Below, one piece after another: positions 1 to 56,437 of a stretch of DNA of 56,437 nt. The position numbers and the translations under genes are program-made. The notes below the pieces were generated by a model. It was not told the origin of the DNA. It saw only the letters and a program-made list of their open reading frames with translations, and ran no database searches. Numbering within the stretch: position 1 is the stretch's first letter; every line of letters starts with the position of its first letter. Origin of the DNA: Armatimonadota bacterium (lineage in GTDB: Bacteria > Vulcanimicrobiota > JACPDS01 > JBDRKI01); assembly GCA_043814095.1 (NCBI GenBank), contig JBDRKI010000032.1, positions 1 through 56,437 on the forward strand, read 5' to 3'.

Positions 1-42
1 CCCAGAATATATCATTCGACTTACACTCTATCCTCAAATTGA
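1..42 (+). CDS. C-terminal fragment of intron-encoded reverse transcriptase/maturase (5' part outside window)
   Basis: Frame 1 reads PRIYHSTYTLSSN-stop. PRIxH resembles the end of domain X in endonuclease-less bacterial intron proteins and lies 15 nt before domain V. Confidence 0.65.
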   Translation, partial: PRIYHSTYTLSSN

Positions 43-140
43 GGATGTATTCTTGTGGAGCCGAGTGCGGGAAAACCGCTCGCTCGGTTCTGCGAGGGGC
101 ATTAAGTAATCAAAGGAGGTTATAAAAGATGTCTACTCAC
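1..140 (+). mobile_element. 3' end of a group II intron (end of RT ORF, domain V, domain VI)
   Basis: 58-90 GAGCCGAGTGCGGGAAAACCGCTCGCTCGGTTC folds as domain V (AGC triad, 2-nt bulge, GAAA-type loop). 94-102 GAGGGGCAT pairs with 129-138 ATGTCT-A-CTC leaving bulged A135, followed by terminal AC (139-140). Confidence 0.85.
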
Positions 141-1901
141 AGAATAAATTTTAAGGTTTTTATCGCTTTACTCTTATGTTGTTTTTGTTTTTCTATTTCG
201 GCGTATGCCGTAAGCGAAGTAAATTATACGGTTGACATGACAGATCCCGGGAATCATTTTTTTAAAGTTGAAATAAAGATTGATTCTCCTGAGGGAGATT
301 TTACGGATCTGGTCATGCCGCGGATTATACCCGGGATTTACCATTATAGGGATTACGCTAAAAATGTTCAGGAATTTTCCGCCTTTGACGGATCAGGCGC
401 ACCTTTAAAGTGGGAGAAAATTGATCTGCATACATGGCGCGTTTATTCGGAAAATGCGGGAAGCCTAACCGCGAAATATAAGGCTTACGCGCCCGAGGTA
501 AGCTGTGTAGAGTCATTTCTTAATACCCATAAAGCTTTAATTAACGAAGGCACAATCCTTATGTATATTAAAGACAGGACGGATATCCCGTGCAGGTTAT
601 GTCTTAAATATCCTAAAGGGTGGAAAACGGCAACAACACTTAAAAGTGCCGGTGAAAATATTTATACCGCACCCGATTATCATTTCATGGCTGACCGTCC
701 CGTAATGCTGGGGGATTTCAGGGAGACAAAGTTTGAGTATAAAGGCGCGGAATATGTAATAGTGCTTGATGGTTCATTAAAGTTTGATCTGGATACATTT
801 AAGGCTGATGTTGAAAAAATAGTGAAAAACGAAGTCGATATGATGGGTGGAGTTCCCTTTAAGAAATATATATTTTTCTATTTACACTCGTATGCTTCTC
901 AAGAAGGTTTTGGCGGGTTGGAGCATTTCGATAACGCGGTTATGGTTGTGGAACCTGCGTTCGGCATAGACGGGATTTTAGGATTAACCGCGCATGAGTT
1001 TTTTCACCTGTGGAACGATAAAAATATTCATGCGGATGTAATTTACCCGTTTAATTACAATAAAGCGGATTTTACGCGCCTGTACTGGTTTTTTGAAGGA
1101 TTTACAAGCTATTATGATACCATGGTAATGGCAAGGATAAAGAAAACGGAACCAGAGGAGTTTTTTAAAGATATAGCGGGTGCGATAAAGGCGACGGAAG
1201 AAATTGCAGCTAACAAACATATTACCCTTGAAGATGCAAGTTTCGGCGGCTTTTTTCTTTGGCCGCAGAATTTTGACGAAAAATTTCTTAATTTTTACCA
1301 GAAAGGCAAACTTGCCGGTTTGCTTATGGACCTTAAAATAAGGCACTGTACGCGCAATAAAAGGTCCATCGACGATGTAATGAGATATCTTTATAAAAAT
1401 TACGGCATGAAAAATATAGGGGTCCCTGAAGGAAAGATGGGCGAAATTATAGTGAAAGCGACAGGCGTAAATATTGATGATATTATTAATGATTATGTAA
1501 AAGGCACTAAAATCCCGAATTATAATAAATACCTGAATTACGCGGGATTGGAGTTGAAAATAGAAGAGAAATGGCCCGGCCCGTACATGGGCATAGGCGC
1601 TGAAGAGTATGGCTGTGGCATAATTATTACAAAAATAACCAGAGACTCCCCTGCCGAAAAGGCCGGGCTCAGCATAGATGATGTTATTGTGGCCGTTAAC
1701 GGCGTTAAAGCAGATAAGGGCGGTTTTTTGGTCAATTCTAAGCCATATGAAATAGTAAAAGTAACCTTATTCAGGAATAATGTACTTATGACAAAACAGG
1801 TCTATCTGGGCAAAAAGGGATTTGAAAAATATGAGATTGTCGAGTTGAAAAACCCGGACAAACTCCAGAGAGAAATTTTAAAGAACTGGCTTGGAGAATA
1901 A
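129..1901 (+). CDS. M61 family glycyl aminopeptidase with C-terminal PDZ domain, exported
   Basis: Signal peptide (..SAYA), GGLEH, HEFFH zinc motif, WFFEGFTSYY, PDZ-like C-terminus (SPAEKAGL..D.I.AVNG); SD AAGGAGGT at 113-120. Confidence 0.9.
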   Translation: MSTHRINFKVFIALLLCCFCFSISAYAVSEVNYTVDMTDPGNHFFKVEIKIDSPEGDFTDLVMPRIIPGIYHYRDYAKNVQEFSAFDGSGAPLKWEKIDLHTWRVYSENAGSLTAKYKAYAPEVSCVESFLNTHKALINEGTILMYIKDRTDIPCRLCLKYPKGWKTATTLKSAGENIYTAPDYHFMADRPVMLGDFRETKFEYKGAEYVIVLDGSLKFDLDTFKADVEKIVKNEVDMMGGVPFKKYIFFYLHSYASQEGFGGLEHFDNAVMVVEPAFGIDGILGLTAHEFFHLWNDKNIHADVIYPFNYNKADFTRLYWFFEGFTSYYDTMVMARIKKTEPEEFFKDIAGAIKATEEIAANKHITLEDASFGGFFLWPQNFDEKFLNFYQKGKLAGLLMDLKIRHCTRNKRSIDDVMRYLYKNYGMKNIGVPEGKMGEIIVKATGVNIDDIINDYVKGTKIPNYNKYLNYAGLELKIEEKWPGPYMGIGAEEYGCGIIITKITRDSPAEKAGLSIDDVIVAVNGVKADKGGFLVNSKPYEIVKVTLFRNNVLMTKQVYLGKKGFEKYEIVELKNPDKLQREILKNWLGE

Positions 1902-1916
1902 TTAAGGTAGAATATT

Positions 1917-3290
1917 TTATTTCTTTATAAAAATCAAGGTATTTTCCGTTTTTACGGGCATAAAGTCGCGGGCAATCTCTTCTTTTACTTTTTGAGGCAT
2001 GAATTTAAAGAAACCGTTCTGGTAAAGTATTGATTTAGTGTTTTTGAGCATCTGGTCCCAGTTTCCGGGGGTTTTCCAGCTATCAGAATGCTCAAAATAA
2101 TAAAAATCAGTGCCGTAATACCATACGGGCAGTTCAATCCCTGATTTTAATGCGATCATTGGAGATCTGCCTGTCTGTATAGGTTGCGGAACGCTTGCCA
2201 GAGTTTTGCAGAGAGATATATCCATTATATAATGACCTTCTGAGGTTATTTCAGGTTTTAATCCCAGTGTTATATGATAAGTTAAAGATGATATAGTTAA
2301 AAGAATTAAAAAGATAAGTTTCAGGTTTTTATTTTTAACAAGAGAAAAAGAAGCCCCTCCCGTAATGCAGAATACAGGTATTAAGAGATGGAAATTCTGC
2401 ACGGAAGTTCTTCCCCCTAAAAGGAAAAAAGAAAGAAAAACAGCAATGCCCCATACTGAAAAAGCAAGCAGTTCTTTCTTCTGTTTCTTTATAAATATTG
2501 TTATAAATCCTATAATAAAAAATATAAAAGGGATGTAGTTAATTTTAAAACAGGTTTTTAATACAGATGTTTTTGATACATAAAGCTTTGATATCATACT
2601 CATCTGGAAGGTAATTATAGAATCCCAGAACCCCGGCACAAAAGAAAAAATAAAAAAGAATAATAAGGTTAAGGATATAAATCCCGTAAAGGTTTTTAAA
2701 TAATCTTTTATATTTTTGGGAAAGAAGACAGAGAAAACGATCAGGAATAATATTATAACAGGGTAAGACAAAAATATCGTAAGCCCTGCAAGAGCGAATA
2801 TAATGCCGCTCCGGAAGTATTTTTTATTAAAAAACTGAATTACCGCCCATAAAATAAATACAACAGCCAGATGCCTTAAAGATACTGTCCTTATAGCATA
2901 AGTAAAATAGCCTGTAGAGACTGTTAAAAGCAGAACGGCAAATAGGGGCAGGTATTTATCTTCCGTAAATTTTTTACTAAGGAAATATACCAGGAATAAT
3001 ATTAAAAGATTTATAAACGCGAATAATACCTGTACGCCTGTAACATCAAAACCCAGCCGGAAAAATATACCGGCTATTCCCATTGAAGCGGGAGGGTGCA
3101 CGCATATAAAATCTTTATAGGGGATAAATCCTCTGCTTATCAGCTTGCCTATATATAAATAATGGCTGTCATCCATATCTAAAGGAGTAAAAACTGTTAA
3201 AAGATAACATTGTACTATTAATATAGTGATAAAGAGTATAAACAGAATTATAATTGTTTTTTCCGATAAAATGTTTTCAGTCTTTTTCAT
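1917..3290 (-). CDS. Multi-pass membrane glycosyltransferase, GT-C fold (ArnT/PMT-like)
   Basis: About 11 hydrophobic segments; DD acidic pair after TM1 and G.IPYKDF..HPP motif in first loop. Confidence 0.75.
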   Translation of the reverse strand: MKKTENILSEKTIIILFILFITILIVQCYLLTVFTPLDMDDSHYLYIGKLISRGFIPYKDFICVHPPASMGIAGIFFRLGFDVTGVQVLFAFINLLILFLVYFLSKKFTEDKYLPLFAVLLLTVSTGYFTYAIRTVSLRHLAVVFILWAVIQFFNKKYFRSGIIFALAGLTIFLSYPVIILFLIVFSVFFPKNIKDYLKTFTGFISLTLLFFFIFSFVPGFWDSIITFQMSMISKLYVSKTSVLKTCFKINYIPFIFFIIGFITIFIKKQKKELLAFSVWGIAVFLSFFLLGGRTSVQNFHLLIPVFCITGGASFSLVKNKNLKLIFLILLTISSLTYHITLGLKPEITSEGHYIMDISLCKTLASVPQPIQTGRSPMIALKSGIELPVWYYGTDFYYFEHSDSWKTPGNWDQMLKNTKSILYQNGFFKFMPQKVKEEIARDFMPVKTENTLIFIKK

Positions 3291-3332
3291 TAATTAGTTA
3301 TTCTGTAAGAATATATTAATTCCTATAATATA

Positions 3333-3367
3333 AAAATCCGCCTTATTTATGATAATAGGCGGATTTT
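3333..3367 (-). terminator. Intrinsic terminator of the minus-strand HEAT/orphan block
   Basis: AAAATCCGCCT...AGGCGGATTTT inverted repeat with T-run, just past the stop at 3379. Confidence 0.75.
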
Positions 3368-3378
3368 ATAATGTAAAT

Positions 3379-3774
3379 TTATTTCTTGTTTTTAATCTTT
3401 TCCAGGGACCTCTGAGCTTCTTCTTTTACCGGGCGGAACTGTTTTTCATCCTTTGCCGTATCTTCCAGAGCTTTTACCGCTTTAATGTCTTTATTTGTGC
3501 AGATTTTGCCCAGTAATGCTATTACAGCCTTTGTGGAATCTATACAGATTGTACAGTAGCGGTGATTATCCGTAATAACGGTTGTAAGCGCGGGGATGAA
3601 TTTTCTTGCATTAGAGATATTCATTTTGTCAATTTTTAGGACAGCTCTGCCTATTATAAGCGGGTCATCAAAATTTATAAGGTGGTCAACTATTTTCTGA
3701 ATTTCTTTATAAGAAAGCTTCTTTTCTTTTGTGTCTGTAAAAATAAAATTGCTGTTAGATAAAGTTTTTATCAT
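3379..3774 (-). CDS. Small HEAT-repeat-like protein
   Basis: FIPAL..VI, LLGKI, AVKALE..VKEEAQRSLEKI helical-pair patterns; SD AAGGAG upstream. Confidence 0.6.
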   Translation of the reverse strand: MIKTLSNSNFIFTDTKEKKLSYKEIQKIVDHLINFDDPLIIGRAVLKIDKMNISNARKFIPALTTVITDNHRYCTICIDSTKAVIALLGKICTNKDIKAVKALEDTAKDEKQFRPVKEEAQRSLEKIKNKK

Positions 3775-3791
3775 GGACTGTTTCTCCTTTT

Positions 3792-4538
3792 TTATTTAGG
3801 GCACATATCTATTATTCTTTTTCTTATTGCCTGTTCTGCCGCATACCTGATAAACTTATTTTCATTCTTTGAAGCTTCAAGAAGGCCTGCGGAAACTTTT
3901 TCATCAAGCTCTTTATTTAATCTGTCATTTATTCTTATAACGCCGAGATTGCCCAGGGCTTCTGCACATCTTGCCCTTATGAACTGATCTGTTTCATCGT
4001 GATTTACCCAATCTGCCAGTATAGAGGATGCACCATAGTCTTTTAATTTTCCCAGAGCCCATGCGGCGCTGCTTCTTATAACCGGCAGTTCATCATCTTT
4101 TTTTAATTTTTCACGTAAAAAGTGAATTGCTTTTTCATCAGGGATACCTATCCCGCCTAAAGCTTTAGCTGCTTCTGCCTGTTTAAAGGGCATATGGTTA
4201 TATTCTAAACAAGTTGTAAGATGCGGTATGGCTCCTTTAGCCCGCGGGCCTATCTTTCCCAGAATTTTTATTGCTTCGAGTTCCGTAAAATCTGTTGACC
4301 CTACACGCCTCATGGCTTTTATGAGTGCATCAATGCCTTCCTGGGGCATATTTTTACTGAATTTACCGAGCTTTTTCGTGGCTTCAAGCTGTATATCCGG
4401 ATCCGGGCTGTTCAGCATATCATCGATTAGTTTCTCTACTGTTTCTTTTTTCTGGACTTCCAGTGTTGCAGAAAGTTTTTCAGATTTACCGGTTCCACCG
4501 GAATAAATATTTGTTAGTCTTCCAATTCCTAAATTCAT
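3792..4538 (-). CDS. HEAT (PBS-lyase-type) repeat protein
   Basis: Repeated xRxxAAxALGxxG units (EAAKALGGIG, RSSAAWALGKL, RARCAEALGNLG). Confidence 0.85.
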   Translation of the reverse strand: MNLGIGRLTNIYSGGTGKSEKLSATLEVQKKETVEKLIDDMLNSPDPDIQLEATKKLGKFSKNMPQEGIDALIKAMRRVGSTDFTELEAIKILGKIGPRAKGAIPHLTTCLEYNHMPFKQAEAAKALGGIGIPDEKAIHFLREKLKKDDELPVIRSSAAWALGKLKDYGASSILADWVNHDETDQFIRARCAEALGNLGVIRINDRLNKELDEKVSAGLLEASKNENKFIRYAAEQAIRKRIIDMCPK

Positions 4539-4572
4539 AATTCTTCCTCTTTCTTATTTATTTATTTATTTA

Positions 4573-5322
4573 TTACCATTCCCACATTAATCCCGTTGCC
4601 GGATTTCCGTCAGGCAGGGCGTATGAACCAGCTTTTACTGTCCAGTTATCTTTCTGTGCAAGCCTGAAGAATAAGTTGGTAATCAGGAATAAACTCATAG
4701 AACCTTCGGAAATATTTAAGCCTCTTGCGGAATTGTTTAATGCTCCGTTAACTTCACCCTTGCTTGAAAGCGGGATCAGGGTAGGGGCCATCTCCGCGAA
4801 GAAAGCAAGCGGCTGCAGGTTATTTTCTTTAGCCCAGTCTGCCAGCATAAAACTTGTCATAATACAGCCGTTTACCGTATTGCCTAAAACATGGTCTTTT
4901 AATTTGGATCTGTCGCTTAAGAACGCTTCTGTTGCAGAAGCGGGGACAAAGCTTTCCATAGGCAGAAAATCTATCCCGTCCGTACCCCCGCCCACGACTG
5001 TGGGGTATCCTGCGACATTAGCTCTTTCATGGTATTCCCGTATCTTTACGGTGCCGTATGTAGCAGCGGCTCCAAGAAGAGAACCGGTAAAAGTTATTCT
5101 TTCCGGATGTTTTTTTTCTTCTTCGGCAGGGTTTAATTTTTTAAAGAACTTATTTTCATATGCCCTGGGGGAGGTGAGCTTGCCTTTTACTATTTCAGCT
5201 TCTTTGCCCTCAGGGATCATTTTTTTAAGCTTCGCGTTTACTTTCTCAAGCTGTTTTTCCTTTTCTTCTTCTTTAACATAAACAGTCCGGGTATTTGTCT
5301 GCGCAATCTTTATATTATCCAT
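4573..5322 (-). CDS. Hypothetical protein
   Basis: 249-aa ORF with GAGGTG SD, tightly packed with co-oriented neighbours; ends in a beta-strand-like GLMWEW. Confidence 0.7.
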   Translation of the reverse strand: MDNIKIAQTNTRTVYVKEEEKEKQLEKVNAKLKKMIPEGKEAEIVKGKLTSPRAYENKFFKKLNPAEEEKKHPERITFTGSLLGAAATYGTVKIREYHERANVAGYPTVVGGGTDGIDFLPMESFVPASATEAFLSDRSKLKDHVLGNTVNGCIMTSFMLADWAKENNLQPLAFFAEMAPTLIPLSSKGEVNGALNNSARGLNISEGSMSLFLITNLFFRLAQKDNWTVKAGSYALPDGNPATGLMWEW

Positions 5323-5338
5323 AATATCACCTCTTTAA

Positions 5339-6226
5339 TTATATGCTTTTCTCAAGCAGGGCTTTCCCGTAATTAAAGCCCGAGAGAAGTTTCCTGGAGC
5401 ATTCTTCATGCCCGGGGTCATAATAGTTTGTCATAAGTTTTTTTCTGTGATTTTCTTTAGGAGGTTTACTGGCGAAGAGATCTTCAGCTATTTTTCTGAT
5501 TGTGCCTGTAGGTATTTTAAATAGTTTTCCCGCGAAATCACCGATTAGGGCTATGGAATATTTTACGGTTTTGTCTCTGGATTGATTTTCCAGCGCGAGA
5601 ATATTTCTTGCATCGGTGCATGCTTTACTGAGAATGCCCAGGGATCTCCCTGCTTTTTCCGCCTTTTCGGGATCACCGGATTTTACCGCATCTTTTGCGT
5701 GTGTTGATACGTTTTCAAAAATCTCTTTAATATATATAACTGTTTGAGATTTTTTAGGCAGTTGAGATACGGAAAGTATAAGGCGGGTTAGTAAAGATTC
5801 TGATTTAAAATTTTCCAAGGCTATTTTAAGTATGTTTTTATCCGGAGACAAGTTTATGTCTTTTTTCAGAAAAGAGGCATGTTCGTTTAGTGTATCGGTG
5901 ATTAAATTTAATGAATTTTCTATAACGGATACAAGCTCTTTCTGTGTCTCGCCGGGCGGAACTATCGGCTCAGGGTAAAATCTTACAAGATCGGCAGTTG
6001 TGAAGTCGCACTGTTTGTGAAGTTTTTTAAGCTGTTTTACAAGACTTGTGCCTTTTACGATCTGCTTTGCTGTTTTTACGGGCGTTCCGGAGGAGGGTTT
6101 GTTTTTGATATATTCAAGAGCCGTACTGTTTATTTTTCCGGCCTGTGCAGTTGCAAACCTGCGGCTTGTTATCACTAAATTATTGTCTTTTTTAACGTTT
6201 TGAACCGAGCCATTTATGCTTTTCAT
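5339..6226 (-). CDS. Hypothetical helical protein
   Basis: Long ORF; start reassigned to ATG 6226 (MKSING..), which has a GGAG SD. Confidence 0.7.
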   Translation of the reverse strand: MKSINGSVQNVKKDNNLVITSRRFATAQAGKINSTALEYIKNKPSSGTPVKTAKQIVKGTSLVKQLKKLHKQCDFTTADLVRFYPEPIVPPGETQKELVSVIENSLNLITDTLNEHASFLKKDINLSPDKNILKIALENFKSESLLTRLILSVSQLPKKSQTVIYIKEIFENVSTHAKDAVKSGDPEKAEKAGRSLGILSKACTDARNILALENQSRDKTVKYSIALIGDFAGKLFKIPTGTIRKIAEDLFASKPPKENHRKKLMTNYYDPGHEECSRKLLSGFNYGKALLEKSI

Positions 6227-6295
6227 AAATACTCCAAAACTTGCGGATTTGAAATATATCACAGATATATTATAATATATCAGGATTATTAAGAA

Positions 6296-6335
6296 GTTAA
6301 CAATTTGTTAACAAAATGTTAACAAATTGTTAACA
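6296..6335. promoter_or_regulatory. Four GTTAACA repeats at exact 11-bp period in divergent intergenic region; probable transcription-factor site
   Basis: GTTAAC at 6296, 6307, 6318, 6329. Confidence 0.6.
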
Positions 6336-6386
6336 TTTCATCCCTTATAATATATATAATAAAGGGGTAGTAACAGGAGGTATTTT

Positions 6387-6929
6387 ATGAGAACAAAGTC
6401 GCTGGAACTGGTAAAAGAAAACGTGAAGAACAAAAATTTAATCAAGCATATGCTTGCAACAGAAGCCGTTATGAGAAAAATGGCCGTTCATTTTAACGAG
6501 GACGCGGAAAAATGGGCTATGGCAGGGCTTGTGCATGATCTGGATGTTGAAATAACGCAGAATAATACCGATCTTCATTCAGCAGTCGCGGTTGATATGC
6601 TTAAAGAGAAGGGTTACAGTGAAGAGATTATAAATGCGGTAAGATCGCATTTTGACGGGAAATACTGCAAAACACTGATGGATAGGACGATAAGGTGTGT
6701 TGATCCCTTAACGGGCTTTCTTGTTGCCTGTGCCCTTATGACTAAAGACAAGAAACTCTCATCTTTAGATGTTTCGTTTGCATTAAGAAGGTTTGAGGAG
6801 AAAAGATTTGCCGCCGGGGCTTCCCGTGAGGGGATGAAAGAATGTGAAGAGGTCGGCCTTACCCTGGAGCAGTTTATGGATATAGGGATAAAAGCAATGC
6901 AGGAGATATCGGAAGAGCTGGGGTTATGA
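6387..6929 (+). CDS. HDIG/HD-domain phosphohydrolase
   Basis: H..A.E..M, GLVHDLD, later H and D ligands, FAAGASRE; SD AGGAGG. Confidence 0.85.
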   Translation: MRTKSLELVKENVKNKNLIKHMLATEAVMRKMAVHFNEDAEKWAMAGLVHDLDVEITQNNTDLHSAVAVDMLKEKGYSEEIINAVRSHFDGKYCKTLMDRTIRCVDPLTGFLVACALMTKDKKLSSLDVSFALRRFEEKRFAAGASREGMKECEEVGLTLEQFMDIGIKAMQEISEELGL

Positions 6930-8179
6930 AAACTTTTTTAATACATACATTCGGATGCAAGGTAAACCAGTATGATACCGAAGAACTTCGCCGGTTTCTT
7001 TTAAGCTGCGGCTTAAAAGAAAGCAAAAGCGGTGAGGTTGATTTTTCATTTGTTAATACCTGTACCGTTACCCATCTTGCCGACAGGAAAGCGCGCCAGA
7101 GGATAAGGCACCTTGCGGGTGTATCGGAAAAAGTTATAGTTACGGGGTGCGGGGTGAGAAACCCGGAAAGCTTTACAGGTCTTTTTGATAACGGAAAGAT
7201 TGTTTTTCTTGATAATAAAAAAGATGATTTTAAAGTCAGATTAAAAGAGATTTTAAATATTGATTTTCTGAAAGAAATTAAATTTAATCAGTCCAGGAGC
7301 CGTGCTTTTGTTAAGGTTCAGGACGGTTGTGACGAGTTCTGTACATACTGCATAGTTCCTTATGTAAGGGGAGTTCCGGCAAGCAGGTCTTTGGATGATG
7401 TGCTGGTTGAAGTCCTGCGGCTTGAGGAGTCAGGTTTTAAGGAGATTGTGATAACAGGCGTGAATCTGGGGTTGTACGGCGCGGATTTAAGAGAAAAGTT
7501 GAATCTTAAATCTCTGCTTGAAGCTATATGTAATTCTACAGGTATAGAGCGGGTAAGGTTAAGCTCTATAGAGGTAAATCATATTGATAATGAGCTTATA
7601 GATTTTATAAAAGCGCATCCGCGGATATGCCCGCATTTCCATATACCTTTACAGCACGCAAGCGACAGGATTCTGGCATCCATGAAGCGCCCTTATAATT
7701 TAAAAGAATATGACATAACAATAAAAAAGATTATAAGTAAAATTCCCGGAGCTGCCGTTTCAACGGATATTCTGGTCGGTTTCCCCGGTGAAGAAGATAA
7801 GGACTACCGGATTCTTTATGATTATATAAAAAGCTCGCCTTTTTCGCGCCTGCATGTTTTTAAATATTCGCCCAGGCCGTTTACGGAAGCCGGGAAGATG
7901 AAAAACAGGGTTCCCGAGCAGGTTAAATCGCTAAGGAGCAGTGAACTGCTGGAACTTGCGCAGAGGAAGCTTAATGATTATAATATGAGCTTTGCGGGCA
8001 CGGTTATGGATATCCTTGTTGAGGGTGCGGTCCATAAAACAGGGTCCCTGCAGGGTTATACGCCTAATTATATACAAGTATTAGTAAAGAAAGATAAAGG
8101 ATTGATAAATAAGATAATATCGGTTAAATTATACCGTGAGGACGGTATAATATATGGAAGGATAGTAAACGGACAATAG
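6926..8179 (+). CDS. mtaB: tRNA t6A37 methylthiotransferase MtaB
   Basis: TFGCKVNQYD and NTCTVT in N-terminal domain, radical SAM KVQDGCDEFCTYC, C-terminal TRAM-like region. Confidence 0.92.
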   Translation: MKTFLIHTFGCKVNQYDTEELRRFLLSCGLKESKSGEVDFSFVNTCTVTHLADRKARQRIRHLAGVSEKVIVTGCGVRNPESFTGLFDNGKIVFLDNKKDDFKVRLKEILNIDFLKEIKFNQSRSRAFVKVQDGCDEFCTYCIVPYVRGVPASRSLDDVLVEVLRLEESGFKEIVITGVNLGLYGADLREKLNLKSLLEAICNSTGIERVRLSSIEVNHIDNELIDFIKAHPRICPHFHIPLQHASDRILASMKRPYNLKEYDITIKKIISKIPGAAVSTDILVGFPGEEDKDYRILYDYIKSSPFSRLHVFKYSPRPFTEAGKMKNRVPEQVKSLRSSELLELAQRKLNDYNMSFAGTVMDILVEGAVHKTGSLQGYTPNYIQVLVKKDKGLINKIISVKLYREDGIIYGRIVNGQ

Positions 8180-8258
8180 GGAATAGTGCTATTTAAAGTA
8201 ATTAATAATATAATATAGCTTTAAAAATGCAAGAGCTTAATTATTAATGGAGTACAAT

Positions 8259-9095
8259 ATGACAACTATCTTTAATAAGATTAAAAATCTTGGCAAAGGC
8301 AAAGAGGGGGAACTCTGGATTAAATGCGCCAACTGCTCCTCCCTTATATTCAAAAAGAACTTTGTTGAGAATTTTAAGGTATGCGACAAATGCAGCCACC
8401 ATCATAAACTGACCGCGTGGGAAAGGCTGGATATAACGGTTAATAAAAATTCTTTTAAAGAGCTTTTTAAGGATATATATTCATCCGACCCGCTCCAGTT
8501 TGGCCAGGAATACATTGATAAGCTTGATAAGGACATAAAAAAGACAGGCATTAATGATGCCGTGTTGACCGGCGAGGCAAAGATCGGCGGGTTTGATGTT
8601 TTTATAGGCATAATGGATTTTAATTTCCGCGGCGGCAGCATGGGCTCTGTGGTGGGTGAGAAAATTGTAAGACTGATAGAGCTTGCAGTCGAGAAGAAAA
8701 AGCCTGTTATCATATTCTCCGCGTCGGGCGGGGCAGGAATGCAGGAAGGCATGCTTTCTTTAATGCAGATGACAAGAACTTCTGCCGCGGTAAATAAGTT
8801 AAAGGAAAAAAACATACTGTATATCTGTGTGATGACCGATCCCACAACTGCGGGAGTAGCGGCAAGTTTCGCTTCTTTGGGTGATGTAATTCTGGCCGAA
8901 CCCAGAGCAATAATCGGGTTTTCCGGAGCAAGAGTTATAGAGCAGACCATAAAACAGAAGCTTCCCCCCGGATTCCAGACTTCGGAATTTTATCTTGAAC
9001 ACGGGTTTATAGATAAAGTTATATCAAGAAAGCAGATAAAACCCACATTAATAAAACTTATGGAATATTTTGTAACCCCCTTAAAGAAGTCTTAA
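8259..9095 (+). CDS. accD: Acetyl-CoA carboxylase carboxyltransferase beta
   Basis: LWIKC..C/C..C zinc ribbon, GGSMGSVVGEKI, PTTAGVAASFA, FQTSEF; ATG 8259 has GGAG SD (8247 is the alternative). Confidence 0.95.
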   Translation: MTTIFNKIKNLGKGKEGELWIKCANCSSLIFKKNFVENFKVCDKCSHHHKLTAWERLDITVNKNSFKELFKDIYSSDPLQFGQEYIDKLDKDIKKTGINDAVLTGEAKIGGFDVFIGIMDFNFRGGSMGSVVGEKIVRLIELAVEKKKPVIIFSASGGAGMQEGMLSLMQMTRTSAAVNKLKEKNILYICVMTDPTTAGVAASFASLGDVILAEPRAIIGFSGARVIEQTIKQKLPPGFQTSEFYLEHGFIDKVISRKQIKPTLIKLMEYFVTPLKKS

Positions 9096-9110
9096 AAGGA
9101 GTTGATATAC

Positions 9111-10097
9111 ATGGGTCATATTTTAGAAGTTGAAAAGCCTATTATAGAGCTAGAAAACAAGATAGAGGAATTAAAAAGAGTAAACAAGGAAGGCTCTGTT
9201 GATCTTGAAAAGGAAATAAAAGCTTTAGAACGCAAAGCCGAAAAACTCAAGAAAAATATTTTTGAGAACCTTTCTCCGTGGGATAAAGTTTTAATCGCAA
9301 GGCACCCCAACAGACCCACCACACTGGATTACATACAGAATCTTTTTGTTGAATTTACCGAACTTCACGGCGACCGCCTGCTGGGCGAGGACGCGGCTAT
9401 TATCGCCGGTTTTGCAAAGTTTGACGGGGATGTGATCTGTATAGTGGGCCATCAGAAAGGTAAAGATACAAAAGAAAATTTAACACGCAATTTCGGTATG
9501 CCGAACCCCGAAGGGCTGCGCAAATCAATGAGAATAATGAAGCTGGCGGAAAGATTTAATATCCCCGTAATCACCTTCATAGATACCCCCGGCGCTTATC
9601 CGGGGATAGAAGCTGAAGAACGCGGCCAGTATGAAGCCATCGCCCAGAGTATAGCTTTGATGATGTCTTTAAAGGTTCCTGTTATCGTTGTCGTGATAGG
9701 GGAAGGCGGGTCAGGCGGAGCGCTTGCATTAGGCGCGGGCAACAGGGTTTATATGCTGGAAAATTCAATTTATTCCGTTATATCTCCCGAAGGATGTGCG
9801 TCAATTCTGTGGCGGGATTCCACGAAAGCCCCGCAGGCGGCGCATTCTCTTAAACTGACGGCACAGGATCTTATCGGTCTAGAGATAATTGATAAAATAC
9901 TTCCCGAACCTTTAGGGGGGACTCACCGTGAGCCGGAAGTTGTTTATGCCAACCTTAAAATTAACCTGCAGGAGGGATTGAAAGAATTAGGAGTTCTTTC
10001 CGGCGAAGAACTGGTACAAGACAGGTACTCAAGGTTCAGGAAAATGGCTGTTTATAAAAACGGAAAAGTTAAAAATAAAGGAGATAAAAATGTGTAA
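9111..10097 (+). CDS. accA: Acetyl-CoA carboxylase carboxyltransferase alpha
   Basis: ARHPNRP, ELHGDR, RNFGMP, DTPGAYPG, GEGGSGGAL, YSVISPEGCASILW. Confidence 0.96.
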   Translation: MGHILEVEKPIIELENKIEELKRVNKEGSVDLEKEIKALERKAEKLKKNIFENLSPWDKVLIARHPNRPTTLDYIQNLFVEFTELHGDRLLGEDAAIIAGFAKFDGDVICIVGHQKGKDTKENLTRNFGMPNPEGLRKSMRIMKLAERFNIPVITFIDTPGAYPGIEAEERGQYEAIAQSIALMMSLKVPVIVVVIGEGGSGGALALGAGNRVYMLENSIYSVISPEGCASILWRDSTKAPQAAHSLKLTAQDLIGLEIIDKILPEPLGGTHREPEVVYANLKINLQEGLKELGVLSGEELVQDRYSRFRKMAVYKNGKVKNKGDKNV

Positions 10098-10227
10098 AGA
10101 ATGCGGATGCCCGAATCATGAAGAATTAAAAGACAAACCGGAGAAATGTACCCAGGAACAGATAAAAAAATGTCACGGGGATTCCAAAGAGCACCCGTGC
10201 TGCGGTTCTGAAGAAAAACAGGAATAA
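10090..10227 (+). CDS. 45-aa Cys/His-rich peptide, possible metal-binding (metallothionein-like) protein
   Basis: MCKECGCPNHEELKDKPEKCTQEQIKKCHGDSKEHPCCGSEEKQE; AAGGAG SD; overlaps accA stop; followed by terminator. Absent from ORF track (<60 aa). Confidence 0.75.
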   Translation: MCKECGCPNHEELKDKPEKCTQEQIKKCHGDSKEHPCCGSEEKQE

Positions 10228-10266
10228 AAAAAAACAGCCGTGGAGGCCGTTTTTTTATTCCTGTTT
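10216..10266. terminator. Bidirectional terminator between convergent genes
   Basis: AAACAGGAATAAAAAAAAAC..GCC/GGC..GTTTTTTTATTCCTGTTT inverted repeat. Confidence 0.75.
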
Positions 10267-10293
10267 GCTTTTCTATTTTTAAAATTTAAGTAA

Positions 10294-10962
10294 TTAATCA
10301 GTTCTCTGAAGATATACAAAATCATCTACCGCCGTGTTATAGTTATCCAGTTTTATTTTTAAATTCTGGTCCGGTTCAACATCCATATACATCTTCCACG
10401 CGACCCTTTTAAACCCGAACGGTCTTTCATCTTTATTGAATACCAAAAGATCGTATTCGCCTGGCTTTACATTTGCAAAAGTGAAGTTCCCGTCTTTGTT
10501 TATTTTGGTTTCATATACGGGAAAGTGATGATAAAAGTAACTGCTCTGTCCTCCGTAAAAATGATTTTTAAGTTCTTTTTCGGTGAAGGGTTTATCAGCC
10601 ACGGCTGTGAGGACGGCTTCCCTGCCGTTAAAATTCATTGAAGATTCTTCAGTAATGTTGAACTTTACGTTGCCTATTATAGAGCCGTATTCATCTGCAT
10701 TTCCGGAAGATGGGGCGTCTGCCGGCATATTTTTGAAATTGATGAAGATAATTTTTTTGGCCGGGTCTGTGTTTATTTTAAAATTAAACTGTTCCGCTAT
10801 CTGAACAAGCGGCAGATATATTTCACTGTTTACGGTTAAGGGTTCTATGGCCGTTGTTTTCCCGTTAATGCTGACCTGCCAGGACGAGCTTTCATCTGCG
10901 GATATTGCCGCGGAAAGAAGGATTGATATCGCGATTATTATAACGGCAATTTTTTTATGCAT
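10294..10962 (-). CDS. Exported protein: copper-amine-oxidase-N (stalk)-like domain plus carboxypeptidase-regulatory-like beta sandwich
   Basis: Signal peptide; INGK..YLPL..IAE pattern; DGNFTFANVKPGEYDL pattern. Confidence 0.65.
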   Translation of the reverse strand: MHKKIAVIIIAISILLSAAISADESSSWQVSINGKTTAIEPLTVNSEIYLPLVQIAEQFNFKINTDPAKKIIFINFKNMPADAPSSGNADEYGSIIGNVKFNITEESSMNFNGREAVLTAVADKPFTEKELKNHFYGGQSSYFYHHFPVYETKINKDGNFTFANVKPGEYDLLVFNKDERPFGFKRVAWKMYMDVEPDQNLKIKLDNYNTAVDDFVYLQRTD

Positions 10963-11171
10963 ATTTGACCTCCAAGAATGGTTTTGACTATGAGAATCTT
11001 TCTCTTTAAGTTGAAAAGTTCCTTTTTATTAACTTTTAACCGGAGTAAAAGCTATTTGTTCCGGGGAATAGTGTTTTATACATAATTTTAGTTTACTAAT
11101 AATATATATATATAACTTAACAAGGCAATTCTTTACTTTTTTTACCTTTAGATTTTTTTTGAAAAATATTT

Positions 11172-11218
11172 TTACAAAATATAGTGGTTGAGGTAAAACA
11201 TACCACTATATTTTGTGG
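11172..11218. promoter_or_regulatory. Tandem NrdR-box-like operators
   Basis: TTACAAAATATAGTGG (11172-11187) and CCACTATATTTTGTGG (11203-11218), starts 31 bp apart, resembling acaCwAtATaTwGtgt. Confidence 0.6.
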
Positions 11219-11258
11219 TTTTTGTGTAAAAAACCCTTATATTTTAGAAAAAACCATA

Positions 11259-11287
11259 TTGACAAAGTGGGGCCTATAAGCTATAAT
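11259..11287 (+). promoter_or_regulatory. Sigma70 promoter of the dcw cluster
   Basis: TTGACA (11259-64), 17 nt, TATAAT (11282-87): perfect consensus. Confidence 0.9.
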
Positions 11288-11297
11288 GGGGTTGTTA

Positions 11298-11332
11298 GTG
11301 GTGCAAAATGGGGGAGAATGGGGTGCAGTGGA
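11298..11332 (+). promoter_or_regulatory. MraZ-binding repeats
   Basis: RTGG units at 11298, 11308, 11318, 11328 (10-bp period) between promoter and mraZ start; further GTGGG at 11267. Confidence 0.8.
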
Positions 11333-11336
11333 CAGT

Positions 11337-11780
11337 ATGCGGGAATTTGTCGGTGAATTCGAACATATTCTTGATGATAAAGGCCGTGTAATAATCCCGG
11401 TTAAGTTCCGCTGCCTTCTCGGCGACAGATTTTATTTAAGTATAAGCCTGAATGAAACCTGTCTCTGCGCCTATCCCGCTGATGAGTGGGAGAGACTATC
11501 AAACGAATTACTCCGTAAGATCCATCCTCTGGATAAAGAAGGTCAGAAATTTTTAAGAATTTTTACCTCCAGTGCCACTATCTGCGAAATTGATAAACAG
11601 GGCAGAATTTTTATTCCACCAATATTACGGCAAAAGGGAGGATTATCCTCCAAGAATATAACTTTGGTGGGCGCGCTCAGCCATGTTGAAATATGGTCAA
11701 CTGGCAGCTGGAAAGATTTAAATAAAGACGTAGAGATTTCACAGCTAGCTCAGGAAATTTACAACAAAGGCAATATTTGA
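11337..11780 (+). CDS. mraZ: Division/cell-wall cluster repressor MraZ
   Basis: Two DxxGR motifs (LDDKGRV, IDKQGRI), EIW; start reassigned to ATG 11337. Confidence 0.95.
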   Translation: MREFVGEFEHILDDKGRVIIPVKFRCLLGDRFYLSISLNETCLCAYPADEWERLSNELLRKIHPLDKEGQKFLRIFTSSATICEIDKQGRIFIPPILRQKGGLSSKNITLVGALSHVEIWSTGSWKDLNKDVEISQLAQEIYNKGNI

Positions 11781-12715
11781 TGTACATTGAACATAACCCG
11801 GTTTTAGTTAACGAGGTAGTGGATTTTTTAAAGATAAAAAAAGACGGGATATATGTGGACGCAACTCTGGGAGGAGGAGGATACACTCTAAAAATTTTAT
11901 CACAAACCGGACCCTGTGGAGTTATAGTAGGCATTGATCAAGACGAAGAAGCAATCGAAGCATTTAAACAAAGAAACATAAAAAGCAAGAATGTAGTACT
12001 GGTAAAAGATAATTTTAAGAATGTAAAAAGGGTTATTCAAAGTTTAAAGATTAATGCGGTAAACGGAATTGTTTTTGATCTGGGAGTCTCCACGCATCAT
12101 ATATACTACGGCTCCAGAGGGTTCAGCTTCTCCCGGGAAGGGCCGCTTGATATGCGGATGGACAAAGAAGGGGAAGTCACCGCCGAAGACATTGTGAATG
12201 ATCTTTCAGCAGAAGAGCTTGGAAAAATTTTCTCTGAATACGGTGAAGAAAGATTTTCAAAAAGAATAGCCGGCGGTATAGTAAGGGAAAGAGAAAACCA
12301 AAGGATCAAAACCACCGGGGAACTGGTAAAAGTCATAGGCAAGTATGTACCTTCAAAACAAAAACACGGCAGAATACATTTTGCCACAAGAGTGTTTCAA
12401 GCACTCAGAATAGCGGTTAACAGCGAACTTAGCTGCTTGGAAGAGGCCGTTAAAAGTTCAATAGATGTGCTTGAAGCGGGAGGAAGAATAGTAGTTGTGG
12501 CATATCACTCGCTTGAAGACAGGATAGTAAAAACTGTTTTCAAGACCGAGAGCGGCAAGTGTATGTGCCCGCCGGGGATCCCGGTCTGTATGTGCGGTTC
12601 GGAAAACAGCAGGTTGAAAATTATAACGCGAAAGCCTGTCACTCCGACAGAGGAAGAAATAAAGGGTAATCCAAAATCAAGAAGCGCACGACTAAGATGT
12701 GCAGAAAAAATTTAA
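11780..12715 (+). CDS. rsmH: 16S rRNA m4C1402 methyltransferase
   Basis: HNPVL, DATLGGGG, DLGVS, RGFSF..PLDMRM, FQALRIAVN, HSLEDR, SRSARLR. Confidence 0.96.
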   Translation: MYIEHNPVLVNEVVDFLKIKKDGIYVDATLGGGGYTLKILSQTGPCGVIVGIDQDEEAIEAFKQRNIKSKNVVLVKDNFKNVKRVIQSLKINAVNGIVFDLGVSTHHIYYGSRGFSFSREGPLDMRMDKEGEVTAEDIVNDLSAEELGKIFSEYGEERFSKRIAGGIVRERENQRIKTTGELVKVIGKYVPSKQKHGRIHFATRVFQALRIAVNSELSCLEEAVKSSIDVLEAGGRIVVVAYHSLEDRIVKTVFKTESGKCMCPPGIPVCMCGSENSRLKIITRKPVTPTEEEIKGNPKSRSARLRCAEKI

Positions 12716-12735
12716 AGCAAATTACGAGGTAATAT

Positions 12736-13140
12736 ATGTCAGCCGTCTCCAGATATTATACCGAATTATCATCCGCGCCGAGGGCGGCAAGATTAAGGAA
12801 GCCCAAACGCGCATTTAAAATAAACTGGGCATTGTTTGTTGTTTCTTTTGTCGTTTTGAGCATTGTCTTAATGCTTATCGTATATCTCTGTAACTGCGCG
12901 CAGCTGGTTGATATCCAGTACCGCATCAGCGACCTAAGGGAAAACAGGGATCAGCTGTCAAGAGAAATTGACTTTCTGGATCTTAAAGTCCAGAACCTCC
13001 AGTCTTTTGAGAGACTCCAGTGGGAAGCCGAAAGAAGACTCGGCATGTGCAAGCCCGCTGACAGCCTGGTATTAAATATTTCTACTCAACCTGTGGCTGT
13101 TTCGGCAGGAAATCGCGTGGCTATGGATAAATCATTCTAA
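12736..13140 (+). CDS. ftsL: Cell division protein FtsL
   Basis: Basic N-terminus, single TM, coiled coil, A..LGM..P; position after rsmH. Confidence 0.8.
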   Translation: MSAVSRYYTELSSAPRAARLRKPKRAFKINWALFVVSFVVLSIVLMLIVYLCNCAQLVDIQYRISDLRENRDQLSREIDFLDLKVQNLQSFERLQWEAERRLGMCKPADSLVLNISTQPVAVSAGNRVAMDKSF

Positions 13141-13196
13141 AAAGACTTGACATTGAACTTATAATTTATATATTAAAAGATTAAGGGGGAAACAGT

Positions 13197-13316
13197 ATGG
13201 AAATAAAAATCTGGAAAAGAAGAAGCTGGAAGACATTCAAGGTTAAAAAATAATATTCTTCGCTCAGCGAAGATGTGCCAAAGGATGTAAAAGTCCTTGA
13301 AATAAACGGAGTTTAA
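13197..13316 (+). other. Short ORF (18 aa; 39 codons if internal TAA at 13251 is ignored) with own promoter-like site and SD
   Basis: TTGACA at 13147, TATATT at 13169, AAGGGGGA SD, MEIKIWKRRSWKTFKVKK*YSSLSEDVPKDVKVLEINGV*. Confidence 0.4.
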
Positions 13317-13320
13317 AGCT

Positions 13321-13358
13321 GTATTCAAAAGCCAAATTCTTGGCTTTTGAATACTTTT
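13321..13358 (+). terminator. Hairpin/terminator inside dcw cluster upstream of ftsI
   Basis: Perfect 15-bp arms GTATTCAAAAGCCAA / TTGGCTTTTGAATAC, 4-nt loop, then TTTT. Confidence 0.7.
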
Positions 13359-13421
13359 AGGACCTTTTCGATAATCTCTCTACGGGACTTATCTTACGGA
13401 AATAATTTGGGGGCATGCATA

Positions 13422-15161
13422 ATGAGGAACTACAATGCCAGACTAAGAAGCAAAATCATAGCTTTATTTTATATTTGCACCCTTATCTTTTTTATACTTT
13501 CGGTAAGGGTTGTTTACGTCCAGGGGGTGGAAAATCAGCGTTTTAAAAAACTTGCTTTATCCCAGCATGTTGACAAAGAAGAAATACCCGCTATCCGCGG
13601 CAGGATTTTAGACCGCAATAATATCGCGCTGGCCGAAAGCATAGAGCTTTTGTCTGTAGCGGCAAATCCTAGAGAGATAAAAGATAAAGAACACGCGGCA
13701 AAGGCTATATCAGAGTCGCTGGGGATTGATTATAAAGAAGTTCTTGATAAACTGAATTCCAGATTAACCTTTGTGTGGATTGGCAGAAAAGTTGAATATG
13801 AGAATGTTAATAAATTAAAAGCAAAAAAAATAAAAGGCGTATTTACGATAAAGGAATCAAACGGTAAGAGATTTTACACCCAGGGACGCTTAGCGTCCCA
13901 TATTCTGGGATATACGGGTATAGATGATCAGGGTCTTGACGGCGTAGAAGCGATTTACGAGCCGTATCTTAAAGGCGCACCCGGCACAGTGGAAGCGGAG
14001 ATGGATAATTACGGCAGAGTGCTTCCCCACGGCAATGTCAAGATTACGCCGGCGGTTCCGGGGCATAATATTGTTCTGAGCATAGACGCAAACATACAGT
14101 TTGCCGCGGAGCGCGAACTTGATAAAACACTTAAAGAGTATAATGCGAAGCGCGGTACAGTTGTTGTTATGGAAGTTAATACGGGGGAAATTTTAGCTCT
14201 TGCCAATAAACCCGATTTTAAACCCCAGTTTTACTATGATTTTCCCGAGCTTAACTTAAGGAACCGGGCCGTAAGTGATATGTTTGAACCCGGCTCTACA
14301 TTTAAAGTGTTTCTGGCAGCCGCGGCTTTAGACAGCGGCAAGATTACGATGGATGAAAAATTTTACTGCGGAAATTCCATTAATATCGGCGGATGGGAAA
14401 TATGCAACGCGAATGACGGGTTGAGCAGCAAAACCGGAAAAGAAACCATAAAAGAAATAATAACGTATTCTTTTAATGTTGGTACAGCGTCAGTAAGCCA
14501 GAAAATAGGTAAAGAAGTTTTCTATAAATATATAAACGACTTCGGTTTCAGCAAATTAACCGATGTTGATCTTCCGGGCGAGAGTGAGGGATTGCTTCTT
14601 AATAAAGCCGACTGGTCGCCTTCGTCTCTTGCCACCATATCATTCGGTCAGGGAATATCAGTTACGCCCGTCCAGGTTGTTGCCGCGCTCTCGGCAATCG
14701 CGAACGGCGGGAAACTTTTAAAACCGCATATTGTAAAAGCCGTAGTGGATAAGGACGGCAACACAGTTAAGGAATTTGCTCCCAAAGTTGTACGCAGGGT
14801 TATAAGCTTTAAAACCTCACTTGAACTTACTCAGATTATGCGCCAGGTTGTTGAAAAAGGCACTGGCAAGCGCGCTCAGATACCGGGATATCTGGTGGCG
14901 GGTAAGACGGGAACAGCCCAGATGGCCGAAGGAGGCTCATATTCTTCCAATAAATATATAGCTTCTTTTATGGGATTTGCTCCCGCGGAAGAGCCCCGTA
15001 TAGCGGTTCTTGTGAAAATTGAAGAACCCCAGGGTATAATATGGGGAGGTTATGTCGCTGGTCCGGTATTTAAAGAGGTAGCCAAGGCTGCGCTGTGGCA
15101 CATGGGAATACCGCCCAGCATGCCGGTAGAAAATGAATCTAAAAATGCAAAGAAGAGTTAA
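13422..15161 (+). CDS. ftsI: Class B penicillin-binding protein (FtsI/SpoVD-like)
   Basis: N-terminal TM, RGRILDRN, EPGSTFK (SxxK), SFN (SxN), GKTGTAQ; start reassigned to ATG 13422. Confidence 0.92.
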   Translation: MRNYNARLRSKIIALFYICTLIFFILSVRVVYVQGVENQRFKKLALSQHVDKEEIPAIRGRILDRNNIALAESIELLSVAANPREIKDKEHAAKAISESLGIDYKEVLDKLNSRLTFVWIGRKVEYENVNKLKAKKIKGVFTIKESNGKRFYTQGRLASHILGYTGIDDQGLDGVEAIYEPYLKGAPGTVEAEMDNYGRVLPHGNVKITPAVPGHNIVLSIDANIQFAAERELDKTLKEYNAKRGTVVVMEVNTGEILALANKPDFKPQFYYDFPELNLRNRAVSDMFEPGSTFKVFLAAAALDSGKITMDEKFYCGNSINIGGWEICNANDGLSSKTGKETIKEIITYSFNVGTASVSQKIGKEVFYKYINDFGFSKLTDVDLPGESEGLLLNKADWSPSSLATISFGQGISVTPVQVVAALSAIANGGKLLKPHIVKAVVDKDGNTVKEFAPKVVRRVISFKTSLELTQIMRQVVEKGTGKRAQIPGYLVAGKTGTAQMAEGGSYSSNKYIASFMGFAPAEEPRIAVLVKIEEPQGIIWGGYVAGPVFKEVAKAALWHMGIPPSMPVENESKNAKKS

Positions 15162-15163
15162 AA

Positions 15164-16648
15164 ATGCTTTTAAGCGAACTTATTAAAGATTTAGATATAG
15201 TTTCAAAAACAAACTTTATAGATTTTGAAGTAGAAAAAATAACATATGATTCAAGGGATGTAACTCCCGGTTCAGCTTTTATATGCATAGAAGGCGCTTC
15301 TTTTGACGGCCATGACTTTATAGGTAATGCAGTTGAGGTCTCTGCCGGAGCGGTTCTTTACAGCAACGAGGAAAAATTTTCAAAATTTAGAGACAAGCTA
15401 ACAGGAATTAGAGTTGCTGATACAAAACGCGCTCTGCCGGTAATCGCAATGGAGTTTTACCATCATCCCGAGAAGCTTATAAAAATTATAGGGGTAACCG
15501 GGACAAATGGGAAAACAACGACATCAATTTTAATAAATGAGATTTTAAAGCAGGCGGGGAAAAAAACCGCTCTTATAGGCACATTATACATTGAAGTTGA
15601 TAACAATATAATAGAAACAAAAAATACGACACCCTCCTCCCTGGATATTATAAAAATAATGTCTCAGATGGTTAAAAAGGGTGCTTCTTTTTTAATTATG
15701 GAAGTTTCGTCTCACGGCCTTGATCAGGACAGGGTTTACGGCATACCTTATGATATAGCCGTATTCACCAATTTCACCCAGGATCATCTGGATTATCACG
15801 GGAGTATGGATAATTATTTTCAAGCCAAGCTTAAATTCTTTAAATCGCTCAGGAAGGATAAAAATTTACATAAAGATCCCTGTGCGGTATTAAATGCCGA
15901 TGATGAGAAAACTCCCCTTATAACAGAGTCGTCAGAAGCCGAAATATTTACTTACGGGTTGAATAATCCCGCTGATATTACGGCACTGGATATTGATATA
16001 AAAGAAGAAGGGATCTCGTATTTATTAAAAAACGGGAAAGATGCCCCTGTTTGTGTTAATTTAAAACTCCTGGGTTATTTTAATGTCTATAACAGCCTTG
16101 CGGCTATTATGAGCGCCTTAAAGCTCGGGATTGATAAAAATACCGTAATTAAAGCCGTAGAAAATATTATGCCTGTCAGGGGAAGGTTTGAGAATATAAA
16201 CACGGATAAGGGCTTTAAAATTATAATTGATTACGCGCATACTCCGGACGGGCTTGAGAATCTTTTAAAATCCGTAAAGAAGATATCCAAAGGCAGGATA
16301 ATAACCGTTTTTGGCTGCGGTGGAGACAGGGATAAGGGCAAGCGTCCTGTTATGGGGGGTATTGCCGCGGGATATTCGGATATTGTTATTATTACTTCGG
16401 ATAACCCCAGAAGCGAAGACCCTGTTTCAATAATAAAACAGATAGAAGAGGGCGTTGTAAGTAAAACGAGTAATTATTTTGTAGAGGAAGACAGGGAGAA
16501 AGCCATAAAGAAGGCCTTAGAGTCGGCAGGCAAGGGTGATTTTGTGGTGATAGCCGGCAAAGGGCATGAGACTTACCAGATATTTAAAGACAAGACGGTT
16601 CATTTTGACGACAGGGAGACAGCTCTTAAGATCTTAAGCAAGGATTAA
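15164..16648 (+). CDS. murE: UDP-MurNAc-tripeptide synthetase, meso-DAP type
   Basis: GVTGTNGKTT, MEVSSH, QDHLDYH, DYAHTPD, DNPR specificity motif, AGKGHE. Confidence 0.96.
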   Translation: MLLSELIKDLDIVSKTNFIDFEVEKITYDSRDVTPGSAFICIEGASFDGHDFIGNAVEVSAGAVLYSNEEKFSKFRDKLTGIRVADTKRALPVIAMEFYHHPEKLIKIIGVTGTNGKTTTSILINEILKQAGKKTALIGTLYIEVDNNIIETKNTTPSSLDIIKIMSQMVKKGASFLIMEVSSHGLDQDRVYGIPYDIAVFTNFTQDHLDYHGSMDNYFQAKLKFFKSLRKDKNLHKDPCAVLNADDEKTPLITESSEAEIFTYGLNNPADITALDIDIKEEGISYLLKNGKDAPVCVNLKLLGYFNVYNSLAAIMSALKLGIDKNTVIKAVENIMPVRGRFENINTDKGFKIIIDYAHTPDGLENLLKSVKKISKGRIITVFGCGGDRDKGKRPVMGGIAAGYSDIVIITSDNPRSEDPVSIIKQIEEGVVSKTSNYFVEEDREKAIKKALESAGKGDFVVIAGKGHETYQIFKDKTVHFDDRETALKILSKD

Positions 16649-16651
16649 ACT

Positions 16652-18031
16652 ATGATTTATCCCATAAAGGTATCGGAACTTATAAATGCATCATGCGGAG
16701 AGCTTGTAAGAGGAAGCGGGGATGATATTATATCATCATTCTCAACAGATACCCGCACCTTAAAACAGGGTGATTTTTTTATTGCCGTAAAGGGCGAGAA
16801 TCACGACGGCCACGGGTTTATACATCAGGCCGCTTCCGCGGGCGCTAAAGGCATTATAATAAGCGAGCGGGTGGATATACCTGGGGATATAGATGTTGTT
16901 ATAAAAGTTGATGATACTCTTAAGGCGTATCTTGAAGCCGCCGGGATATATCTTAAAAATTTCAAGATAAAGAAAATAGGCATTACGGGCTCGGTGGGAA
17001 AAACTACAACGAAAGAAATAATAGCCGGGCTGCTGAAGGCCAGGTATAAAGTTTTAAAATCAGAAGCTTCATTTAATAATGAGATAGGCATTCCCATGAC
17101 TATATTTGAACTTACCGATTCCTGCGAAGTGCTTGTTCTGGAGATGGCCATGAGGGGTAGCGGGCAGATAAGCCGGTTATGCAGAGTGGTTGATCCCGAT
17201 ATAGGAGTAATTACTAATATAGGGGAGTCCCATTTTGAATTTATGGCTTCTTATCAGGCGATAGCCGAGGCCAAGGCGGAACTATTGGAATATCTTTCGG
17301 AAGAAGATGCCGCTGTTATTAATAATGATGACAAATTTTCACCTTTTCTTAAAAGCAGAACTAAAGCGCAGGTTTTCACTTATGGGGTTAACAATGAGGC
17401 TTATTTTAAAGCGGAGAATATAAAAGAGCTTGGCCTTGACGGGGTTGAGTTTGACGTATGCGTAAAAGATAATGGCCGGTTTAATTTTAGAAGCAGCCTT
17501 TTAGGTTCATCAAGCGTTATGAATCTGCTGGCGGGTATAGCTGTCGGATTTTATACGGGCATAGATCCCGTAAAGCTGCAGGAAAAAGTTTTGCAGATAA
17601 AACCGGAGCGGCACCGTCTTGAGAAAAAGCTTCTTCCCGGGGGAGCTGTGCTTATAGATGACTGCTATAATGCCAGTCCCACATCCATGAGGGCGGCGTT
17701 TGATTTTATAAGTAAGTTAAACTCAGAGGGTAAGAGAATAGCCGTTTTAGCCGATATGCTTGAGCTGGGTTCCATAGAAAAGCAGGCTCATTACCAGACG
17801 GGCCTTACGGCGGCAAAGAGCAACTTAGATTTTATAATTTTTACGGGAGATAATGCGGAAAATTATAAAGAAGGGGCTCTGGAGGGCGGTTTTGCCTTGG
17901 AGGATATTTATATAGCAAAGAATAATAAAGATATAGCAAATAAATTAAAAGAAATATTAAATAAAGGCGATGTTGTATTATTCAAGGCTTCCCGCAAAAT
18001 GAAGCTTGAAGAAATCGAAGAATTATTATAA
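16652..18031 (+). CDS. murF: UDP-MurNAc-pentapeptide synthetase
   Basis: GITGSVGKTTTKE, NNEIGIP, DDCYNASP, DMLELG, KASR. Confidence 0.96.
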   Translation: MIYPIKVSELINASCGELVRGSGDDIISSFSTDTRTLKQGDFFIAVKGENHDGHGFIHQAASAGAKGIIISERVDIPGDIDVVIKVDDTLKAYLEAAGIYLKNFKIKKIGITGSVGKTTTKEIIAGLLKARYKVLKSEASFNNEIGIPMTIFELTDSCEVLVLEMAMRGSGQISRLCRVVDPDIGVITNIGESHFEFMASYQAIAEAKAELLEYLSEEDAAVINNDDKFSPFLKSRTKAQVFTYGVNNEAYFKAENIKELGLDGVEFDVCVKDNGRFNFRSSLLGSSSVMNLLAGIAVGFYTGIDPVKLQEKVLQIKPERHRLEKKLLPGGAVLIDDCYNASPTSMRAAFDFISKLNSEGKRIAVLADMLELGSIEKQAHYQTGLTAAKSNLDFIIFTGDNAENYKEGALEGGFALEDIYIAKNNKDIANKLKEILNKGDVVLFKASRKMKLEEIEELL

Positions 18032-18043
18032 CAGAGGTTATTT

Positions 18044-19021
18044 GTGACTTCTAAAATATTTTTAGCGTTTTTTATAGCTGTTGTTATAAGCCTTATAGGC
18101 GTACCGATTATAATTAAACTGGATAAATATTTTTCTCTGGGCAAAGTGATAAGGGACCATGGGCCGCGCAAGCATAAGAAAAAAGCCGGCACCCCGACAA
18201 TGGGCGGTATAGCCATTATAATAGCCATAATGAGCTCTCTTTTTCTTACAGGCATTAATGATCCCATGCCGATATTCGCGATGATAATGCTTTTCTTATT
18301 CGGTTTTATCGGTTTTATTGATGACTGGATATGCTATAGATTAAAAACTTCCGTGGGCCTTACCGCCCGCTATAAGCTTCTGCTCCAGATAATATTTGCC
18401 GTGGTAGTCGGCTACGGTGTATGGAGATTAGGTCATGATATAATCTCTCCTTTTTCTCTGAATACTACTAATATGTATCTCTATCTGGGATGGTTCGCGC
18501 TTATTGTCGTGGCAAGCTCTAATTCGGTTAATTTAACCGACGGGTTAGACGGCCTTGCGGCGGTGATTTACATAATATGTTCTTTCGCTTTCATGATAAT
18601 AGCTTTCGCGCAGGGCATGGATAATATGGCTATTATATCATCCGCGGCATGCGGGGCGTGTCTCGGTTTTTTATGGTATAACTTTTTTCCCGCGAAGATA
18701 TTTATGGGAGATGTGGGCTCGCTCGCGCTTGGCGCTCCTTTGGGATTCCAGGCCCTTTATACTAAAACAGAGCTTCTGCTTCCTTTTATAGCTGTTATTT
18801 TTGTCGCGGAGACACTCTCAGTTATAATTCAGGTTATTTATTTTAAAATAACAAAAGGCAAACGGATATTTAAAATGACGCCCCTGCACCATCATTTTGA
18901 ACTCAGCGGCGTGCATGAGGCCTTAATTACTTTCCGGTTTGCCATTGTAAATGCACTCTGTGCCGGCGCGACCCTGCTTCTTTACTACTGGATGGTCTTT
19001 AAAAGACTGCAAGCTCTTTAA
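18044..19021 (+). CDS. mraY: Phospho-MurNAc-pentapeptide transferase
   Basis: KAGTPTMGG, NLTDGLDGL, FMGDVGS, PLHHHFE; multi-TM. Confidence 0.96.
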   Translation: MTSKIFLAFFIAVVISLIGVPIIIKLDKYFSLGKVIRDHGPRKHKKKAGTPTMGGIAIIIAIMSSLFLTGINDPMPIFAMIMLFLFGFIGFIDDWICYRLKTSVGLTARYKLLLQIIFAVVVGYGVWRLGHDIISPFSLNTTNMYLYLGWFALIVVASSNSVNLTDGLDGLAAVIYIICSFAFMIIAFAQGMDNMAIISSAACGACLGFLWYNFFPAKIFMGDVGSLALGAPLGFQALYTKTELLLPFIAVIFVAETLSVIIQVIYFKITKGKRIFKMTPLHHHFELSGVHEALITFRFAIVNALCAGATLLLYYWMVFKRLQAL

Positions 19022-19078
19022 TAAATACCGGCACTTATAAGTAAGTCTTTATGTTTGATAAAAATGGGGGATTTTTTT

Positions 19079-20434
19079 ATGGTGGTTAAAAGTAAAAATA
19101 TAACCGTTGTCGGTTTAAGCAGGACAGGCATAGCCCTGGTTAAATACCTGCATAAATCAGGCGCGAATATATTTATAAGCGAATCAAAACCTTATGAAGA
19201 AATTCTGGATGTTCTAAAACAGATTAAAGATATTCCGGTAAAGGTAGAAGCAGGCGGTCATACCGATCTTGTTTTTAAAGATAAAGATCTTGTACTGTTA
19301 AGCCCGGGAGTGGATATAAATGATCCTGTTTTCGCAAGGGCCGCAAGATTCGTAGAGGTATTAAGCGAGATAGAATTCGCGTACCGCCAGTCAGCTTCAA
19401 AAATAATAGGCGTTACCGGGACTAACGGCAAATCCACCACAACCAAGTTGACTTATGAACTGCTGAAAAAAGCGGGTTTTGATACCGCTGTGGGCGGCAA
19501 TATAGGGAATCCGTTGATAGGCGAAGTTGAGGCCGTGAAAAACGGCGGTTTTCTTGTAAGCGAAGTCAGCACTTTCCAGCTGGAAGGCATCAAGGATTTT
19601 AAGCCCTTTATATCCTTTATTCTTAATATTACGCCTGATCATATAGACCGCCATAAATCCATGGGCAGTTATATAAGGTTAAAGAGCAGGATATTTGAAA
19701 ACCAGGATGAAGGCGATTATCTTATCTTAAATTATGATGATCCCAACTGCCGGGAGCTGGCGCTTCACGCGAAAAGCAGGGTGTATTTCTTTTCAAGGAC
19801 GCAGAAACTTTCAGAAGGCGCTTATTTAGACGGTGATAAAATTTATTTTAAAGAAGAATCTTTACCCGCGGTTGAGGTCATTAAGACAGAAGATATACCG
19901 GTTAAGGGCGTTCATAACATTGAGAACGTGCTTGCAGTATCCTGCGTTTTAAAAATTTTAAATATAGACAAAAACATTTTTAAAAAGGGCTTAAAAGATT
20001 TTAAGCCCCTGCGGCACAGAATGGAATTCGTGCGAGAGATAAAAGGCGTTAAATTTTATGATGATTCAAAGGGCACAAATCCCGCGTGTGTAATGGCGGC
20101 TCTTAATTCATTTTCAGAGCCTGTTATATTAATAGCAGGCGGCAGGCCCAAAGAGACTGATTTTCTGCCGATGGCTGAGCTTATTGCAGAAAAGGTTAAA
20201 TATCTTGTGCTGATAGGTGAGGCCAAAGACCTGCTTGAGGAAAAAGTCATGCGGTTTAGAAAGATACCGGTTTACAAAACAGATAATTTTGAAGAGGCCC
20301 TGAGGCACGCTCATAAAATTTCTTCTAAAGGGGATGTAGTACTGCTTTCTCCCGCGTGTACAAGTTTTGATATGTTTAAAAACGCGGAAGAGAGGGGAGA
20401 CCGTTTTCAGGAAATAGTAAATAATCTGGAATAG
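19079..20434 (+). CDS. murD: UDP-MurNAc-L-Ala:D-Glu ligase
   Basis: SPGV, GVTGTNGKSTT, GGNIG, DHIDRH, DDSKGTN, LSPACTSFD; start reassigned to ATG 19079. Confidence 0.96.
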   Translation: MVVKSKNITVVGLSRTGIALVKYLHKSGANIFISESKPYEEILDVLKQIKDIPVKVEAGGHTDLVFKDKDLVLLSPGVDINDPVFARAARFVEVLSEIEFAYRQSASKIIGVTGTNGKSTTTKLTYELLKKAGFDTAVGGNIGNPLIGEVEAVKNGGFLVSEVSTFQLEGIKDFKPFISFILNITPDHIDRHKSMGSYIRLKSRIFENQDEGDYLILNYDDPNCRELALHAKSRVYFFSRTQKLSEGAYLDGDKIYFKEESLPAVEVIKTEDIPVKGVHNIENVLAVSCVLKILNIDKNIFKKGLKDFKPLRHRMEFVREIKGVKFYDDSKGTNPACVMAALNSFSEPVILIAGGRPKETDFLPMAELIAEKVKYLVLIGEAKDLLEEKVMRFRKIPVYKTDNFEEALRHAHKISSKGDVVLLSPACTSFDMFKNAEERGDRFQEIVNNLE

Positions 20435-20440
20435 GATGTT

Positions 20441-21580
20441 ATGGAAAAGAATCAAGTTATTAATAAGAATACAACAGGGAAGATGGATATATGGCTTCTT
20501 ATGTTTGTTCTTGCGTTGGTTACGCTCGGATTGATGATAGTTTTTAGCGCGAGTTCGGTAAGCTCCGACGCATCTTCCCGTTTCAGCCATGATGTTTTTT
20601 ATTTTTTTAAGAGACAGCTTCTTTGGATTGTAATAGGTTTTATAGGCCTTATTATCGCTCTTAACCTTGATATTATGAAACTTAGAAAATATTCCGTACT
20701 CATAATTTTAGGCTCTGCGGCTTTGCTTGTAATAGTGTTAATCCCGGGTATCGGTACATGCGTCTCCGGCGCGAGGCGGTGGATTATATTCGGGCCTTTT
20801 AGCTTTCAGCCGTCGGAATTCGCAAAGATAGCCATTGTTTTTTATCTGGCTGATTTTATAACCAGGCGGCAGGACAATTTTAAACAGTTAAAGGGCATAT
20901 TCATTCCCGCGGTTATTTTAATGATTATCTGCGGGTTGATAGAACTCGAGCCGGATCTGGGCACTAATCTGGTTATAGCGGGAACATTTTTTGCTTTGAT
21001 ATTTATGGCGGGGTTTCCGTTGAAATATATATTAGGCTTGTTCGGAATAGGCGTATTAGCCGTGGGCATAGGGATTTTAAGCGAAGGGTACAGGATAAAA
21101 AGGATGATGGCCTTCATTAATCCGTGGAAGGACCCGTTGGGTACCGGTTACCATACCATACAATCGCTTATCGCCCTTGGCTCGGGGGGTATTTTCGGCG
21201 TGGGACTCGGCCAGTCCAGGCAGAAGTTTTTTTATCTTCCGGAACAGCATACCGATTTTATTTTCGCTATTCTGGGAGAAGAGCTCGGTCTTATGGGGAC
21301 GCTTCTGGTTATATCACTCTTTCTGTTTATTATGTACAGAGGATTTAAGATATCTCTCCAGGCGAAGCATCCTTTTTACAGGCTGCTGGGCGCGGGTGTA
21401 ACCTTTATGATTACCCTGCAGGCATTTATAAATATGGGTGTTGTTACGGCTATCCTGCCGGCTACGGGCATACCTCTGCCTTTTATAAGTTTTGGCGGCA
21501 GTTCTATGTTTTTTAACCTGTTCTGTATAGGAATTTTATTGAATATATCGAAGCATTCAATGTTCGCGGATAAACTTTAA
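20441..21580 (+). CDS. ftsW: SEDS peptidoglycan polymerase FtsW
   Basis: GARRW, FQPSEFAK, EPDLG, LPEQHTDFIF, LPFISFGGS. Confidence 0.95.
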   Translation: MEKNQVINKNTTGKMDIWLLMFVLALVTLGLMIVFSASSVSSDASSRFSHDVFYFFKRQLLWIVIGFIGLIIALNLDIMKLRKYSVLIILGSAALLVIVLIPGIGTCVSGARRWIIFGPFSFQPSEFAKIAIVFYLADFITRRQDNFKQLKGIFIPAVILMIICGLIELEPDLGTNLVIAGTFFALIFMAGFPLKYILGLFGIGVLAVGIGILSEGYRIKRMMAFINPWKDPLGTGYHTIQSLIALGSGGIFGVGLGQSRQKFFYLPEQHTDFIFAILGEELGLMGTLLVISLFLFIMYRGFKISLQAKHPFYRLLGAGVTFMITLQAFINMGVVTAILPATGIPLPFISFGGSSMFFNLFCIGILLNISKHSMFADKL

Positions 21581-21593
21581 GGATCTTATTAAT

Positions 21594-22724
21594 ATGAAAA
21601 GTAAAAATATTTTTGTAACGGGCGGGGGTACGGGGGGGCACCTTTATCCCGCCATGGTTGTAGGCAAAGCTTTGAAGGCCCAGGGCTATAATGTTATATA
21701 TATAGGTTCAGGTTGGGGGGTAGAGTCAAAAATTATTCCCGAACAGACTGATTTTAAATTTTTTAAGATAAGAGTTCAAGGCTTAAGAGGCAGCATAATA
21801 GACAAATTTTTTGCTTTTGTTTATCTTTTTATCAGCATAATAAAGATGTTTTTTCTTACCCTTATATATAACCCGGTATTTGTAGTGGGAACAGGAGGGT
21901 ACGTAAGCGCCCCTGTTGTTATTGCGGGTTTTCTTTGCGGGAGGAATGTTTTTCTTCTTGAGCAGAACTATTTGCCCGGCAAGACAACAAAATTTCTTGC
22001 TCATTTTTCCAAAAAAATATTTGTAAGCTTCCCGGAGACTTTAAAAAAACTTGATCCTTCCAAAGGAGTTTTTACGGGCAACCCGGTAAGAGAAGATATT
22101 TTAAAGTACTCAAAAGACGAAGCCCGGGAAAAATTAAATTTAGATAAAGACAAAACAACAATCCTTATAACAGGCGCGAGCCAGGGAGCCCGGAGCATAA
22201 ATAAAGCCGTTGTTAATGCGTTAGAGGGCTGGAAAAACAATAACTGGCAGATAATACATTTAACGGGCGATAAGAACTACGATTATGTGGTGAGTAAAAC
22301 AAAAGATGCTCTTGAATCCTCAGTTTTAAAATATATACCCCTTGCTTATATGGAGGATATCTGTCTCGCGTATGCGGCGGCCGATATTGCAATCTGCAGG
22401 ACAGGCGCCACCACAATAGCCGAGCTTACCTTAAAAGGGCTTCCTTCGGTTCTTATCCCTTATCCTTACGCGGCTGAGAACCACCAGTATTATAACGCGC
22501 TGTTTCTTGAAAAAAACGGTGCCGGGGTGATTATTGAAGATAAAAACCTGGATAAAGAATTTATAAAAAAAGTAGAAAATATTATTTTAAACAAGGATAA
22601 ATTAGAACAAATGTCTAAAAATGCATTAAGACTCGGTAACCCGCACGCTTTGGATAATATAGTATCCGAGATTAAAAAGCTGCGGGAAGATGGAGATAAA
22701 AATGTTAAAAGTTGCGGTAGTTAG
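21594..22724 (+). CDS. murG: Lipid II synthase MurG
   Basis: GGGTGGHLYP, GTGGYVS, EQN, TGNPVR, GASQGA, HQYYNA. Confidence 0.96.
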   Translation: MKSKNIFVTGGGTGGHLYPAMVVGKALKAQGYNVIYIGSGWGVESKIIPEQTDFKFFKIRVQGLRGSIIDKFFAFVYLFISIIKMFFLTLIYNPVFVVGTGGYVSAPVVIAGFLCGRNVFLLEQNYLPGKTTKFLAHFSKKIFVSFPETLKKLDPSKGVFTGNPVREDILKYSKDEAREKLNLDKDKTTILITGASQGARSINKAVVNALEGWKNNNWQIIHLTGDKNYDYVVSKTKDALESSVLKYIPLAYMEDICLAYAAADIAICRTGATTIAELTLKGLPSVLIPYPYAAENHQYYNALFLEKNGAGVIIEDKNLDKEFIKKVENIILNKDKLEQMSKNALRLGNPHALDNIVSEIKKLREDGDKNVKSCGS

Positions 22725-23670
22725 AGGCGGCAGATCCCCTGAGCGTGAAGTTTCACTCTGTTCGGGAGAGAACGCGGCCATAGCTTTAAAACAGGCCGGC
22801 TATAATATTGTTGAGATGGACGGTGATGAGAATATTGTAGAGAACCTGCGCAGGGAAGCCGTTGATGTTGTCTTTATAGCTCTGCACGGCCAGTACGGCG
22901 AGGACGGCACTCTTCAGGGCCTCTTGGAATTTATGGATATACCCTATACCGGCAGCGGTGTTATGGCATCCAGTCTTGCCATGAATAAAATAAAAACCAA
23001 AGAGATTTTCAGAAGCAATGATATACCCACCCCGAAGTGGTTTACAATTACCAATGATTTATATAAAACATCGGGGAAAGAATATATGCTTAAAGTTGTA
23101 AAAGAAAAGAAAATTAAGTACCCGGTAATGATTAAACCGGCCGATCTGGGCTCAAGCATAGGAGTTACAAAAGCTTTTAATGAAGAAGATTTGATTAAAG
23201 GCGCAGACAAAGCTTTTTTATATGACTCTGAAGTGCTTCTGGAGGAGTTTATCCCCGGCATGGAATTAAGCGTGCCTGTTTACGGGATAAATCCGCCCCG
23301 GGCCCTCCCTGTTATAGAGATTATACCCAAAGGTGAATTTTATACCTATGAGACTAAATATGAGGACGGGATGAGCACCCATATTATACCTGCCAGGGTA
23401 GATGAAGAAATTTATAAAGCGGCTCAGGACCTGGCTCTCTCCGCTTATAATTCTCTGCGCTGCTACAGTTTCGCCAGAGTGGATATCATGGTTTCTTCAG
23501 AAGGCAAATTATATGTTCTTGAAGTAAACACAATTCCCGGCATGACGAAAACATCGCTACTTCCCGAGTCCGCGTTAAAGGAAGGAATAACCTTTGTGGA
23601 AATAGTCGATAACCTTGTTAAATGGTCCGTGGCAAGGCATAAAAACGAGAAGCTGTATAACATAAAATAA
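22702..23670 (+). CDS. ddl: D-alanine-D-alanine ligase
   Basis: GGRSPEREVS, LHGQYGEDG, GSSIG, FYTYETKY omega loop (Tyr type), LEVNTIPGMT; ATG 22702 has GGAG SD. Confidence 0.95.
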   Translation: MLKVAVVRGGRSPEREVSLCSGENAAIALKQAGYNIVEMDGDENIVENLRREAVDVVFIALHGQYGEDGTLQGLLEFMDIPYTGSGVMASSLAMNKIKTKEIFRSNDIPTPKWFTITNDLYKTSGKEYMLKVVKEKKIKYPVMIKPADLGSSIGVTKAFNEEDLIKGADKAFLYDSEVLLEEFIPGMELSVPVYGINPPRALPVIEIIPKGEFYTYETKYEDGMSTHIIPARVDEEIYKAAQDLALSAYNSLRCYSFARVDIMVSSEGKLYVLEVNTIPGMTKTSLLPESALKEGITFVEIVDNLVKWSVARHKNEKLYNIK

Positions 23671-23694
23671 TTTTTAAGTGAGTGAGAGTTATTT

Positions 23695-24435
23695 ATGGCC
23701 GTAAAAAGACGTAAAAAGAAAATAAAAAAGAAACTTAATAATACCGCGTTATTTATTATTTCAATATTTATTATCGCGCAGCTTCTTTTCTTTACCTCAC
23801 CTATTTTCCATATTGAATCAATAGATATCGTGGGAGATCCGCGCATTATGCAGAGCAATATGCTTGAGAGTTTAAACGCTATTAAAGGCAAGCACTTGTT
23901 TTTGATTAAATTAAAAGAAATAAGGTCAAGCTTTCAGAGTATTGTCTGGATCAAGGATATAGCCGTTTCATATAAGTTTCCAGGTAAGTTAAAAATATAT
24001 ATTAAGAATAAAAAACCTTATGCTTATGTGCGCACAGAGGGGAAGAAGCAGTGGTACGGCATTACATCCGAGGGAGACGTAATGCATAAGGTTGGAAAAC
24101 CCGAAGGCATATTAAAAATAGTTCTTGATTCTTCCGTTGCCGAGAGTTCTAAAATTGATTCGGTAACTTTGACGAATTCAAGGAAAATATACCAGAGTCT
24201 TCCCGATAAATTCAGGGATAAGTTAAACTATATCAGGGTAAATTCGCTTGACGAATACAGCTTAAACGGCGGTTTTATAGGATATAATACCGATATTAAA
24301 GTCGGGAATCTGGAAGATTTGGATTACAAGATAAATCTGCTTTCCCATATACTGGATAAAACCGTTGATTTAGACAAAGAAATATTATATATTGATTTAA
24401 GATATGAACAACCCGTAATAAAAGTGAAGCATTAA
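23695..24435 (+). CDS. ftsQ: Cell division protein FtsQ/DivIB
   Basis: Basic N-terminus, TM, POTRA-like (WIK..V..KFP), C-terminal YIDLRY. Confidence 0.85.
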   Translation: MAVKRRKKKIKKKLNNTALFIISIFIIAQLLFFTSPIFHIESIDIVGDPRIMQSNMLESLNAIKGKHLFLIKLKEIRSSFQSIVWIKDIAVSYKFPGKLKIYIKNKKPYAYVRTEGKKQWYGITSEGDVMHKVGKPEGILKIVLDSSVAESSKIDSVTLTNSRKIYQSLPDKFRDKLNYIRVNSLDEYSLNGGFIGYNTDIKVGNLEDLDYKINLLSHILDKTVDLDKEILYIDLRYEQPVIKVKH

Positions 24436-24444
24436 GGTATTATT

Positions 24445-25179
24445 ATGAAAGACAAGAGCAAATTTTCGTGGGACACATCATTAATAGTATGCTGTATAAT
24501 ACTGGGGGTTTTAATATCCCTCCAGTTTAAAACCCAGAAGAAAGAGGGGTTTCCTTTAAACTTAAGAAAAACCGAAGAACTTGTTAAGATTATAAACAAC
24601 CTGGAAAGAGAAAGAAACAAGCTGAAAGCGGATCTTACTCTTACGCGCAAACAGATGGAAGATTATGAAAAAAGCGCGAGCCAGGGCATGTCAACACTGG
24701 AGCTTCTCCAGAATCAGATATCCCAGATAAGACTTGAAGCGGGTTATGTGCCCGTGCAGGGCCCGGGGATCGTCGTAATTTTAAATGATTCTCCGGGCGC
24801 TCCCAAGCCGGGTGAAGATCCTTACTTTTTTCTTGTTCATGATACGGATCTTCAGGTGTTGGTCAGTGAATTATGGGGAAGCAACGCGGAAGCCATATCT
24901 ATTAATGACCAGCGCATAGTATATAACACCGCCATAAGATGCGTGGGGCCCACGATATGCATTAACAGCAAAAGACTGCAGGCGCCTTATGTGGTTGCAG
25001 CCATAGGGCCCACGAACGATATGGAAGTTGCGCTGAAGATGCCCGGCGGCTTTATTGACAGCCGGGCCCTTAGCATAAAAAACGGCGTCAGGATAAAAAT
25101 TTTCACAAAAGATAATATCACAGTTCCGGCCTATACGGGAAGTTTCTCGTTCAGGTACGCGAAACCCGTAGAAGAGTAA
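24445..25179 (+). CDS. DUF881 family protein
   Basis: TM plus coiled coil, V.GPG..V.LND, LVHD.DL..LV.EL...AEAISINDQR, PY...AIG. Confidence 0.9.
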   Translation: MKDKSKFSWDTSLIVCCIILGVLISLQFKTQKKEGFPLNLRKTEELVKIINNLERERNKLKADLTLTRKQMEDYEKSASQGMSTLELLQNQISQIRLEAGYVPVQGPGIVVILNDSPGAPKPGEDPYFFLVHDTDLQVLVSELWGSNAEAISINDQRIVYNTAIRCVGPTICINSKRLQAPYVVAAIGPTNDMEVALKMPGGFIDSRALSIKNGVRIKIFTKDNITVPAYTGSFSFRYAKPVEE

Positions 25180-25194
25180 TTAAGGGGATTAATT

Positions 25195-25569
25195 ATGCTG
25201 GGAATAATTTTAGGATTGTTTTTGGGAATACTTATAGGGATTATCATGCCGTATGAATTCCCCTATATTTACGCAAGATATATATCCTGCGCTTTCCTGG
25301 CGGCTTTTGATTCTGTTCTCGGGGCCGTAAGGTCGCGCCTTGAAGATAAATTTGATTTTAATGTTTTCATGACGGGATTTGTCGCTAACACTATTTTAGC
25401 GGGGCTCCTTACATTTATAGGAGACAAACTGGGCGTGGAGCTTTACCTGGCCGCGGTTCTTACTTTCGGGATGCGCATCTTTAATAATTTAGGCACCATC
25501 AGGGTAGATCTTTTAAATCAGAGGAAAAACAAAACCGGCGCGGTAAAAAATACGGAGCAAAATATTTAA
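25195..25569 (+). CDS. sbp: Small basic protein (DUF1290)
   Basis: LAAFDSVLGAVR, GD.LGV.LYLAA...FG.RIF.NL; position before ftsA. Confidence 0.88.
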   Translation: MLGIILGLFLGILIGIIMPYEFPYIYARYISCAFLAAFDSVLGAVRSRLEDKFDFNVFMTGFVANTILAGLLTFIGDKLGVELYLAAVLTFGMRIFNNLGTIRVDLLNQRKNKTGAVKNTEQNI

Positions 25570-25584
25570 TAAAGAGGTATATAT

Positions 25585-26829
25585 ATGCCAAGGCATGACA
25601 TCGTAACGGCATTAGAAATCGGGAGCAGTAAGATATGCTGTCTTGTGGGCGAAGTTAACGAAGATAAAGACGTGGAAATAATAGGGAAGGGGTACTCTTC
25701 TTCAAGAGGCGTTAAAAAGGGCGTAATAACCGATATAGACGAAGTTGTAAGATCAATAGAGATCGCGGTTATGGAAGCGGAGAAGGTCGCGGGTTTTGAG
25801 CTGGGTTCTGTTTTTACCGGAGTTAAAAACAGCAGTGTGGCTTCATTTAATAAAAGTTTCTCGGTGAGTTTCAGCCATCACGATAAAGTTGTAAATGATG
25901 GAGATGTTAAAAAGCTTATAGATCAAGCCAGGGGTTTGAACCTCTCCGAGCAGAGAAAAATAATGCGTGTTGTATCAAGGGGATTTACTCTTGACGGTAC
26001 GGCAAATGACATAAGAAATCCTGTCGGTATGCACGGTTCATCTTTGGCCGTAGATACCCATATTATTACAGGCATGGACGCGCAGCTTAAAAATATTGCT
26101 AAAGTTATTAAAATGTCTGATCTGGAACTTGACCCCGAGGGCTTGATTTTTGAACCTCTTGCAACGGCTCTCTCGCTTTTATCTCCGGAAGAAAAAGATG
26201 TAGGCACCGTGCTTATTGATATAGGCGCGGGAACAACCGATGTTATTGTTTATAAGAAAGGATATGTGCTTGATTCATATATACTGCCCATAGGCGGTAA
26301 TCATATAACTTATGATATAGGCGTAGCGAAAAAAGTTCCTCTTTCAGAGGCGGAGAGATTGAAAATTTCATACGGCTGCGCTCTTGCTGATGGATTTTCA
26401 GACAGTGATGAACAGATTAACGCTGCTTCATTTGCGTATAAAGATCCCGTTAAAATAAGCAGAAATAAATTAATAGAAATAGTATATTATAGATTAGCGG
26501 AGATATTTGAGCATATAAAGAAGAAAGTTGACAAATACGCCGAAAATGGTATATATTTAGCTGGAGTAGTGTTAACGGGCGGTGTTGCCCTTACACCGGA
26601 CATTGATAAACTGTCTGAAAAGATACTGGAACTTCCCGCAAGAATAGGATACCCCTTAGAACTTAGGGGTTTAACCGATATCGTAAAAAATCCCATGTAT
26701 TCGGCAGCGGTAGGGCTTCTTCTTAAAGGAGCCCAAAAGAAGTCACAGAGCACAAACGCCAAGACTGAAAAAGTGAAAATTAAAGGATATTTTCAGAAGT
26801 TGTTTAACTGGTTAAGTGAGATTTTCTAA
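25585..26829 (+). CDS. ftsA: Cell division protein FtsA
   Basis: EIGSSKI, PVGMHG, DIGAGTT, AERLK, VLTGG, C-terminal amphipathic helix. Confidence 0.96.
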   Translation: MPRHDIVTALEIGSSKICCLVGEVNEDKDVEIIGKGYSSSRGVKKGVITDIDEVVRSIEIAVMEAEKVAGFELGSVFTGVKNSSVASFNKSFSVSFSHHDKVVNDGDVKKLIDQARGLNLSEQRKIMRVVSRGFTLDGTANDIRNPVGMHGSSLAVDTHIITGMDAQLKNIAKVIKMSDLELDPEGLIFEPLATALSLLSPEEKDVGTVLIDIGAGTTDVIVYKKGYVLDSYILPIGGNHITYDIGVAKKVPLSEAERLKISYGCALADGFSDSDEQINAASFAYKDPVKISRNKLIEIVYYRLAEIFEHIKKKVDKYAENGIYLAGVVLTGGVALTPDIDKLSEKILELPARIGYPLELRGLTDIVKNPMYSAAVGLLLKGAQKKSQSTNAKTEKVKIKGYFQKLFNWLSEIF

Positions 26830-26878
26830 AAAGAGATTATATCGACAGGTAAAATTTTAAAATATAAAAAAATGGAGG

Positions 26879-28015
26879 GTGTCAATGGAAGAAAGAAATG
26901 ATCAGGAAAGAAATGACAGGGAACAAACAAGCAAAGAGAATATTTCGGAAACGCAATTTTTAGGCAGAACGAACTTAGAGCAGTTTGCCGGCATAAAAGT
27001 AATCGGTGTCGGCGGCGCAGGATGTAACGCTGTAAGCAGAATGATCCAGGTCGGGTTAAGAGGTGTGGAATTTATAGCCATTAACACAGATGCCCAGGCA
27101 CTGTTCTTATGCGATGCGGATCAGAGAATACATATAGGCGGCAGTGTTACAAAAGGTTTAGGCGCGGGTTCCGATCCTACGGTCGGCAAAAAAGCGATTG
27201 AAGAAAATACCGAAGAGATACTGCAGGCCATAGAAGGCGCGGATATGGTATTTATTACCGCGGGCATGGGCGGAGGAACAGGAACAGGCGCTTCCCCTGT
27301 AGTGGCCGAACTCGCACGCCAGGTCGGCGCGCTTACTGTTGCGGTTGTAACCAAGCCGTTCACCTTTGAAGGCAAAATGCGCCAGATAATGGCTGAACGC
27401 GGCATTGAAGAATTAGAGCAAAAAGTTGACACCATGATTACAATACCCAATGACAGACTTCTGCAGGTTGTTGATAAAAAGACTCCCCTTATAGATTCCT
27501 TCAGAGTTGCCGATGATGTTTTAAGGCAGGGCGTACAGGGTATCTCTGACCTTATAACAATACCGGGATTAATAAACCTTGACTTTGCTGATATTCAGAC
27601 AGTAATGTCTAACGCAGGCTCCGCGTTGATGGGTATAGGTACCGGTATCGGCGAGACCAGAGCTATTGATGCGGCCAGAATGGCGGTTGCTTCACCTCTG
27701 CTTGAAACTTCCGTTGAAGGCGCAAGAGGAGTACTGTTCAATATCACCGGCGGCAAAGACCTGTCGCTTGTTGAAGTCAATGAAGCGGCTGAAGTCATAT
27801 CCCGCGCCGTTGATCCTGAAGCAAGAATTATCTTTGGTGCGGTAATTGACGAAAAAATGCAGGATGAAGTTAAGATTACGGTACTGGCTACAGGCTTCTT
27901 AAACGGAAAAGACGGCAAGGAACAGAAAGGCTTCCTTGAACTTAAAGAGCATGTTGATATCCAGCCTGTTGCGTCAACTGAACTTGATATCCCGGCGTTT
28001 TTAAGGAAAAAATAA
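26879..28015 (+). CDS. ftsZ: Cell division protein FtsZ
   Basis: [29 protein letters not shown] tail. Confidence 0.98.
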
Positions 28016-28064
28016 TAAATAAAAACGATAAAATAAAAATAGTAAATAGAATAACTGTGTGATT

Positions 28065-28103
28065 TGTAAAAAAGAGGCATCAGACCGGTGCCTCTTTTTT
28101 ACA
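28065..28103 (+). terminator. Intrinsic terminator after ftsZ
   Basis: TGTAAAAAAGAGGCAT / GTGCCTCTTTTTTACA inverted repeat. Confidence 0.85.
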
Positions 28104-28138
28104 GAAGGGATAACCCGAAAAAAGGGGAAGAAATATTT

Positions 28139-28660
28139 ATGAAATGTCCGTTTTGTCATTTTAGAGACAGTAAGGTTCTTGATTCGCGCATAGCGGAAGA
28201 AGGCGATACCATAAGGAGACGCCGGCTATGTATAAAGTGTTCAAGACGCTTTACGACATATGAGCGTTATGAAGCTACACCCCTTATGGTTATTAAGAAA
28301 GATAAAAGAAGGGAGCCTTTTGACCGCCAGAAGGTATTAAACGGTCTTTTAAAAGCGACGGAAAAAAGACCCATAAGCCTTCATAAACTGGAACAGCTGG
28401 TAGAAGGCATTGAAAGACAAATCCGCTCCCGCTCAGACGGGGAAATATCCTCAATTGAAGTGGGGAAGCTGGTTATGGAGAGTTTAAGGGATCTAGATGA
28501 GGTCGCCTATATAAGGTTTGCTTCCGTGTATAAAGAGTTTAAAGACATAGACAGATTTATAGAAGAGCTGGAGAATCTGGAAATGACAAAGCAGAATGAT
28601 GTCCCGGGCAAGACTAAATTTGAGCAGGCGCGTCTTCCGCTTGAAGAGGAGAAAGAATAA
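28139..28660 (+). CDS. nrdR: Transcriptional repressor NrdR
   Basis: MKCPFC, DSR, RRRR.C..C..RFTTYE, ATP cone, AYIRFASVY; start reassigned to ATG 28139. Confidence 0.97.
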   Translation: MKCPFCHFRDSKVLDSRIAEEGDTIRRRRLCIKCSRRFTTYERYEATPLMVIKKDKRREPFDRQKVLNGLLKATEKRPISLHKLEQLVEGIERQIRSRSDGEISSIEVGKLVMESLRDLDEVAYIRFASVYKEFKDIDRFIEELENLEMTKQNDVPGKTKFEQARLPLEEEKE

Positions 28661-28664
28661 GAAT

Positions 28665-29879
28665 ATGAAGCAGTTTATCGCAGACCTGCATATTCATATA
28701 GGCAGAGCCGGCAACGGCAAGAGTGTTAAAATTACGGCTTCCCGGAACTTAACTTTTGAAAATATTATTGATGAATGCTTAAACCGTAAAGGTATTGACC
28801 TGACAGGCATTGTTGACTGCGCGAGCCCGAGTGTAATTAAAGATATAAAAGAATTGATAAAGAAGAAAAAACTTACAGAGCTTCCCGAAGGCGGGTTTCT
28901 TCATAAAGACAGGGTTGTTATCCTGCTCGGTTCAGAGATTGAAACTTATGAAAAAGAGAGCGGTTTTGCGCATTTTCTCTGCTATTTTCCTTATCTTTCC
29001 CAGATTGTTAAGTTCAGCAATCTTATGAAAAAATATATTTCAAACATAGAGCTTTCCTCCCAGAGATGTTTTCTTCAGGCTTCACAGTTATACAGTGTTG
29101 TTAAAGAATTCGGCGGCATTTTAATACCCGCGCACGCGTTTACTCCCCATAAAAGCGTATACGGGAATATGACTGACAGACTGGATAAAGTTTTTACCAT
29201 GGGTGAAGAGATACCGGCAATAGAACTGGGTTTAAGCGCGGATACTTTTATAGCGGATCATTTAACCGAGCTTGAGAATATTTCCTTTTTAAGCAACTCA
29301 GATGCCCATTCACTGCCTAAAATAGGCAGGGAGTATAATATAATCGAGATGCAGAAGTGTAATTTTAAAGAATTTGTTCTTGCGTTAAAAGGATCCGGCG
29401 GAAGAAAAATAATTGCTAATTACGGATTAGATCCCAAGCTGGGGAAATATCACAGGTCTTTCTGTGAGAAGTGTAATTTTATTACAGATGAGCCGCCGCC
29501 TGTTTTAAGCTGTTCTAAGTGTTTCTCAAGCGGTAAGGATTTTGTGTCCGGTGTCTTGGACAGGGTTATCCAGATAAAAGATAAAGAGAAAAGCATCTCT
29601 CCCGCACAGAGACCCGTATATAATTACCAGGTATGTCTTGAGTTTGTGCCCGGGGTGGGTAAAGTTATACTTGATAGGCTAATAAAGCATTTTGGCAGTG
29701 AGATGGCGGTAATCCATTCCGCTTCAAGGGAAGAGCTGATTAAGGTAGTAGGAGTGGAAGTTGCCAACATGATTATCCTTGCAAGAGAAGGCAGATTGAT
29801 TTTAACCTCCGGAGGCGGAGGGAAGTTTGGGAAGGTTTCATCCGTTAAAAATAAAAATGAACAGTTGACATTATTATGA
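28665..29879 (+). CDS. Endonuclease Q family (PHP domain, TIGR00375-like)
   Basis: DLHIH, IPAHAFTP, ELGLSAD, NSDAHS, GKYH..C..C..C..C, GGGG.FG; start ATG 28665. Confidence 0.88.
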   Translation: MKQFIADLHIHIGRAGNGKSVKITASRNLTFENIIDECLNRKGIDLTGIVDCASPSVIKDIKELIKKKKLTELPEGGFLHKDRVVILLGSEIETYEKESGFAHFLCYFPYLSQIVKFSNLMKKYISNIELSSQRCFLQASQLYSVVKEFGGILIPAHAFTPHKSVYGNMTDRLDKVFTMGEEIPAIELGLSADTFIADHLTELENISFLSNSDAHSLPKIGREYNIIEMQKCNFKEFVLALKGSGGRKIIANYGLDPKLGKYHRSFCEKCNFITDEPPPVLSCSKCFSSGKDFVSGVLDRVIQIKDKEKSISPAQRPVYNYQVCLEFVPGVGKVILDRLIKHFGSEMAVIHSASREELIKVVGVEVANMIILAREGRLILTSGGGGKFGKVSSVKNKNEQLTLL

Positions 29880-29926
29880 TATATATGAATAATTATAAAT
29901 ATAATTACAAATAAAGGTGACAGAGT

Positions 29927-31111
29927 ATGATTAAACGCGTAATTATAATCGTGCTTGACAGCGTAGGGGTAGGGGCGATGCCTGATGCCGAGAAATACGG
30001 CGATGCGGGCGCCGATACCCTGGGTAATGTTGCTAAGGCCGTAGGGGGGCTTTCCCTCCCGCACTTAAAAGAGATGGGGTTGGGCAATATTCATAAAATT
30101 TCTGGTATTGACCCTGTTAATTCCCCCCTTGCTTGTTACGGCAGGATGGCCGAGGCTTCATGCGGTAAAGATACAACAACAGGCCACTGGGAGCTAATGG
30201 GGCTGGTATTAAAAAGATCATTTCCCGTATATCCCGAAGGTTTCCCGCCGGAAGTGATAGAGAAATTCGAAAAAGCAGTGGGAAGGAAAATTCTCGGCAA
30301 CTGCCCCGCTTCCGGAACAGAGATAATAAAAGAGCTCGGCGAGAAGCATATGCAGACGGGCTGTCCCATAGTCTATACCTCGGCTGACAGCGTGTTCCAG
30401 ATAGCGGCCCATGAAGTTATTATACCCGTTGAAGAGCTGTATGATATGTGTACCAAAGCCAGGGAAATATTAACAGGCGAGCATTCAGTGGCAAGGGTTA
30501 TAGCCCGTCCCTTTATCGGAAAGCCGGGGAGTTTTTCCCGCACGGAGAGAAGGCGGGATTTTTCCGTAGTACCGTTTAAGAAAACACTGCTTGATTATCT
30601 TAAAGAGAACGGTTATTCGGTGTATTCTGTAGGAAAAATTGAAGATATATTCGCACACAGGGGTATTACCCAGTCTAATCATACCCATAGTAATATGGAT
30701 GCCCTGACAGCTACCTTAAAACTTATAAAGAAGAATTTTTCAGGAATTATATTTACTAATCTTGTTGATTTTGACATGCTTTACGGCCACAGAAATGATG
30801 TCCAGGGTTATAAGGATTGTTTGATTGAAGCGGATAAATTTCTACCTAAAATATTAAAAGTGTTAAATAAGGACGATCTTCTTATTATAACCGCAGACCA
30901 CGGGTGCGACCCCACTTATCATACAACAGATCACACAAGGGAATACGTTCCTCTTCTGGTATACGGCGAGGATATAAAAAGCGGGGTTAATCTTGGTGTG
31001 AGAACCTCATTTGCGGATATTGCAGCGACAGTTGAAGATATTTTTAATATTAAAAATGCGGACTTAGAAGGCGCAAGCTTCTGGGATGATATAAAAATTG
31101 AGGAGGATTAA
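29927..31111 (+). CDS. deoB: Phosphopentomutase
   Basis: [50 protein letters not shown]. Confidence 0.96.
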
Positions 31112-31113
31112 TT

Positions 31114-31938
31114 ATGGAATTTTATGACAAAATTATAGAGGCCAGGGATTTTATAAGAAAGAACACGGACTTTGTCCCCAAGATAGGAATGATCTTAGGC
31201 TCAGGCCTCGGTGATATAGCAGATGATATAGAGAAAGTTAAGGAATTCCAGTATTCGGATATACCGCATTTTCCAGTATCTACGGTAAGCGGTCATGCCG
31301 GCAAGCTTGTCTTTGGGAAGCTTGAAGGCAAAGACGTAGTGGCCTTAAAAGGCAGGATTCATTATTATGAAGGGTATACAATGAAGGAAGTAACATTCCC
31401 GGTATATCTTATGAAACTTTTGGGAGTTGAGCAGTTAATCGTAACCAACGCTTCAGGCGGTGTTAACTCCGCTTTTAAGCCGGGTGATTTAATGCTCATG
31501 GATGACCATATAAATTTGATGGGCGATAATCCTTTGCGCGGTAAAAATGATGAAAGGCTGGGCGTCCGTTTTCCCGATATGAGTAATGTGTATAATAAAG
31601 ACTTAAAAGAGATGCTTTTGTCCACCGCAAATGAGCTGGGTATCTCAATACACAGGGGCGTATATACTGCGGTTGCAGGCCCTAATTATGAGACCGCTGC
31701 GGAAGTAAGGTATATGGGTAAAATAGGGGGAGACGTAATAGGCATGTCTTCGGCTCCCGAGGTTATTGCCGCAGCGCATCTTAATTTAAAGGTTCTGGGA
31801 ATTTCCTGTATTACCGATGTTATCTTCGCTTCTACAGGAGAAGTTCATGAAGTAAGCCACGAAGAAGTACTTGAGGTGGCGGCACAGGCCAAGCCTAAAT
31901 TTATAAAGCTGGTTAAAGCCGCGGTTAAGAAGATGTAG
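31114..31938 (+). CDS. punA: Purine nucleoside phosphorylase, trimeric type
   Basis: ILGSGLG, GRIHYYEG, TNASGG, DHIN, GPNYET.AE, GMS, SHEEV. Confidence 0.92.
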   Translation: MEFYDKIIEARDFIRKNTDFVPKIGMILGSGLGDIADDIEKVKEFQYSDIPHFPVSTVSGHAGKLVFGKLEGKDVVALKGRIHYYEGYTMKEVTFPVYLMKLLGVEQLIVTNASGGVNSAFKPGDLMLMDDHINLMGDNPLRGKNDERLGVRFPDMSNVYNKDLKEMLLSTANELGISIHRGVYTAVAGPNYETAAEVRYMGKIGGDVIGMSSAPEVIAAAHLNLKVLGISCITDVIFASTGEVHEVSHEEVLEVAAQAKPKFIKLVKAAVKKM

Positions 31939-31943
31939 TAAAT

Positions 31944-33236
31944 ATGAAAAAAGCACTGTTTATATCCTATGCGTTTCCTCCCCAGGGCGGGGTAGGTGTT
32001 CAGAGAGCCGTTAAATTCTTGAAATACCTGCCTTTATACGGTTATGAATGCCATGTAATATCGGCAAAAAAAAGATTCTGTGAATTTAAAGACAAAGATC
32101 TTATTAACCAGCTGGATTTAAGCAAAGTTCATCTTCATAATGTATTCAGCTTTGAGCCGGAGAATTATCTTGATGATGTTAAGCGCTCCGGTCATAAATT
32201 TATAAGGAATTTTTTTAGGTTAGTTGATTTTTTATTTGTGCCTGATGAGAAGGTATTCTGGATAATGCCGGTCGCGCTTTTCGGCGCGTCCATGGTTTTA
32301 AAGTATAATATAGACTGTATTTTCGCTACGGGAGATCCTTTCTCGTCTTTACTTGCCGGTTATTATATAAGCAAGCTTACGGGCAGGCCGCTTATTGTTG
32401 ATTTCAGGGATGAATGGATAAGCGGGTACCTATTAAACCAGGGTTCTCCAAGATACAGGTGGCATACATCCGCCCAGAAAGCAATGGAGGAAAAGGTTGT
32501 AAACTACGCTCATAAAGTTATATCAGTTACCCCGTCCATAATAGATAATTTCATAAAAAAATATCCGGACAAAAAAGATAAATTTATATGTATCCCCAAC
32601 GGGTTTGATGAAGATGATTTTAAAATATCAGACAATAACGGCAAAGATAAAGAAAAATTTATTATACTCCACAGCGGGAAGGTATATAATCTCCGTTCCC
32701 CTGTTAACTTTTTAAAATCGCTTAAGCTTATAGAAAAAGAGAATAAAGAGATGTTTGACAAGATAAAGGTTATTTTTGCCGGGCATGTGGAAGATTCTGT
32801 GAAAAATGATATTAATAAGCTGGATATGGAAAAAACAGTTGAATTTACGGGATTTTTACCCCATAAAGATATAATAAAACTGCAGAACGAGACAGATCTT
32901 AACCTGCTCATACTTGATGATGCCCCTCCTGCAAAAAGAGTCTATACCGCTAAAATATTTGAATACCTTGCATCAGCTGCAAACACACTGGTCATAGCGC
33001 CCTCTAATACCGAGGTTGCAAACCTTATTTACAAAAGCAATACGGGCATAGTTATAGAAGATAGAAACGATACGGAAGGTATTAAAGAAGCTGTATCCAA
33101 CTTTATAAATATAAGAGAAAGTGGTAAAATAGCATTTGAGCATAATACTAAGTTTATCAGTCAGTTTTCAAGAAGAAATCTTGCAAAACAGCTGGCTGAG
33201 GTTTTTGATGAGTCTGTTAAAGCAAAGGGAAGATAA
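31944..33236 (+). CDS. Glycosyltransferase, GT-B (family 4-like)
   Basis: FPP.GG.GVQR, DFRDEW, IPNGFD, KIFEYL. Confidence 0.85.
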   Translation: MKKALFISYAFPPQGGVGVQRAVKFLKYLPLYGYECHVISAKKRFCEFKDKDLINQLDLSKVHLHNVFSFEPENYLDDVKRSGHKFIRNFFRLVDFLFVPDEKVFWIMPVALFGASMVLKYNIDCIFATGDPFSSLLAGYYISKLTGRPLIVDFRDEWISGYLLNQGSPRYRWHTSAQKAMEEKVVNYAHKVISVTPSIIDNFIKKYPDKKDKFICIPNGFDEDDFKISDNNGKDKEKFIILHSGKVYNLRSPVNFLKSLKLIEKENKEMFDKIKVIFAGHVEDSVKNDINKLDMEKTVEFTGFLPHKDIIKLQNETDLNLLILDDAPPAKRVYTAKIFEYLASAANTLVIAPSNTEVANLIYKSNTGIVIEDRNDTEGIKEAVSNFINIRESGKIAFEHNTKFISQFSRRNLAKQLAEVFDESVKAKGR

Positions 33237-34943
33237 ATGACGGATAATATTCAAAAAAATTATTATAATCTTGTTTTAAAGATGGCGCCAAGGCTTCTTA
33301 CCCTTCTTGACAGGGAGGAATTTTCTGCAACCTACGGCTGTTTTGACAGGTCTTTCTGGCATTATAAATTTATAACCGATTATCCCTGCGCCAGGTACCA
33401 GGAAGCGGTTCTTGTCCTCGCTCTTTTATATACACAGCAGTTCCCGGGGAATGTCTATTTCAGAAACGAGAGAGTCTTAAACTGGGCCAAAGCCGCTCTT
33501 CTCTACTGGACCAGGATACAGAATAAAGACGGTTCTTTTAATGAGGCTTATCCCAATGAGCACAGTTTTGTCACAACGGCCTTTACGCTTTACGCGGTAT
33601 CCGAATCCTTTCTTATACTCTCCGATTATATGGAGGAAGAAGAAACAGCCAGGGTATTAAAATCCATAGAAAAAGCCGCCTTGTGGCTTATTAATAATGA
33701 AGACCCGTGGGTTGCTAACCATACCGCCGGGGCGGTAACCGCATTATATAACACCCACCTTATAACAGGTGATAATAAGTATAAAAAGGGCGCGGTTAAA
33801 AAGTTAAATTATGTTTTGAACATGCAGAGCAAAGAAGGCTGGTTTTACGAATACGGCAGCGCGGATCCGGGTTATTTAAGCTTAACCATAGATTTTCTGG
33901 CTAAATATTACGATAAAAGCAATGATGAAAAAGTTAAAGAACATCTTAAAGAGGCATGTGGTTTCCTGGGGTATTTCCTGCACAGTGACGGGTCTTTCGG
34001 CGGGGATTACGGGAGCAGGAATACCGAATTTTTCTATCCTCACGGGCTGGAGATTTTTAAGTCAGAATGCGATCACGCAAACAGGATTCTTCACAAATTT
34101 TATCCCGCGCTGGAAGTTGAGCGTATAGCGAATCCAAATTATATGGATGACCGGTATTTCGCGTTTGAGGCAAGCAATTTCCTTCAGAGCGCGCTTTCAT
34201 ATAAAAAGGCTTCCGAGGTTCAAGACGAGAAAATGTCTTTGGAAAGAGATTATTTTATAGAATTTCCGGAAGCCGGCATTATTACTGTGCAGAATAAAAA
34301 ATACCAGGCAGTCTTAAATTATAAAAAAGGCGGGGTTTTAAAGGTTTTTTCAAGAAAGAACGGTCATAATATGGGCGAGCTTGTTTTTTCGGATGCGGGC
34401 TTTCTTGCCGAACTCCAGGAGAAAAAAAACCGCAAAGCCATATCCCAGTTCTATTTTAATAAATTCAATCTCTCAAAAGAAAACAGTAAAATCGCGTTTC
34501 ATTCTTCAATGATTAACTGGAGGGATACCCGTCCTTTAAAGAATTTAATAGTGCCTTTCAGGTTATTCAATTATATATTAGGTCCTTCATTTACAATCAT
34601 GAAGCATTTTAACAATATAATGAAAAAGATTTTGTTTAAAGGAAAAAAATATCTTCCCGTCATGATAAACAAAGAAATTGAATTTAAAGATGAAGAAATC
34701 ACGGTTCGGGATTTAATTTATACAAAACTTAAATTCATGAAGATTAAAAAAGTTGACCATATAGTCCCGTATCACACTTCAGCCACTAAATATTTCTTAA
34801 ATTCTTCTTTAAGTTCCGGCTCTTACAGGTTCCCCAACCTCGCTGAGCAGATTAACAAGAAGAGTCACGCCGAGCTTTTTTACAAGCTTGATTTCAGGGC
34901 CAGTGTGCCGCAGGTCAGCGGCGGGGCAGTTGACGGCAATTAG
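33237..34943 (+). CDS. Hypothetical glycan-cluster protein, probable (alpha/alpha) toroid N-terminal region
   Basis: Repeated W...Q..DGSF / QS.EGWF.EY / H.DGSFGG motifs; abuts the GT stop codon. Confidence 0.6.
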   Translation: MTDNIQKNYYNLVLKMAPRLLTLLDREEFSATYGCFDRSFWHYKFITDYPCARYQEAVLVLALLYTQQFPGNVYFRNERVLNWAKAALLYWTRIQNKDGSFNEAYPNEHSFVTTAFTLYAVSESFLILSDYMEEEETARVLKSIEKAALWLINNEDPWVANHTAGAVTALYNTHLITGDNKYKKGAVKKLNYVLNMQSKEGWFYEYGSADPGYLSLTIDFLAKYYDKSNDEKVKEHLKEACGFLGYFLHSDGSFGGDYGSRNTEFFYPHGLEIFKSECDHANRILHKFYPALEVERIANPNYMDDRYFAFEASNFLQSALSYKKASEVQDEKMSLERDYFIEFPEAGIITVQNKKYQAVLNYKKGGVLKVFSRKNGHNMGELVFSDAGFLAELQEKKNRKAISQFYFNKFNLSKENSKIAFHSSMINWRDTRPLKNLIVPFRLFNYILGPSFTIMKHFNNIMKKILFKGKKYLPVMINKEIEFKDEEITVRDLIYTKLKFMKIKKVDHIVPYHTSATKYFLNSSLSSGSYRFPNLAEQINKKSHAELFYKLDFRASVPQVSGGAVDGN

Positions 34944-34965
34944 CTTAAAATCCGGGGAGTTTTAA

Positions 34966-36879
34966 ATGTGCGGCATTTGCGGCTTTAAAGGCATAGAAGA
35001 TAAAAATCTGTTATACAGGATGGTAAATACCTTATCCCACCGCGGGCCTGATGATGAAGGCTTCTATTTTGACGCAGAAACAGGATTAGGCCATAAGAGG
35101 TTAAGTATTATTGATCTTGCAACAGGCCATCAGCCCATAGTAGACGAAAGAGGCAGGTTTGTTATTGTATTTAACGGAGAGATATATAATTACAAAGAGT
35201 TAAAGAAAAACCTTGAAGATAAAGGCGCCGGCTTTAAGACGAATTCAGATACGGAAGTTGTTCTTTACACATACATAGCGGAAGGCATAAGCGGTTTCTG
35301 CAAGCTTAACGGTATATGGGCGTTCGCGATATATGACAAACTGGAAGAAAAGCTTGTACTATGCCGCGATCATGTGGGAGTAAAACCCCTTTATTATTAC
35401 TATAAAGACGGCAAGATTATATTTGCATCTGAGATGAAAGCAATTCTTGAGTATAAAGGGTATCCGAAAGAAGTAAATTTAAATGCCATGGATGATTACC
35501 TGTCTCTGCGTTATGTATGCGGGGAGAATACATTATTTAAAGGCATAAAACAGATCCCTTACGGACATGTTTTAGTATATAAAGACAGGGAGATGAAGAT
35601 AACCCCTTACTGGGATTATGATAAGTTTACAGATAAGAATGATTTATCCGCTAAAGATTACAGAGAAGCAGAAGAGATCTTTCATAAGAAGTTCTCAGAA
35701 TCCGTTAAGGCCCAGCTTTTAAGCGAAGTCCCGCTAGGGGCCTATTTATCGGGCGGTGTGGATTCTTCCCTTATTGCCGCTTTAATGAAACAGCATTCGG
35801 ATAAAGTTGTTACATTCTCTGTGGGTTTCGGGTCTGATATAGATGAGACTGAACAGGCATATAAAGTATCAAAATATTTAGGAACTATTCATAACAGCAT
35901 AACAGTGGAAGAAGAGGATTTTCTTGAACTTCCCGAAGCGGTATGGCATCTTGACCAGCCGGTAGGGGACGCGATTATACTTGCCATATATAAATTATCG
36001 TCTTTAGCATCAAAACATGTTAAAGTTGTGCTTACCGGCGAAGGGGCGGATGAGCTTTTCGGGGGTTATGTCCACCAGAAGGCATTGTATAAAGCGGTGA
36101 ATATGTTTAAGAATATGCCTTCTTTCTCCGCCAATGCTTTATCAACCTTAATAAAGCTTACCCCTGAGTCTCTTTTAAATAAATTATTTAACTACCCCGC
36201 TAAATTAGGAAAAGAAGGAAAGAAAAGGGTAAGTACTTTTATTAAGACTTTAGGTTCAGGCAACGGTTTCTCTGATAAATATATGTCCCTTGCAACATTA
36301 TTCTCACAGAACGATAAAATCCTGTTATATAAAGATGATATGGCAGATAAAGTTAAGAATAATATGTTTTTCTCTGATAGTATAAACAGTTTCTTTGATA
36401 TAAAGGGGATAGATTTTCTTGAGAAGATAATGAGTTTTGAGTATGAATACTGGCTGCCTGACAATATCTTGTTTAAGCAGGACAGGTTAACCATGGCGCA
36501 CGGGCTTGAGGGAAGGGTACCATACCTTGATCCCGGGATTATAAGCTATGTTAACGGCCTCCCGCTTGATATAAAGAAAGAAACTTTTAATAATAAGAAG
36601 ATGCTTAAAAATACACTTAAAAAGTATCTCCCCGAAGATATGCTTAATACTAAAAAGAAAGCGTTCCATGTTCCGTTAGAGACAAGATTTAAAAAATCTT
36701 TTGATAATATAATCAATGAGTATTTAAGCAAGGGAAGGATAAAAAGAAGAAACTACTTTGACTATAATTACATACAGCAGTTAAAAGAAAATCTTCCCAA
36801 ATCCCCTTTTATAATCACAAAAAAGCTTATGTGCCTGGCACTGCTTGAGATCTGGCATGAAGTTTTTGATATAGGTTAG
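34966..36879 (+). CDS. asnB: Asparagine synthase-like glutamine amidotransferase
   Basis: MCGICG, HRGPD, RLSIID, FNGEIYN, LSGGVDSS, GEGADELFGGY, E.RVPYLD. Confidence 0.93.
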   Translation: MCGICGFKGIEDKNLLYRMVNTLSHRGPDDEGFYFDAETGLGHKRLSIIDLATGHQPIVDERGRFVIVFNGEIYNYKELKKNLEDKGAGFKTNSDTEVVLYTYIAEGISGFCKLNGIWAFAIYDKLEEKLVLCRDHVGVKPLYYYYKDGKIIFASEMKAILEYKGYPKEVNLNAMDDYLSLRYVCGENTLFKGIKQIPYGHVLVYKDREMKITPYWDYDKFTDKNDLSAKDYREAEEIFHKKFSESVKAQLLSEVPLGAYLSGGVDSSLIAALMKQHSDKVVTFSVGFGSDIDETEQAYKVSKYLGTIHNSITVEEEDFLELPEAVWHLDQPVGDAIILAIYKLSSLASKHVKVVLTGEGADELFGGYVHQKALYKAVNMFKNMPSFSANALSTLIKLTPESLLNKLFNYPAKLGKEGKKRVSTFIKTLGSGNGFSDKYMSLATLFSQNDKILLYKDDMADKVKNNMFFSDSINSFFDIKGIDFLEKIMSFEYEYWLPDNILFKQDRLTMAHGLEGRVPYLDPGIISYVNGLPLDIKKETFNNKKMLKNTLKKYLPEDMLNTKKKAFHVPLETRFKKSFDNIINEYLSKGRIKRRNYFDYNYIQQLKENLPKSPFIITKKLMCLALLEIWHEVFDIG

Positions 36880-36886
36880 AGGAAAT

Positions 36887-38329
36887 ATGAATATATTAGT
36901 TTTAAACCCGCCTTCAAGGCAGAGTAAAAATATTGTAAGGGACGCCCTCTGGGGCTGCTGGTGTAAAGGCAAGCGTATTGCAGGAACATCGGTACCGCCT
37001 ATTAACCAGGTGCTTACTGCCACATTATTAAAAGACGAAGGCCATAATGCGGTATTTCTTGATGCATTAGGGCTTAAAATGACGCTTGAAGATGTATTAA
37101 AAGATATAGATAAATATGAAGCAGTTGTCCTTCAGACTTCAACAATGACTTTCAGGGAAGATGTATCCGTATTAAAAGGATTAAAGGCAAAGAATAATAA
37201 ATTAATAACCATAGTATACGGTTCACATCCCTCATTTATGCCTGAATTCTCATTAGAAGAAGGCATAGACTTTATAATAAGGTTTGAACATGAGTTTGCA
37301 TTAAGAGACCTTATAAATCGGCTTGAAAGATCAGGCGACTGGGAAAATGTACGGGGCATAGGGTATAAAAAAGATGGTAAAATAATAATAAACCCTGATT
37401 ATCCTTTTATTGAAGACCTTGATATGCTTCCTTTCCCTGATAGGACCCTTTTATCTAAAGAGATAGAATATTTTAACCCCATAGTTAAACGCCTCCCCTA
37501 TACAACAATGTTTACTTCCCGCGGCTGTCCCGCAAAATGCACTTTCTGTACTGCCCCTAGTTTCATGGGGAAGAAGATAAGGTTCCGTTCTGCTGAGAAT
37601 GTTGTTAAAGAGCTTGAATATGTTGCATCACTGGGTTACAGGGAAGTATTTTTCAGGGATGAGACATTTACCGTATTTAAAGAAAGAAATCTTAAGGTAT
37701 GTGACCAGATTATAAAAAGAAAGTTGGATTTAACCTGGATATGTAATGCCAGGGTAGGGACAATAGATAAAGAAACCATGCTCACAATGAAAAAAGCAGG
37801 ATGCCATATGATAAGGTTCGGTGTTGAATCAGGTGTCCAGGAAATTTTAGATAACATTAAAAAAGGCATAAAAGCAGATAAGACAATAGAAACCTTTAAA
37901 ATAGCCAAAGAAGCAGGCATGGAGACACATGCACATCTTATGATAGGTCTGCCCGGTGATACGAAAGATACCGTAAACCAAACAATTAATTTTGTAAAAA
38001 AGATTTCACCAACAACGGCAACTTTCGGTATATGCACGCCTTACCCCGGAACAGAGCTCTTCGAGGCCGTTAAAGAAAAATATCCCCAGATAAAAGACGG
38101 AACAGATGCAGATCTTAAAAAGCTTCATACCTCAGGCTTTTTCAACCAGGCTTTCTGTGAAGTAAGCGCTGATGAGCTTGAGAAGATGGTAAAAACAGCT
38201 TACAGAAGGTTCTACCTGCGTCCTAAATACCTTATAGATACCTTAAGGGGTATAAAGAGCTTTGATGAGCTTAAAAGAAAGCTTATAGCAGGCACATCAG
38301 TCCTTGATTTTGCGGTAAGAGGGGATTAG
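36887..38329 (+). CDS. Cobalamin-binding radical SAM protein
   Basis: N-terminal B12-binding-like domain (GSHPS), SRGCPAKCTFC, FRDETFT, GVESG, PYPGT. Confidence 0.9.
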   Translation: MNILVLNPPSRQSKNIVRDALWGCWCKGKRIAGTSVPPINQVLTATLLKDEGHNAVFLDALGLKMTLEDVLKDIDKYEAVVLQTSTMTFREDVSVLKGLKAKNNKLITIVYGSHPSFMPEFSLEEGIDFIIRFEHEFALRDLINRLERSGDWENVRGIGYKKDGKIIINPDYPFIEDLDMLPFPDRTLLSKEIEYFNPIVKRLPYTTMFTSRGCPAKCTFCTAPSFMGKKIRFRSAENVVKELEYVASLGYREVFFRDETFTVFKERNLKVCDQIIKRKLDLTWICNARVGTIDKETMLTMKKAGCHMIRFGVESGVQEILDNIKKGIKADKTIETFKIAKEAGMETHAHLMIGLPGDTKDTVNQTINFVKKISPTTATFGICTPYPGTELFEAVKEKYPQIKDGTDADLKKLHTSGFFNQAFCEVSADELEKMVKTAYRRFYLRPKYLIDTLRGIKSFDELKRKLIAGTSVLDFAVRGD

Positions 38330-38337
38330 TCCGGATT

Positions 38338-38655
38338 TCATTTAATCCTTAAACCGTTTCTTTTAATTTCTTCAATAAACAGGTTAGATCTCTTGAAATC
38401 TTTTAAATTAAATGGATGGATTTCCAGATGGTTATTGAAATCACGCAGGTAAGGTATGATTTTCTTATTATCGTGAAATCTTACTCCTGAAAAATCTTTT
38501 GAAGCTAAAGCAACATCTATATCGCTCCATTCGTCGGCTTTATTTTTAGCATAAGAACCGAACATATATGCGTAACTTATGGAAATCTTATTCTCTTCCA
38601 GTTTTTCAATTAATTCTTTAATTTCTTTTATGATCCTATTTTTTTTATAAGGCAT
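38338..38655 (-). CDS. Minimal nucleotidyltransferase (MNT), antitoxin-like
   Basis: FGSYA......SDIDV motif; overlaps HEPN gene. Confidence 0.88.
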   Translation of the reverse strand: MPYKKNRIIKEIKELIEKLEENKISISYAYMFGSYAKNKADEWSDIDVALASKDFSGVRFHDNKKIIPYLRDFNNHLEIHPFNLKDFKRSNLFIEEIKRNGLRIK

Positions 38656-38996
38656 TTATAAAGCTCCTTTATTTTTCCGAAGTATTCCCGGGTGAAATTT
38701 TTGGTACATAATTTGTAGAATTCAAGTTTGCCGTTCGGATATCTGGCTTCTATGTTAAAATTATTTATTTCTTTAAGAAAATCTATTTCTTTTTCCGCAA
38801 TTACTTCCAGTTTGTGAATTTTTGGAGGCATTTTATGGTTCTTTTTGATATAGAAGGCTTTTAATACTTTTTCTATTATCAGGTGACCTATAAATAAGCA
38901 CCAGTCGTATTTTTTATTTTCAAATAAAACCTCAGCGGTTTTCAAGTCATGTTTTGCGGATTCAAGCCAATAATTAATTTCTTTTTTTATATCCAT
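38628..38996 (-). CDS. HEPN domain protein
   Basis: W...A..DL..A..L, F..H...EK.LKA, H.L, ARYP. Confidence 0.88.
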   Translation of the reverse strand: MDIKKEINYWLESAKHDLKTAEVLFENKKYDWCLFIGHLIIEKVLKAFYIKKNHKMPPKIHKLEVIAEKEIDFLKEINNFNIEARYPNGKLEFYKLCTKNFTREYFGKIKELYKCLIKKIGS

Positions 38997-39051
38997 TAAT
39001 TACCTCTAATTACCTCAAATATTTACTGTAAGGGTAAGCTTATAGGGTATT

Positions 39052-39276
39052 TCAGGTTTTTTTATTTATAAACTTTGCTCTTTCAATTTCCAGTAGTCTG
39101 CGGGCATTATTTGCTTCTTCTATATTGCGGAATTTTTGAACCCCTCTTCTGCACAGAGGCGGAAGTGCGGTATTTAACAAAGCGAAGAGTTCGTTGGTTT
39201 TTAAAGCAACTTTTTTTCTGGTATAACCTTTATATTTAGTCATATCAGAGATACTGTGAAATTTCCAGACAGGCAT
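39052..39276 (-). CDS. Small hypothetical partner of the upstream nucleotidyltransferase
   Basis: ATG 39276 directly after the upstream stop, GAGGTGG SD; KF.S/NI motif twice (WKFHSISD, QKFRNIEE). Confidence 0.65.
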   Translation of the reverse strand: MPVWKFHSISDMTKYKGYTRKKVALKTNELFALLNTALPPLCRRGVQKFRNIEEANNARRLLEIERAKFINKKT

Positions 39277-39277
39277 T

Positions 39278-39748
39278 TTAATCCACCTCTTTGCCGTAAA
39301 GGTTGCGCAGTGCTTCAACATCTGCTTTATCCCGGAGCCTTACAGTATCTTTTTTCATATCTATTAGAGTTTTTACCGTGGCTACTTTGATTTTAATTCC
39401 TTCTATATCAATTGTTTCAACCTCAAGATCATTAAATGTTACTGCTTCTCCCAGTTTTGTAAGTATATCTACGGAAATCGAATCATCCGGTGGCCCGTAT
39501 CTTAAAGCTGGATAATCTCCAAGTAGATCTGTTTCAGAGATTTCTTCTATGGAGCTGTCATCCCATACGGATTTTAAGGCTTTTTTCGTTTTAACTATAT
39601 TATCCGCGGTAGGTTTTATAAAAATATCAATATATTCCGTTGCCCTGACAACGCCGTGCAGTAATAATGCGATGCCGCCGACAATTATGTAATCAACATT
39701 ATTGTTATTTAGTTGATGTATTAATTCAAGTGATTTAGTTAAGTTCAT
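39278..39748 (-). CDS. Nucleotidyltransferase-fold protein (DUF6036/AbiEii-like)
   Basis: YIIVGG.A..LHG..RAT..ID, K....R..D..D; first catalytic Asp position reads Y (TEYID). Confidence 0.8.
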   Translation of the reverse strand: MNLTKSLELIHQLNNNNVDYIIVGGIALLLHGVVRATEYIDIFIKPTADNIVKTKKALKSVWDDSSIEEISETDLLGDYPALRYGPPDDSISVDILTKLGEAVTFNDLEVETIDIEGIKIKVATVKTLIDMKKDTVRLRDKADVEALRNLYGKEVD

Positions 39749-39834
39749 GATAATAATTTAATATAAAAATGCCTTTAATGCAAGAATAATTGTACTTTTT
39801 ATATTTTTACCGTAATTTTTAAAGATTTGATTTC

Positions 39835-42800
39835 TCAATTCAGCTTATTATAAATTCCAAGCAGGATTTCCCGGATTTTCGGACCGATTTTTTTGGGCAA
39901 TCCTGTCATCAATGCCTTGAGCTCCTGTTCATCTAAGGGTTTTCCGGGATCATAATGCGCTAAAAATCCTCCCATATAAGAAGCAAAAAACTCATGAAAG
40001 AATGTCTGATTATTCCTTATTTTCCCGGGGAGTTTGGAAGTTAGAAGATTTATATCATCTTCTAATAATTCTTCAAAATAGCGTAAGATAAAGTGGGATA
40101 TTTCATGGAAAAGCTGATTTTTCGGTCCCTTTTCATCAAGCGCGCTTTCAAATATCCCGCCCTTTTTATAATTACAGCATACGATTTTCAAATCATCCCG
40201 GTAAACTCCTAATGCTTTTGCAGCTCCTAAAATAGCGCCTTTTTCATTTGTCTTAAGTCTATCAGCAACTATAATTAAGATCCCTTCTTTTTTCATTCCT
40301 TCTGTCACTTTAGCAGGCAGCATTTTAAGATCATTTATTATTTCCATCCTATCCCGGTATGAAACAGTACCCATTATCATATTATTAAGCTCTTTTTCTT
40401 CGGGAGAAAGATTTTTATATAACGGAGCTGTTATTTTCATATATTCTTTATGCCGTTCTCTCAGCTCTTTCTTTATATCAGGGCTGAATGAATTATATTC
40501 ACCAATAAGCTTGTTAACCTTATCAAGATTTTCTTCTCCAAGAATTGAAAAGATTTCCTCATTTAAATAAGCGGCTCCCTTTTTAAACTTGATAATAGGG
40601 GAGATCCTCATTATTTCTTCATCTTCAAGGCTTATATTTTTTTCTTTAAAGATACGGCTTAATTCACGTTTTAGCGCTTTAGCAGTATCATGTTGTCTGC
40701 AAAATCTGGTGATAATTTCTGTTCTAAAGTCTTCAGTAAACCATTCTGCTGTCTTCTCATAAGCAGCTTCGGGGTTTTCTTTAGATGCTTTTTCAAGAAT
40801 ATATTCTATTGAATCCTCTGCTTTCATGCGTACAGATTTGTTTGGATCATCTAAAACTTCTACAAGGTTGGGGATTAGATCTATTGCCGCGGCACCGAAA
40901 CCTCCTAACTCTTGGGCTGCGCTTGTACGCACGGTATCATGAGGATCTTTCAATGCTTTTGCAAAAGCGCTCAGGGTCTCTTTTAATGCGACTCCTGTTC
41001 TTCTTAGACCCCACAGGGCTTTTCCGCGCACCATAGGGTCAGGGTCATTTATTGCCGCATTTACTAATGTCTCTATAGCCGCGGGAGCTATATCTTTGGG
41101 ATAAGGAGCAAAGTCATATAAGAAGCCTGATACGGCTCTACGGGTAAACACATCATTACTTCCCATTGCCGCTATAAGGCCGAAAAGTTCTTTTTCTTTG
41201 CATATAGTTTCTTTAGTTTTCTCATGCGGGAATAGTCTTGGGCTTACAGAAGCAAATACTTTGACTGTATCTTCTAAAGTCTTAAATTCTTCCAGAATCT
41301 TATGATAGACTGTCAGGTCTTCAGGACTTTTTGCCATCAAGGGCAGATCGGCTCTCTTTGTTTTAGCGGATATAGAAGCATCTTCAAATAGATGAGGGTT
41401 ATTATTATATGCACCCGGGGTTGTGATAATAAGGTCTGCTTCTTCTGCCATCTTACCGGTAAGCTTTATGGCAGAAGAGTTTGTGCCTTCTTCTGCTTTA
41501 ATTACGACAGGTACAGCATTTATATTATCCTGTATGTTACAGTTCAGCAGGTTTTTAAAGGCAGCTGCAGCAGTGGCAGACTCTGCCTGGTTATCTTCAG
41601 TTACAAACAATACCTTTATAGGGGGTGTTTCATGGTTAAAAAACGCGTGTAAATCTTCAATTACTTCTTTGGTAAATTCCGGTGAGAATTTTTCAGTTTT
41701 GCGTGGTTTATTCAGTATTGCCTCAAAAAATCTATCCGGGGTTCTTTTGCCTTCTTTTATCTCAAGAAGTATATTAGTTATTCCTTCAGTTATTAAGTAT
41801 TCTCTGCTTTTATCTCTAAAATTCTTATGCAGTTCACTTCTGCGGAGTAAATAAGCGGGTAAATCTTGTGCAACTTCTTCAGGGCTCATCTCTATTTCTA
41901 TGATTTTTTGAGCATGCGGCTTTATCTTATCTTTTAGAATAATATTATTTTTAGCATATGAATGAGCATCAGAAGTTATGAAAATAATATCAAAGTCATC
42001 AAGATTTTTATCTGCCAGCAGTTTGCCGTCAGATACTCCGGCAGAGTCTACTTCAAATTTTCCGGAGAACAGCTCTTTAAATGTTTTTTCGGCATCTATG
42101 CTTCTTGTCTGATTAGCATTGCATACAAAAAGTACTTTTTTAACAGGTTTGCCTTCTATAGCTTTTTCAAAGATGTATACCGTAGAATCTATAAAAAGCA
42201 GTTGGTCTAGCTTCCGTGATATTTCACTGAAAAACTCAATAAAATTATCCTTTAATAGGCAATCACCTTTGGTATTATCTATAAGTATAAAATCTCTTAA
42301 AGCTTCTGCGAAACAGCTAACGGAGGTATCGGATTTTAAGAGCCTGCTTATTTCGGAATCGGCTTTCATATATTCAGTAAGTCCGTATTCCTCCAGCATT
42401 TCTCCCGATAAAGCTCTAACTGCCGCGGGCTCAATTTTAGATTGTAACGTTGTTTTCCATAGTTTTTCATAAAATTCTACAACCTTTTCCCACCCGTATT
42501 TTTCATTAACATTTTTAAATATCTGATAAAAAGATTTCCCCTTTACTCCTTCTATACCGGTAGCTTTCATTGAGGTTTTTATTGCAGTTGTCATTGTAGC
42601 TTTATTTGCTGGTTCCCCGTTCATGGGGGTAGTAGGCCTGGAGAATCCTTTGGCATCATTTGGTCTTCCCTCACCGTTGAATAATTTACTGACCGGGTCA
42701 GTGCCGGGTTTTGATGTAGGAGATGTATGGCCCTGTCTTGGTGCAGGCGGCTGGGGTTTTCCTTGTTCCCGCCATATAGCGTCGAAATTTTGCATAAGAT

Positions 42801-45800
42801 CAAAGAGTTTTTTATCCAGGCTTTTCAATTGTGCGGGATCTGAATAATAGAGTGTAAAAAGATCTGCAAAGAATTCATTTAAAGGTCTATCTTCAGAAAG
42901 AGCATCTATTTCTTTTGTTATGAATCCCTTGAAAGGTTTTCCGTTTATTTCGGCCTCTAGATATATTAAATAGCCAAGGTAATATTTATGTTTTGTAATT
43001 TTTACTTTATATCCTTCATCCAATTCTAAAAACAGTTCTTTGCCGTAAAGTGTACTTAAGGCATCATCATCTTCTAGATATTCAAACATTGTTGTATATA
43101 TAATAGATGACATTTCCAGTTTTGGAGCGATCATATCTTTAAAATCAGCAAACCAGCTTTTTATATAAGGTTTTTCCATTAATAATTTAAATACAGTATG
43201 AGCAATTTCGTGTAAAGTTGTACTTTGAGACTTATCACCGATATAAGCCTTATTATTTTTGGCAAAACCCGTAGTATGGCCTTTGAGTAAGTCTAAATTT
43301 TTCTGGATTTCCCGATCGGCAGGGTAGAAAATTATTTTAGAATTCCTTAAATTTAATTCACTGACAATTTTCGGAGGTAGTGGTTCTAATGCATTAATAA
43401 TAGCAGTTAAAGATGCGTCCTTAAGGATTTCCCCGTGTAACATATTTGTAATTTCTACAGGATATTGTCCTGCGTACTTTGTGGCGAATAATTTTCCATA
43501 GATGCCGCCCGATGTATGTTCTAATTCCTCAGCTTTTTTCTTAAATCTTTCAAAAACAGGTTCAAGTTTATTTAACTCTACATTAAAAACCATATTTACA
43601 GGACAAACATTCTGGTGGTAATGATATAATGCCTTATATATATTTATAACTTTCATTACCCCTTCGTATTCAAAGTTAAAAGCTTCTATAACATCATTAA
43701 AGTTTTTAGTTTTTAAATTTTCAAAATTTGAGATTGCAAGTTTTGCCGCAGATTCACATTCTTTTAACAGCTCTATAGTTATTTTGCTTACGGCAATCAT
43801 AAAAACATATTCTTCCGTATCGTATAGTTTTTCTTGTTCGTTTAATTCTAATATAAGGGCTTTTATTTTTTCTGTAGGATGTCCGAGTATTTCGAGTTTC
43901 TCTAAGAATTTGTTAAAATTACCGGCATAGTCTGCAGAAATACCCGGTTTATCTGTTTTTGCTTTTCTTAAAAGATCTGACCATGATTTTTCATTAAACT
44001 GTAATTCCGGGATTTCATATTGTCCCCAATCTTCCTCTGAATGAGAGAGAGCTTCTTTTTCGCCTATATAATTTTCTAAAATATACCCCTTTATATCTTC
44101 CTTAGTCTCAAGAGAATATTTATATACCATATGAGCTCTATATTTAATATCTGCAAAATTATTGCTTTGGAAAAGAATTAAAAGGTTGCTAGTAGAAGGA
44201 AATTTTATTGAAAAATCATTTTCTTTTGAGTTTTTCAGAAGTTGTTTCCATTCTTTTTGAATATTAATGTTTCTGAGAAGATTCGTCCATGGATAATCTT
44301 TACCCGCAATATCTCTGCCTCCGGGTGTGGGGCGGTTTGGTTTATCTGCTTTTGCTCCGGATACTCCCATTGTAGGATCGGAAGGTCTTGAAGTAGGAGA
44401 GATATGGTTGTGTAATGATGCAGGCTCTAATCTTCCTGTATCATTAGGTATCTCAATTACAAACCTTGCTCCATTTTTATATGAAGTATCTAAATATATT
44501 TCCCATCCGTAGTATGAGAGAAGCTCCCTTATTCTCCATAGCCCGTAGCCTGTGCCTCTTTCTCTGGTTGTAAATCCTTTTTCAAATATCTTTTCACTAT
44601 TCTCAGGAGGAACTCCGGGAGCGGTATCTTCTACAATTATCTTTCTTTTACCGGGTTCTGTTTCTGTTCTTAGGGTTATTGTATTATTTGAGCTTCTATC
44701 GGCCTCTTCTGAATTATCCAGTAAGTTTTTAAGCACAAACCTTAATAGTCTTGGGTTTGAGAAAACTTCAAAATTCCAGGGAATCTCGGTTTCAGTATTC
44801 ATATCATTATAGCAGTATCTTAAAAGTCTTCCGGAGAACTCTAAAAGAGGAATGCCTTCCCTTTCTTTAAGCATATCATCTTCTCTTATGGGAACAGATC
44901 TCTGCATATCTTCCATGGAGTAATGAATATAATCTAATCTATCCATTACCTCCGGGGAGATGTGTTCGCCTTCTTGAGACTTTATATCATTTACTATATC
45001 TATTATTTCCTGTGCTCTTTCAGGGAGGCTGTTAAGGAACAGGTCTATATCGGATTTTAAAACATTAGATTCATTCCCTATAATACCGTTGCCTAAGAAT
45101 ACCCTGCAATGTTCGTCACTGAAAGATTTTAATGCATCCTCTAGTCTTACTAAAAGGGGAGAACTGCGGGTTTGCTTAATTTCATATATGACGTCATAAA
45201 TGTGACGTAAATTAGGATTTAAAATATGGAATAGTTCTGCCTTTTCCGTGCTTGATATTCTTTCTTCAGGCGGTATATTATGGTAAATCTGTTTTGATAT
45301 AAGGTGGGTACCGGCTCTGCCATAAAACCTTTCAAACCTTTTTAGATTACCACTTTCCTCACAAGCTATGTGAGCTGCTTTTAAAAGCTCAGGCATAAGT
45401 TCTTCATCAATCTTTTTATCCAAAGCCTTTAGGGTTTCTTTCTGGTTCGGTGTCAGTCTGCTTTCCTTGCCGGCACTGAAAATTTGAGTGCTTGTGTTTA
45501 TAAGTTCTTCCCTGTATTTTAAGAGTTTATCTATATCGGTTGTTTGTGGTGTAGTTAATTTGCTGATCTTATGGGATAATGCTGTTATTTGAGGAGTTAA
45601 TGCATTTTCTATGGCAGGTGCGGGCTCTCTTTCATTTATTGATTGAGATAATTTAAAGTTTTCATAATTTGTACTTATGTAATATTCTTTCCAGTTCAGA
45701 TAATTATTGAATTTGAAGAAGCTGTCCTTCATATTCTGTATCATTTTTAACAGTCCGGCATCCTGTATGTTAAGGTTGTTGAAATCAATACTCTCAAATT

Positions 45801-48800
45801 CTGCCGCAGCTGCCCTTGCCTCTTTTATAAACTGTGAGAAGTCTTTACCAAAGGAATCATAAAAAGTTGATTTATCATAATTCCAGCAGTCCGTTATGGT
45901 AGTAAGTCTAGTATGCAAACTTTTTATCTCTGCAGATATGTTTTCTAAGGTTGATATTACATCCGGAGAAGAGAGGCCTGCTTCTTTAGGTTTTTTCTTA
46001 AGCTCTGTAAGGGATTCTAATATACATGGCATAAGTACGGTAATCCCGTCTTTCATAAACAGCAGTATACTGCCTTCGGTAGAAACACGCATAACAACGT
46101 TATTATGGGAAAGAGATGTGAGAAGTCTTGCTATATTCCTGTTGTTTTTAACCTCTTCGGGTAGAGGCTGGCTGAGTGCAATAATTTTCCTTCTAGTATT
46201 TTCTTCCAACTTTGTTAATCTCCTAAGGACATCATGGAAGTATTTATTAATAACTTCATCCTTAGCTGTTGATAACAGCAGGCTGCTTGCACTTATATCG
46301 GATATCTTGCAGGATTCGGTATAAAGTTTTGCCAGCTCTCCAAATATCTTTATAGAGTAAGTATGGTACATTATCATTTCGGTCTCTGTTAAACTCTGTT
46401 TCCTCCAGAGTCTATCCAGCCTTACAAACTCGCTTTTTATAGTTTTATCCAGGCATTTTGTTATAAAAGCGATATTGGATAATATTACTTCTCCGGGTTG
46501 AGTTGTAAATATTTCCAGTATAGAATTAAATTTTACAAAAGCGTTTGCAGAAGGATTTGAGATAAGCTCTGCTGTCTTTTCAGGGAGTGATACATTTACT
46601 ACAGGCTTTACTGTACTGGCAACCCTTCTTACATGGGCTTCCGGCAGCTCTATTATAAATTGTGCGCCTTTTCCGTAGGTGCCGTTTTCATATATCCTGC
46701 CACCTGCGGCTTCTACTCTTTCTTTGATGATGGGCAGGCCGATCCCGGTTGAAGCAGAAGATACACCTTCTTTCCAGATTGTTTCCTTGTTTATTTCAGA
46801 TACCTTACCGCTTCCATCAGGTTCTGCAGAAGGTATACCCGGGCCGTTATCGCCCAACATGATTCTTATCCAGCCGCGGGATTCTGTAACATGTATATAA
46901 ACACTGTATACTCTGTCTGTGTATTTTTTCTTATCTTCCGCAATCTGCCTGTTAAATGCATTCATTGCATTTTCTAAAAGGTTGTGGATTATAAAATTGT
47001 AGTTTTCCTGCTCTAAAAATTTCGGCATGTCCCTTGGAACAAGAACAGTAAAACTTACATAACTTTCATTTTTTAATGGTGCGGCTGCAAGCATACCGAC
47101 AGCACAGTGGGTTAAATAAAACGGAGAATCTTTTCTTGAAGATACATACCTGAGGATATTTTCGGAAAATTCGGCTATTGTTTTTTCTCTGGAACCCTCA
47201 GGCATCAAGCTTAAAATCTGAACAGCAGCTCTTCCGGGGTTATCAAGTAAGATATCAATTAATTCTTGAAAGATTTCGGGTTTAGAAATGATAGTTTCAG
47301 CATTTTTAAGTTCATTTTTTACCTTCTGCAGTAGATTATCAATTTCTACAATCCCGGAGATTAATTCATGCAAGTTTTCTGTTAGTTTTTGAGTTAGGTA
47401 AGGTTCTTCTAATTTTTCATACTTATAATTATTAATATCAAATAAAGATTCGCTTTTGGTAATAAGCTCTTTTGCTTTTTTAAGAATAACTTCAAGTTCG
47501 CTTTTAAGTGTTTCGGGGCCTTTCAGATATTTTATAGCAGTGTCTAAAATTGATACAAATCCCTTTTGAATTGCAGTTCTTATTTCGTGTGTCACTATAG
47601 AAAGTTTTCTGGATGCAGCACCGGAGATCTCTTTTTCCGGTTCTACAGGTGTAAGATCAATTTTAAACCTTGTACCTACACCCGGGGTGCTTTCTATAGA
47701 TACTCTTCCTCCGTAAGATTCTGCAATCTCCTTTATATGATGGAGCCCCTGGCCTGTTCCTCCTTCTGTTACGCCTTGAGTCCAGACAGATTTGGTATTA
47801 ATTGGAGGTATCTCGCCGTTAGCATCAGGTTCTGCAGAAGGTATACCCGGGCCGTTATCTTGTACCATAAGGTATTTTTCATTATCAGCATGGACATTTA
47901 TAGTGATGCAGTATGTTTTATCTTTGTATTTCTCAGGATCTTTTTCTATTTCCCTGTTAAAGGCATTTATGGCATTTTCAACAAAGTTTTGAACTGTAAA
48001 TTCAAAATCATCAGGCTTCATTAACCGGGGACAGTCTCTTTCAACATAAACACAGAATTTAACATGACTTCCGTTTTTTAATTTTGTAGCCTGGAATGTA
48101 CTGGCAACGGAGTTGGCAATATAAAAAGGACCATCCTGTCTGGAAGAAATATATGATTTAATATTTGCAGGAAGTCCTTCTTTGATCTTTTCAGCGGATG
48201 CTGAAGGTATAAGTGGTAGAACCTGAAGCATAGCTATTGCCGGTAGTCTGAGAGCAGTATCTATCTCTTTTCTAAGTTCATCTGTAAGATCTTTGCCTTC
48301 TCTTTCGTATTTAGCTTCTCTTAAGCCGCTTTCTATATCCTGCATCATATTATTAATCTCTATAATTTGTGAGGCAAAATAAGTTAAGAATCCTGTAAGT
48401 TTCTGTGTGAAATGCGGTTCTTGTGCATATATTCCCGTGAAGTTTTTATCAGTCAAAGTATCATCCAGTTCCTTATATAATAAACCCGATTTGGTTATAA
48501 TATTTCTTATGATTTGTTTTATTTCTTCATTGCCTGATATAAATCTAAAATATTTATGTAGATGACTAGCAATACCGACTAAAGGCGCTCTTAGGTGATG
48601 AGTTGTCCTGGAGAGCTGTTTTGTATTTGCTGTATCTTTAGCGGGCATAGCTGCGTCTTTACCCGCATCCATTGAAAGCACTGTTGTTTTTATTTCAGGC
48701 CTTACTTCCTGCGGTGCAGGCACGATACCCCCGCCTGCTACTGCAACAGCTGGTTTGGGCACAAACAGGTCTGCGGCTTTCTGGAGGAGGTTTCTTTTTC

Positions 48801-51800
48801 CTGTTCCGCCTGACGGGGGAGGAGGTCCTAAAGGATCATCGGGTCTATTAGGATTTATACCCGGCCAGTTTACTTTCAGTTCTTTAGGTTCTGTAAGTTC
48901 ATTTAAAAGATTATTTAGATGTCTTCTTCCCTGACCGTTTAATTTATTATTGTATAAATCTTCAAATAAAGATCTGAGAGTATCAAGTACATCTTTATCG
49001 GGTATCTTATAATGTATTTTTAATGCGTTATAATACTGTGAGCTTCTGCCTTCTGCCATGTAGTCATGCAAAAGATTATAGAAAACGGAGGAAGACTGTT
49101 CCAGTAATTCCGGGGGATTGTTAAGGTTTAAAGTCTTTCTAAGTATGTCTTTATAGTATTCCGTAAGTACGGCTGTTGTAACCTTAAATTTTATATCAGT
49201 AACTTCTTTTGTTTTTAAAGACATCTCGCCGACATCTACATTTAATAAAACTCCTTCGCAGGTTTTATAGTATTCTTTAAGAAATTCCGGAGTTATGTTC
49301 TGTTCGTCTTTATACGGGTTTAGGACAGCCCCTATTTTGTTTTTTGCGTCATTTAGGATGCTGTTTGTTAATACAGCCCTGTTTTCTTCTGACATAACAT
49401 CATTAGCTGCGTCTACGGCTTTAGGGGGAAGTATTTTCTTTAATTCTTCTCCGTAGTATTTAAGTAGTTCCTGGTAATATTCCACAACCTTTTGATTGGC
49501 GGGTTCTTTTTCCATTGTTCCGTATAGCTTATCGACCGTATCCATGAGCAGGCTGAAAGGTTCCATATGATCTTTTGTGCCCATCTCCAGGGGTTTCAAT
49601 TTTTCATACAGTTCAAGCCCTGTTTTATAATAAAATTCTCCTGCAAGTTCGTACTGTCTGTGTTTAAAAGCAAGGTCACCTGCTTTTATTTTTTCATGGA
49701 AGGTTTCAGCTTTAGCATAAATTTCTAAAAGATGCTCATGGCTAAGGGTTTTGAAAAGTGCACCTTTAACACGGTCTATAAATCCCGGGGTTACGGGGTA
49801 GGGGTCTTTTTCTCCCGGATAATCTTTACCCGCAATATCTCTGCCTCCGGGTGTGGGCCGGTCAGGTTTATCTGCACGTCCTCTGAACGGGCCTGTTGTA
49901 GGATCTGATGGTCTTGAAGACGGGGGAGTATGCCCCGGTCTTTCCGGGGATGTGTGGCGTACAGAAATTTCCATACGGCCCATCTCTTTATATAAACCCT
50001 GGAGGAGTTTTATCAGTTCTCTTACATCAGGAAGCAGATTCTGATTGTTTTGGAAGAATCTGTTCTCGATTATTTCTGATTCAGGTATCATCTCTGTTGC
50101 CAGAATATCACCCTGCTCCTGGCTCATCATAAAATCGGTAAAGCAGTCTGCAAAGAACATGCCTAAAAGTGTATTTTCAGGCATTCCCTGGTCAATGTAA
50201 GTTTTTAAATAGGGTTTGGAGTATATAAAGTTTCTTATGTTCTGGATCTTGTCATATAGTACTTCACTTTTGGAAGCGGAATAGAGTATTGCATAAGCTG
50301 TTGCATTAAATACATTTTCGGGAGTGAAATGTCTTGTATTATAATCAAGATTTTCTATCCCGAGAGATATTGTTCTGCTGTGCGCTTTGGTTTCAGCGGG
50401 TATTATCCCGGTTCTTTCCCCGAACCCTATATCTGTTATATACATCCAGCCCTTGCTTTTAAGGTATCTTATAAGGGGGCGGGGGAGCTGTTCAAGTATA
50501 TTTATAAGTTCTATACGCCAGTCTTTGCGGAAATTGCCAAAAAGCATCTGGTTTATCTCTTTCTGACGGTCGGTCAGAGTGTTCTGAAAGCCTTCTGAAT
50601 TTTTCAGGTATTCAGACTGCATAACGCGCAGGAGCTTTCTCATCTGCGGAGCTGTCCTGTTCAGCTCCGCAACAAGATTTATAATTTCGGCTCTGGCTTC
50701 TACTTCTAAAACATGTGTATCCCTTATTTCAAATCTGCCTGTTCCCTGATTAAAAGTTATAATCTCAAAAAAATCTACATTATTTCTGTCTAATAGTCTG
50801 TTAAGGGTGTTTTCCAAATCCTTAATATTCTCAGAGATCTGTCTTGCTTGAACAAATTCATCGGTTGTTAAGAACATAGAAGATTCGTAAAGGTTCTGCA
50901 GTTCATTAATATGGAATTCCAGCATATCCGGAGGTATATTTAAAGCTTTTGCTATTTTTGTCCGGGTTTCTGCATCTGAGGTAAGTATTTTATTAAGTAT
51001 ACTTACAGGATCTTTTACTTTGAATTTCTGTGCAAGTTTCTGCAGGCTCTTAGGATCAAAACCAAATGTTAATTTACTGAAATCACCAGAGCTGTAATTT
51101 TTACCGAGTTCCTTTAAAAAATTAATTTCCTGTCCTGTTAAAGAACCGCACTTGGCAAATGAGGACATAAGGTTTTTAAAACCTTCTAATTGCATTGCCG
51201 TGGGAACTTCCGGTACGGCAGGTGCTCCGCCTGCGGGTACGGGGCTGGGGACCCCGCCTATGGAACCCGCAATATTATTTATGCCTCTGGCTGCCTGTGC
51301 CGCTGCATCTTCAATAAATCCAGGATTGCCGCTGCCCGGGAACCAGCGTTTTATCCATCCTCTAATCCAGCTGCCCAAAGTTCTTTTGGGCGGTTTTGTT
51401 ATTCTGCCGCTGTCTTTTCTTTTCGGTTGGGATGGGGGATCGGTATCATCCGTTTTTCCGATTGCTTCTTTTATTTTAGATATTGTATCTTTTAATTTAG
51501 GATCTTCTGATATATCATCAGGTATCTGCTTAAGCAGTTTTGAAATCTCTTCGCATTCTTTTTGTTCAAGGTATGCTTTATTTGTAAGCAGGGCTATTCT
51601 GTCCGCAATATCTTTATAATATTTGTCTATTAAGGTATTGATATTTTGTACTATTTCGCTTTTTAATTTAAGGTCTTCTGTTTTTTGGAGAAGAGCGCGG
51701 AATTCTTTAAGTACCGCATTGCATTTAAAAATATATCTGTTAATGGTCTTAAATGATATATCTTTTATATCCATTAGTTTGTTTAAGGTTTCAAAGCTTT

Positions 51801-54800
51801 TTTGAGAAACTTCTGAAAATTCTTCAGTTTCACAGCATGCCGATACGGCTTTTTTAAATTTTACCAGTTTGATTTTTAAAGCATTATCTTCCAGTACTTC
51901 ACCGGGTATATTATTTAGAAGTTTTAACAGTTCTTTGAGCTTATTTGCGGTGGGGGTATCGTTTTCTGATCCGAGATTAACTAAAGATTCCAGCTTATTC
52001 AGCAACCCCGGATAAAAATTCTTCCTGAAGTATTTTTTTATTCCCCGCACTTGCGGCTTTGTCTCTTCTTTTAAAGCATTATCTTCCAGTTTTTCCGCTG
52101 TTTCGAACAGTTTGTTTAGTCTTTCAATATATTTTTGAACCGTTTCAATATTCCATTCGGTTACAGAGGTGTAATCGGAATAAAACTGTTCTTTTTTAGA
52201 AAGCAGGGAGGTTACTTTCTCTTGTTCTATTTTAAGTTTTCTTAAAGTACTTTTATCGGGTGACGGAGTTTTTACTTCGGGCTTAACCGGTTCTGTTTCG
52301 GGTAAGGGACTAGCTTCCTTAAGAGGGACTGTTCTTTTTTGTATGCTAAATTCAAGGTCGAGCCCTTCAAACCATACTTTAACCTCGTATTCTCTGGCCG
52401 GGAAATATTTATAAAGGAGTTTTTCTAATCCTTTGGGATCTATGTTCTTATCAATATAATCTGAGACTTTAATATAGATTTCCGTTAATTTTTCATCAGG
52501 TATCCCAAATTGAGATTGAAGTTCTGTCAGTTTCCGGAAGTAATGGTCTTTATTGAATAACCTGCCGGCTGTTGTGCGGATAGTCCTGTAAAGAGGCGTG
52601 CATGAGGGGAGAAGATCTTGCCTTTCACGTATGGCATCCATATAATCATCATGCAGTAAAAAGAACCTGTACAGGATGACCTTATAGATCCCGTTTTCTT
52701 TTACTACCGAAAACATAATACGGCTGCCGGTATCTTTACCCGCCTGTACGGATCCCAGCTTTATCCCCTCAGGCCCTTTATATTGCTGCAGCGTTTTAAA
52801 CTGGTAAGGATTATCCCCGGTAGGTATTGCCGTTTTATGGGTCTGCTTACAAAAATCCCTTTCTATTATTTCAGGGGAAATATTCCCTTTTTTAAATATT
52901 TCTCCCAGAACTTCTAAAAGACGCGCTTGATATTCTTTAGGAAGAGACTGAAGATCATTTAAATATTTGCCTCTGCGGTCTATTTCTACATGGATTGGCA
53001 TGTTGTTTTCCCTGAAAGCGTTATTAATCTTATCAAGTTTGCGAGTTAGGTCGTTAAGGCTTTTTAATTCATCTTCATTATAGACCAGGCACTGAAATAA
53101 AGTTTCATTTATGGCCGGAATGTCTGTTTTTCTAAAACCCAGCCTGAAGAACGCGCCTGTGATATAATGATGTTTGAATTTTTTTATAAAATTTACAATA
53201 TCCGTTATTTTTGTTTGCTTGTCATCTGTTAGTTTTCTAAAATCGTCTTCAAGGGCAGCCAGAACTTCTTTTGTCTGCGGTGTTTTGGGTATTTGCAGGA
53301 CATTATTAAAATAATTGCCCAGATCTTTAACGGCAGCTTGTAAGTCTTGAGGTTTTAGGGCAAACCGCTTAACCAGGCTTTCTAATTCTTTTAAAGAAGT
53401 TTCAAGGCTGGATTCTTGTGCCGAGGACTTAATGCTCTTTAACGCTTCTGTAACCTCTAATATTTTAATGCCGTTAAAGCAGTGCGCGTTTGCTATTAAA
53501 CTGTCGACAAGACGGGTGATTCTTTCTTCAAGGCGTTTCCTTGTTTTTATTGACGGTGTCGCTTTTGACAGTTTGGTAGTTAAGATTCCATATAGGACTT
53601 GTTTTTCTTCCAGTAAGACTTCAAATAGCAGAGTTTCAAAAAAGTAATTTGCTGTTACGGGATTTAAATCGATTTTTTTGTCTATAAATGTTTTTCTTAA
53701 TAAGAAATTGTTCATTACGCATTTATAGATAACCTCTATGGGTATGGTATCTATTATTCTAAATGCTTCTTCGGGCAGTATGCTTCTTAAATCATACAGT
53801 CCTACTTCTATGTCATACTTAGGAATATGGCCGCGGCTTCCGTTTGTGCCGTTCATGGCCAGCGTTGCCGGTGTAACCGGTTTGCCGAGACCTGAAGAGT
53901 TTGCTCCTGCGGGGGCAAATGCAAGAGGAGGCGGCAAGATTGTTTTAAATATACCGGGCTTTTTCCCGTTTTCGGCAGCAGGCGGATTATCTTTTTTTGT
54001 TTTGCCTGATTTCGGAATGCTGTCCGGTGGTTTTTGGTATCTATTTCTAATAAGTTCCAGTTCTGTTTTTCCGAGTATCTTGCTTGCCTGGTCTTCAGGT
54101 CCTATTTCTCTGAGAAGCCATTCTAATAACTCTTGTGCTTTAAGCAGGTAAGTATCAGTTAGCCCCGGAGTTATATTATTTAACTTGTTGGATTTATATA
54201 ATTCATCTAACTTCTTATAAAGATCGGGGTAATAAGTATAGACAAGAGAATGCTGTATTTTTAATAATTCTTTTTTAGAATCAGTATTGAGATTTTCCAT
54301 TGAAAATTGATTCAGTGTAGATTCAAGCAGTCTGTTACATGCACAAAGATAATTATTTAATATCACGACATTGTATTTTTTATATCCTTTATAAGTATCC
54401 AGGTTTCTAATCTGTCCGCTATAAAGTACATTTATATTTATTTTAAAGGTTCCGTCGTTTGAGCCAGGAGCAGAGCTCCTCTTAAATTCAGGTTTTTCAA
54501 GTCCTCCGGCTTCTCCATGTGTTGCATTATTCTGCATAATAGGAGGAACAACAGGGACTCTCATACCCTGCGGGCTTACACCTGCCGGCCTTTCAGCCGC
54601 AGCTTGGGGTTGAGGTATAATATTACCCAAACCTTTTTTAAATGTATCTAGGGTAGATTTTGCACAGCTTTTAGCCGCATCAAGCGCTTCTTTAGCGGCA
54701 GCGGGCATTTTTCTTTCAGGCACTTTATGCGGAGCCGGTTTATCGGTGCCTGTAACAGTAGGTGCGGAAGGCGGCTTGCCGCCTTTATCTTTCTTTTTCT

Positions 54801-56437
54801 TCTCAGTTTTCTTCTTCTTTGCTTCTTTGAATTTATTAAAGTCAATAACATTATCAGGTTTTGCTTTTGCTTTGGTTTTAGTATGTGTTCTTACAGATTC
54901 CGGAATAGCGGTATCGGTAGGTGCTTTCAGGTGCATTACTTTTACTACTTTACCGTTTGATGTAAGAAGGGCTAATCCGCTTCTTACGGCTATATCTATA
55001 TTCTTAGGTTTTAAACCGTGCATTGTTATCAGTTTTAAGACGGTATCGGTCTGTTCTCTGGTAAGAGGGGTATTGTTAATGTAGAATTTGAGCCCTTCTT
55101 TAGTATCCCTTACTTCAAGAGCAAAATCGCCTTTTTTAGGTACAATACCCAGCTCGCCTAATTCTGTGAATATTGCTTCTGTCTTATGGGAATTCAGCCT
55201 TACATTCCCTGTCTTATTATCCATTACGGATAATACCGTCTCACCGTTTAAAACCTCTGCCCTTAATTTAAGGTTTCCGCCTTTAGCCTGTTCAGGCCTT
55301 ATGCCGTTTTTAAGGAGAGCTTCTATTAAGGGTTTGCTTGATGAATGTGAATATATTGTATCGTTTATTGATACATAGACATTTCTTTTGCTGTCTTTAT
55401 GCAACTTGATATTGAATTCTATGCTTTTGCCTTTAAAATGAGCAGGCAGATGGCTTAACATTGACGCAATAAGTATCCCCTGGAATGAGAAGTATGCAGA
55501 TATTTTAAGATTATCACCTGAGCTCATTGTATGTTTAAACTCATCAATTAAGCCTTCAAGGCCTTCATAGGATGAGAAATTCCATACAAAGAGCTTTGCG
55601 GCAAGGGGGTTAACGGTGCAGTGGAACATCATTGCGGGGAAATCATATGCCATGCCTTTAGCCGCGCCTATAACAAGCTCGGCTACATATCTTTCGGGAC
55701 TGCCTGAAGCCTGTATATCTTTTATTATCTCGTTCTGTGTGCGGATGTACCCCGGCATGGCAGATTCTATATCCTGAACCCCGTCAGATGTTTTCTTATG
55801 GGCGAAAGATAACTTATCTGTATCTACGGTAGTTATCTTGCCAGACCTATTATCTTTAAAGCTTAAGGTTTTAGTATTTTTAAGATATCCGGCTATATCT
55901 GTAAGGGATTTATTCCCTTTAACAGGTTTAAGAAGAAGTAAAAATCCGGGCGCTATCTCTAATGCGTTAGAATTTTTACTCAAGTTTACTTTTTCTTCTA
56001 TTACTTTATGAGATATTATCTTGAATAAGCTTTCTTTGAATTCATTTTCAGTTTTTTGAGCTAATGTTTTGTATTCTTTAACAGGAGCAGTAAAATCATG
56101 CCTGTTATTATATGTGACAACATCTACCGCCGCTTTAAATGCGGTTGTTACTGCATCCGCATCGGGACCGTATTTTTGTTTCATTTTCTCATTAGCGGCT
56201 ATATATGCCCTGCCTGCCCTGGGAGTTTTAGCGATAAGGATAAGTATCTGATCAAGTTTTTCTACTAAAGCGTTTAAAGGCGCTGTATCCTGCCATCCTT
56301 TCTTTTCTTTCTTCATTCCCAGCGTTACCGCGTGAGTTTTTTTAATCTTAACGGTTTTGTTTGTGCGTTTGTCCACTGCAGTTATTATATCTTTTTCAAT
56401 CTTTACGATATTGTATCTATCCTTTAAGCCTGCAAGG
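39835..56437 (-). CDS. Giant multidomain protein (>5533 aa, 5' end outside window): RelE-like domain, 3 zinc-peptidase modules, 3 histidine kinase modules, 2 LMW-PTP domains, HEAT repeats
   Basis: Single frame without stops from window edge to TGA at 39835. HEIAH (43198-43212) and HEISH (40093-40107) each with downstream EFFA; three N/G1/G2 box sets; VLFVCNANQTRS; HEAT units. Confidence 0.9.
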   Translation of the reverse strand, partial: LAGLKDRYNIVKIEKDIITAVDKRTNKTVKIKKTHAVTLGMKKEKKGWQDTAPLNALVEKLDQILILIAKTPRAGRAYIAANEKMKQKYGPDADAVTTAFKAAVDVVTYNNRHDFTAPVKEYKTLAQKTENEFKESLFKIISHKVIEEKVNLSKNSNALEIAPGFLLLLKPVKGNKSLTDIAGYLKNTKTLSFKDNRSGKITTVDTDKLSFAHKKTSDGVQDIESAMPGYIRTQNEIIKDIQASGSPERYVAELVIGAAKGMAYDFPAMMFHCTVNPLAAKLFVWNFSSYEGLEGLIDEFKHTMSSGDNLKISAYFSFQGILIASMLSHLPAHFKGKSIEFNIKLHKDSKRNVYVSINDTIYSHSSSKPLIEALLKNGIRPEQAKGGNLKLRAEVLNGETVLSVMDNKTGNVRLNSHKTEAIFTELGELGIVPKKGDFALEVRDTKEGLKFYINNTPLTREQTDTVLKLITMHGLKPKNIDIAVRSGLALLTSNGKVVKVMHLKAPTDTAIPESVRTHTKTKAKAKPDNVIDFNKFKEAKKKKTEKKKKDKGGKPPSAPTVTGTDKPAPHKVPERKMPAAAKEALDAAKSCAKSTLDTFKKGLGNIIPQPQAAAERPAGVSPQGMRVPVVPPIMQNNATHGEAGGLEKPEFKRSSAPGSNDGTFKININVLYSGQIRNLDTYKGYKKYNVVILNNYLCACNRLLESTLNQFSMENLNTDSKKELLKIQHSLVYTYYPDLYKKLDELYKSNKLNNITPGLTDTYLLKAQELLEWLLREIGPEDQASKILGKTELELIRNRYQKPPDSIPKSGKTKKDNPPAAENGKKPGIFKTILPPPLAFAPAGANSSGLGKPVTPATLAMNGTNGSRGHIPKYDIEVGLYDLRSILPEEAFRIIDTIPIEVIYKCVMNNFLLRKTFIDKKIDLNPVTANYFFETLLFEVLLEEKQVLYGILTTKLSKATPSIKTRKRLEERITRLVDSLIANAHCFNGIKILEVTEALKSIKSSAQESSLETSLKELESLVKRFALKPQDLQAAVKDLGNYFNNVLQIPKTPQTKEVLAALEDDFRKLTDDKQTKITDIVNFIKKFKHHYITGAFFRLGFRKTDIPAINETLFQCLVYNEDELKSLNDLTRKLDKINNAFRENNMPIHVEIDRRGKYLNDLQSLPKEYQARLLEVLGEIFKKGNISPEIIERDFCKQTHKTAIPTGDNPYQFKTLQQYKGPEGIKLGSVQAGKDTGSRIMFSVVKENGIYKVILYRFFLLHDDYMDAIRERQDLLPSCTPLYRTIRTTAGRLFNKDHYFRKLTELQSQFGIPDEKLTEIYIKVSDYIDKNIDPKGLEKLLYKYFPAREYEVKVWFEGLDLEFSIQKRTVPLKEASPLPETEPVKPEVKTPSPDKSTLRKLKIEQEKVTSLLSKKEQFYSDYTSVTEWNIETVQKYIERLNKLFETAEKLEDNALKEETKPQVRGIKKYFRKNFYPGLLNKLESLVNLGSENDTPTANKLKELLKLLNNIPGEVLEDNALKIKLVKFKKAVSACCETEEFSEVSQKSFETLNKLMDIKDISFKTINRYIFKCNAVLKEFRALLQKTEDLKLKSEIVQNINTLIDKYYKDIADRIALLTNKAYLEQKECEEISKLLKQIPDDISEDPKLKDTISKIKEAIGKTDDTDPPSQPKRKDSGRITKPPKRTLGSWIRGWIKRWFPGSGNPGFIEDAAAQAARGINNIAGSIGGVPSPVPAGGAPAVPEVPTAMQLEGFKNLMSSFAKCGSLTGQEINFLKELGKNYSSGDFSKLTFGFDPKSLQKLAQKFKVKDPVSILNKILTSDAETRTKIAKALNIPPDMLEFHINELQNLYESSMFLTTDEFVQARQISENIKDLENTLNRLLDRNNVDFFEIITFNQGTGRFEIRDTHVLEVEARAEIINLVAELNRTAPQMRKLLRVMQSEYLKNSEGFQNTLTDRQKEINQMLFGNFRKDWRIELINILEQLPRPLIRYLKSKGWMYITDIGFGERTGIIPAETKAHSRTISLGIENLDYNTRHFTPENVFNATAYAILYSASKSEVLYDKIQNIRNFIYSKPYLKTYIDQGMPENTLLGMFFADCFTDFMMSQEQGDILATEMIPESEIIENRFFQNNQNLLPDVRELIKLLQGLYKEMGRMEISVRHTSPERPGHTPPSSRPSDPTTGPFRGRADKPDRPTPGGRDIAGKDYPGEKDPYPVTPGFIDRVKGALFKTLSHEHLLEIYAKAETFHEKIKAGDLAFKHRQYELAGEFYYKTGLELYEKLKPLEMGTKDHMEPFSLLMDTVDKLYGTMEKEPANQKVVEYYQELLKYYGEELKKILPPKAVDAANDVMSEENRAVLTNSILNDAKNKIGAVLNPYKDEQNITPEFLKEYYKTCEGVLLNVDVGEMSLKTKEVTDIKFKVTTAVLTEYYKDILRKTLNLNNPPELLEQSSSVFYNLLHDYMAEGRSSQYYNALKIHYKIPDKDVLDTLRSLFEDLYNNKLNGQGRRHLNNLLNELTEPKELKVNWPGINPNRPDDPLGPPPPSGGTGKRNLLQKAADLFVPKPAVAVAGGGIVPAPQEVRPEIKTTVLSMDAGKDAAMPAKDTANTKQLSRTTHHLRAPLVGIASHLHKYFRFISGNEEIKQIIRNIITKSGLLYKELDDTLTDKNFTGIYAQEPHFTQKLTGFLTYFASQIIEINNMMQDIESGLREAKYEREGKDLTDELRKEIDTALRLPAIAMLQVLPLIPSASAEKIKEGLPANIKSYISSRQDGPFYIANSVASTFQATKLKNGSHVKFCVYVERDCPRLMKPDDFEFTVQNFVENAINAFNREIEKDPEKYKDKTYCITINVHADNEKYLMVQDNGPGIPSAEPDANGEIPPINTKSVWTQGVTEGGTGQGLHHIKEIAESYGGRVSIESTPGVGTRFKIDLTPVEPEKEISGAASRKLSIVTHEIRTAIQKGFVSILDTAIKYLKGPETLKSELEVILKKAKELITKSESLFDINNYKYEKLEEPYLTQKLTENLHELISGIVEIDNLLQKVKNELKNAETIISKPEIFQELIDILLDNPGRAAVQILSLMPEGSREKTIAEFSENILRYVSSRKDSPFYLTHCAVGMLAAAPLKNESYVSFTVLVPRDMPKFLEQENYNFIIHNLLENAMNAFNRQIAEDKKKYTDRVYSVYIHVTESRGWIRIMLGDNGPGIPSAEPDGSGKVSEINKETIWKEGVSSASTGIGLPIIKERVEAAGGRIYENGTYGKGAQFIIELPEAHVRRVASTVKPVVNVSLPEKTAELISNPSANAFVKFNSILEIFTTQPGEVILSNIAFITKCLDKTIKSEFVRLDRLWRKQSLTETEMIMYHTYSIKIFGELAKLYTESCKISDISASSLLLSTAKDEVINKYFHDVLRRLTKLEENTRRKIIALSQPLPEEVKNNRNIARLLTSLSHNNVVMRVSTEGSILLFMKDGITVLMPCILESLTELKKKPKEAGLSSPDVISTLENISAEIKSLHTRLTTITDCWNYDKSTFYDSFGKDFSQFIKEARAAAAEFESIDFNNLNIQDAGLLKMIQNMKDSFFKFNNYLNWKEYYISTNYENFKLSQSINEREPAPAIENALTPQITALSHKISKLTTPQTTDIDKLLKYREELINTSTQIFSAGKESRLTPNQKETLKALDKKIDEELMPELLKAAHIACEESGNLKRFERFYGRAGTHLISKQIYHNIPPEERISSTEKAELFHILNPNLRHIYDVIYEIKQTRSSPLLVRLEDALKSFSDEHCRVFLGNGIIGNESNVLKSDIDLFLNSLPERAQEIIDIVNDIKSQEGEHISPEVMDRLDYIHYSMEDMQRSVPIREDDMLKEREGIPLLEFSGRLLRYCYNDMNTETEIPWNFEVFSNPRLLRFVLKNLLDNSEEADRSSNNTITLRTETEPGKRKIIVEDTAPGVPPENSEKIFEKGFTTRERGTGYGLWRIRELLSYYGWEIYLDTSYKNGARFVIEIPNDTGRLEPASLHNHISPTSRPSDPTMGVSGAKADKPNRPTPGGRDIAGKDYPWTNLLRNINIQKEWKQLLKNSKENDFSIKFPSTSNLLILFQSNNFADIKYRAHMVYKYSLETKEDIKGYILENYIGEKEALSHSEEDWGQYEIPELQFNEKSWSDLLRKAKTDKPGISADYAGNFNKFLEKLEILGHPTEKIKALILELNEQEKLYDTEEYVFMIAVSKITIELLKECESAAKLAISNFENLKTKNFNDVIEAFNFEYEGVMKVINIYKALYHYHQNVCPVNMVFNVELNKLEPVFERFKKKAEELEHTSGGIYGKLFATKYAGQYPVEITNMLHGEILKDASLTAIINALEPLPPKIVSELNLRNSKIIFYPADREIQKNLDLLKGHTTGFAKNNKAYIGDKSQSTTLHEIAHTVFKLLMEKPYIKSWFADFKDMIAPKLEMSSIIYTTMFEYLEDDDALSTLYGKELFLELDEGYKVKITKHKYYLGYLIYLEAEINGKPFKGFITKEIDALSEDRPLNEFFADLFTLYYSDPAQLKSLDKKLFDLMQNFDAIWREQGKPQPPAPRQGHTSPTSKPGTDPVSKLFNGEGRPNDAKGFSRPTTPMNGEPANKATMTTAIKTSMKATGIEGVKGKSFYQIFKNVNEKYGWEKVVEFYEKLWKTTLQSKIEPAAVRALSGEMLEEYGLTEYMKADSEISRLLKSDTSVSCFAEALRDFILIDNTKGDCLLKDNFIEFFSEISRKLDQLLFIDSTVYIFEKAIEGKPVKKVLFVCNANQTRSIDAEKTFKELFSGKFEVDSAGVSDGKLLADKNLDDFDIIFITSDAHSYAKNNIILKDKIKPHAQKIIEIEMSPEEVAQDLPAYLLRRSELHKNFRDKSREYLITEGITNILLEIKEGKRTPDRFFEAILNKPRKTEKFSPEFTKEVIEDLHAFFNHETPPIKVLFVTEDNQAESATAAAAFKNLLNCNIQDNINAVPVVIKAEEGTNSSAIKLTGKMAEEADLIITTPGAYNNNPHLFEDASISAKTKRADLPLMAKSPEDLTVYHKILEEFKTLEDTVKVFASVSPRLFPHEKTKETICKEKELFGLIAAMGSNDVFTRRAVSGFLYDFAPYPKDIAPAAIETLVNAAINDPDPMVRGKALWGLRRTGVALKETLSAFAKALKDPHDTVRTSAAQELGGFGAAAIDLIPNLVEVLDDPNKSVRMKAEDSIEYILEKASKENPEAAYEKTAEWFTEDFRTEIITRFCRQHDTAKALKRELSRIFKEKNISLEDEEIMRISPIIKFKKGAAYLNEEIFSILGEENLDKVNKLIGEYNSFSPDIKKELRERHKEYMKITAPLYKNLSPEEKELNNMIMGTVSYRDRMEIINDLKMLPAKVTEGMKKEGILIIVADRLKTNEKGAILGAAKALGVYRDDLKIVCCNYKKGGIFESALDEKGPKNQLFHEISHFILRYFEELLEDDINLLTSKLPGKIRNNQTFFHEFFASYMGGFLAHYDPGKPLDEQELKALMTGLPKKIGPKIREILLGIYNKLN
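44291..44406 (-). repeat. Intragenic linker repeat, copy 2 (SRPSDPT..ADKP.RPTPGGRDIAGKDYP)
   Basis: 44291-44331 identical over 41 nt to 49817-49857; similarity extends about 116 nt. Confidence 0.9.
46640..48620 (-). repeat. Tandem duplication of a ~336-aa histidine kinase module
   Basis: 37-nt identity at 46815-46851 and 47823-47859 (offset 1008 nt); colinear protein similarity across both units. Confidence 0.88.
49817..49932 (-). repeat. Intragenic linker repeat, copy 1
   Basis: Matches 44291-44406. Confidence 0.9.

Follow-up and report, generated by a model that had tools for sequence, protein, structure and literature searches.

Bacterial group II introns are thought to survive by avoiding genes, since transcription-coupled translation leaves little time for splicing. 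In group IIC introns the insertion site follows a terminator hairpin, and insertion sequences that carry outward-facing promoters bring expression signals to the neighbouring gene. Also among the closest described systems are the specialised IIB1 introns located at initiation or termination codons, all of which have 300-700 nt inserted at the base of domain I (PMC12584367, summarising Michel et al. 2007). The hosts of this start/stop-codon lineage are housekeeping genes, with one conserved site per intron, and its studied members, Avi.groEL and EcKTE56.groEL, lie in the groEL stop codon and regenerate a stop; how the lineage colonises start and stop codons was stated to be unexplained (PMC12584367).

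The stretch of DNA analysed in this work (the window: 56,437 nt from an Armatimonadota bacterium, contig JBDRKI010000032.1 of assembly GCA_043814095.1) corresponds to contig C32 from its first base, and the assembly breaks inside an intron. This intron is probably complete, and it is probably a group II intron that homes to start codons and carries a replacement for the translation start in its domain VI (D6). Like the IIB1 start/stop introns, the lineage to which it belongs (the window lineage) sits in or beside a translation signal and preserves the host frame without splicing: all 17 distinct 5’ junctions of the lineage, and one on another contig of the same genome (C62), lie within or next to a start codon, the kind of position that characterises these IIB1 introns. 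The first base of the groEL intron regenerates a stop, which is the mirror image of the window lineage, whose end supplies a start. Important differences from the IIB1 introns were also observed. The 300-700 nt insertion in domain I is missing from the window lineage (full-length members of 1904-2002 nt, the RT AUG of L064 lying 517 nt after the 5’ end), and its hosts are diverse and mostly not housekeeping genes, a separation drawn from the description of the IIB1 introns. Its RT has about 436 amino acids, versus an ORF of at least 1994 nt in EcKTE56.groEL.

In the window lineage, as in group IIC introns, the exon pairing is very short (AUGA plus one base in the former) and the target is a generic gene-boundary signal that acts as a safe harbour, but the window lineage is located at start codons and its ribozyme is of the Rfam D1-D4-6 type. 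With insertion sequences it shares the condition of a mobile element bringing signals for the gene beside the insertion; however, their signals drive transcription and new expression, whereas the signal of the window lineage replaces the translation start which the element itself separated from the gene.

The features of the window were as follows:

1-42, + strand: C-terminus of the RT/maturase, at the end of domain IV; last 13 codons plus TGA (frame 1 of 1-39 reads PRIYHSTYTLSSN, followed by the stop).
58-90, + strand: domain V (D5), 33 nt; AGC triad at 59-61 and 2-nt bulge at 80-81, from the RF00029 alignment and the fold.
92-141, + strand: D6, with the bulged branch-point A135; proposed 3’ splice site between 141 and 142.
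113-120, + strand: Shine-Dalgarno sequence (SD) AAGGAGGT in D6, divided between the loop (113-117) and the distal helix (118-120) and separated from the AUG by 8 nt.
123-125, + strand: in-frame TAA, two codons 5’ of the D6 AUG; it ends the ORF 3..125, closing the frame that comes from the intron.
129-131, + strand: D6 AUG, in the 3’ strand of the D6 main stem; ORF start on unspliced RNA (MSTH-RINFK...).
142-1901, + strand: 3’ exon, encoding the M61 peptidase and its signal peptide; joined to the 5’ exon from C62 it would read M-R-I-N-F-K-V-F...

The Rfam model RF00029 (Intron_gpII) matched positions 56-142 of the + strand with 47.5 bits (E 1.5e-7; gathering cut-off, 40 bits), bearing out the group II identity proposed by the initial annotation. 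The minimum-energy fold of the same segment (-35.9 kcal/mol, z -5.28) was equalled in stability by none of 200 shuffles. D6 folded into a main stem (94-103/128-138), a distal helix (106-111/118-123) and a 6-nt loop (112-117), with A135 as the sole bulge. Sequence and fold agreed with the initial annotation in placing the SD inside D6, and its reading of the 3’ strand of the D6 stem as ATG-TCT-ACT-CAC, codons M-S-T-H of the M61 ORF in frame with the signal peptide, was likewise correct, as was the location of the branch A in codon 3, A135 being the first base of this codon. The ORF 129-1901 encoded 590 amino acids, with Peptidase_M61_N, Peptidase_M61 and PDZ domains in addition to the signal peptide. 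The SD and AUG of D6 are in frame with this gene, and its translation without splicing, as had been suggested, is possible. The expected occlusion of the ATG by D6 was also recovered in the fold, in which the AUG and part of the SD are base-paired; since the AUG and the GG of the SD are paired in the predicted ribozyme fold, the splicing fold and initiation at D6 should exclude each other.

The start sequence ATGTCTACTC, whose repetition in other genes of the genome had been proposed as a check, was found once in the 2.5-Mb genome (about 4.8 occurrences expected under uniform composition), and the D6 motif and the intron 5’ end also had one occurrence each. Three other D5-D6 matches, belonging to another intron family with a different D5, were present in the genome (C23:40536-40606, C38:1690-1760 and C35:5122-5192 on the - strand), and an RT was located at C38:628-1248. 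A 22-nt exact match between window 141-162, beginning at the intron/exon boundary, and C83:700-721 (- strand; E 6.8e-4 in the genome) lay antisense within an ORF (512-1276) that is SurE-like by reading of its N-terminus; it was set aside as probably an AT-rich chance match.

The pattern AAGGAGGT-N7-GATGTCTACTC was found in at least 116 metagenome contigs. Eighty of the matching stretches were fetched, with flanks seen up to 2 kb, and 75 loci including the window were left after removing identical 3’ flanks, 72 of them with at least 100 nt downstream. One locus (L072) was a chance match of the pattern with no other likeness to the lineage. The loci were chosen by a pattern that demands the SD and the AUG, so conservation of these two elements is not readable from the set. 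The frame of the D6 ATG was long (100 codons or more, or 30 or more when still open where the contig stops) in 59 of the 72 loci, versus 0 and 3 of 72 for the other two frames, and no long ORF started at the D6 AUG in the remaining 13; this count is not circular, because the pattern says nothing about the sequence after the motif.

Thirty-five of the 52 distinct ORFs of at least 90 codons starting at the D6 AUG matched a Pfam family at E 1e-5 or better. The host families included seven periplasmic solute-binding proteins, ABC permeases, FeoB, an IS110 transposase, a family-2 glycosyltransferase, a radical-SAM protein, DsbC, an M23 peptidase and a CopG antitoxin, among others, and lipoproteins were also present. 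In many host ORFs the domain match started 5-12 residues after the ATG, at profile position 1-2, indicating that the intron is located at the true N-terminus of real genes. In L077, a full-length copy, the host was the IS110-family transposase (DEDD_Tnp_IS110, residues 9-166), so that the intron had entered another mobile element.

The RT/maturase of the family matched TIGR04416 with 373 bits (cut-off, 300) and ended in PKIYHLTYTLSS followed by Y, H, N or C and the stop codon. RF02005 was found in five of five full-length loci analysed (97-137 bits). Three loci (L090, L106, which is the same as L124, and L123) were ORF-less mini-introns of 608-663 nt, with both ends, D1-D3 and D5-D6 but no RT gene; they occupy start codons as the full copies do, and presumably rely on help in trans. 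Twelve loci (L060, L068, L071, L074, L081, L086, L097, L102, L111, L116, L119 and L136) formed a second subtype, distinguished by the spacer ATTTGAA and by about 60 nt inserted in the 5’ half of D6; the D5-D6 of this subtype, analysed in L071, was below the gathering score of RF00029. In L092 the D6 tail (the motif at 744-769 and the next 30 nt) was tandemly duplicated, giving a protein that starts MSTRHSTRH..., as if there had been a second insertion or footprint at the same site.

The structure was conserved across 35 distinct D5-D6 sequences. Standard pairs occupied 98.8% of the cells (92.1% in shuffles), covariation was 0.233 versus 0.110 when shuffled (0.233 was reached in none of 500 shuffles), and slid controls gave 36-50% pairing. 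Compensatory changes affected 7 of the 13 pairs of D5 and two pairs of the distal helix that holds the GG of the SD. The D6 stem containing the AUG was 100% paired, and 9 of 9 changes on its 5’ strand kept the pairing, its 3’ strand being fixed by the search pattern. The 33-nt length of D5 reported by the initial annotation was correct, but not its description as shorter than usual: the same form was present in all 35 aligned members of the family and in 25 loci of many phyla, most of which had a short GC-rich D6, none with an SD/ATG.

Two introns outside the set, both of the Rfam D1-D4-6 type like the window lineage, were its nearest relatives in sequence. A plasmid intron of Candidatus Megaera polyxenophila (CP113872.1) encoded an IEP 56.5% identical, the nearest plasmid-borne RT; it has an enlarged D6 (L175:2829-3021) with an ATG that reads across the predicted splice site for only 33-34 codons, annotated as a hypothetical protein. 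A common Klebsiella/Citrobacter plasmid intron, with an IEP about 40% identical, ends in ...CUACCGCGAC/A (the slash marks the splice site here and below) as does the window lineage; unlike the latter, its D6 is short and GC-rich, without an SD or AUG, suggesting that the SD/AUG of D6 is a trait derived within the clade of the window lineage.

The 5’ junctions revealed a common target. Unrelated 5’ exons converged on an SD-like run, 6-9 nt, ATG and a purine, followed by GUGYGCCGAG; the ATG plus purine/GUGYG arrangement was present in 17 of 17 distinct junctions, all in different sequence contexts (16 ATG+A and 1 ATG+G). The intron ended in ...CUACUCGAC in most loci, and the first base of the 3’ exon was A in 62 of 75. 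The insertion point is after the first base of codon 2, and ligation of the exons gives natural starts such as MKRRLFF..., MKKLFFCMILIVLLAASC... and MIKYHVGVDVSK... The D6 AUG is 13 nt from the splice site, so that without splicing M-K is replaced by M-S-T-R-Q (or H), after which the reading follows the frame of the host.

Domain I carried UUCAU, complementary to AUGA/A, in 16 of the 17 aligned copies, and the copy whose exon ends in AUGG carried UCCAU, a compensatory change. An EBS2 (CCUCC) pairing with the host SD was also expected in domain I, but none was conserved among the 17 aligned copies; the 5’ exons may owe their SD to post-insertion selection and not to targeting. Inspection by eye of 16 aligned 5’ exons revealed no common hairpin.

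The 75 loci were sorted by alignment to seven full-length references:

Full-length: 15 loci; long ORF from the D6 AUG in 11, short in 1, too little sequence downstream in 3.
ORF-less mini-introns (608-663 nt): 3 loci; long ORF in 2.
5’-truncated, more than 300 nt kept: 4 loci; long ORF in 3.
5’-truncated, 71-300 nt kept: 10 loci; long ORF in 10.
Remnants of 29-68 nt: 15 loci; long ORF in 9.
Running off the contig, including the window: 27 loci; long ORF in 24.
Chance match: 1 locus; long ORF in 0.

The 29 5’-truncated loci do not have domain I and therefore cannot self-splice; a long ORF started at the D6 AUG in 22 of them. An Rfam search of twenty of the loci without a recognisable D5 gave no match at E 0.01. 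Three remnants were located in a single genome, G477, among 151 sampled from the phylum of one deltaproteobacterial MAG. One of them heads a full-length DHDPS/dapA gene (residues 5-289 matching profile positions 2-288 of 289), and this was the only DHDPS match in G477. A sole DHDPS behind a remnant is the strongest sign, although an indirect one, that the intron-derived SD/AUG works as a start. Two orthologs of one remnant-headed gene (L117), 82% and 64% identical, begin with MKK... and MIN..., respectively, which is consistent with the idea of a scar, though not decisive.

Slippage between the host SD and the SD of D6 is at most a possible origin of the shortest remnants, as their truncation points range from 29 to 68 nt and the 5’ sequence of D6 is present in diverged form in several of them. 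Three remnants preceding different genes (L114, L177 and L178) had about 75 nt more in common upstream of the SD, including a C6...G6 hairpin; this segment may be a compound repeat or a small element travelling with the remnant.

The truncated copies bear directly on an alternative explanation of the D6 signals, in which the SD and AUG would serve the intron itself, for instance through a ribosome that protects the intron RNA or times splicing, the host would be expressed only after splicing and the in-frame ORFs would follow from the fixed insertion phase. Splicing does give the natural start in all 17 junction pairs, but the fixed phase alone is insufficient for an in-frame AUG, since the 13-nt distance must also be kept. 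An association between group II introns and ribosomes is the subject of a paper (PMC3851717), and the AUG and the GG of the SD are sequestered in a well-supported D6; however, the long ORFs of the 22 copies without domain I can start only at the D6 AUG, one of these copies heads the sole DHDPS gene found in G477, and the in-frame TAA two codons upstream blocks earlier starts. We consider a purely intron-serving SD/AUG unlikely.

The completeness of the intron in the window was addressed with the rest of the genome. The first 87 nt of a full-length relative matched the end of contig C62 by blastn (75% identity). In reverse complement, the last elements of C62 are an M61 paralog, TAA, GGAGG-N5-ATG-A/GUGCG and, as far as the contig extends, 139 nt of domain I. 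The paralog (C62:159-1901, - strand) was 46% identical to the M61 of the window (129-1901), and the closest public M61 homologs also included two paralogs on one contig (P0002 and P0006; P0003 and P0004). The two M61 paralogs appear to be arranged in tandem, the second being interrupted at its start by the intron, and the most economical layout would be C62 (reverse complement), an unassembled RT region and C32, the two contigs being presumably adjacent. Only the last 13 codons of the RT are present, and D2-D4 are unassembled. The intron of the window is probably complete, with the RT C-terminus, D5 and D6 at 1-141 as its 3’ end.

The 5’ exon on C62 also helped to place the 3’ splice site. Splicing after 141 would produce ATG A/GA ATA AAT... 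(MRINFKVF...), in frame with the C62 exon, whereas splicing after 140 or 142 would lead to a TAA at the fifth or third codon, respectively. From these sequences the 3’ splice site is most likely after A141. As this is the only position in frame with the C62 exon, the branch A would be at -7, with six bases after it as elsewhere in the family; the ACA tail was common to L098, L109 and one contig from the Logan collection. The branch A at -6 given by the initial annotation presumed splicing after 140, at variance with the reading phase of the family and with the C62 exon, and with splicing after A141 the apparent shortening of the branch-to-end distance vanishes.

These results did not favour the conclusion of the initial annotation that the intron is a variant or decaying copy domesticated as the start of the M61 gene and no longer able to splice, a reading which we regard as improbable. 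It is true that the contig begins inside the intron, with D1-D4 outside the window, and that no RT of the intron’s family was found in the genome bin by tblastn (only the 38%-identical RT of another intron, on C38), but the RT C-terminus at 1-39 is intact with its stop, and the 5’ GUGCG junction followed by 139 nt of domain I closes C62, correctly oriented and preceded by the tandem paralog. The RT C-terminus, the model match and the intron 5’ end on C62 are the features whose absence would have spoken against a group II intron at this locus. All the pairs of D5 and D6 are standard, the branch A is bulged, and the 33-nt D5 and the branch distance are normal. The copy is the only one in its genome and in 401 genomes of the phylum, and domesticated remnants do exist; domestication, with a ribozyme-less remnant as the only start of a gene, is seen at other loci and not in the window, where the SD/AUG is a built-in feature of a widespread intron lineage and was not acquired at the M61 locus.

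In the window’s phylum the motif was present in 1 of 401 genomes, the window’s own, and the copy was probably acquired horizontally. Related tails, found by their likeness to the window, were present in Logan contigs from public runs labelled as groundwater, aquatic and sediment metagenomes; they showed 4 differences and 1 gap, 12 differences, and 20 differences with respect to the window, and diverged from it at 138-141, where different 3’ exons start. One Logan contig was identical to window 135-304, across the intron/exon junction. Comparison of window 1-145 with sixty relatives gave only three short D5-like matches, and the motif was present in none of five genomes reached through D5-type loci. 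A metagenome scan with the D5/D6-junction pattern of the window gave no match, the relatives differing at the D5 bulge. Among the public sequencing runs found to contain the window stretch there was no RNA run. The only members found independently of the motif were the one Megaera plasmid intron and the Logan contigs. It is extremely improbable that the assembly or binning misjoined an intron tail from another organism to the M61 gene: related tails are common in the same sample types, the motif is otherwise missing from the phylum and the contig break falls in the repeat, but the junction architecture and reading phase are as in 59 of 72 other loci, the identical Logan contig spans the junction, and the complementary 5’ junction lies beside the paralog on C62, with ligation of the exons in frame.

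The preferred interpretation, a start-codon-homing intron with its own replacement start, would work as follows. The element would insert in a host SD, spacer, ATG, purine/A context, its own sequence extending from GUGYG to CUACUCGAC, and would place a second SD and AUG, in D6 and 13 nt 5’ of the 3’ splice site, in frame with the 3’ exon. In the genome analysed here it would occupy the downstream copy of the tandem M61 pair, with the 5’ exon and the first 139 nt at the end of C62. Three fates of the RNA can be proposed. Splicing would bring back the native start (M-RINFKVF...). Without splicing, a ribosome that starts at the native AUG would stop after 12 codons in domain I, and one that starts at the SD/AUG of D6 would make the full peptidase, with MSTH in place of M, a change that would be harmless in the n-region of the signal peptide. 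Initiation at D6 would require unfolding, the AUG and part of the SD being paired. The D6 AUG would be in actual use, and its role would presumably be to make insertion at a start codon harmless.

More tentatively, and with somewhat less than even confidence, we propose that D6 carries a portable initiation module (SD, in-frame stop and AUG) which lets the intron colonise almost any ATG-A/A start without silencing the gene; that truncated remnants are kept as the ribosome-binding site and start of many genes, including an apparently essential one, leaving an MSTR(Q/H) or MSTH tag; and that D6 acts as a switch between splicing and translation, an apparently undescribed arrangement. No account of a domain VI that supplies the 3’ exon with an SD or AUG was found in the literature searched, Michel et al. 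2007 and one major review being outside its reach, and the strategy itself has a fair chance of being undescribed.

If the preferred interpretation is right, an intron whose target is the point where a gene is most sensitive, but which brings a ribosome-binding site and a start, would represent a different solution to the problem of splicing time. It would also make the competition of ribozyme folding with translation initiation directly testable within a single RNA, and would offer a natural design for gene-targeting introns that spare the downstream gene. For the host genomes, the lineage would be a source, derived from a retroelement, of gene starts and of short N-terminal tags (MSTRQ, MSTH) whose origin annotators would not recognise.
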